DNA of 62,987 bases, filler included, from Folioceros fuciformis (lineage: Eukaryota), in assembly GCA_049999805.1 (NCBI GenBank). It is 6 parts of 6 records of this genome, joined end to end, with 100 filler letters (N's around TTAATTAATTAA, not from the genome) between each part and the next. Parts side by side here need not be neighbours in the genome. Positions count along the whole stretch, not along the records: positions 48,784 to 62,987 come from JBNGIO010006110.1; 5 more parts are not named here. One strand, written 5' to 3'. Both the position numbers and the translations under genes were made by a program. Shown one piece after another: positions 1 to 62,987 of this stretch (its first letter is position 1; every line of letters starts with the position of its first letter). The notes beneath the pieces were generated by a model. That model had not been told where the DNA came from, searched no databases, and worked only from the letters and a program-made list of their open reading frames with translations.

Positions 1-719
1 TTTGTACAACTTCACGGCTACTGCTCACATTCATCTCGTCGAGCGCGAGCACAGCACAAGCACAGAATTTTCCCGGATTGGTGTCGGATCGAATCTGCTC
101 GTGGGCCCCGATCGACGTGGATTGGGTCCACTTTCGCCATTCCGGTCGCCCGCCATTGCGCCGGTCTGCCGCTTTCCTCACCACCGACCTACCGGTCCGG
201 TCGCTGCCTTCGTCCAACACTCGCATACGTGTACGTACCTACCTACCTACACTGTACGTACGTTTTCTTAGCGACGAAGGCAGCCACGTTTGCCTCAGCT
301 ATGTACATTATCTTTGTGCCTTCATGTATTAGTATTAGTGGGTCTATTAAAGTCGTGTAAAAAATATCTAAAAATATGGTTAATTTCACTCCTGCTGAAG
401 GCAATAATTATTCAAGATTGTCTGCAAAAGATCTCTCCTTCGCACCCATGGGTTGAGGATGAACCTGGTCTCGGTGAACCGTGGGGTCAGTTCCTTTTAG
501 GTTATCAGCAGCATCCGCCGTCCTGGTCACTTCTCCTACCCTAGCCTGGCTGGGTGGAAGGCCTTGCCTTATCTCCTTATCCTTGCGCCTGCGAGCGGCC
601 TGTGCGTTGCGTTCGTATGGAGTGCTCCCACACGAGATCTTGGACTCTGCCGTTGTGCGGTTTTGGGACTTGCGTTCTAACGGCGGTCGCTGAGCAACAG
701 CTACAGTGTGGCAGCCGGA

Positions 720-1400
720 CCCGTTGTAAGGAGCCCAGCACAGCCAGTTCCGAGAAAGTGTATGGGTAGGTCGGGGTTTTCCAGTGGTGACGTTGCCAGG
801 CTCTGGAGCACTTGCGGCTGAGACTTCTTCTGGACCCTGCCACGTGGCGGGACAACAGGGGAGAGAAGGTGGTCGGGCTTCCGGTGTGAGGCGGGGTCCG
901 GGGAGGTGCCGCTGTCAGACAACATGGTAAGGGGAGCTTGGGCGGATGAGTATGAGTACCTGTGGAAGGGAATATTGTGGATGATGAAGCAGTGGGTAAC
1001 GGCTCGGTGGAGATGAGTGCGAAATGTGTGGCGAAGTGAAAGATGGACGCACGCCAGGGGTTCGATGGCCTGGCCGCCAAGGATGTGATGTGCTGGCTCG
1101 CCAAGAGGTGCTTGTTTTGTGTCGATTAGTGGAGGATGTGGGCCTCGTTTTGGCTGACCATGTTCCTTTAGCTTACCTTCTGAAGGCCTCCTGAACGGCT
1201 GTTCCGTTGCTTGTACCGGCTCTCCCTTGTTGTTGAAAGATGGCTGCTCGATAGCGTTACGGTTACCATGTGCCTGGTGGTCTTGGACGCAGAATATGCT
1301 GAAGTGGAAGATTCATGCCAAGTTTTTGACATCTTGGGTCCGAAGATGTGTGGTGACATGCACCACCCTGATTCCTTTGTGTGCTCTGTGAGGGCTGGGA
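720..1400 (+). pseudogene. Decayed PLS-class PPR gene with N-terminal WWDNR/PDF motif, paralog of the gene at 56551-59571
   Basis: Manual translation across frameshifts gives VRSPAQP..., EHLRLRLLLDPATWRDNRGEK (vs EHLWQQFFLEPTMWWDNRRDK), VEGNIVDDEAVGNGSVEMSAKC...ARQGFDGLAAKDV, and VERWLLDSVTVTMCLVVLDAEYAEVEDSCQVFD. These are collinear with the intact PPR-DYW gene. Many stops and indels. Confidence 0.7.
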
Positions 1401-1519
1401 CAAGTGGCGCTGTAAACTAGGATTCCAGATTCTCTACTCTATCTGCTTGTTGGTGTGAAGTATGGGTGTGGCAGGATATGCTCTGCTGCAAACATAGAGG
1501 GTGGCGCAGATGTAACGTT

Positions 1520-1965
1520 GAAGGGAATGTGTAGTCACTGCTCCATCGCAGGGATACTGTAGTTACTCCATCACTACTGAAGATAAAGGAGAGGTCAACG
1601 TGATATAGGTGATGCGTGGTGCAGTAATGTTGTTACACTCCAGCATTCAAGGGGGACCGTGTGGTACTACGGCACACCAACATTGCAGTGAGACTACGTG
1701 TGGCTATGGCACCGCCGAAGGCTGAGGTGTGAAAGCGGTCGAGAGGTAGAGGGAAGGGAGAAGAAGGAAAGCAGTGGAGGGAAGTGTGATGATGAGGGAA
1801 AGCGGTGGATAGAATATAGGAGAGGAAGAGAAGTGGTGCATGAACGTTACAATGTGGTGGTCGAAGGAAGCTCGCTACGGAGGGAAATGGTGGTTACAAT
1901 GCGTTATGGAGGGAAATGGTGATTGCTGTGCGTGGTGGAGGGAAAGTGTGGTCACTGCACCATGG
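1520..1965. repeat. Diverged purine-rich tandem repeat (about 25-30 bp unit, GGAGGGAAATGGTGGTTAC-like) running into an N gap
   Basis: Recurrent GGAGGGAAA(T/G)G..GTG/GTCACTGC motifs at roughly 29-bp spacing near 1879-1965. Confidence 0.45.
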
Positions 1966-2599
1966 NNNNNNNNNNNNNNNNNNNNNNNNNNNNNNNNNNN
2001 NNNNNNNNNNNNNNNNNNNNNNNNNNNNNNNNNNNNNNNNNNNNNNNNNNNNNNNNNNNNNNNNNGGGAAGTTTGTTCCCTATATTTCTGGGATAGAGGA
2101 GGTAGAATGATGGAGGGAATGTATGGCTGCAGAGGTTCACTGTCGTATGGAAATGCAGAACCCTGATTATTGCGTAGAACTTGTGGTAGGACATCAGTCA
2201 GCAAGGTTGAATAGTAGAGGTGGAAGTTCGTGTAGGATGCATTGGCATTCATATCTAAATGTCCGTGCCTGAAACTGATTTGCGTCAGGACGGCTGCACA
2301 GCTGGATATGGATGCCAAAGCTCCCTACAGAACTTCCACCTCTTTTATCTGATTTTGTCAAGTGATGTTTGGTGGCAAGAGAGGTATGTAGGGTGTTGAG
2401 GGTGTTGCATTTGTGTATGGCAGTGAACACCTGCAGTTACACTTCCCCTCCACCGCTTTACCTTACCTACCTCTATGATATAGTGAGTAGACTTTTCCTG
2501 CACCGCTTTATCTCTCCCACTCTTATGGCGCAGGTCCCTTTCATGCGTTCAAGGTTTTCTTTACATCGACCTTGCAGAGGTTTTTGTTTATGACAAATC

Positions 2600-3560
2600 C
2601 TTTGTGATACTACAGTCCTGGATAAAGCCTGTTCTTGAACTGTAGGTCAAGCTTCTTTTTTGGTGAGTTGTGGCTCCTTTTCATATATTTCCGATAAGTG
2701 CAGACATGCATCTTACCCTTTTTCCGTGGTGCCGTTGGTTTTTTTACTTTGTTTATGCCTAATGTTGCAGAACTTGTGAATGCCCTTGTTAAAGAGCTTA
2801 GATCGAAGATGGTGCATCGTAGTAGTGGAGCTTGAATGGAAGCATGGGATGCCGAGGAACTTGTCGATGTCCGGAATCCAGAAGTGCCTCGCTTGCTCGT
2901 CTTTCGGAGAACTAAGCAACTACAAAGGTCGGTATTATCAGCACCCTGTTGCCCGGAAAGTCGAGCATTCCATCTGCCGAAAAGCTGAGCTGATGTCTGT
3001 ATTTTGCTTTGCTCCTTGGAAACGAGGCTATACATGTGTAAACTGAGCATCCATTTCTTCTCCAACTGGCTTCCCGTAACGTTGCCTAGCCACAAATGGG
3101 CAAGCACGTCGTAAATGGTTCGCTCCATATCACACTTTCTGCATTTTGTAGGGAGATTGGGGTAGGTCTGTGATAGATGTCATTTTCCTCTAGATTCTCG
3201 GGAAGCCCCATTTCCATCATTTAAGGAGGTCATAGTTGGCAGACACCTTGATTCCGAACCTAGCGGTAGTCTCTAGCCAAGGTCCTTGGTGGTGTCCCTA
3301 GCCAAAGATGCTTGATGGTGATGTGGCCCTTGTTTTGAGCAAACTGGTAAAGGTCGGGATTCGAATGAGGCCAAGTAGTTTTTGTTTGAATTATGTGGTC
3401 TTTGCAGGGGCCTTGTGGTTCTGGTGCAACTGGGCAGTTCTCCTTGAAGCCGAGACATTCGTAAATGAGCTCTTAGTCAAGGTCATGGTACTTTTTATCT
3501 GTCTATTTATATGACAATGTAGACGAGCAGATGTTCTTGGCGGTATCTTCTTGGAGTCAT
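2600..3560 (-). mobile_element. Highly degenerate Ty3/gypsy pol relic (RNase H/integrase remnants)
   Basis: Minus-strand peptide HLRSKLFNKGIHKFCNIRHKQSKKTNGTTEKG resembles the integrase core (SDRGTHF.N..I...IRH...NG.TEK.N) of the gypsy element at 15493-16302. The rest is heavily decayed. Confidence 0.35.
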
Positions 3561-4747
3561 GGCACGTTTCTTGTCACATTCCAGGTGGATATGCAGGAAA
3601 GGGAGCTTAAAACCAGGATATTTTGAAATAATGTAGACATCCAGATCTGAACAAAGTGAATCAACCTTGTACTAAGCCGCGTGACATGTCTGTCTGTCTG
3701 TCTAATTCCGACAACTCAGTTATCTAGCACAATTTAGAGGTCTATCCCCATGGTAGTAGTTCTGTAATCCAGCGCGACTAAGAGGGAAGAGCTTGACAAA
3801 AAGTAGCAGCAAAGGTCTGAGATACTGCTGATTAATTATTTCAATTGATTACTTCATTCAATTGATTACTTCACTCTTCATACTTATAGCACGCAATATT
3901 AATAAGTTTAGCGTTCCACATGTGTGGGATTTCATTGGTGGTGAGAACCAGTTCTCCTTCCAAGCAGCAACAAACTGTTGGTCATAAGCTACTGGGAGAT
4001 CACAAACTTATTCTCACCAAACTAGAATCTCTCCTACAACCTCATGCATTGTAGAGCCAGTGAGGTTGACAAGGATTTCTGTCTGTAAACTGGTGAGTGT
4101 GACAGAGGGAGTCAGGCGGGCCCGTAGGTGATCCCTAAGATCGGTGACCTACTGATACTCCCGTGCCAGGGTACTGTACTAGGATTGGAGTTCTCCACTC
4201 TCCCTAAGGATAGACTTCATAATTTGTGGCAGCGGGTGCTCGCGTACTCTCGGCCCTACCCAAGAAGATGTTGAGTTTTCACTCGCTGATCCGATGGCGA
4301 GAAAGTGATGGGTCATGACATGATTCGCCTTCGTACTTAGCTACGCTTCCAACTTCGGATTCTGTTGTACGAATGCTGCTATAGATCGGTGAGTCGGTAA
4401 CAAGGCACCCCTATTTGATGGCTTTTCTCTCCATTCCGGGAGAGTTTTCGATGTCTGGTCAGTTTCTGCACAAGCTCACGTCATGGCATGGCAGCTCTCT
4501 CCGGGAGGATTGACATGTAGTGACGCATCGGAACAGTTCCAGCATTGTCGTACTGTTGTTGGCTGGAATCGGCAAGTCAGCAGCTCAAAGTCCTCAAAGA
4601 CGCATGCATGTCTGGTACATGACTCAGTTTCCCACAAGCCAGAGATACACAACGTGGAGGCTTGTGGGGCTCCATTCCGCTGGTTAGCCCCTACGAGGTT
4701 GCGGCTGACGAATGGAGGCCAACCCTGAGAACCTGTGTGCAACGAGC

Positions 4748-4820
4748 GAGCATATTCTCACCGAACACCGAGCATATTTTCACCGAACACCGAGCATATT
4801 CTCACCGAACACCGAGCATA
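4748..4820. repeat. 22-bp tandem repeat, about 3.3 copies (GAGCATATTCTCACCGAACACC)
   Basis: Direct head-to-tail copies with no spacers. Confidence 0.9.
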
Positions 4821-6286
4821 ATCTCGCCTTAAACCCCATATGTTCAGGAGCTAGTGAGGGTGACCGGATTGAGAGTGGTAAGATGGTTCAAGTATCTTCT
4901 CGTAGGGTGTTATCATGGGCCGAAGGCATTAGATGCCGCCTTCGCCTCGGTCTACTGCTCTTCTTGCTTGAAAAGCCCGATGCATGTTGCGGCAGCCCTT
5001 CCACATCTGCTTTCCGTTGGGTACTTGTACGATTCCGTTTGTCCCTAGAGTATGTGGGCCTTATCCAATTGAAGAGTCCTCAGACTCCCAGAACGACAAA
5101 CTCACTTCGCTGCACGAAGAACTACTGTAGTTGGTCTGGGAATATTCGTTGGTCCTTGAGCCCCGCTGCGTCTGCAATCCCCCACACCGTTGTACAACCT
5201 TCCTACGCCGGCTTCTCTGGACGCTCGGGTGCTGTGCTCCGAGGGTTTCACGAAGAGAATCAAAGAATGTGCAAGGGGAATCTCGGTAACTCGGTACCGG
5301 TTCAACTATCCCGAGGCCGGCTTAGGTGAACTGGATCGAGTTTGTCGAAAGCAGGACTTCGGGGTAGCGTCGCCTCGGCTTCGTGCGATGGCTGCCAGAC
5401 TAAAGGTTCAAAACTCACCCGGGTTGCAGTCGGCGCTGGGTTGCGGAAAGCAGGACTGATCGTGAAAAATGCAGAACAGGGAATCTGGAAAGTCGTGATA
5501 CAAGTCCTGAACTGTCCATGTAGGCATGTGTGGTCGCAATTTGCCAATTCATTAATCGTCTGGCCGGTGAGCCCACGATGGGCTCTGTATCACTGACTTG
5601 TGAACACCACAAAGGTGTACATGAGACAAGGATGGCGGCACTCTCCAACAACCCCCAAATCAGCGTGTTTAATCCATCAGGGATTAAACGACATGTCAAC
5701 AAGCCGGAGAATATTGCAGATCACCGGTGGTCCACCAGACCAAGGCAGGGCAGGGCAGGACGAGGACTGTGGACAACTTAAAACTGATTTTGCTGTAATC
5801 ATCTGTCAACTATTAGTCACTCAGCCTACATTCAACGACGCTCGGATCTACCACCAGTATCGCACTGCCTTGGCACGACAGGGATGCACAAACTTCTCAA
5901 ACCTGAGTAGCAATCACACATTTTTGAGCTTGATCCAGTCACTTTATCTGCAAACTGCAGTTATCAACTGTATGTCTTCAATATTGTGCCTGGGGCTTTC
6001 CACGGGGACTTGAGTGACATGCCGTCCTCAGCTACTGGATGCCTACCTAGGAACTTTCATGCTGGTCGCTGGATCGTTTATCCCCGCTTTCAAAACCTGG
6101 TCGATAGGGGAGCCGTGGGCACCGTCAAATCCTGGAACACACGGTCAGCAGTGCGTAGGATTAGAACAAGTCCTGAGACGCGAACCTGCCGTAGCGAAAA
6201 GCAGGTAGGAGCGGTACAGTCCACGGCTAACCAAAATACCCAGGCTGAAAAGTGGCTTGGCCTTGACGTGCCCTACGCATCCCCTA

Positions 6287-7083
6287 TTATCTCTCGCCGA
6301 AAGGGGCTTGCATCAAGTCGAAGGCCTTTTCCAGTAACTGATTGCACAGACAGGTACATCCGTCAGTTGCATAACACAACCTGTGCTGTCTGAAAGCAGA
6401 CTGGACAGCCTACTCACTGTACTAAAAGTCTTCAGCTCTCGACCGATTGGTTCCAACGCCTTCAAACTGCCAGACAGCTGGAAAGGAAGCGGCCAGATCT
6501 GCCAGCACCACTTTCAAAGTCAGCTTCCGGAGTCTCACGACACCACACAAGCTTGCTTGAGGCAGATGAGCTTACCTGGATGCCTTGTATCCTTAACGGC
6601 TTGACTTGGCCTGGAACAATACAATCTGGTCCAGCTGGCTCCACAAAAGCCTCTGTGGCTAACCCCATGCCTATAGGATCCGGATGCTGCTACAACACGT
6701 TCAGCAAATCAGTAACGGCGATATACAAAAGCAATCAAGTTCAGCTTCCCATACAACCGATAGAGAGGACTGGTACTGAAATCGCAAACAACAGTTTGTA
6801 CGTCAAAAACGCAAGGCCAAGACGTTTCCTACAGGCGTGCCTTCAGCAGTACAAAGCCAAAAGAACAATGGAACACGAGAACCAAACAAAGACAGGTGAA
6901 TGGATTCCTCACCTTCATGATGCTCATAGCGTAGCGAAAATTAGGGCCTTCACGCACAGAGAGGATGACACCCTGAGAGATAATAGGGACTGCCTTCTCC
7001 CCGGTCTTCCTCCACGGTGCGTCGTCTGAGTACTTGGATGCCTTGCCCTTGCCCTTTACCGCCGCTCCCTTCTTGGGAGCCAT
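6287..7083 (-). CDS. Conserved uncharacterised land-plant protein (about 137 aa, 4 exons: 7083-6913, 6686-6576, 6498-6418, 6337-6287)
   Basis: GT-AG splicing gives MAPKKG...SDDAPWR...YAMSIMK/HPDPIGMGLATEAFVEPAGPDCIVPGQVKPLRIQGIQ/IWPLPFQLSGSLKALEPIGRELKTFST/LLEKAFDLMQAPFGER*. The DDAPWR and AGPDCIVPGQ motifs match a plant family recalled from memory. All exons are phase 0. Confidence 0.85.
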
Positions 7084-7895
7084 GTCTGAGAACCCTGCAC
7101 TGCCGGAAGGGGCCGCCCTCCAGACACTGAGCGCTTGCTGGTCAGCAACAGAAACGGTAGGCGCAAGGCATGGCACCGCTTAATCCGTCTCCAAGTCAGC
7201 CCACAGGATGAGGCTCGGCAGACTCGCCACATGTGTATATCCTATTTCTTTATTACCTCCCGGGAGAGTTTTTCCATGAGCGTTCATAAGGGAACTAGCG
7301 AATGCGGTTTTCACAACGACGGTGCACGCGGCCAGGCGGCATTAGCGATTTCAGCCCCTTTCAATTCCCAAATTATCATATATCATATACTATTATATCA
7401 TGATGCATTAGGTGTCCGAAGGGTGGCCCTTGAGCTCTAGTCCTGTCCGGTCTGTTTGATCTTGTAATTTTTTTAGGGTTTAGGGCTTATTTTATTTTTT
7501 TCTCAAGTGAAGCCCTAAAAACTTTTATTTTATTTTCTAATAAATTCTTCATTTCCTTTTATATTTCCATATGATATATATATCATCACATTTAAAAAAG
7601 TCTTAATTTTAAGGCTTGTATCTTTTAAAGTTTTAACTTGGATCAAATCATTCATATTATAGGGCTTAAACCCTAAACCATATTACACAAAATACCAATC
7701 TCATCAAAATGCAAAGTATATAATTATGTCACTTACGAAAGGATGTTTATAAAGTTGTATTTTCTATGATATAAAGTTGTATTTTCAATGATTGAAAAAA
7801 GAGATTGGAAAGTCCCCATCTCCTCCAAAGATTGGAGGAACAACCTCATTAGGGCCAAAGGCAAAAAGATGAAATCTCTCCTGCGAATATCATTT

Positions 7896-10064
7896 TCAAA
7901 AACTACCTACTGCTCCCAAAATGTCATGATGTGGAGTAACAAAAGACCTACCTACCACCGGTGGTGGAGAAGCCGCTTGACCTACGCTTGTTGCTATTCT
8001 AAAAACTGCATTGGCCAATGCACGTTGCAAAGCAATGGATACACGTTGTCGAAAGAAGGCCACCACAGAAGAAAGAGAGAGAACACCATTCCTATTGCTC
8101 TGATAAACCTTAGCGCACTCCTTGATAAACCTTGAAAAGTCCTTGCCCATAGTTCCATGAGTCTCAAGAGCAAGGGGGATGAAAGTATGCCCGTCTTGCA
8201 AAGGAGAATACTTATGGACTTTGGCACTTGCACAACCCTTTGTTGCCCAACCAGGGGGGTTGATGATGACGTGCTCACAAATCGAATTCCTAGTGGGATC
8301 CGTAACAACCACATCAGCAACACAAACCTGTTCTCCCCTAGTGAAAAAAAGGTCGGCTCTAAGTGAAACCCCATTGCGCAAAGTATATGGACGCTCCCTA
8401 TACGGAAGAAACCCACACTCCCTAGCCATTGAGAACATGACATCCCGAACTGCATCATGAGTGGCAATGCGGTGACCCCCAACGGGACAACGTGCCAAAT
8501 GGAACCCTGTGTTGACAATGGCAACCCCACAACTGCATATAGAGAGAGAAAAAGCCAAGGGGTGGGCCAAACCTAAGCGAAATTTCATCGCGGTGGCAAA
8601 AGTTGCTAGTGCGAGTGATTCGAAACGCCTAGATGCAAGGTCCAGCTAAAAGCCAAGAACCCGCTCCTTTACTTGAACAAGATCGAATACGAGCTCGAGA
8701 AGACCTAGGGATGGATGAGTCTGAAAGAAGGGCTTTTAGTGCTTGGCCATATTGCTTTTCTAGGAGGGAGGCTTGGAGACCCTTCAACCCTTCCCTAGAA
8801 AAGGAGGTGAAAGGAGGTAGAGCCTCACGAGCCTCCAAAGGTAGAGAATCTCTCGCTTGTGTAAGAGACACCTGTAAAGGGAAAACGCCCTCCTCAACAC
8901 CTAAAATAAAACTTTCAAGAACAAGGGAATCTTGTAGTAAAAAACGAGAGACCAAAATTGGAGGTGAGAGGGCCCAGCTGCCGAGAAAGACAGTTGGGGT
9001 AGAGGCCTCCATGGCCAAAAGACCAACCCCTCCAAAGGCGACTAGCAAAGAAGCTTGCTTCCGAGCCAGATCACCGACAGCACACTCGAAGGTGCTCGGA
9101 CCTATGATGTTCCCAAGAGCCTGCATAATTTGATTGTCAAACTTCTTGAGACTTGATAAGAAAAATGGAAAAGGGGCAAGAGTTCTAGTGAGGTAACCTA
9201 GTCGCCGAGCAAAACAAGAAGAAAGGATACCAAACGCAATTTGAGGATCACCAATTTGTGAGAGGTTCATGATATGAGCCAAATCTTCATCCAACGCTTT
9301 ATCCACAAACCTATGAACAAAATCAGGAGGTCCCACAAGCACACCCAAGACTCGAAGTCCCTACGAGGGGGTGATATCCCCCCCAAATATTGAAGGGGGG
9401 GGAGTGATGCTTGAAGGGGACCAAACCCTGCATTTAGATAGCTTGACCCGCAACCCCACCTTGGAGAGCTCTGATGAGAAGAAATCAAATGCTGCTTTGC
9501 CTGTGACTCCTTGCCCAAGAATATGAGTGTCATCAGCCACGAAACGGAAAAGGCATTCCCGAAATGCTAAGGCAATAGAGGACAACGCACGAGAATGCGC
9601 CATTGCTAAAAGAGCACCCCCCAGCAAATCCCCTTGCCTTGTGCCTGGTGCTGAATCAAAAACTGAGACCCCCTCAATAGTCGGACCGTGTTGGTAGTAG
9701 AGCTTGGATGGCGAGCCATAGAAGGAGCGAACAAAAGGGATAAGACTTGCCAATTGACTTCCTGCACTCTTGAGCTCCGAGGAGATGGCGACCCTAGAGA
9801 CGGTGTTGAAAGCATTTTCAATATCTCCTGCAAAGCTACCCAGTAAGGATGTAACTCAAGGGTCGCCTGGATGCCGAGAGCAGCAGATTCACACCCACCT
9901 GGAGTAGCAATCCCAAATTGGTAGGGTGCAAGATGCGCTTGGAAGTACTCATGAAGTTGAATTGCGATACTTCGGCCGATAAGGCTCAAAAATACCTCCC
10001 CCACAGTAATAGGGTGCACTCCTGAGGTGGGCTTTTTCAATGCAAGTAGCCTACTAGCTGCCAA
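7896..10064 (-). mobile_element. CRE-like non-LTR retrotransposon (RT plus C-terminal restriction-like endonuclease), 5'-truncated and frameshifted
   Basis: RT motifs: RLLALKKPTSGVHPITVGEV, QFGIATPGGCE, GTRQGDLLG, FVADD. C-terminal Cys/His knuckle (HLARCPVGGHRIATHDAVRD) and RLE motifs RADLFF, DVVVTDP, KVHKY, FIPLALETHG, RQRVSIALQR. Split over four ORFs. Confidence 0.85.
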
Positions 10065-11140
10065 AACTTTATAAAGAGATCAATCTTGTGATGTTAACCC
10101 TAAACCCTAAAATCTTAAACCATGTTTACATTGGTATAGGGTATGGAATACCGATGCGGACAGGGACTACATAGTCATTTTTTTTTTTTGAATACGTATT
10201 TATACACAAATATTCCATGGCATCTAATGAATATTCCTCTTCCGTACTTGCCTTATCATCCAATCCTACGTATATACCATATAGCTCATTTTTTTCATTA
10301 TCTGTAACCTCTTTGTGGACCGAAAGGGACACAGTCTTTAAAGAATCGTCCCCAATGGATACAAAGTGTGTAAAGTTTCTAGCACACATCTCTGGACAAT
10401 TGGGCCTAGCCGTGAAGGCAGGCGAGCTATGGACGTGGTCGCCCTTTATTCAATTACAAGCCATCAGCCCCGCTACAACCTCAGTTGCCACAGCAAACAG
10501 GTCTCCCTTCCATCCAGCATCACGCTCACCTCACAATGTACACCACAACAAGCTTACCCGAAACTTACCCTCTACTCAAGGCAGCCATGGATCAGGATTG
10601 CCTCCTCAACCGTTTCCTGCACCCCTCGTGGGGGCGGTCGTCTGCAGTCTCAACCTGCATTGTGCTTTGGGAAGAAACACTGTGACCCTTTGGCTTGCCC
10701 TCATGGGCTATGCAATAACGCAAGGTGATTTCAGCCCCCTTTGGCATAGCACATAGGATGAGCAATTGCCAATTTGGAACCCTGGAGTACCCTAAACCCT
10801 TGTGGCTTCACCAACTCAACATTTAGCCTACGCGGGGCTGAGGCACTAAACTGTAGAACCCATGAAGTGTGGCAAGCGCGAGTAGCCATGAAAGCATGGC
10901 CACCGTGAAACCCTGAAGCAACTTGCCAAGGTATAATAAGTGTATAATAAGTGTCACATTAGCCTAGAAGAGATCATAGATAGGAGGAATATCATTGTAA
11001 CAAACAAGTATAATATGTGTCACCTTGACCTACATATGGAATACCGATATGGACAAGGGTTCTTTCACAAAAAATTTAGGGCGGCGGTATACGGTGCAAA
11101 CAGTTTGGACATAACGTTTGTGCCCACTTCGGTCACAGGG

Positions 11141-11178
11141 CACAAAGTAGGTGTCCCGATTAGGACACCTACTTTGTG
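11141..11178. repeat. Perfect 16-bp inverted repeat (hairpin, 6-nt loop)
   Basis: CACAAAGTAGGTGTCC-cgatta-GGACACCTACTTTGTG. Confidence 0.9.
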
Positions 11179-11229
11179 GCGAGGTGTTGCGAGGGATAGG
11201 TGCACCGCAGTCACCACAAGGATTTCTCG

Positions 11230-11430
11230 ACCTGTCTACAAGCTCAAGAAGACTATCTACGGGCTGAATCAAGCCCTCGAGCCTGGTATGCAAGAATATA
11301 TGCATTTCTGAAGGCACTAGGTTTCCTAAGCCTTCATGCGGACAGCAATGTGTATGTCAAGAGACAGGGAAGGAAGTTCATAGCACTAGCTGTATACGTA
11401 GACGACCTGATCGTCATGAGCAATTCCTGG
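11230..11430 (+). mobile_element. Ty1/copia reverse-transcriptase fragment
   Basis: VYKLKKTIYGLNQA (frameshift) RAWYARIYAFLKALGF...ADSNVYVK...AVYVDDL. Confidence 0.85.
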
Positions 11431-11449
11431 AGTATTAATTACCCTTAGT

Positions 11450-11999
11450 TAGGTTCAGGTCTAGGTTAGCTAACCCTAACCGTTATAACCGTCATGTCTC
11501 TTTCACGGGACATGTACGTGTAAGTGTCAGTTGCAAGATGCACAGCGCACTACGCGCGACCGATGCTTTCTCTATCGATTCTAGCATTCTGCTTATCATG
11601 GTATCAGAGCCTTTAGTTCTGATCCACGCCGTGTGCTACTCTGGCACGTCGATTTGCTGAATGTTTCTTTTTCGCATCAAGACTAGCCCTAGTATTCTTG
11701 GATCCTGGACGGGTGCTTCTGAAATGCTGTAGCCACCTTGTGCGCAAATGCCTTCAGATGTTACACCTGCAAGAATGCAAGCAAGGAGGATTAGCAGGAT
11801 CAGAAATGCCTGGTCTCAAGAAACGTGAGAGGCTAGCAAGGAGAGCGAGAAGGAGGCAGGACTTACAAGACTGGATCGACGCCAGGGAGGACGACTACAA
11901 TCGCTCACTTGCCCCAACCCGTTGGGAGCAAGTGTGGATTAGAATCAGCATCATGTTGTGGTTGATGGCGCAGAATGTGGTCCAAGGATATGAAGCCCT
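11450..11999 (+). mobile_element. 5' end of an LTR retrotransposon: LTR ending ...TATCA at 11598 and tRNA-iMet primer-binding site at 11599-11610
   Basis: TATCA immediately followed by TGGTATCAGAGC, the canonical plant Met-tRNAi PBS. The LTR left boundary is not resolved and the element is truncated by the scaffold end. Confidence 0.7.
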
Positions 12000-12099
12000 N
12001 NNNNNNNNNNNNNNNNNNNNNNNNNNNNNNNNNNNNNNNNNNNTTAATTAATTAANNNNNNNNNNNNNNNNNNNNNNNNNNNNNNNNNNNNNNNNNNNN
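12000..12099. other. Artificial scaffold-joining linker N44-TTAATTAATTAA-N44
   Basis: TTAATTAATTAA (stops in all six frames) at 12044-12055. The same construct recurs at 17098, 21003, 25280 and 48728. Confidence 0.95.
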
Positions 12100-14960
12100 C
12101 CCTGCCGACAGCCCGCCTCCAGCGTTCGGCCAGGTCGACAGCGCCCTCCTGGCCGGCACTAGGCTGCCTGTCTGCAGGCGTGACCAACCACAACCAGCCT
12201 AGGCGCCCAGCCGGGCCTCCTGCACTCCGGCTAGCCGATTTTCCCGGGCAGGTCGGCAGTCCGATCAGCCAACCTATCCCCCCTGATTCGACTGGCCGAC
12301 AGCCTGCTTGGGGTCTTGCAGCCAGGCCGCTGTCCAGCTTCTTGACCTCGCCCCGGCCATCCAGAGCCCCTAGCCAGCTATCCTGATGGACGCGATCCAG
12401 GATAGCCAGCCATGACTGCCTGAACACTGCGTCGCTTGGTTGCTGCTATCAGGCTGCCCCTTGTGCCTGTGGCCAGCCGGTTCCGCGGCCTAGCAGAGAT
12501 CCTAGCCGGGATCCAATCCCGGCAGCCTGCTCGCCACCGGCGCGGGCTGGGTTGCTTGGCTAAGCTCCTCAGCCAGCCATCACCAGCCAGCAGCCCCTCT
12601 ACCATCCCTCTCGCATACCTGGGCCCCCCTCCTTGCCAGCACGATCTAGATCAGCCAAAGGCCCGTCTGGCTACGATCCAGCGCCGCCTTAGGCTATCTG
12701 GCCCAGCTGCGACCAGCCGCCATGGCCAGGCCACCTGCCCAGCCAGCCTGACCAGGACCTCATGCCATTGCCCGGGCCTGGCTGGTCTGCCTCCTGAATC
12801 TGACACTACCGCAGCCTCAAAGCGCCCTGCCGACCAAGACCCGGCTACTGCCGACCACTTGCCAACCTCCAGATCCAGCCCCGGTCTCGACCAGCTTGGA
12901 TCCGCCCAGGTCTCGACCAGCTAGGATCCGCCCGTCGGCTAGCTGCTCCCTGCGCTCCAGGCTGCCTGGCACCAATCATGGGCGGCCACAGCTAGCCCGG
13001 ACCCCAAGATGGCCNNNNNNNNNNNNNNNNNNNNNNNNNNNNNNNNNNNNNNNNNNNNNNNNNNNNNNNNNNNNNNNNNNNNNNNNNNNNNNNNNNNNNN
13101 NNNNNNNNNNNNNNGGCACCAATCATGGGCGGCCACAGCTAGCCCGGACCCCAAGATGGCCTCTTACCAGCTTGGATCCGCCCAGGTCTCGACCAGCTAG
13201 GATCCGCCCGTCAGCTGGCTGCTCCCTGCGCTCCAGGCTGCCTGGCACCAATCATGGGCGGCCACAGCTAGCCCGGGCCCCAAGATGGCCGCTTACCCTT
13301 CAGCTGGCCTGCCACCGACATGCTCGGCCTCCTGCCCTCCTGAACCTGGCCAGAAACTAGGCCAACAGACCGGCCCACAACCTGCCTGTAGCTAGGCCAG
13401 GCTGGGCTGCGGCCAGGCCCCTTAGTAGCCAGCCGACCAACTCGGCTGCCCAGCTCAGCTCCAGCCCGCCTAGCCCACACGACTGCCTGCTAGGCAACCT
13501 GTCCGATCCGGCCCAGCCCCCGACCTGGGTCCGCCATGCGGCCTGCCACACTGCGATGATTGCCAGCCTGCCTGGATCTGCTTCTAGCAACGCCTACCTG
13601 CAGCTCGGCTTGCCAATCATCCAGGCTTCCCGGATCCGCCAGCAACCAGCCTGCTCATTGACAAGCCAGGCTGCCTACCATGCAGGCCTGTCGGACTGCC
13701 CACCTGCAGCCCGATCGGCTGGCTGGCCGCTGATGGCCGGCTTAGCCTCTGCTGCCTGCCTCGGGTCCACCCCGGCCAGCTCCTGCAAGTCGGGCAGCCT
13801 ACCTGCTCGCAGCCCGACATGACCAGCCATCATGTTTGATCCGCTCCGGCCTGCCACAACCCGCTGGAGTGGCCTGCCCCCAACTGGGGCCTCCCTTGCT
13901 GGCCAGGCCCTCGCTTGGCTCTAGGATCAGCCAGCCATCACGGCCGGATCCAGCGCCGCTCCTGCTGACCCCTTAGGACTGTCTGTCGATCTGGCCTCCT
14001 TGCCGGCTAGATCTGCCAACCCACCCTCCTGCCACTTGCCCAGAGGCCGCAACCTGGGGCCGCAACCTGGCTCCTGCCTTCTGAATCCGGCCAGATCTAG
14101 GCCGCCGCCCTATCCCGCCGGTCTGCTAACTTGGCCGCCTNNNNNNNNNNNNNNNNNNNNNNNNNNNNNNNNNNNNNNNNNNNNNNNNNNNNNNNNNNNN
14201 NNNNNNNNNNNNNNNNNNNNNNNNNNNNNNNNNNNNNNNNCCTCAGTAGCCAGCCGACCAACTCGGCTGCCCAGCTCAGCTCCAGCCCGCCTAGCCCACA
14301 CGACTGCCTGCTAGGCAACCTGTCCGATCCGGCCCAGCCCCCGACCTGGGTCCGCCATGCGGCCTGCCACACTGCGATGATTGCCAGCCTGCCTGGATCT
14401 GCTTCTAGCAACGCCTACCTACAGCTCGGCTTGCCAATCATCCAGGCTTCCCGGATCCACCAGCAACCAGCCTGCTCATTGACAAGCCAGGCTGCCTACC
14501 ATGCAGGCCTGTCAGACTGCCCACCTGCAGCCCGATCGGCTGGCTGGCCGCTGATGGCCGGCTTAGCCTCTGCTGCCTGCCTCGGGTCCACCCCGGCCAG
14601 CTCCTGCAAGTCGGGCAGCCTACCTGCTCGCAGCCCGACATGACCAGCCATCATGTTTGATCCGCTCCGGCCTGCCACAACCCGCTGGAGCGGCCTGCCC
14701 CCAACTGGGGCCTCCCCTGCTGGCCAGGCCCTCGCTTGGCTCTAGGATCAGCCAGCCATCACGGCCGGATCCAGCACCGCTCCTGCTGACCCCTTAGGAC
14801 TGTCTGTCGATCTGGCCTCCTCGCCGGCTAGATCTGCCAACCCAACCTCCTGCCACTTGCCCTGAGGCCGCAACCTGGGGCCGCAACCTGGCTCCTGCCT
14901 TCTGAATCCGGCCAGATCTAGGCCGCCGCCCTATCCCGCCGGTCTGCTAACTTGGCCGCC
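12100..14960. repeat. GC-rich internally repetitive region downstream of gypsy pol. About 720 bp is duplicated (13420-14140 / 14241-14960), with a shorter duplication around 12885-13290
   Basis: Near-identical blocks on either side of 100-N gaps, with CCAGCC/GGCCAG-rich low complexity. Confidence 0.8.
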
Positions 14961-15329
14961 TGTGCTCTAGTGATCCCTATCCACCCGACGCACCAGGGTA
15001 GCATCCCGACACCTCCATCTCTGTCCCCAACTTCCACCAGCGACAGCCAGAGGACCCCCAACTCGCTTTCCGCGACGTCCCAGGTTTCCTATTCCTCCGT
15101 TACCTTACCCCGAGGAACCAGAGCCCGTGTCCTATCTACCACACAACCTACCTACCTTATCGACTCACCATCAACCTAACTATTATTCTAACCTAACCTT
15201 CCAACCTTTCCTCTACAACACTCACCCACAAATCCAAAAAAAAGAAAACCTATCATTTCCCAGGGGTCTGTTCAGCATGTGGAGTCCACATACTCCCCTT
15301 CTCATTTGTTGGTGTCCTCGCCAACTACT

Positions 15330-17053
15330 GATAATACTTCTTCACACGCCAGCCATTAACCCTGGTTGGTAAGTTGGGGCCGTTGAGGTGCTGCAATTGA
15401 ATGGACCCGTTCTCATACACCTCTAGCACCTTGTAAGGTCCCATCCATCTCAAGTGCAGCTTACCTGGAAAGTGCATGTACCTATTGTCGTATTACAAGG
15501 CTAAATCTCCAGGCACAACATACTCCTGTTTACGCAACTTACGGTCATGCCACTTCTTCCTCCTCTCCTGAACATCAAGGAAAACCGCCAAGGCCCGTTC
15601 CCTATCCTCATCATGCTGCACAAAACTGGTTAGCCTCTCCAGTTGGCTCTCCTCCACGGTCAATCGGTTGCTCTCCTGCATCCTCAAGGTAGGTACCTCA
15701 AATTCGATGGGCATGATCGGTGAGTGTCCATAGGTGAGGTAATAAGGGGTCTGCTGGGTAGTAACCTTCTCAGCAGTCATGTATGCCCACAAGGCTGAGT
15801 GGAGTTTCCTATCCCAGTCATGAGCATAGGTGACGGTGAGTTTGCTGAGGATCTTGCACAACAGCCCATTAGCCTTCTCCGTGAGCCCATTGGCCTTAGG
15901 GTTGTAGGGAGTGGTCTTCCTATGACTGATATTGAAATATTCAGTCATGTGCTTGACTACTTCATTGATGAAGTGAGTCCCCCTATCACTCACTAGCTCC
16001 AACGGGCACCCATACCTCGTGATGATCTGCTCAAACAAAAATCTGGCCACCACATTTGCTGTGTCCACGGGCAAAGCTTGAGCCTCCACCATGCGTGTGC
16101 AGTAGTCGGTTGCCACCAGGATGTATTGGTTTTGCCTTCCCTTGGACTTGGGCTGAATTGGTCCTACAAAATCAATCCCCCACTTCTCAAATGGCACTAG
16201 GGCTAGGATGGGGACCAATGGCCATTGTGTGGTCCTGGTAGGCTTCCCCACCCTTTGGCATGCATCACACCTCTTGATGAATTCTCCAGCCTCAGCATAC
16301 ATTGCCGGCCCACCAATACCCTGCTGCCAGAATTTTCTTGCAGGTCACATGGGCTGCATAATGACCCCCAGCCTCTCCCTCGTGTAAGGAGCTGATAACT
16401 TGCTCCACTTGGCCAGGTTTGACCCACAACCTCTCCGCGCCATCAGCCCCTGTGCGATACAGCCTGCCCTTGTACTTAACCACTAGCCTTGTGAAGTACA
16501 AGAACAGCCGCTGCTGCTGCCGTGAGAGATCAACTGGAATTTCCCCTGTGTCTAAGAAAACAGACACCTCTTGATAGGAAGGCTTACGAAACCCCCTTCT
16601 CCCCTTCTCATTTAGTGCTGCCTCTTCACCTCTTGGTGGCCTAGTATTTGGTTTGGCCACCTCCTTCTCCACTAGGTTTGCTGAAAAAGCCTCATCCGGA
16701 AAATCATCTTCTTGGTCCTGAACCACCTTCTCCGTTTTCAGCCTGGACAGAAAATCAGCATTCACATGCCCGCGCCCTTCCCTTGTTTCCACGGTGAATG
16801 TGAACTCCTGCAAGAGCAAGATCCAGCGGGCTATGCGGCCCGATAAGTCTGCCTTGTTGACCAGGTGTTTGAGAGCAAAATGATCAACATGGAAGACAAA
16901 CTCATAGGCGAGAAGGTAGTGGCGGAATTTACGACAGGAGTAAACCATGCCGAGTGCCTCCTTCTCGGTTGTGGTGTACTTGCGTTCAGCCTCTGTAAGT
17001 TGTCGCCCAGCATAGTAGATTGGGTAGTCCCTCCCCTTCTCATCCCGTTGGCT
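15330..17053 (-). mobile_element. Ty3/gypsy (non-chromovirus, Athila/Tat-like) pol: RNase H, H2C2 zinc finger, integrase and GPY/F. Frameshifted and truncated by the scaffold end
   Basis: AERKYTTTEKEAL...KFRHYLL...VDHFALK...GRIARWILLLQEF; LHEGEAGGH...CDACQR; FEKWGIDFVGP, SDRGTHF, NGLTEKANG; FPGKLHLRWMGPY. Confidence 0.93.
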
Positions 17054-17153
17054 NNNNNNNNNNNNNNNNNNNNNNNNNNNNNNNNNNNNNNNNNNNNTTA
17101 ATTAATTAANNNNNNNNNNNNNNNNNNNNNNNNNNNNNNNNNNNNNNNNNNNN
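17054..17153. other. Artificial scaffold-joining linker
   Basis: N44-TTAATTAATTAA (17098-17109)-N44. Confidence 0.95.
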
Positions 17154-17190
17154 GCGGCCCAAGGGTGGCTTTGACGCCACCCCTGCTCCC

Positions 17191-20100
17191 TTGACTCCAA
17201 TTTTTACTTCTAAGGTCCATTGTGACTTCATGGCTCAACCAAAATCCTCATTGGTTGTTTCCAAAGCCCATCATTCGTTCTGCAAAGCCTGCTCTTTAGC
17301 AAAGTTAGGATCGAGACCATCCTATGCAAAGGACACCAAAGAAAATATACCATTCTTGCAAAGAATCCAAGGTGATATTTGTGGACCTATTCAACCACCA
17401 TGCGGACCATTTAGATATTTTATGGTGTTGGTTGATGCATCGACACGCTGGTCACATGTCATGCTATTGTCCACAAGGAACGCTGCATTTGCTAAACTCC
17501 TAGCACAAATAATTAAGTTACGGGCTCACCACCCTGATCATCCCATTAAGTCTATAAGATTAGACAATGCTGGGGAGTTTACATCAAAGACTTTTGATGA
17601 TTATTGCATGTCCATTGGGATTGATGTTGAACATCCTGTTCCTCATGTTCATACCCAAAATGGTCTCGCAGAAGCCACCATTAAACGACTTCAAATGGTT
17701 GCTCGAGCATTGGTGATGCGCACCAATCTCCCTATTTCTGCTTGGGGCTATGCAATATTGCATGCAGCTGTGCTTATTCGTCTGAGGCCCACTGCCACCC
17801 AACCCTTCTCTGCGTCCCAGATGGTTACTGGGTATGAGCCTGATGTCTCACACTTACGCATATTTGGGTGTGCAGTCTATGTGCCTATTGCGCCGCCACA
17901 GCGCACCAAAATGGGTCCTCAAAGACGATTAGGCCTTTATGTTGGATATGATTCTCCAACGATTATCCGCTACATAGAACCCTTGACAGGCGATCTCTTT
18001 ACCGCTAGATTTGCGGATTGTCACTTCGATGAGACAGTCTTCCCGTCGTTAGGGGGAGATAAGAACATCAATGTTCAACAGGAACGACAGGAATTGTCGT
18101 GGTCTGTCCCCACTCTGTCTCATCTTGATCCCCGAACCGCACAGTCAGAAATTGAAGTGCGGAGAATTCTCGATCTTCAGAACGTAGCAGATTCGATGCC
18201 TGATGCGTTTTCTGATATCGCTAAAGTGACGAGATCACACATACCTGCTGCAAACGTGCCTGCAAGGATTGATGTCCCTAAAAGTAGAGGACATGACGCC
18301 AACTCAAGAATGCATGAGCATGGCGCCAACGTCCCATCTCTCAATGATGGTGACGTTATGGCTAGGCCCACGGCTCCCGCCAAGAAGCGCGGGAGGCCCA
18401 TAGGTTCGATGGATTCTCGCCCAAGAAAGAAAGCGAGTTCGGCACAAAATAATCCATTAATCATCGATGTAAATAATCCATCTCATGAGAATATTCCGGA
18501 TTATGGTTATGTCCAAGAGACATCATTGGGGGACGCTCCAATGTCAGAACCAACTCCAGAGAATAGAGAGATCTCCATAAATTACACTAGTGTACATGAG
18601 ATGATGGATAGAAATTCTATGGCGATTGATGATGCATTTGCATATCATATTGCAAAAGGAATTATAGAATATGATGATATCGAACCTCGCTCTGTTGAAG
18701 AATGTCAACGAAGAGCAGATTGGCCTAAATGGAAAGATGCGATCCAGGTTGAATTGGATTCACTAACAAAGAGACAGGTATTTGGGCCTATAACGCTGAC
18801 ACCCCCAAGTATAAAGCCTGTTGGCCATAAATGGGTCTTTGTTAGAAAGCGTAATGAGAAAAATGAGGTTGTTAGATACAAAGCCCGCCTTGTGGCGCAA
18901 GGTTTCTCACAACGCCCTGGAATTGACTACGAGGAGACATATTCTCCCGTAATGGACGTTATAACGTTCCGCTACCTTGTCAGTTTGGTAGTTTCCGAAA
19001 AACTTGACATGCAGCTTATGGATGTGGTTACAGCATATCTCTATGGGGATCTAGATTCAGAGATATATATGAAGGTTCCAGATGGACTTCAATTACCCAA
19101 ATCAAGTGGCTCTAAACCACGGAGCGCGTTTTCAATAAGATTAAAACGCTCACTATATGGATTAAAACAATCCGGACGGATGTGGTATAACCGTCTAAGT
19201 GACTACTTGATTGGGAAGGGATATATTAACAATGAAATATGCCCATGCGTGTTCATTAAAAGAACAAGTTCCGGATTTGCAATCGTAGCAGTTTATGTCG
19301 ATGACATGAACCTAATTGGAACTCTAGATGAGTTGAAGGAAACTGCTAAATACTTGAAATCCGAATTTGAGATGAAAGATCTTGGGAAAACACGGTTTTG
19401 TCTCGGTTTAGAACTCGAGCACCGTAGTGATGGAATCTTGATCCATCAGTCTGCATATACTCAGAAAATCCTAAGGCGCTTTAATGAAGATAAAGCAAAG
19501 CCTACGAGTACTCCCATGATCGGCCGTAGTCTTGAGCCCGGAAAAGATCCGTTTCGTCCAAGGGATGAGGACGAAGAACCATTAGAGGCCGAGGTGCCCT
19601 ATTTGAGTGCAATAGGCGCATTATTGTACTTAGCTCAATGCACAAGACCGGATATCTCATTCGCAGTGAACTTGTTAGCTCGACATAGCTCTGCGCCAAC
19701 ACGCCGCCATTGGATTGGTATAAAGACAATCTTTCGATACCTAAGAGGTACGATTGATATGGGCCTATTCTATCCCTACAGAGAGAAAAGGAATGACGGA
19801 AAATTGGGATTGGACCCCAAAAGGCAAAACGCCCCCGTCCATGGAATGGCCGCCGGCCATGTTGCCGCCGCCGGCGCCGCCACCGCTCATGGTGGCCGGC
19901 GTTCTCCTATCTCCCTCCATCAAAACGACAATGATGTCTTGATGGGTTTTGCTGATGCAGGGTACCTCTCTGACCCTCACAAAGGTCGCTCCCAAACTGG
20001 TTATGTCTTTACCATGGGAAGCACTGCGATATCTTGGAGGTCTACAAAACAGACCCTTGTTGCTACTTCCTCAAATCATGCAGAGATTATTGCTCTACAT

Positions 20101-20445
20101 GAAGCTGTACGTGAATGTGTATGGCTAAGGTCTGTAATTCGACACATTCAAGGAAGTTGTGGTTTGAAGTCTACCACAAATGAACCTACATGCATTTATG
20201 AGGATAATGCAGCTTGTATTGAACAAATGAAGTTAGGTTTCATCAAGGGCGACAACACCAAGCATATATCGCCTAAGTTCTTTTATAATCAGCAACAACA
20301 ATCACTTCTAAAGATTGAAGTGAATCAAATCCGATCAGAGGATAATGTAGCGGACTTATTCACTAAGTCGTTACCTAAATCCACCTTCGAGAAACATGTG
20401 AAGAGCATCGGATTGAGAAAGTTATCCGAACTCCCACGATTATAG
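17191..20445 (+). CDS. Copia pol polyprotein (integrase, RT, RNase H), 5'-truncated by the scaffold start
   Basis: CKAC, RIQGDICGP, RLDNAGEF, HTQNGLAE; YKARLVAQGF, MDVVTAYLYG, SLYGLKQSGR, VYVDD; FADAGY, IYEDNAAC, KGDNTKHISPKFF (Bianca-type), ADLFTK. Confidence 0.95.
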   Translation: MTPIFTSKVHCDFMAQPKSSLVVSKAHHSFCKACSLAKLGSRPSYAKDTKENIPFLQRIQGDICGPIQPPCGPFRYFMVLVDASTRWSHVMLLSTRNAAFAKLLAQIIKLRAHHPDHPIKSIRLDNAGEFTSKTFDDYCMSIGIDVEHPVPHVHTQNGLAEATIKRLQMVARALVMRTNLPISAWGYAILHAAVLIRLRPTATQPFSASQMVTGYEPDVSHLRIFGCAVYVPIAPPQRTKMGPQRRLGLYVGYDSPTIIRYIEPLTGDLFTARFADCHFDETVFPSLGGDKNINVQQERQELSWSVPTLSHLDPRTAQSEIEVRRILDLQNVADSMPDAFSDIAKVTRSHIPAANVPARIDVPKSRGHDANSRMHEHGANVPSLNDGDVMARPTAPAKKRGRPIGSMDSRPRKKASSAQNNPLIIDVNNPSHENIPDYGYVQETSLGDAPMSEPTPENREISINYTSVHEMMDRNSMAIDDAFAYHIAKGIIEYDDIEPRSVEECQRRADWPKWKDAIQVELDSLTKRQVFGPITLTPPSIKPVGHKWVFVRKRNEKNEVVRYKARLVAQGFSQRPGIDYEETYSPVMDVITFRYLVSLVVSEKLDMQLMDVVTAYLYGDLDSEIYMKVPDGLQLPKSSGSKPRSAFSIRLKRSLYGLKQSGRMWYNRLSDYLIGKGYINNEICPCVFIKRTSSGFAIVAVYVDDMNLIGTLDELKETAKYLKSEFEMKDLGKTRFCLGLELEHRSDGILIHQSAYTQKILRRFNEDKAKPTSTPMIGRSLEPGKDPFRPRDEDEEPLEAEVPYLSAIGALLYLAQCTRPDISFAVNLLARHSSAPTRRHWIGIKTIFRYLRGTIDMGLFYPYREKRNDGKLGLDPKRQNAPVHGMAAGHVAAAGAATAHGGRRSPISLHQNDNDVLMGFADAGYLSDPHKGRSQTGYVFTMGSTAISWRSTKQTLVATSSNHAEIIALHEAVRECVWLRSVIRHIQGSCGLKSTTNEPTCIYEDNAACIEQMKLGFIKGDNTKHISPKFFYNQQQQSLLKIEVNQIRSEDNVADLFTKSLPKSTFEKHVKSIGLRKLSELPRL

Positions 20446-20644
20446 CAATCAGGGGGAGATATCGACATCAGGGGGAGTTATGATGTCTACATGTTCGATC
20501 TCGAAGAGTGAAGGACGTGTTGTGCTCTTTTTGTCCTTCGACCAGGGTTATTTTTATCCCACAGGGTTTTTGTTACCTGGCAAGGTTTTTAACGAGGCAA
20601 CGGATGAAGCGTCACCACCAAGTTTGAAGCGGCACAAGGGGGAG

Positions 20645-20851
20645 TGTTGAAGGAATATCGATTTAGTGTGCCTTATCAAACTAGGAGTAGCAATAGGAGA
20701 GAAGGTTCTAGATTTCCCAATCCTACACGGATTGGTATTCCTTGTAACATTAGAACTAGCACTTTGTAATCCCTATATATAGGGCTCCTATTCTCAATAA
20801 TAAGAACACATCTCTCTCATCAATCTCTCTCAAATACATTATACTTAAACA
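20645..20851 (+). repeat. LTR (207 bp) with TATA box near 20774
   Basis: Starts TGTT directly after the PPT, ends AACA, and contains CCCTATATATAGGG. Confidence 0.85.
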
Positions 20852-20873
20852 CGTTATCAGCACGACTCTAACC
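20852..20873 (+). promoter_or_regulatory. Primer-binding site complementary to the 5' half of tRNA-Ile
   Basis: CGTTATCAGCACGACTCTAACC. Its reverse complement GGTTAGAG-TCGTGCTGATAACG matches the plant tRNA-Ile D-arm/anticodon region as recalled, with a 2-nt bulge. Confidence 0.7.
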
Positions 20874-20958
20874 ACAAAACAGAAAACCAAAACTCATTCA
20901 CAAAGCAGCCCCTAGCCCGAGCTAGCCGAGCCTTCGCTGCAGCCCGAGCGCCCGTGCG

Positions 20959-21058
20959 NNNNNNNNNNNNNNNNNNNNNNNNNNNNNNNNNNNNNNNNNN
21001 NNTTAATTAATTAANNNNNNNNNNNNNNNNNNNNNNNNNNNNNNNNNNNNNNNNNNNN
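20959..21058. other. Artificial scaffold-joining linker
   Basis: TTAATTAATTAA at 21003-21014 within Ns. Confidence 0.95.
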
Positions 21059-22078
21059 AAATCGTCGTAGTTGAATCGATGTGTTTCTTAGCAGAAATTG
21101 AGCATGCCGGGAATTTTCTTAATAAGGTTCGTTCAAATTCTATTATGTGATATTTCATATATCTCTCAAGTGTTGTGACTTGCATAAGCTTAGCAGGATC
21201 CACTTTTCCAATTCTTTCAATGTAGATTGGCCTCCCTTCTTTATCAACCCCGTGATGCCCTTGTGGGTAATACTTCCTTACTTCATCCAACTCCTTGAAA
21301 TCAAAATCCTGGGTAAAGAATCTGTTAATTTTGATAAAAAAAGTTACATAAATTAGATCCATAGTAGAGTTGAGTTGAGTTAGTACAATACCTGTTCAAT
21401 GGTATCAACTCCATTTTCCTTTCTCCAAAGCAACATGTCAGCCCACATTTGTTTGCTTTTCCCAAGATCAAACTTACGAGCTCGTAGAAATCTTCATTGA
21501 GAAAGAACTGGTTCAGTGGAATTTCAAAACGCAATTCAAGATTCATGTTTGGTGGATTGTGATCATTCTCATGTTGTCATAAACTTCTATTCATTTTGAA
21601 AGCAAGCTAGTTTCACTATGTAAGCATCACCTCGGGATGCTTTGTTTTTCGCACATCAATCTGAGGGAGACGGTAAGGGAGGAAGGGAGTTCAATCTTGC
21701 CACTCACCGCAGCATCATATGATAGTCATCATGTTGTGAGGGCAATAAGTTGTCATTTTCAAGCATTTTGCGGAACATCTCTACTGCATTTTGTTCTTGT
21801 TCATCCCTTACATCTGTGATAGACAAGGACAAAATGCGTTCTTCTCGAGTGCGCCTTCTTTTTTTCAAAGATTGTTTGATTCGAGAAGCAAACATGGCTG
21901 CTTTGTTGGATCCCAATTTGCCTGATGTAGCTTTAACAAGCGCCCTGTTATCTTCAACTGTGGCTCTCTCTTCACTCGTATCTCCATTTCCTTCTTCTTC
22001 CCCATCGACTTTGCCATGTCTTGATGATGTTGATGCAGATGAAGCCAATGTTTCTGTAGGCTCCAATGCCACCACCAT
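21059..22078 (-). CDS. SEC14-like phosphatidylinositol/phosphatidylcholine transfer protein (SFH family), partial. The 3' end is cut by the scaffold end and the start is uncertain
   Basis: Spliced exons ...[39 protein letters not shown] / [33 protein letters not shown] / [38 protein letters not shown]...[18 protein letters not shown]. Confidence 0.92.
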
Positions 22079-34865: not shown

Positions 34866-36683
34866 TTAGCTGACACCGACCTGCTTGAGAGAAGAGAGTG
34901 TGATGTGGTTGGGAGCAATTCCCTGCGCTTTCATGGACTGGAAAAGCTTGCAAGCCTCCTGTGCCTGGCCAGCCCTTACTAGCCCGTAGATGAGGGAGTT
35001 GTAGGTGACGACATTGGGTGTGATCCCTTTTGCTTGCATGTTGCTGAAAATGTGAGCAGCTTCTTGTGTCCTGCCGGCCTTTCCCAACCAATGGATCAGA
35101 GTATTGCAAGTGACTACATCCAGAACCTCGGATCTTGAGCTGAGCTCCTCGAAGAAGCTGTGAGCTTCATCCAGTTTTCCAGACTTCACGAGCCCGTGAA
35201 TGAGGATGTTGTATGTGATCGCCGAGGGAGTGACGCCCGCATTCTTCATGTCTTCCACCACCATGAGAGCCTTCTTACTATCGCCGGCTTTGGTGAGGCT
35301 GGACAAGAGAGTATTGTACATGATGACGTTGGGGAGATAACCCAGCGCCTTCAGTTCCTGCAACACCTCCATTGCAGAATCCACGTGCCTGGCCTTTGCC
35401 AGCCCGGATATGAGCAGGCCAAACGTGACCATGTCAGGAATCCAGCCCTGCGCATTCAGATTCCTGTACAAGTTGTAAGCCTCCACCGCTCTCCCTTCCT
35501 TGACCATGCCATCCATCACTGTGGTGTAGGTGATCACATCCGCAGCTGCCCCACCTTCATGCATCTCTTCGAACAGGCGAAGACCTTCACCTACTTTGCC
35601 AGCCTTGGCAAGGGCATTCAAGTAGCAATTGTACATGTGCATCTGCGGGACGACTCCCTGTCCCTTCATCACGTCCAGAACTCGGCAAGCCTCGTCCACT
35701 GCACCAGCTTTCACTAGCCCAGTCACCAACAGGGAGTAAGTAACGGCATCAGCTCCCCACCCTTCGTCCATCATCTCTTCAAACAGCTTCCATGCCCTTT
35801 CAACGTGGCCAGCCTTCAGCAACGAGCGCAGCACCTTCCTGCAACTCACGGCATGTGGAACCAGACCACAGTGTTTCAATCCCGCAAGCACATGGACAGC
35901 CTTATCCAGATGCCCAGTCTGCGTGAACTCGTCAATCAAGATGAGAGAATCGCACAAGTCAGGGTGGACACCATCACTGCACATCTGCTCGTATATCGTA
36001 CATAGCCTTCCACCATCTCCACCCTCTCGACCCCTAACCGAGAGAGCAACAAGACAGCAGTAACAGACACTGCTGGGCTGGGGACCCAGCTCCCTCATCC
36101 GCTGAAATCCCTTAAATGCAGCCTCCACATGCTCAGAACCCACACAATCTCTCATGAGCTTGCAGAAAATCTTGGTATCCACCTGCAGACGCTCCCTGCC
36201 CATCTCCTCCAGCAAGTGCCAAACTGCAAGGAAGTCGAAAGCTCGTCCAAGGATCCGCATCACCACATAATACGTCCACTTGTGGTGCCTGTAACCCTGC
36301 TGCGATTCTGCCCACCTGAAGAAATTCAGCGCCACACTGGCATCCTTTTGCCCCTTCAAAATGATCCCCACATGTCGAGCAGAGAATCGCACACGAAGCT
36401 GGTTTAGAGACTCCACAGTCGCCGGTCCCCATGGTTCCCTCAAAATGTCGCAGGCCCGGCCAAGATGAGCCAGCCTCACCTTCCTCCGATTCTCCCCGCC
36501 TGAATCCGCCTGCTCTGCAACAAAAGCCGAGCACCTGACTTTCAAGGCGAACACGGTGCAGACCCCAAGATGCAGCAGCCCAGCGGCCCTCACCGAGTTG
36601 CAGGCTGCGCCCTGTCGCAGCGGGAAGAATCGCGGGAGCAGGCCGGAGGGCAGAAGAAACTTGTCGGGTCCATGGCCGCGCAT
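34866..36683 (-). CDS. P-class pentatricopeptide repeat protein (605 aa, intronless)
   Basis: ALNFFRWAESQQGYRH lead-in, then about 12 repeats of 35 aa (DAVTYSLLVTGLVKAG, DVITYTTVMDGMVKEG, NVIMYNTLLSSLTKAG, NVVTYNSLIYGLVRAG). Confidence 0.93.
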   Translation of the reverse strand: MRGHGPDKFLLPSGLLPRFFPLRQGAACNSVRAAGLLHLGVCTVFALKVRCSAFVAEQADSGGENRRKVRLAHLGRACDILREPWGPATVESLNQLRVRFSARHVGIILKGQKDASVALNFFRWAESQQGYRHHKWTYYVVMRILGRAFDFLAVWHLLEEMGRERLQVDTKIFCKLMRDCVGSEHVEAAFKGFQRMRELGPQPSSVCYCCLVALSVRGREGGDGGRLCTIYEQMCSDGVHPDLCDSLILIDEFTQTGHLDKAVHVLAGLKHCGLVPHAVSCRKVLRSLLKAGHVERAWKLFEEMMDEGWGADAVTYSLLVTGLVKAGAVDEACRVLDVMKGQGVVPQMHMYNCYLNALAKAGKVGEGLRLFEEMHEGGAAADVITYTTVMDGMVKEGRAVEAYNLYRNLNAQGWIPDMVTFGLLISGLAKARHVDSAMEVLQELKALGYLPNVIMYNTLLSSLTKAGDSKKALMVVEDMKNAGVTPSAITYNILIHGLVKSGKLDEAHSFFEELSSRSEVLDVVTCNTLIHWLGKAGRTQEAAHIFSNMQAKGITPNVVTYNSLIYGLVRAGQAQEACKLFQSMKAQGIAPNHITLSSLKQVGVS

Positions 36684-36747
36684 GGCGCCAAGTGCCCAAT
36701 TAATGACCGACCGTCACACCCAGTATCAGGCCGGAGAGCTGCAGTCC

Positions 36748-37559
36748 ATGGCGTCCATGAGCCTTTGCCTAAAGCTGAAGCCGCAACTCGTCAGCACTCC
36801 GTCTTGCACCGCCTGGCCGTGCGGCAGTCCGGCAAATCTGTGCTGGCTCCGGGCAAGAAGTGAAGTTCCATCGTTCTGGATCAGAAATCCTTCCAGTTCA
36901 GCCAGGCGCGCAGCGGTGGTGGTGGCATCCAGCATGCTGAAGGTGGAGAGGGAGAAGGTGGAGGCTGGGCAGGAGTCCGTGTGGGATTATCCCCGCCCTC
37001 CTCGCCTGGAGCCTGTCAAGGACATCATCAGCGTCAAGTTCAATGACGCATGGATCGCTCACAGCGAGAAGGCATATCGGGTGCTGGAGACTAGTCATCC
37101 TCCTGGTCTGTGCCAGCTCTTGCCTTCCCTTTCCTTTCCATCTTCTCTTCAGGTTCTTGGACTCTGAAGTTTTGATTGATCATCAAGTCCGGATTGATCG
37201 TGGAGTCCTGTTCTGTTGTTCCTCGTTCACCAACAGTGTACTACATTCCCAAGGAAGATATTAACATGGAGTACGTAAGCCAAGCGGCTGGAAGCTCTTT
37301 CTGCGAGTGGAAGGGGAGTGCTACATACTGGACGGTCTCGGTGAACGGCAAGACATTGGAGAAGGTTGGCTGGAGCTATGAGCAGCCGACTTCCGGCTTT
37401 CTGCCCATCCAAGGGTACCTGGCTTTCTATGCCACTCAGATGGACTGCTATGTGGGAGCGGAGAAGGCAGAACCGCAACCAGGAGGATTCTATGGAGGCT
37501 GGGTGACCTCCAACATCAAGGGTCCGTTCAAAGGAGGTCCAGGTTCTTGGGGCTGGTAG
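36748..37559 (+). CDS. DUF427 (NTP_transf_9) protein with a probable plastid transit peptide. Exons 36748-37105 and 37237-37559
   Basis: ESVWDYPRPPRLEP...RVLETSHPP/VYYIP...SFCEWKGSATY...GWSYEQP...PQPGGFYGGWVTSNIKGPFKGGPGSWGW, preceded by a Ser/Ala/Arg-rich N-terminal extension. Confidence 0.9.
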
Positions 37560-37841
37560 TGGCAACACGCACAAATGCCCGTACCAGCAGCACTTCTGTG
37601 TTTCTGCAGATTGAAGCAAGTGTACAAGACAAGATGAAAGGAACCCCTCTGTAAATGTGTTCGTGCAAAAATGTTGCACAAAGAGATACAAGAACAAACA
37701 GTAGGGGTCCAATTTCACGGCGTGGTAGCAACAACTTGCGGCTGCAGCAAGACAATGCCATCCACTACCGAGAGCTTTCTTAGATTTCCGTTGGTCGATC
37801 ATTGGGGGCGAGGCAAGCAAAACTAGCCACCTCACTGCCCG

Positions 37842-40800
37842 CTAGCGCTTCAGCGACTTCAAGACGTCTCCGACCAGGTGAAGCGAGCCAGTTACAACCA
37901 CCTGCAGGAAAAGCCGGTCACGGAATGTCTGATGACGAGATCGAGATCGAAGTCAAAACGTCAAACTTCTGAGGAATGTACGTTTGTAACCTGCAACTGC
38001 AACGATGGATTCCGCCTCGCGCATTGTCGCAACCAGTCAAGAGTCGCAGGAAGAGAAGGCATGACTGCACATGTCACGCCATCGACAGGCTTCTTGCCAC
38101 TACTCTGTTCTGAGTCAAGCTTCAGAACAGTTTCTGCAGAAGGGAAAGCCGATGCAGTGTCGTTGTCGAAGATCTGCGGAGTCGAGGAGTTTGGACCTGC
38201 GGAGGACCACGTGGTTTCACAGGGTGGATGGGAAACCAACATCAGGAATGAGGGCTAGACTCCTATTGCAGTTCCTGCAGGGAAGCATACTGACCAGCTG
38301 CTGATATCCTATCCCCGAGCAATTGACACCAGGTCCTTTGTACAGTACGCTGCCAGGCCAGGTCTGGTGGCTTGAGAGCGTCTACGGCAAAAGCAGGAGA
38401 CGGTCTTGATTGAACCACCGTGTAGGATGAGGTTCCAGGAACAAAAAGGGCTGTGTGGAATTGCACGCCTACGCAATACACAAATTGTTAATCACAACAT
38501 CCACTGAGGAGAGATGCGATGCTCAGCAGGGACAGCATGCAAGTACCACAGACCTTGTTCCTGGCAAACATCTATCAATGGTGGTAGGAGAAGATTGGGA
38601 TCTCTCTCTGGCATGCAGTTGAACAATAAAACCTAAGAAAAATACCATCATAAAACAGCTTATCTGTGTTAAGATTTGGTGAAGTCCAAAGAAGCACAGG
38701 CTAGCGACAACACAGAGAAACCTACCCTTCGTAGCAGAGAAATGTGAGAACCTCCGTTGCCATAATCATCTCCATTGCTCCCACCAGATCCTGGTCTGGC
38801 GTCCTCCTTCAGCGCTTTGCAGAACCACTTCGCACAAACCTCCATGCTTTCCGGGGTGTGCGCTCCATCCAGAAAGAAAGAAAGGTTGGAAATACAGCTT
38901 TGCTTCAAATTTTCATGATCTACTAATGGCTCTCTCACAACTTGAGCTCGCCCAGGAAATTGGGTGAGCGAGAGTCCTGTCTTGAATGAGTCTGGAAGGA
39001 TGCCTCGGCTGAAAGTCTGCGATACAGGGAAATCAAAACAGAGTCAGACTTCACCAGAACGTTTAATCCTAAACTCAAAGATATTTGCTGCCCAGTTCGT
39101 GCAGAGATTGCAGCCTACATTTTCAACCGCAACTACCTGGTCTTCAGACCCCCTTTTCTTGACCCACAATTTGCAGAGAGCCACAGCCAGTGCTGCATTG
39201 ATCCGCTGATGATCCCCATCCAACCCTAGCTGCAAATTCTCGACGTTGTAGCTCTCCAAAGGGGGGGCTTCTTCGAGGACAATCTGCAGCAAGAAGGCCC
39301 ACGCAATGTAAGCTCACATACGTGAATCCCTTCGACAACCATATTTGATGCGACCAACAATTTAGGCTCCTGATACAGACAGGAAAGTCCAGATGGACTT
39401 ACTGATAGCTCAGAGGCCCGATTTTTTAAAACTTCCATTGCATCTTCACGCTGAGGAGAAGTTATGGCCGGAACTCCAGCCTGCATAATCGTGGCCATTA
39501 GCCCTTGTAACAAAGGAGTGTGAAGCACGCACTGGCACTGGCACTACTCCTTATCATTCATGAGCCTACCTTAAAAATGCCTGCCTTCTCCCCAGCAATT
39601 TCTGGAAGAGTGTGACCTGTACAAGTGTGGCGCTAGTGAGCATATGCAACAGGCAAGACTGTTAAAAGACAGAAAGTTCAAGAATTATCGAGGAGAAGAC
39701 CGTAGCGCCAAGGGCCTCAGGTTTACGGACCAAGGATCTCCATGTGATCAAAACCGAGAGATGCTACTCCACAGACCTCTGGCGTAACCTAAACTTCCAG
39801 GTGAGGCGTCACAAGAAATCCATGGGACCAAAATTCAACGTCGAAACAAACCAGGGCAGTAGAGCAACCCACCACATTTGTGGCATCATATTTTCCTCCC
39901 AAGCCAACTTCCAATATTGCAACATCCACCTACAATACACCAATTGCTCAGCTTGCTGAAGTGGAAACAACTTAATTCATTACAATAGTCATTGTCACAC
40001 CTTCTCGGCAGTGAAAAGTCTGAACGCCAAGAGAGTGAGGAACCGAAAGTAAGCCGGCATTGGCAGGTCATCCGTACAGCCAGCCTGAAAGAACAGGAAG
40101 ACTGTCAATCCAACAGAAGTGCTAATCCAGTTATGAAACAACGGAGAGCGAGCCTCACAATTGCCATGGTCTCAGAGATGAAGGGCTCCAACCTTCAACC
40201 GATCCCAGCACCACCAGAAATGCGTGCAAAAAAGATGTTCAGAGACGAGTTCCCTGCAACAATCCACACGCACGAACGAGAAATTGAAGCAAGAAACCAA
40301 CCATTGCCATATCCCACACCAGCTGGACGCAGCTACACTGCAAGGATGAAGAGCAGTGCATTCATCCCCTCACCCATCAAATCGAAACCTCTCCCGTACG
40401 TCAACAAGATGTGGTGATGTAAACAGCCCAGTCCGGTAACCTGATGCCCGCAGTATACCCTCCGAAAATGCACAGGTGGATCCCTGTGCACAACCAAACC
40501 GCATCCAAAATCAATGCTGAGAACCCCGGCCCAGCTCGTTGCTCTCCTAGACCCATCATCTTCTCACCTTCCCTTTCGTGCCAGCTACATGGATGATGCT
40601 CAACCGAGACAACGGCTCGTCCAGTTCCAGGATCTATAATCCACATCCCAACCGTGTAAAAACCCGGCATTTGGCCCAGGCAACCCGCAACTAACATCGA
40701 ATGCCAGCCGGTCTTCCCACCTTAAGGTAATCGAACAGAGACGAGAACGAATCGCCCTTATTGGATCGGTCAGCCCGCTTGCGCTTAGTGATTAGACTGG

Positions 40801-40858
40801 CAAGCGCATCAAGCGCCGGAACGAAGCCCCGCTCCTCTACCACTTCGACCTTCACCAT
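37842..40858 (-). CDS. FPGS: Folylpolyglutamate synthase (multi-exon)
   Basis: [10 protein letters not shown]...; [73 protein letters not shown]-terminal [19 protein letters not shown]. Further upstream targeting exons are possible. Confidence 0.92.
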
Positions 40859-41465
40859 CGCCCACAGCAAATATGAAGGGTGCTGGAATAGGAGCAGCTG
40901 CTTGGACCCCCGTCAGCTTTCAAACGCCTCCATTATCCGTCCCCACAGCACACTAGTGCATACGCTCACACGAGTTTCCAGCGTTTCCACAATGTAGAAA
41001 CCAACCACGGCTCCAGAAGGCAGCTCTGCATCTGCGGATCCTGTCCCTGGGTAGACAGTCTCCAAGTTACAAGTCTGACTTGGAGACTGTAAAACTGCAG
41101 GGGAAGGAAGAACAACGGTTTGTCAAGTGAAGGGACCAGAATCAGCGTCGGCAGAAATTCACCGCTCGCTTTGGCTCATAAACCCTAAACCCTTCCATGG
41201 CGTTATCCAGAATCAAGTCAATGGTCCATTTTGTGTCTCCACTTGCGGATAATGAACGGATGAGGGCCATTTCGTGTGTTTAGCAATACATACGGATGGA
41301 TAAAGGCCACCAGCCATGCGTTTTACGCCTCTGCCGCATGTGTACATACATCGTATTCCGGGCCATTTTCCATGGTGCGCCAGCTTTTCCGCTGCCCAGT
41401 AGGGAAATTTTATATAAATAATATTTCAGGTAATTTAATTTTGGTTGGAAATGAAACGGTTATAT

Positions 41466-44400
41466 GGCCTAAATATCGGTTCGCCAAGGTACGGCCTGGC
41501 GAACCGACATGCAATGCCAGGAGCATGGCTTCCTCTCCCCTACTCCTCTCTCTCATCCGTGGCGAACCGACATGCAATGCCAGGAGCATGGCTTCCTCTC
41601 CCCTACTCCTCTCTCTCTTATCCGTGCCAACCCGCGACCGAGCTACTGGGAGCGACTGGAAACTAATTCAAGTTCCCGTCGCCCTGATTGTCGCGGCAAT
41701 TCGGGCGGTGATACTGCTCACCCTTCGTTCGTTTCAGTTGAGAACAAGAGCGGAGAGAGCGATCTGCTCAAAGCACGGCACACGGTACGAATTGAAAGAC
41801 CGAAGGCTGAGGAGGATGCATGTATATTGATCGTGCTCCAGCGATGGATGAGGTTGCAGTGCATTCGGAGGCCTGGTGAAGGGAATTTTTCTTTCAAGGA
41901 CTTGGAATGGCAGCAATCCTCATACAAGCATCCATCTCGTCTTGGCCAAGACAAACAACGACAGCTAGCTTACATCCAAGGGTTCAGGATTTCATAGGGG
42001 GCATGAACTCATTGCCACCTGCTCCTACAAATTATTACAAGGCATCTCGTAGAGGGCCGGCTAGCAATACTTCAACAGTAAGTTTTCTGAAGCTAGATGC
42101 AACCATTGTCACAACACGGTATGTATGGACCCTAAGGATTCAAACCGATTACTTTTTGTTTGTTGGTATCATTGACAGATTTCATCTTCAGTGTTTTGCT
42201 TGTAGTTATTGTTGTGGATATGGGCCACACGACTTGCGGAATGTTCCCATGCTTCCACCACCTGTACCTATTACTGTGGAGGTTGAGAAGAAGCATAGAT
42301 GGTCTTGGATTGCTAACAGTGAAAGCATCGAACACGGTTGTCAAGCTTCGTTTGCCATTGCAGAGTTACGAAGATGGCCAGTAATTGCTCAAGTAACATT
42401 ATACAAAACTATGCATGTGGATGTTTCTGGAAGAGAGTGTCATGGCCCAGAGTACGTAGGCATGCCAAGAGATGTCAGGGCTCCTCACTTGAGTGCTGAC
42501 AAGAAGGCATGGGTGAAACATGGTTTATTGTGTAATGTTTCTATGTCAGAGTTTCTTAGACGACACCAGGAGTAGGTGCGGGTGAAATGTTGTGGGCTTT
42601 CAACAAGCTTGGAGCATGAGTCACAGTATGTCCAGAGTTTCTTAGACGACACCAGGAGTAAGTGCGGGCGAAATGTTGTGAGCTTTCAACAAGCTTGGAG
42701 CATGAGTCATAGTATGTCCAGGTTAGAGATGATTTCTTGACACGTGCAAACATTGACAATCTTGCCATTGACTTGCACGGTACTATGTGGAAACATCATC
42801 AGAATGACAATATTAGTGTGGGTATATAGTCGCGGCTCAACACTGCATTTGTGTTTCACAAGTCCACTACTGATCAGTCGTTTTGTTTGGGGATTCAGAC
42901 CCCGTTCATGCTTTAGACCTATTTGGCACATAGTAGGAATAATGTGCTCGGGATTGACTCTACGTTTGGTGTAAACTAGTACAAGTACCAACTCTTCACA
43001 ATTATGGCTTTCGACCTTCACATGAATGGTATTCCGATAGCGTGGGTTTTGGTAAAGGATGGTACAAGTGACACCATAGCCAAGTGGTTGACATCTTTTC
43101 ATGAGGTCTTGTTAAATAAGGCTTCTATTCTACTTTGCCTCTAGCATGTGCATCGTGCTTGGCTCCGTAATCTATTTAAGAAAGTCCAAAACATGGTAGA
43201 CAAGGAAGCCATATGGTAGGAATTAAGTGAACTGATGTACGTCAAGGGCTCCAGCACATCAATTCGAGATACAATTCGAGAGGGTGAGCAGTTGTTAGTT
43301 TCCTTCTATGCCAAGTGGGAGAAACGGCAACCCGCGTTCGTGGGCTATTTCAAAACAACATGGGGTGCACAACTAGGTTAGTCCATATCTCCAACCTCGT
43401 ATTCTCCCTTTTCAAGCTTGTGCACATACACATCTTCACAAGGCCTGTTTTGATTGCAAGCATGTTTATAAAAAATGCCTGCATACTTCTGCATGCAAGG
43501 CAAGACTATCCCTTTGCTATAGAGCCATGGCATCGGGTTTTTAAGCAGAAACTTAGTCTTACGAGGGCATCTCTTGCCGGTAGACGAGTAGACTGGCTGT
43601 TACATCAATTGTGCTTCGTAATTGCGTCCCATTATTGGTATGTGAACCATTGCAAAGAAGGAGGATATGTGGTTAACATAGTCGAGGAGAAACCGGTGCA
43701 CACTGCAATAGATGCGGCAACTTTGATTGAGGATGATAATGTTACTTTGCCTTCCGCACCTTGTACCCACAACTTTATGCAGGAGTTCAACAGATGCCCA
43801 TGTAACATATACAATTGAGAATGCAAATTCCATGTGGGCTACATGTGAGTGTGGTCAAGGGAAGAAAGGCTTTATTTGTAAACACATCGTGAAAGTGCAG
43901 GATATGCTTGGAGTGCTCTTATACACACTCCGGATGAAACGTCAATATATAGCAACGAATGGTCTGGTAATTCATGATCTTGTAACAACTCTTGCTTTAT
44001 GTGATAATAAAGAACAATTGATGGAAAGCGTTTCGTGCAACTTGCAACCTGCTGTGGAGGGTGTTTTATGTAACGAAAGCGGAACAAAAGATCAGATTTG
44101 CTTCCTAGAACAAGATTGCAATGCTATTGTGAATTTGATGCACAAGAATAAGGAAGTCGTGGGGGATGCAACACTTTTGGTGAAACGTACACTCATGGAT
44201 GTCCTGCGTTTGATTGCATATGAGCAGGAAATGCCTCCAGCACGGCAACCTCTTCAAGCATTCACCACCAACGAGGGAGACAACAACATCATCAGGACTA
44301 AGCCATTCTTCTCACCACCAAAGAAAAAGAAGAAGAGAGTGACTTGGAAGTTATCAGCAGACAAAGAAAACTAGCATAGGTGTAGGTGCCAGTAATGTCT

Positions 44401-44742
44401 CCCTTCATATGTTTTAACCAATGCTGCAATTAATTAAAAACTCAGTCTTGGTGATTGTCCTCTCCGCTCGTCTTGGTGATCCTCCTCTACGCTTGCCTCA
44501 GTGCGTCCTAGTTGCGCATGCCTAAACGTTGTGCGTGCCGACAAGTTCGACTTTGTATCGTGCCAGAGTATCGCTGTGGTATTCAGGACGACGGGAACTC
44601 AAATTAGTTCCCCTCGTCCCCTGGTGGCCCGGTCGCGGATTGGCACGGATACGAGAGAGAGGGGCAGGGGAGAGGAAGGCCATGCTCATGGCATGGCATG
44701 TCGGTTCGTTAGGTCATACCCTGGCAAACCGATATTTAGGCC
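41466..44742 (+). mobile_element. Mutator-like (MULE) DNA transposon with about 160-bp terminal inverted repeats and a decayed SWIM-type transposase
   Basis: The left TIR 41466-41688 (GGCCTAAATATCGGTTCGCC..., with an internal 63-bp duplication) is the imperfect reverse complement of 44582-44742 (...CCGATATTTAGGCC). Internal ORF remnants: CGYGPHD, GCQASF, HVDVSGRECHGP, IDSTFG, GIPIAW, SWIM CECGQGKKGFICKH. Confidence 0.85.
41907..44374 (+). pseudogene. MULE transposase/SWIM zinc-finger pseudogene (related to the plant AT1G60560/AT4G13970-type family)
   Basis: Fragmented ORFs 41907-42575, 42744-42974 (frameshifted DDE region), 43315-43818 and 43727-44374. An 86-bp tandem duplication spans 42548-42719. 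Confidence 0.75.
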
Positions 44743-45104
44743 TAGCCGTTTTCGCACACCTGCTGGGGTAATTTACTATGTGGTTTTGTGCATTCTTTGG
44801 GCAGGTTGTGGACGCCTTTGTATCATAGAGGTAGGCTGTTGTGGACACCCACATCGATACTAAGCATTTATTGTTTATAATGTTTAACTTTTTATCTTTT
44901 TTTCATATTTTATCAAAATTCTTGAAGTAACTCTTTTCACTTTTTATTGGTATTTTTGAAGTAAATTTTACCTTTTCACTTTTTATTGGAACCACTATGT
45001 AGTGGATACATACAATACCTACATTCAAACATCATATGATCCTTGGGGGACATCCATGAACAATATTAAATAGTGTCACCATCACAAGAAACCTCATATT
45101 TCCA

Positions 45105-45621
45105 ATGCATCCCTTATCACAACTTGATATTGCACAACCGCATCCCTTATCACCACTTGATATTGCACNNNNNNNNNNACTTGATATTGCACAACCGCAT
45201 CCCTTATCACCACTTGATATTGCACAACCGCATCCCTTATCACCACTTGATATTGCACAACCGCATCCCTTATCACCACTTGCTATTGCACAACAGCATC
45301 CCTTCACCGTTTGATATTGCACAACCGCATCCCTTATCACCACTTGCTATTGCACAACAGCATCCCTTCACCACTTGATATTGCACAACCGCATTCCTTA
45401 TCACCACTTGATATTGCACAACCGCATCCCTTATCACCACTTGATATTGCACAACCGCATCCCTTATCACTTCTTGATATTGCACAACCGCATCCTTTAT
45501 CACCACTTGATATTGCACAATCGCATCCCTTATCACCACTTGATATTGCACAACCGCATCCCTTATCACCACTTGATATTGCACAACCGCATCCCTTATC
45601 ACCACTTGATATTGCACAACC
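45105..45621. repeat. 33-bp minisatellite (CACTTGATATTGCACAACCGCATCCCTTATCAC), about 15 copies with two 30-bp variants
   Basis: Head-to-tail units with no unique spacers, and a small N gap inside. Confidence 0.95.
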
Positions 45622-46199
45622 ACATCAATGTTAGGAATAGTGAACGTCTACAAGTTAGCCTTCATATCGATGTTTGCCAATACACATTGCTCTTCTCTTG
45701 ACCTTTTCATGTATGCACTTCCAAGATGAAAGCTTGAAAATCTTCATGTAAACATTTTAGGCCTTATATATCCTTCACTTGCTACATACATCAATAGAGC
45801 CCATATTGTTAGTATATTCTCCAAGTGATGTGCAATGCCAACTTTTTGTCGCCTACAAGCTTATCGTTGCCTCAAATGCCATCTAGAACCTCGTCACAAC
45901 TTTATTTGTCCACTACATAAGATAGTGTTACTGCACCTCCTCAAACAAATCACAGACCATATGCTTAGCTATGATGACTTGGATAACATGAAGCTTTTAT
46001 TAAGGGCTATCTTCTAAGGTCGATGAAACGAGTTAAGATTTTCTCTTTTCGCTAAAATAAGCATATTTGCTACCCTAACTCTCCATGCGGAACACCTTAG
46101 AAACTACTTGAATAGGGCTTGCTCTATATGTTTGGGGGCTTTCCATACTTGGTAGAGAGCCTTTACATTGCTTGACAGGTTAAGCATACATGTAGCTCA

Positions 46200-46860
46200 A
46201 TGTCTTGTGGGAAAGTGGTGCATTGCTAATCATAGTGTGGTGTAGGATATTCTTTTTTCCTAGGCTAAGGATGATGGCTTTATATCCTATAAGGAGTGCT
46301 CTTACACCTTGCTCAACATAGTTTCTCTTCAGGTTGACATCTTCTTCATTAGGGAGATGAGGTTTTAGTTGTTGATGTGGTGGTAACAAACCCAGATACG
46401 AGACTATTTTGCAAGCATGTCCTCCTCAACCCTCCAAGTTGTATGGCCAAGGGGAGGCCCTACACAAGGCTACTTGTGCAAGCATGTTCTTATCAACCCT
46501 TCAAGTTGGGTGGTAGAGGGGTGTGCATCAATATTGGCCAAGATCTAGAATACACACCCATGCAAGCCAGCCATACCTTCATTCCCCTTGCTATTGAGAC
46601 TTATGTAGTATGAAGCAAGGTTTCTCCAAGTTTTGTAAGACTTGTGCTAAGGCTCACAACATGAGGAAGAATGGAGTTTGTCTCCCTTTAATTCAAATTG
46701 TGACCTTCTTTGATGGTGAGTGTGCATTGCTGTTTGCATGGTGTTGGCAAAATGATTCATTCATAAAGTGTAGGAGAGGTAGCATCACTCTGGTGGTAGG
46801 TAAACCCTTTCGACTCCCAAATCATGATATATTAGATGCAATTGGTAGCTTCATATATGG
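46200..46860 (+). mobile_element. Decayed 3' fragment (RLE endonuclease) of the same CRE-like non-LTR family
   Basis: VVTNPDTRLFCKHVLLNPP, EYTPMQASHTFIPLAIETY, GFSKFCKTCAK...RKNGV and VVGKPFRLPNHDILDAIGSF align with the 7896-8588 ORF. Confidence 0.8.
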
Positions 46861-48438
46861 TGGCCTTGGGAGCTAGTGTTCTTGAGTTAAGTTGCTTTTG
46901 TGGTTTTATTTCCTCTTTCTTAAGGGAGACACAAAGAGCGTGACGTGTCAGCTAGTGCGGTTCAAAAGTTGGGGATGTGTGGCCATCCCACCAAAGCGAC
47001 TTAAAAATGTGGAGCTAAAATGTACTGGTGTATGGCCATAATTCACTCCGAGGAAGAGGGGGAGGACCAGACATGATATCTGACATGAATTATGCAGGCA
47101 AATTTCATCCCCGGCACATGGAAAACTGGCAAGTTTCATCCTTCTGACTGGTGTTCGGAGTTCGGCTTTTTCGTGGGCTTTTCTTTTCCTCCTTCCGTAC
47201 AATGCAGCAACATGCACACGTACTTCCTTCCTTACTCTTCCGAGAAAAGGAGGAAGACGTGCTAAGTTTGTTGTTTATGTTACGGGAGCAGGTGATATGA
47301 ACAGTGTGCGGCATCCCACGATCGCAGCAGCCGTCCACCAAACAAATCCATTTATCTTCTTTCCCCTTTACCTTACCTACACATGTGTTGCCATGGCTGT
47401 CCACAAATAGGCTGGCTGTGAAATGATCATGTATGGCAGAAAAAAGGCCGTGCGCCCACCTGGGCCCGGGCAGGTTGGAGCCTAAGATATCCGGGCACTG
47501 ACTGACAGCCGAGCCAATTATGCAAGCCAGTTTGCAGGCCTGGCCTGGCCAGCCCAGGCCAGGCCAGGCAGGATTTCTAGTGGGTGGGATAGTTGGCACT
47601 GGCAAAGCGCAGGCATAGAACTCTTTCCGATTGATTCGTTCCATTCCCTGTGAGAGACGGCCAGTTGTGGGCCCCCAGTTGGCAACAACGGGCCCAAACT
47701 GGGCTCCACCCTTCTTCGCATTCAGTGCTGTGTTGCAGTGCAGTGTGTCTACATCTGGACGCCGCGTACACATGTACATTCATCGCCGTTACAGTTCCGT
47801 TCAGCTTTTGGCAACCCACACACGAGCGATACCTCTGTGAGCAGCTGCTATCACTGTCCGCTTCCGGGGACAAGACCCAAAAGGCAACCAACATGACAAT
47901 TCACATATATCGGTGCTACTTCGAGGAGGAGAGAGGGAACAAAAATGGAAGCATCTGCGCTGCATTATGGGGAATTACAATACTATCACCTGTGGAATGC
48001 GGCTAAGCAGGTGATCTGTCTCGCACCGCAGTGGCACTCATGACAACTAAGTCTCTAACTATTCCGGACAAAGGCCACATCCACAGCCCGTGCTATCACA
48101 CAAGCCCACAGGCTCATCTTCCTACGTTTGCAGAGTGTGAGATGCGAACACATCCGATCTAACACTACAGAGCCAAGAGAAGGGAAGGGAGGAAATACAC
48201 AAGCTAACAAATTTAAGGGCACTGCAAAATTCGACAGCTCTATGGCACAAGGGAATGAGAAAAAATGTTCTGTCAAATCCATGGTCGCTGAGCACTACGA
48301 CAGGAGGCTCCGCAACACCAATGCCCATGAATGAATGTAGTCGGGCAACAGCCACACCGTCCACCTCGCCTCTCCTTCAGGTCGCAGATGAGGCCTCTAT
48401 GATATAACACAGTCGAAAAACCACCCGTCCTGCCTGAC

Positions 48439-48683
48439 CTACAGCAGCAGGAGCCCCGAGGCCACGAGAGTGGCAGACACGACACCCGCCACACTGACAA
48501 CCAGGCCAGCCGCAGCATTGCCGGCCGGAGTCTGAGGAGGGGGGGCGGCAGACGGTCCCCTGGATGGAGTAGGGGACTTGGAGGGAGAGGTAGGCGGAGT
48601 GCTGGATGGCGTGGGGGCCCTGCCTGGAGTGGGAGTAGGCGGCAAGATAGGTGGCGCAGGCACAGGGGTGGTCGGGGCAACGG
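48439..48683 (-). CDS. C-terminus of a Pro/Thr/Ser-rich, GPI-anchored arabinogalactan-like protein (5' part lost at the scaffold end)
   Basis: AP/TP/SP dipeptide-rich stretch followed by GNAA and the hydrophobic tail GLVVSVAGVVSATLVASGLLLL*. Confidence 0.75.
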
Positions 48684-48783
48684 NNNNNNNNNNNNNNNNN
48701 NNNNNNNNNNNNNNNNNNNNNNNNNNNTTAATTAATTAANNNNNNNNNNNNNNNNNNNNNNNNNNNNNNNNNNNNNNNNNNNN
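48684..48783. other. Artificial scaffold-joining linker
   Basis: TTAATTAATTAA at 48728-48739 within Ns. Confidence 0.95.
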
Positions 48784-48823
48784 ATACAAGGGGTTCATGT
48801 CGTCCCTTGGTTGCACTGAAATG

Positions 48824-51237
48824 TCATCTACGGCTGCCATTTCGATGTGAATGATGAGCTTTCTGCAACAGTAGCTTGCACAAGGCAGCACTCATCTCCC
48901 CAAGAGAGATAGGTTTCAACACTACTCCATCCATACCTATTTCCAAGCACCGTTTCTGTGTACCCTTGTCAGTGTTTGCAGTTAAGGCTATCACCAGTGG
49001 GCGCTCCTCTGGCCTAAATCTCTGATGAATCTGCATTGCTACTTCATACCCGTCCATCTCCGGCATGCAAAGGTCAAGTAGGAGCACTTCAAACGTTCTA
49101 CCAGGTTGAGCTAAGGTGGCTAGACACTGGTGGCCAGATTCTACAACTGTTGTGTTACACCCTAATCGGTCCAGCAGTCTGCGGGTGACAATCCTGTTTA
49201 CACTGTTGTCATCGGTGACCAAAACTTTCAGACCTTTGAGATCTGCTTTGTTAAGAGCCTCATCCCTGATTTTCCGCTCCTTTTCAATAGAGGAGTTCTG
49301 CAGCTGAAGCCTAACAATGAATGTGACCGTGGACCCCTTACCCAAGCCCTCACTTTCAATCCAGATGTGCCCATGCATGAGCTGCACCAGGAAACACAGG
49401 TAAAAGTTGGTAACCGTTCAAGAAGAGACATCATACAGAACCACACTGCTAACCAACCAACCAAACCATTCTGAATACCGGTAGCAGTAAAGGAGATTAC
49501 CTGAACGAATTTCTTACAAATGGCCAGACCTAACCCTGTCCCCCCATAGTCCCTAGTCGTAGTACTATCAGCCTGAACAAACTTTTGGAACAGCCTTGGA
49601 ATATCACTGTCTTTCACCCCAAGACCTGTGTCTCTCACCTCAATTCGAATGTAAACAAACCCTTCACAAGGAGAAGGTCTCCAAGCTGGATTGGCAGGGT
49701 CTCGTTTGTTTTCGAGCCGTTCAACTGTCACATGCACATGCACACGGCCATGCTTCGTGAATTTCACAGCATTCCCAATTACGTTCAGTGAGGTCTGCAA
49801 AAGCCTTTTGTCATCGCCGATAACATAGGTGGGGACATCATCCGCAACTTCAAAAATGAAATCTAAACCTTTCCCTTTAGCCATAGGTTTAGCCAGATTT
49901 CCTGCCTCACGCAAGACAGTGGGTAGGTCAAAGGGGCCAAGCTCAAGGGTAAGACTACCATCCTCCAGGCGGGAGAAATCCAACACATCATTGATCAGGG
50001 TAGAAAGGAGGCTACTACTTTTTACTACTGTCTCCACCATAGACTTCTGTTCAGCATTCAAGGACGACTCTTGAAGGAGTGAGGAGAGAGCAATGATTGC
50101 ATGCATGGGAGTCCGCATCTCATGATTCATAACGGCAAGGAAATCATTTCGGGCCCTGATCGCAGTGTCAGCGTCCTGCCTTGCCTGCTGCAATGCCTTG
50201 TTTTGCTCAATAAGTTGGTCTCTTGTTCTTTGAGACTCTTCCAGAACAGCAGCATGAGAAAGGGCAACTGCTACCTGATCCGCCACTCCTTCAGCCATCT
50301 CCAATTCATGGGACCTCCACGTCCGACCACTCTCACCAGGTAGCACTAATACCATAACAGCGTACGAGGCGTCCACCATAGCCATATGCAGCAAAGGGAG
50401 TCTGACTGCTGCCGTTGCACCTACCAGTTGTCTGCGATTACTTTCTCTACCTAGAGGACAGGTTGGAGGAATAACGACAGTCCCATAAGAGGAGATCACA
50501 TCTAAAACGAACGGATCGTCTGCAGGTACTGTCACCGGCACTTGCAACAACCGACGCTCCAGCTCGTGGGTGAGCTCCAACACATTCAGATTAGGATTGG
50601 GCATCCAAACTGTGCAATTCTCCAAACACAACGTCTTGGCTAGCTCTACAAGTGTCGTGTTGAGGATGGTGTGACGATCCAAGGAACTGCGGATCTCATG
50701 AGTCAGCATTCTCACATGTCGACCAGCCTCCTCCTGTGCTTTGATCATATCCATCTCCCTATCTAACTCAGCAGCCTTATGCTTCAAAAAGTGCTCCCTC
50801 ACTTTCACCTGCAATAACTCGGGAATGATGTGAATGAGAGTTATTGCAGTAGCACAGGAAACAAGAGCCGTCAAAACCTTCAATATAGTCTGCACCAGCA
50901 TGATGAAGAAAGAATGGGGACCATATGTCCAGATAGATATAAAGTGGGTCAACCCACAGAGGACGATGAAGGCCCCAAACTGGATGAGGATCCATCTGAA
51001 CGGGAGCATCTTAGAGCAGCTCACAAAGTAGAGGAGTTCCAGGGGTATGGAGAAGTAGGCGAGTGCAATCAAAAAATCACTCCCCAGTTGGAGGCGAGCA
51101 AGTGTCTCCAATCCCCACAGATCATCCTCACAGGAGCATCTGGACAGACCTGCGCCGGTTGTGTCCTGGGCACTACCAATCACCACCACTGCCAAAATCC
51201 CAACAAGCGCCATGGATGCCTCCCAGAACAGCCCCAT
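48824..51237 (-). CDS. Ethylene receptor (ETR-type: ethylene-binding TMs, GAF, His kinase, receiver). Exons 51237-49501 and 49381-48824
   Basis: SDFLIALAYFSIPLEL, QFGAFIVLCGLTH, GRHVRMLTHEIRSSLDRHTIL, VADQVAVALSHA, MNHEMRTP, GNAVKFT, DTGLG, GTGLGLAIC, TDDNSVNR, LDLCMPEMDG, LKP. Confidence 0.96.
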
Positions 51238-53003
51238 GGTACACACTTGCACAGCAGGAACGGCCACTTCCTCAGCCAAACCCAACCGGGGACCTGCCAC
51301 AGGGCACCAAATGCAACAAAAAAGTCAGCACCCATCAGATCTCTCAAAAACCCTCACCTCCACAACGTCACAAATCCACGAATCAGTCAAACTCCTTCAC
51401 CACCCACCACGAGCTGCCGTCTTCTCCACAACCTTGATCTACCAAGCATCGCCGTTCAGCCACACCATCCCATACCCACATCTGACAAACGAAAGCCTCC
51501 TCACCTGAATCTAGATCGTCAACTAGTGGATCACGGCGAAACCTTGGGTCCCCAAAAGCCATACCCTCAACCACGCAATATACACCCAAAAACCAGCTCA
51601 GAATCAAATCCCAACCTCCTAAAATTCCAGTCGTCCTGCAGCTGACATCCGGCCTGACAGCGGCATCACCACTCCAAGCTTACACGACCTCTCCCACCAG
51701 CCTGCTACTGCTGTTGCTGCTACTGGATGCAAAAACTAATCTTGAGCACGGCATGAGCTTTGCTTTCTCAGATCAAAACTCCCTCCTTGGCTTGGCCCCA
51801 AATCCTGAGACCCATAAACCCTAGGCTGCGACAGCAATCGGGCCACCACCTCCACATTCCTGCTGTGNNNNNNNNNNNNNNNNNNNNNNNNNNNNNNNNN
51901 NNNNNNNNNNNNNNNNNNNNNNNNNNNNNNNNNNNNNNNNNNNNNNNNNNNNNNNNNNNNNNNNNNNCCAGTCTAGGATTCCGCCTCCCGCACAGACATG
52001 TCGGGCTCCTGTGCTGCTCAGCCGAGATACCACCCACCAGGAGAAAGGGAAGAGGAGAAGGATGGAGCGCTCACGCGCACAGACAGCAAACAGGAGCCAA
52101 TCGCGCACCACAGTGGCCAGCCAGGACTCACACCCGGACCCAGTCATCAGCTGTCCCGCGAACAATGCCGGTCTCGGCTTGCGACTCGCAGCCCAAAACG
52201 GCCCCGCTTGCTACATTATTGAAAGCATTAAATGCACAACTCCAGGCAGCCACGTGACATCCGGAGCTGCTTGTGTGGACCCATCCTCCTCGGCCATGTG
52301 GCTATCTGATGTATTCCGGGAATGTTTTCTTCTCTGGCACCGCCGGTATCGAAGGCTCCGGCGCCGAGAGGTGAAAACGCGGCGGCTCCTGATTGCACCA
52401 GCAAGTCGCGTTTTCTTCACCCCAGCCTGCTACGAGCCCGGCGGGAACTTTCGGGTAGGCTTGAAAGTACCCAGGATGAAAGGGAGTTGGTTGGTTGAGC
52501 TCATCCAACACAGGCCCTGGCCAAGTGACACGGCGGTGGATCTGCGGGAGATCGCCTGCACGCACGCTACTCCCTCCCAGCCCGCCGCGTGTCCCCACAA
52601 ACCACCCACCTGTTGAGACAATACACGCCTGGGCCTGCAATGCGTTCAACAAACCAGAAGAATGTCTATCCCGAGCTGCAGCAGTTATGTCGTAGGGACG
52701 TACATCTGGGCCCGGTGCAGATCTTTCGAGATTGGGCTCCATGTGAAAGCCTGTTGCGTCCTGGAGTCCTGGACCTGGAATTCCTGGATCAACAGCAACT
52801 GCCCCTTCAACCATGACTTCATCAAGCAGCCACGAAATGTATCAAGCGGTAGATCTACCACCAAGTAGGATCTGGATGCTCACAGTGATCAGAGTCCAAT
52901 CCAGTCTGACACATATACTGGTTCTCTCTAGGCTTTTTACACGGAATGACAGCAGTAAGCTGTAGAGAGGAATTATGTACACACGGTACGCTCTGGAATC
53001 CAG

Positions 53004-54406
53004 TCAAGGGCCCGTTTCCTCCAGGATGGCACATCCCAGCACCTGACCCCTCGAGAGTCCCATGCACGCAACAGTCCTCCACACGGCAGCTCCATCTCCG
53101 ACACCTGGCCTGCATGCCAGCACCGAGTTCAGCCTGACCACGTCGAACTTTTTCCAGTGCTCGGGAGAGGGCTTCCACGTCAGCAGCTTGCCACCCAGCA
53201 CGTACAGCTCATCCTTGAGGCCGATGAGGCCGAAGTTGAAGCCCTTGTGGCGACGGCCTTCTGCTGTATCCACGCCGGGGACGGCAGAAACGCTCATCCA
53301 CGTTTTGGTCTCCGGCTCATAGGCCTTGATGGTGTTACCGTCCCAGTCGTCCAGAGCATACATTCTGCCGTTCATAGCCGTGACGGGACAAGGCATCTGC
53401 CGGGAAAAGAGCCAAACGTCTTGGAGCGAGTACCACACAGCCTGGGCAGGGTCATAGATGTCCACCGTCCTCTGGTCATGGTGGTTCTCCACCAGACCAG
53501 CTATCACGTAGAACAAGCCGTTGAGGGAAACCCCGACACAGTCTTCTCTGCCGGTGGGTAGAGGCGGAATATCCTCCCACCTGCAAAAAGAAAAAAAAAA
53601 TCAGCAAGGGCGAATCCTGTTATCCGGAGGAATTAGTTGCTAAACAAGAGTCCACAAGAAACGGAATGATCAAAAACCATCACCCCGTCCGACTCCTACC
53701 TATCCGCCACAGGATCATACACCTCTGCATCAGCAAGGGGCTCCTTCTTGTGAGAAGTGCAGCCTCCCGCAACATAAACCTTACCACCGATGGCTGCACA
53801 TGCGAAATTGCATCGTGGAACCCTCATCGATGCTGCTCTGCTCCATTGCCGTGAGAATGGGTCAAAAGCCAGCACTTCGTCAGTGGCAAAGAATTTGATG
53901 GGCTGCATCGGAGGTTCGCAAGCGGCATAGTGCCCACCGAGCACCAACAATTTCTTCATAACCCCGACAGAAACAAAGCCATAGTGACGCCGCTGAGCAC
54001 TCACCCCTGCACCGCCACCATGCATGCGCCATAGAATCAAGTCACATCACAAGACCACACTAAACACCTCCAAAAACGCCACTGACACAAACCAGCGAAT
54101 CCATCGTCACACCCCATTTGTTCTTGTACCTGGCATCGATGGCAACGGATGCCACTTCCCAGCAGCTGGATCGAATGCAGTCCATCTACCATCCCTAGGC
54201 TCCTCCGTCAGCACAAACAGCCAGTCCCCGCATCTGCCTTCTCTGAGCTGGCAATTGGCGTACTCACGGCTCCCAAGCACATGCTGCCATGACTTGCACA
54301 CTGCTCGCAGAACTCCATGAAAACCGTGAGGAATCTTTGCCAAACACAGCAAAGCTAGGTCGTTCGGCAGGCCAGGAATCAGCAGCTCCTCTTCGCCACC
54401 CTCCAT
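53004..54406 (-). CDS. F-box/kelch-repeat protein (3 exons)
   Basis: LIPGLPNDLALLCLAKIP F-box, and kelch motifs LLVLGG, WSRAASMRVPRCNFACAAIGGKVYVAGG, AEVYDP, FYVIAG, LYVLGG. Confidence 0.92.
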
Positions 54407-55199
54407 CTTGCCCCTGTGACCATGACATCATAGATCTCTAAGACAATGTATCAAAACGGACACGGCTGGTCTAGCTCATCACAGGGTCACAGGGGTGACA
54501 AAGGCCCGGTGGGGGTAGGGGAAACGGGTGCTAGGTCACCTGGATTCAGAAGACAACCCCGGCCTTCCAGATCCAAAGCCCATGCATTTTCGCGATCTGA
54601 CCTAATGCCCGCAATCGAGTACCCACGCAAACCAGGGTGCTAGCTATCGTGCCTTTAATCTGGCTGCCATCGCCCGATCGCCTGATCTCCCGCTGCCGAG
54701 GCCATTCAACTCCAAGGTGTCCTTTCGAGTCAGTGAGAAACTCGATCAGGTTCACCTAACCCGACCCCGGCTAAAGTTAACTGTGCTACTTCCTTTCCCC
54801 ATGCTTTCTTCGGCCACATCGTTTCAAGACCCTGGGTCCAACAAGGCGGAGAGACCCACCGGTCGTCCAAAGAACCCCGCGGAAGAAGAACGCTATGTTC
54901 GGCGTAGGATTGCAGACGACACGATCGTTAGCAAAACGTCTATTACAGTGCGCAATTTTCTCTGTCAACTGGGGCTTATACGTCACCCCAGAACGCCGAA
55001 TGGGTTTCCCTTGTTTTGAGGTCTTGGCTCTCGTTCCTTCCCACCACATTTCCCCTACGTTCACACGGACACTGGACAGAGCAAGTATCTCTGCTCAGTT
55101 TAGTCGCCTCTCCAGAACCCACGTAGAGCCAATCACCTCAGGACAAAGCTTAGTCCAGCTCACCAAGTTTGGTACAGAAAAGCGGCCGTGACAAGTCTC

Positions 55200-56265
55200 C
55201 CAACAAAGACAACACAGTTTGCACATGGCAGCACCTCACGCAAGACAGAGGACAGTAGAGAACTCAAAGGGGTCAGGCTCAAAGGTAAGACTCCCATCCT
55301 CCAAGCTGCTGGAGAAATCCAGCACATCATTGATCAGGGTAGAAAGAAGGCTACTGCTTTTTCGACTTGTCTGCACCTTGTACTTCTAGAACTGTTCAGG
55401 ATTCAAGTACGACTCATGAAGGAGTGAGCAGAGAGCAGTCATCGCATACGTCGGAGTCATCTCATGATGCATGACGGCAAGGGAATCAATTCTAGCCCTG
55501 ATTGCAGTGCTGGGGTCCTGCGTTGCCTGCTGTAGTCAGTGCCTTGTTCTTGGTCTCTGGTTCTCTGGGACTCTTCCACAACGAGAGCATGAGAGGGCAT
55601 CACTCACCTGAATGGCCCTCTTCAGGCATCTCCAGGTCATAAGACCGCCGACCACTCTCTAGGCAGCACCACCACCGTGACAGCATACGAGGCGTCCACC
55701 ATAGACATATGCAGCAAAGGGAGTCTGACTGCTGCTGTTGCACCTACGAACTGCCTGTCGTACCTTTCTCTTCCTTGAGGGCAGGTTCAAGGAAAAACAA
55801 GGGCCCCCGTAGGAGGAGATTGCATCCAAACCAAAGGAATCCGTCTCGGCAACTTGCAACAACCGCCGGTCCAGCTCGTGGGTGAGCTCCAACACCTTCA
55901 GATTGGGATTGGGCAGCCAAATTGTGCAATTCTCCATACACAACGTCTTGGCGAGCTCCACGAGTGTCGTGTTAAGGATGGCGTGGCGATCCAAGGAACT
56001 GCGGATCTCATGAGTCAGCATTCTCACATGTCGACTAGCCTCTTCCTGTCCTTTGATCATATCCATATCCCTCTCTAACACCGCAGCTTTATGCTTCAAA
56101 AAGCTCTCCCTCGCTTTCACCTGCAATAACTCTGGAACGATGTGGGTGAGAGTGATTGCAGGAGCACAGGAAACAAGAGCCGTCAGCACCTTCAGTACAG
56201 TCTGCACCAGCATGATGAACGACGAATGGGGCTCATTATTTCCAGATGGATATAAAGTGGGTAAA
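55200..56265 (-). pseudogene. Partial, degenerate duplicate of the ethylene receptor gene
   Basis: PHSSFIMLVQTVLKVLTALVSCAPAITL...RHVRMLTHEIRSSLDRHAILNTTLVELAKTL is nearly identical to the 48824-51237 gene. Downstream GAF/HisKA sequence carries indels, and TM1, most of TM2 and the C-terminus are absent. Confidence 0.88.
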
Positions 56266-56550
56266 TCCAGAGAACAGAAATCAGGTTTCATCTCCGCTAA
56301 GCTCAACACATTTCACCTGATCCCTTTAAGTTCCGGAGTTCACCTATTTGCTTCAGACACCATCCCCTCAGGAGGAAACATTCAATTCCGTTTTTCTGTC
56401 TCCATGTGGGTGGGGATACTTTGTCCGTGGCAGCCACCCATTTTTGCTGTCTCAGTTTGAACAGGAATGGCCTTCAGCAAGCATGATCGCCCGTCACAAG
56501 AAGCATATGCCGTGGCACACGCAAATAAGAACTGGCAAGTTCTCCCCTTC

Positions 56551-59500
56551 TCATGGTCGCCCCTTACAACTGCAGCACCCAGCTGCGAATCGATGCACAC
56601 GGTACCCATCCCTTACAACAATGTCTCTCTTTTCCAGCCGCGACATGATCTCAGTGGAACTGTGGCAGTCACTGCACATGCGTAAGTTCTTGGTTACCAT
56701 CAGAGGGGTCCCACTCGGAGTGCTCAACAGGCCAAACGCCAGGGCTAGCTTCTCAGCATGCCCACAAAGCGCGTCTTCCTTTTCCTGCTCACACACTGGC
56801 TTCAACACCAACCTTGTAACCGGTACGTGACCTCCCTCCTGCTTCACGCGTGCATTCATGCCCTCTACCTTAAGCGCAATATCATCTCTGGTTTCTCCCA
56901 CCATAAAGCTATGTACATTCCTGTCCACCTCAATGGTCGCCACTGCAGGTTTCTTGTTGGCTCCTGCAGCCCTTCTCCGTGCCTCAGTCCTGTCTACATC
57001 GGCCCACCTACCTGCATCCGCATAGGCATTGGCCATGAGCACATAAGCAGCCGCCTCCTGGGGGTCCAGCCTAACGATGCTTTCAAAACAGATCATCGCT
57101 CTCTCCAAATCCCCGTGATTTTTGCAGGCATTCAACAAAGACGTCAATCCCACAACATTATTTTGGTCCTCGCATGAGGATAGCATCTTCTCGGCCTCAT
57201 CCAAGTAGCCAGCACGACCAAGAAGATCGATCATGCAGTTGTAATGCTCAATAGTTGGTTTGATGCCATGCTGTTCAGCCATGGAATCAAAGTGCTTGCG
57301 ACCCTCGTGGACCAGTCCCTCATGACTGCACGCTGCTAAAAGGCAAGTAAAAGTAGCATCAATAGGTTGAATCCCGGCAGCTAACATCTCCTCAAAACAA
57401 ACTAGTGCCTTGTGGCCTTCATCACAAGTACCATACCCAGATATCAGGGCGGTCCAAGTCACCACATCCCTCGCGTTCATGCTGTCAAAAGTTTGTCGTG
57501 CATCCTCCAATTCACCACATTTTGCATACATGTCCACTAGGCAGGTGCCCAACACTACGTTATCCATCAATCCTCTTTCAACCATATGCAAGTGCAGCTG
57601 CCTGCCCATCTTTAAGGCACCAGTGCTTCCACAGGCCTTCAGAAGGCAAGCAAGAGTAGCATCGTCAGCCAAAGTGAGGCCCGCCTCCTCCATTTGTCCA
57701 TACAAACCAAGCGCCTCTTGGCAGTGCCCATTCTGTGCATGCCCAGCAATCAGAGCGGTCCACGTCACCACATTCTTTGTTGCCAAGCCATAAAACACCT
57801 GGCGTGCATCTTCCAGTTCACCACATTTTGCATACATGTCCACCAGGCTGGTACCCACCAGAACGTCATCCAGCATTCCTCTTTCGACAATCTGTGAGTG
57901 CAGCTGCCTGCCCTTCTCTAAGGCCCCAGTGCTTGCACAGGCCTTCAGGAGGCAAGCAAAAGTAACCTGGTTAGCCAAAATGAGGCCAGCAACCTCCATT
58001 TGTCCATATACAACAAGCGCCTTTTGGCAAAGTCCTTGTTGTGCATACCCACCAATCAGTGCATTCCATGTCACCACATCCTTTGAGTTCATGCTGTCGA
58101 AAATCTGGTGTGCTTCTTCCAGCTCACAACATTTTGCATACATGTCCACCAGGCAGGTGCCCAGCACTACGTTATCCAGCAGTCCTCTTTCCACAATCTG
58201 CGAGTGCAGCTGCCTGCCTTTCTGTAAGGCACCGGTGCTCGCACAGACCTTCAGAAGGCAAGCAAGGGTAACATGGTTAGCCAAAACAAGGCCTTCCTGC
58301 TCCATTTGTTCGTACAGAACAAGCGCCTCTTGGCCGAGTCCTTGCTGTGCATACCCAGCAATCAGTGCCGTCCAGGTGACCACGTCCTTCGTGCACATGC
58401 TTTCAAAGATCTGGCGTGCAGCTTCCAGCTCACCACATCTTGCATACCCAGATAACAGGGCATTCCATGTCACCACATCCTTTGTCCCCATCTTGTCGAA
58501 AACCTGGCGAGCATCTTCCAGTTCGCCACATTTTGCATACATGTCTACCAGGCAGTTGCTAACAAACAAGTTGGTAGGAATGCCACTGAGTAGCACATCA
58601 GAGTGCACTTTCCTGCCAGACACTAAGTCCGCGGCCAATGCACAAGCTTGTAGGGCAGCTACAAAGACATGGGCATTGGCCTTCACTCCCGACCTACGCA
58701 TCTCATGGTACAGTTGTACGGCCTCATTAGGTCTCCCATGCTTCGCGTATGCAGAAATTATGGAAAACCACATGAAGGCATCTGGTTTCCCCACCTTGGT
58801 GAACACATCCATGGCCTCCTCTAGCCTACCTCCACGTGCATACATGCGCAAGATATGGTTCCCCAAGTAAGCACTCGAGTCGCACCCAAGTTTGACAACA
58901 ACATCATGCACTCGTCGCCCCATAACCAAATCCCTCTTAGCCGTACACAGTTTCAGTACAGTGTAGAGGAGAGACTGAGAGATGGCAGAGCCTGTCTGTG
59001 CCAGAGATTCCAGCGCTGCAACGGACTCAGAAAGCTTCCCCTGGTGACACAACATGCTTACAGTGTCAGCCGTGACCACGCCCATTCCCATTCCCATTCC
59101 CATTCCCGATCCTGCACGCCTGCCAGTTTCAGCGTCATCCGGAGATCTCAACCGGGAAGGAGAGGCACCTTGCCCAATGTGCATATCCAACGAAATGAGC
59201 TGCTCATCAACCCATGACGGCTTGAATACGTTGTTTAACCACAGGACCTCACCGGACCCCTTGCGCCGGAAGTCAGGCGAACGGGAGCTCTGCTTATCTC
59301 GCCTGTTGTCCCACCACATGGTTGGCTCCAGAAAAAATTGCTGCCACAAGTGCTCCTGCTCCCGACCAAGACCATCGCTGGAAAACACGTCCCCACCCAC
59401 ACACTCCTTCCGAAATGGAAGTGCCGGGCTCCTTACACTGCTGCACCTGGCCGCTTGGTTTGCCAAGGGTTCACTCCCTGAGGTGAGGTGAGGCAAGGGT

Positions 59501-62987: not shown

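Follow-up and report, generated by a model that had tools for sequence, protein, structure and literature searches.

Organization of the PPR gene

The window analysed here is a stretch of 62,987 nucleotides of DNA from Folioceros fuciformis, and it contains an intact, intronless PPR gene on its minus strand. The ORF list and translation give one uninterrupted open reading frame of 1006 amino acids plus a stop codon, and its first ATG is preceded by a stop codon two codons upstream. A gap of N's (60215–60226) lies 650 bases upstream of the gene, and the N-terminus of a neighbouring tandem PPR paralogue lies beyond the end of the window. The gene is divided as follows.

56551–59571, minus strand: whole open reading frame, with presequence, PDF module, linker, PLS-type PPR array, E motif and DYW:KP domain (ORF list, translation and Pfam)
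59368–59571, minus strand: residues 1–68, N-terminus resembling a presequence and putatively an organelle targeting peptide, judged by composition only
59197–59352, minus strand: residues 74–125, core of the PDF motif, the 52 residues flagged in the original prediction (exact translation; the invariant residues of the family are all present)
59170–59379, minus strand: residues 65–134, full PDF module as modelled (HMM alignment and AlphaFold2 model)
59032–59196, minus strand: residues 126–180, low-complexity linker, read from sequence, the first residues of which overlap the last helix of the PDF module
57118–59031, minus strand: about residues 181–818, PLS-type PPR array (Pfam PPR, E 4.9e-96 with 15 stretches; PPR_2, E 1.3e-90)
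56929–57117, minus strand: residues 819–881, E motif (Pfam PF20431, E 1.9e-15)
56554–56952, minus strand: residues 874–1006, DYW:KP domain, here defined as the final 133 residues (Pfam DYW_deaminase and position count)

S/T/A/P/G/R residues make up 51% of residues 1–68, where acidic residues are scarce before residue 56, and no relatives of this N-terminal segment were found. The linker is also rich in S/T/A/P/G/R (53%), contains no aromatic residues, and holds a (Gly-Met)4 run that is encoded by a cccatt microsatellite (about 59081–59107). It separates the PDF module from the PPR solenoid by ∼45 residues.

Pfam finds a tandem PPR array followed by an E motif, the combination by which PLS-class PPR editing factors are recognized. 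The DYW_deaminase family (PF14432) matches residues 914–1004 (E 9.1e-32), and the zinc-binding HxE and CxDCH motifs of DYW domains are present as HAE at 938 and CSDCH at 966. A KP box (KKPAVATIEV at 873–882, the box being counted from 874) replaces the PG box, HAE stands in place of HSE (GHAEKLA), and the C-terminus reads CSCKGRP, the last three residues being GRP. The KP box, HAE and the features of the GRP subgroup are defined in PMC9478123. Lys88 of the KP domain, the role of which is described in PMC11845758, corresponds to K961 in TKNLRMC on the assumption that numbering starts at the K of the KP box, that is, with the last 133 residues. The protein thus shares the PLS array, E motif, KP box, HAE, CxDCH, Lys88 and GRP end with the hornwort GRP-type PPR-DYW:KP proteins (PMC9478123). 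Judged by these sequence features, it is a PLS-class PPR protein with a hornwort GRP-type DYW:KP domain, the type that is held to edit U-to-C. U-to-C editing is in print, according to PMC9478123, only for designer consensus proteins, among them the U-to-C editors KP2 and KP3, which were built on the hornwort GRP subgroup. In the passages of that paper which describe them, the subgroup has PPR, E and DYW parts only and KP2 and KP3 carry an N-terminal thioredoxin/His tag and no PDF module, whereas the protein encoded here has an additional PDF module, located, as originally predicted, between the putative targeting peptide and the PPR array.

A PDF motif homologous to that of OSB proteins

The minus-strand translation of 59197–59352 is exactly HLWQQFFLEPTMWWDNRRDKQSSRSPDFRRKGSGEVLWLNNVFKPSWVDEQL (residues 74–125). 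An exhaustive phmmer (HMMER) search of 1.84 billion representative sequences with residues 64–135 yielded 605 proteins at E≤1e-3, 164 at E≤1e-10 and 16 at E≤1e-30. Names were looked up for 30 of the matches and four of these bear an OSB name, namely Amborella ‘protein OSB3’ (P0013, E 1.4e-39), Populus nigra ‘protein OSB1, mitochondrial-like’ (P0033, E 1.1e-23), Euphorbia peplus ‘organellar single-stranded DNA binding protein 3’ (P0039, E 6.9e-23) and Drosera ‘OSB1, mitochondrial-like’ (P0100). In an alignment of 54 sequences, the copy in the window has all nine invariant columns (W76, D88, R90, K93, D100, F101, W111, P118 and W120) and all five nearly invariant ones, and an HMM that we built from 376 instances of the motif aligns with residues 69–132 (i-E 5.5e-26). 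The full core found in OSB proteins, W..(F/L)(F).P..WWDNR..K....PDFKHK..GE.LW....P.WV, is present. The likeness is far beyond chance and, at the level of sequence, residues 74–125 are a genuine homologue of the OSB PDF motif with its conserved core whole, as had been proposed.

The motif occurs once in the window, where the best other tblastn match has an E of 0.019 over 21 residues. Elsewhere, up to 13 PDF stretches are found in tandem in one protein among the phmmer matches, and PDF arrays are also present in a dinoflagellate protein. A word-index search with residues 55–135 returned no scored matches, but this index missed relatives that the exhaustive search recovered and its result is not evidence of absence. 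A Pfam scan of the PDF motif alone gave no family at E≤10; Pfam has no model of the motif, and domain annotation overlooks it for that reason.

OSB proteins and the protein encoded here have further properties in common, since both are nuclear-encoded, both have an N-terminal presequence-like region, and whole-protein E values to the named OSBs range from 1e-23 to 1e-39. An OSB identity was nevertheless rejected. Named OSBs contain an SSB-like OB-fold (PF00436) at residues ∼70–185, N-terminal to their motifs, with an E of 8.5e-20 in P0100 and of 1e-4 to 7e-4, below Pfam's cut-off, in P0013, P0033 and P0039. In contrast, only 73 residues precede the PDF motif in the window protein (P0001), and no SSB or OB-fold family is among the 25 best of the 29 Pfam families that it matches at E≤10. 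It is therefore not an OSB, and only the PDF module is shared. In OSBs the PDF unit or units are C-terminal to the OB-fold, while here the motif precedes a PPR array and a deaminase-like domain.

An error of assembly or gene modelling that fused an OSB-like fragment to a PPR gene would produce such an arrangement; the N-gap upstream of the gene could point to one, and some database matches, such as a kinesin (P0047), do resemble gene-model fusions. This origin is extremely improbable for the present gene, because the single frame is open without a stop from the PDF motif into the PPRs, Pfam finds no OB-fold upstream of the motif, and the same layout recurs in several dozen proteins from separate assemblies. 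In addition, a 488-base contig of the public run X1 is identical, with zero differences, to 58869–59356 and bridges the motif, the linker and the first PPR region, although X1 may be the source sample and the match is hence not independent.

Distribution of PDF-PPR proteins

PPR proteins account for nine of the 150 phmmer representatives listed, and these come from Adiantum, Ceratopteris, Pteridium, Selaginella and Sphagnum, plus contigs. Among the 120 best full-length PPR relatives, 33 have N-terminal PDF motifs (one to three each). In all, the architecture was seen in lycophytes, ferns, a moss, a liverwort and hornwort-like contigs. Examples are Diphasiastrum complanatum O6H91_13G002800 (P0194, three motifs), Selaginella XP_024517303.1 (P0151), Sphagnum compactum CAM6033764.1 (P0142), Calypogeia fissa (P0271) and Adiantum KAI5076972.1 (P0082). 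They have the same order as the window protein, that is, a presequence, one to three PDF units and a PLS-type PPR array, but differ from it in that they have up to three copies of the motif and mostly a canonical DYW domain or none. None of them bears an annotation beyond ‘hypothetical’ or ‘PPR’ protein. The expectation that typical editing PPR proteins lack such a domain agrees with the seed plants, where none of the six PPR proteins named among the relatives has the motif, and fails in the lycophyte Diphasiastrum, where 26 of the 32 proteins listed have it.

Carriers comprise 15 of the 31 relatives with a canonical HSE...DYW signature, one of the 22 that are KP-like and 17 of the 67 without a DYW signature, as classified by a rough regular expression in a sample that over-represents motif carriers, the query having contained the PDF motif. 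These counts run against the suggestion that the motif is special to U-to-C (DYW:KP) factors. From sequence comparison, the fusion is neither unique to the window protein nor tied to U-to-C editing, and it occurs with canonical DYW, DYW:KP or no DYW domain.

The nearest relatives, P0111 and P0189 (56% identical), both end in GGRP and have the motif at the same place, and further X1 contigs cover it, showing that it is conserved across paralogues. The PDF module is present in three of the five GRP-ending natural proteins examined and absent from two (P0209 and P0214), and it is thus dispensable for at least some proteins of this type; P0209 may be truncated, as its gene call begins only with the PPR array. 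PPR-linked motifs cluster on a tree of the motif, with six label changes compared with 46–53 in 200 shuffles, and in most PPR-linked units the spacing between the LW and P.WV blocks is two residues longer than in OSBs.

Conservation and predicted fold of the PDF module

The AlphaFold2 model of the PDF module (alignment A1) has a mean pLDDT of 86.8 and a pTM of 0.71, and contains a helix (65–81), two strands (86–88 and 101–103) and a second helix (120–134). The module thus models as a compact, autonomous alpha-beta-beta-alpha domain. None of the solved structures with which it was compared resembles it, and the fold therefore offers no clue to function. A good number of the conserved aromatic residues may serve to pack the hydrophobic interior of this small domain instead of stacking on bases.

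Core columns show 87–100% conservation, among the 53 PPR-linked PDF instances as well as among the 380 others. Other contigs of X1 differ from the gene at the six motif positions listed, with 8–33 contigs differing in letter at each; four of the six differences are synonymous and two are conservative (Q94K and E82D). In the rest of the gene, 14 differences are synonymous and 20 non-synonymous. X1 gives no cover at 59567–59808, to which we attach no weight.

These data bear on whether the module might be a relic that has lost its function, or a piece of a cleaved presequence, carried along as PPR genes multiplied by retroposition. The motif does lie close to the N-terminus (residues 74–125), some relatives such as P0214 do without it, and Diphasiastrum proteins have decayed half-motifs upstream of an intact one. 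Such an origin is nonetheless very unlikely given the core conservation in the 53 PPR-linked instances, which come from ferns, lycophytes, a moss, a liverwort and contigs, the mostly synonymous differences within the motif among related X1 contigs, and the confident folded model. Presequences are not known to show such conservation. Removal of the PDF module together with the transit peptide is likewise unlikely, because it is predicted to be a folded domain and is conserved family-wide.

A surface for protein contacts is another conceivable role, for which the conserved Trp, Phe and Pro residues would be equally suitable. The module could then serve in self-association, recruit OSBs or other PDF proteins, or dock another component of the editosome. 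AtOSB2 is reported to be tetrameric (PMC6963530), and tandem PDF units, with up to 13 stretches per protein, are reminiscent of some interaction repeats. We consider protein contact an unlikely function, as the analysis pointed to no partner and ssDNA binding is the sole function recorded for the PDF motif in the reviews PMC6963530 and PMC4166229.

Proposed function of the PDF module

PPR arrays bind RNA in parallel orientation, with the N-terminus at the 5′ end and the DYW domain at the edited base. A PDF module tethered to the N-terminus of the array would therefore be placed just 5′ of the RNA element that the array recognizes. We propose that the PDF module is retained on the mature PPR protein and works as it does in OSBs, binding single-stranded nucleic acid without sequence specificity from its tethered position 5′ of the PPR footprint. 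In that place it could increase affinity or lengthen dwell time, or hold the upstream RNA unfolded, and its ligand could be RNA or organellar ssDNA. Taken as a whole, this reading of the sequence has about an even chance of being correct. Reviews citing Zaegel 2006 state that the PDF motif of AtOSB1 suffices for ssDNA binding (PMC6963530 and PMC4166229), and one of them that AtOSB1 and AtOSB2 favour ssDNA over dsDNA or RNA (PMC4166229). The latter preference speaks against RNA as the ligand and for the DNA variant.

The same observations, and the full retention of the core residues in PPR-linked copies, would also fit a more specific role, in which the module tethers the editor to ssDNA in nucleoids or transcription bubbles for co-transcriptional editing, or in which DNA is itself the substrate, as an adaptation of DYW:KP enzymes. 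We regard this as improbable, since as a KP trait it finds no support in the distribution given above, in which (with rough classes and a biased sample) KP-like proteins have the motif far less often than those with a canonical DYW domain. A nucleoid tether without KP specificity is possible and would be a variant of the proposed retained, OSB-like module.

A functional analogy can be drawn with the MORF/RIP proteins, which are accessory factors acting with PLS-type PPR editors. MORF genes are reported in seed plants only (PMC13386178), while PDF-PPR proteins were seen here only in non-seed plants, and the two distributions are thus complementary. MORFs act in trans and the PDF module in cis, with no relationship in sequence or fold, and functional equivalence of the two is speculation by analogy. 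Tentatively, and with low confidence, we suggest that the PDF module acts in cis as a built-in helper for PLS-type editors in land-plant lineages without MORF/RIP. By clamping single-stranded nucleic acid, it would raise affinity for the substrate or couple editing to the nucleoid, and it would have become dispensable and been lost once trans-acting MORFs arose in seed plants. If this built-in helper exists, so does a whole unrecognised subclass of PDF-PPR editing factors, and an added PDF module might improve the designer U-to-C editors based on GRP-type consensus domains, which are weak (22–26% editing in E. coli, PMC9478123).

The PDF motif and the PPR editor are each well known. Their joining was not found described in the literature searched; the PDF-domain logos and tables that supplement PMC13393729 and the PPR domain-fusion tables that supplement PMC13386178, which could bear on this point, lie outside that search. 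The present results show the PDF motif to be not just an ‘OSB signature’ but a mobile module, and domain annotation, for want of a Pfam model, misses the motif in the PDF-PPR proteins. These may belong to a sizeable subclass of organellar RNA-editing factors that has been overlooked in lineages without MORFs, one that is common in at least one lycophyte, and they bear on how early land-plant editors acquire affinity or are positioned relative to the organelle genome.

Results

The gene and its C-terminal domain

The PPR-DYW:KP protein P0001 is encoded at 56551-59571 (−) by a single unbroken open reading frame of 1006 codons (ORF listing and translation), with a stop codon two codons 5′ of the first ATG. 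Pfam identifies 15 PPR stretches, and the C-terminal features are listed below.

C-terminal features of P0001
E motif: residues 819-881 (Pfam)
KP box KKPAVATIEV: K at 874 (sequence)
DYW_deaminase: residues 914-1004 (Pfam, E 9.1e-32)
HAE: 938 (sequence)
Position-88 lysine: K961 (assuming that the domain is the last 133 residues)
CSDCH: 966 (sequence)
C-terminal end: ...CSCKGRP (sequence)

The KP box, HAE, CSDCH, position-88 lysine and GRP ending are all present and match exactly the hornwort 'GRP' variant of DYW:KP as described in PMC9478123, so the DYW:KP label of the original prediction holds. The role of Lys88 in the KP domain is covered in PMC11845758.

Other features were noted in the window, the last four by eye.

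60916-62987 (−): tandem paralog of the P0001 gene
60215-60226: N run (assembly gap)
15493-16302 (−): integrase-like retrotransposon polyprotein piece
17191-20445 (+): long copia-type Gag-Pol-like ORF, 1084 aa
34866-36683 (−): P-type PPR protein ORF, 605 aa
49228-51300 (−): ethylene-receptor-like histidine-kinase ORF, 690 aa, probably a single exon of a spliced gene

The paralog's frame breaks twice, at ∼62589-62595 and close to its C-terminus (...GCCSARVGRD... instead of ...GCCSCKGRP), reflecting either a pseudogene or assembly errors; its N-terminus, the expected site of a PDF motif, falls past the window end. The gap is flanked on both sides by ∼50 bases of identical sequence, ttcagtctttgtttgttgttctcctctctgttgattcccgtctcagg, with related tandem repeats around it.

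Homology of the PDF motif to OSB proteins

Translation of 59197-59352 gives the 52 residues in which a PDF motif had been proposed, residues 74-125 of P0001. Pfam has no model for the PDF motif, which by itself matched none of its families at E≤10, and a word-indexed homology search with the motif region gave no matches. Exhaustive phmmer of residues 64-135 against a set of 1.84 billion cluster representatives did find relatives. At E≤1e-3 there were 605 proteins, of which 164 reached ≤1e-10 and 16 reached ≤1e-30, and many of the proteins matched over 2-13 stretches. Four of the 30 matches whose names were looked up are named as OSBs: P0013 (Amborella 'protein OSB3, chloroplastic/mitochondrial', E 1.4e-39), P0033 (Populus nigra 'protein OSB1, mitochondrial-like', E 1.1e-23), P0039 (Euphorbia peplus 'organellar single-stranded DNA binding protein 3', E 6.9e-23) and P0100 (Drosera 'OSB1, mitochondrial-like'). 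All four have an SSB-like OB-fold N-terminal to the motifs, at E 8.5e-20 in P0100, whereas the E 1e-4 to 7e-4 of the other three does not reach the Pfam cut-off. In a 54-row alignment the invariant columns (W76, D88, R90, K93, D100, F101, W111, P118 and W120) and the near-invariant columns are all present in the window copy. With the phmmer E-values, this complete set of conserved columns places the proposed likeness to OSBs beyond chance.

PMC6963530, PMC4166229 and PMC13393729 describe the PDF motif as the ∼50-residue ssDNA-binding unit of OSBs. P0001 shares this module with OSBs but lacks their family architecture: no OB-fold is among the 25 best of the 29 Pfam families listed for it at E≤10, and the motif has only 73 residues ahead of it. 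Identification of P0001 as an OSB was therefore rejected.

Three further matches were noted. P0004 (730 aa, nine motif stretches, E 1.1e-50) bears the organism name of the dinoflagellate Effrenium voratum, as do five more members of its cluster, and has neither SSB nor PPR by Pfam at E≤0.01. P0002 from Kingdonia uniflora packs 13 motif stretches into 1160 aa, and P0047 from Coptis chinensis combines the motif with a kinesin motor and may be a gene-model fusion.

Conservation and probable retention of the module

Core-column conservation is 87-100% in PPR-linked (n=53) and other (n=380) copies alike. A 488-base contig from X1, a public sequencing run of guessed type that is possibly from the source sample, is identical to 58869-59356 and spans the motif, linker and first PPR region. 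At six listed motif positions, 8-33 further X1 contigs carry another letter; four of these differences are synonymous and two conservative (E82D, and Q94K, which shifts toward the family consensus). The differences listed for the rest of the gene comprise 14 synonymous versus 20 non-synonymous, and both sets come from a list that leaves out nine further differences; the mapping skipped repeats at 59069-59118.

An AlphaFold2 model built on the alignment A1 is compact (mean pLDDT 86.8, pTM 0.71), with predicted helices at 65-81 and 120-134 and strands at 86-88 and 101-103; no solved structure resembling it was found. The 45-55 residues that follow are of low complexity, without aromatic residues, and include a (Gly-Met)4 run, encoded by a cccatt microsatellite at 59081-59107, between the module and the PPR array. 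Since the module thus appears as a domain that is conserved, can fold and hangs on a flexible linker, its loss with the presequence is unlikely.

Distribution and origin of the fusion

The fusion of a PDF motif to a PPR array is a widespread and apparently common architecture. Nine of the 150 representatives listed have a match to the PPR region of P0001 as well, seven of them confirmed by Pfam.

PDF-PPR proteins among the representatives
P0082, P0061: Adiantum
P0132: Ceratopteris
P0123: Pteridium
P0151: Selaginella
P0142: Sphagnum compactum; canonical ending ...CSCRDYW
P0005: three motifs, without DYW
P0111: GGRP ending; closest to the window copy
P0141: PDF-PPR

A second sample comprised the best 120 PPR relatives from a full-length search with P0001, scored with a motif HMM from 376 instances (a carrier has one or more motifs with i-E<1e-5). 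Thirty-three are carriers, with 1-3 copies that are always N-terminal to the PPRs.

Motif carriers among the best 120 PPR relatives
Diphasiastrum complanatum: 26/32
Calypogeia fissa: 2/2
Sphagnum jensenii: 1/1
Adiantum capillus-veneris: 1/19 (partial)
Adiantum nelumboides: 0/3
Ceratopteris: 0/7
Named seed plants (Cryptomeria, Musa, Centaurea): 0/6
'Gb_' entries (presumably Ginkgo): 0/13
Other carriers: P0223, P0234 (JGI-sourced) and P0189 (950 aa, 56% identical, GGRP ending)

Many Diphasiastrum PDF-PPR proteins (P0200, P0213, P0225, P0230, P0232, P0246, P0250 and P0264) have a decayed half-motif, RKEALWINNRFNPHWV..., ∼40 residues upstream of the intact one, seemingly a trace of a second copy since lost.

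Enrichment of the motif in DYW:KP proteins, which the original prediction proposed to test, is not supported. By a rough regex on the last 150 residues of the same 120 relatives, it occurs in 1/22 KP-like proteins versus 15/31 with canonical HSE...D(Y/F/S)W and 17/67 with no DYW signature, even though the sample is skewed to carriers because the query and index words contained the motif. Three of the five GRP-ending proteins seen (P0001, P0111 and P0189) have it; P0214 has a different N-terminus, and the gene call of P0209 has nothing ahead of its PPR array and is possibly truncated.

A FastTree phylogeny was built from 433 motif instances, including 53 PPR-linked ones from 40 proteins. On this tree PPR/other labels change six times versus 46-53 in 200 shuffles, and the window copy clusters with P0111 and one of the three P0005 copies (support 74). 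This fits a single old fusion, or a small number of them, followed by spread with the PPR family, as read from a short motif whose labels are confounded with taxonomy, since PPR-linked copies are non-seed-plant and the non-PPR matches with looked-up names (21/30) are largely from seed plants. In addition, a number of 'other' rows represent truncated PPR genes (for example P0114, named a PPR protein by JGI).

Discussion

The PDF module itself is known; we rate the PDF-PPR architecture as new and apparently common. Literature searches of article texts, with a broader one covering 15 of 109 titles, found no link of the PDF motif or OSBs to PPR proteins, so a prior mention is possible. In the literature searched, 'PDF motif' occurs in three papers on organellar DNA replication and repair and in two unrelated ones, and the main text of a 2026 survey covering fused domains in editing factors mentions neither OSB nor PDF.

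On bound RNA, the N-terminus of a PPR protein points towards the 5′ end and its DYW domain meets the edited base. From this polarity, the tethered module would be positioned immediately upstream of the recognised RNA element. By analogy with OSBs, its most likely role is an accessory one: binding single-stranded nucleic acid without regard to sequence, it would add affinity or hold the substrate single-stranded. The one activity reported for the module is the ssDNA binding of OSB1 that two reviews cite (PMC6963530, PMC4166229); the main alternative is that it serves as a protein-contact surface. The ligand of an accessory binder could be RNA; organellar ssDNA, as in the nucleoid-tether variant, is an alternative because OSB1 and OSB2 are reported to prefer ssDNA (PMC4166229).

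According to PMC13386178, DYW:KP is reported from hornworts, lycophytes and ferns only, and MORF helpers in seed plants only. In contrast to MORFs, the PDF-PPR proteins seen here are all from non-seed plants, and this complementary distribution invites the idea that the PDF module may act as a helper in cis.
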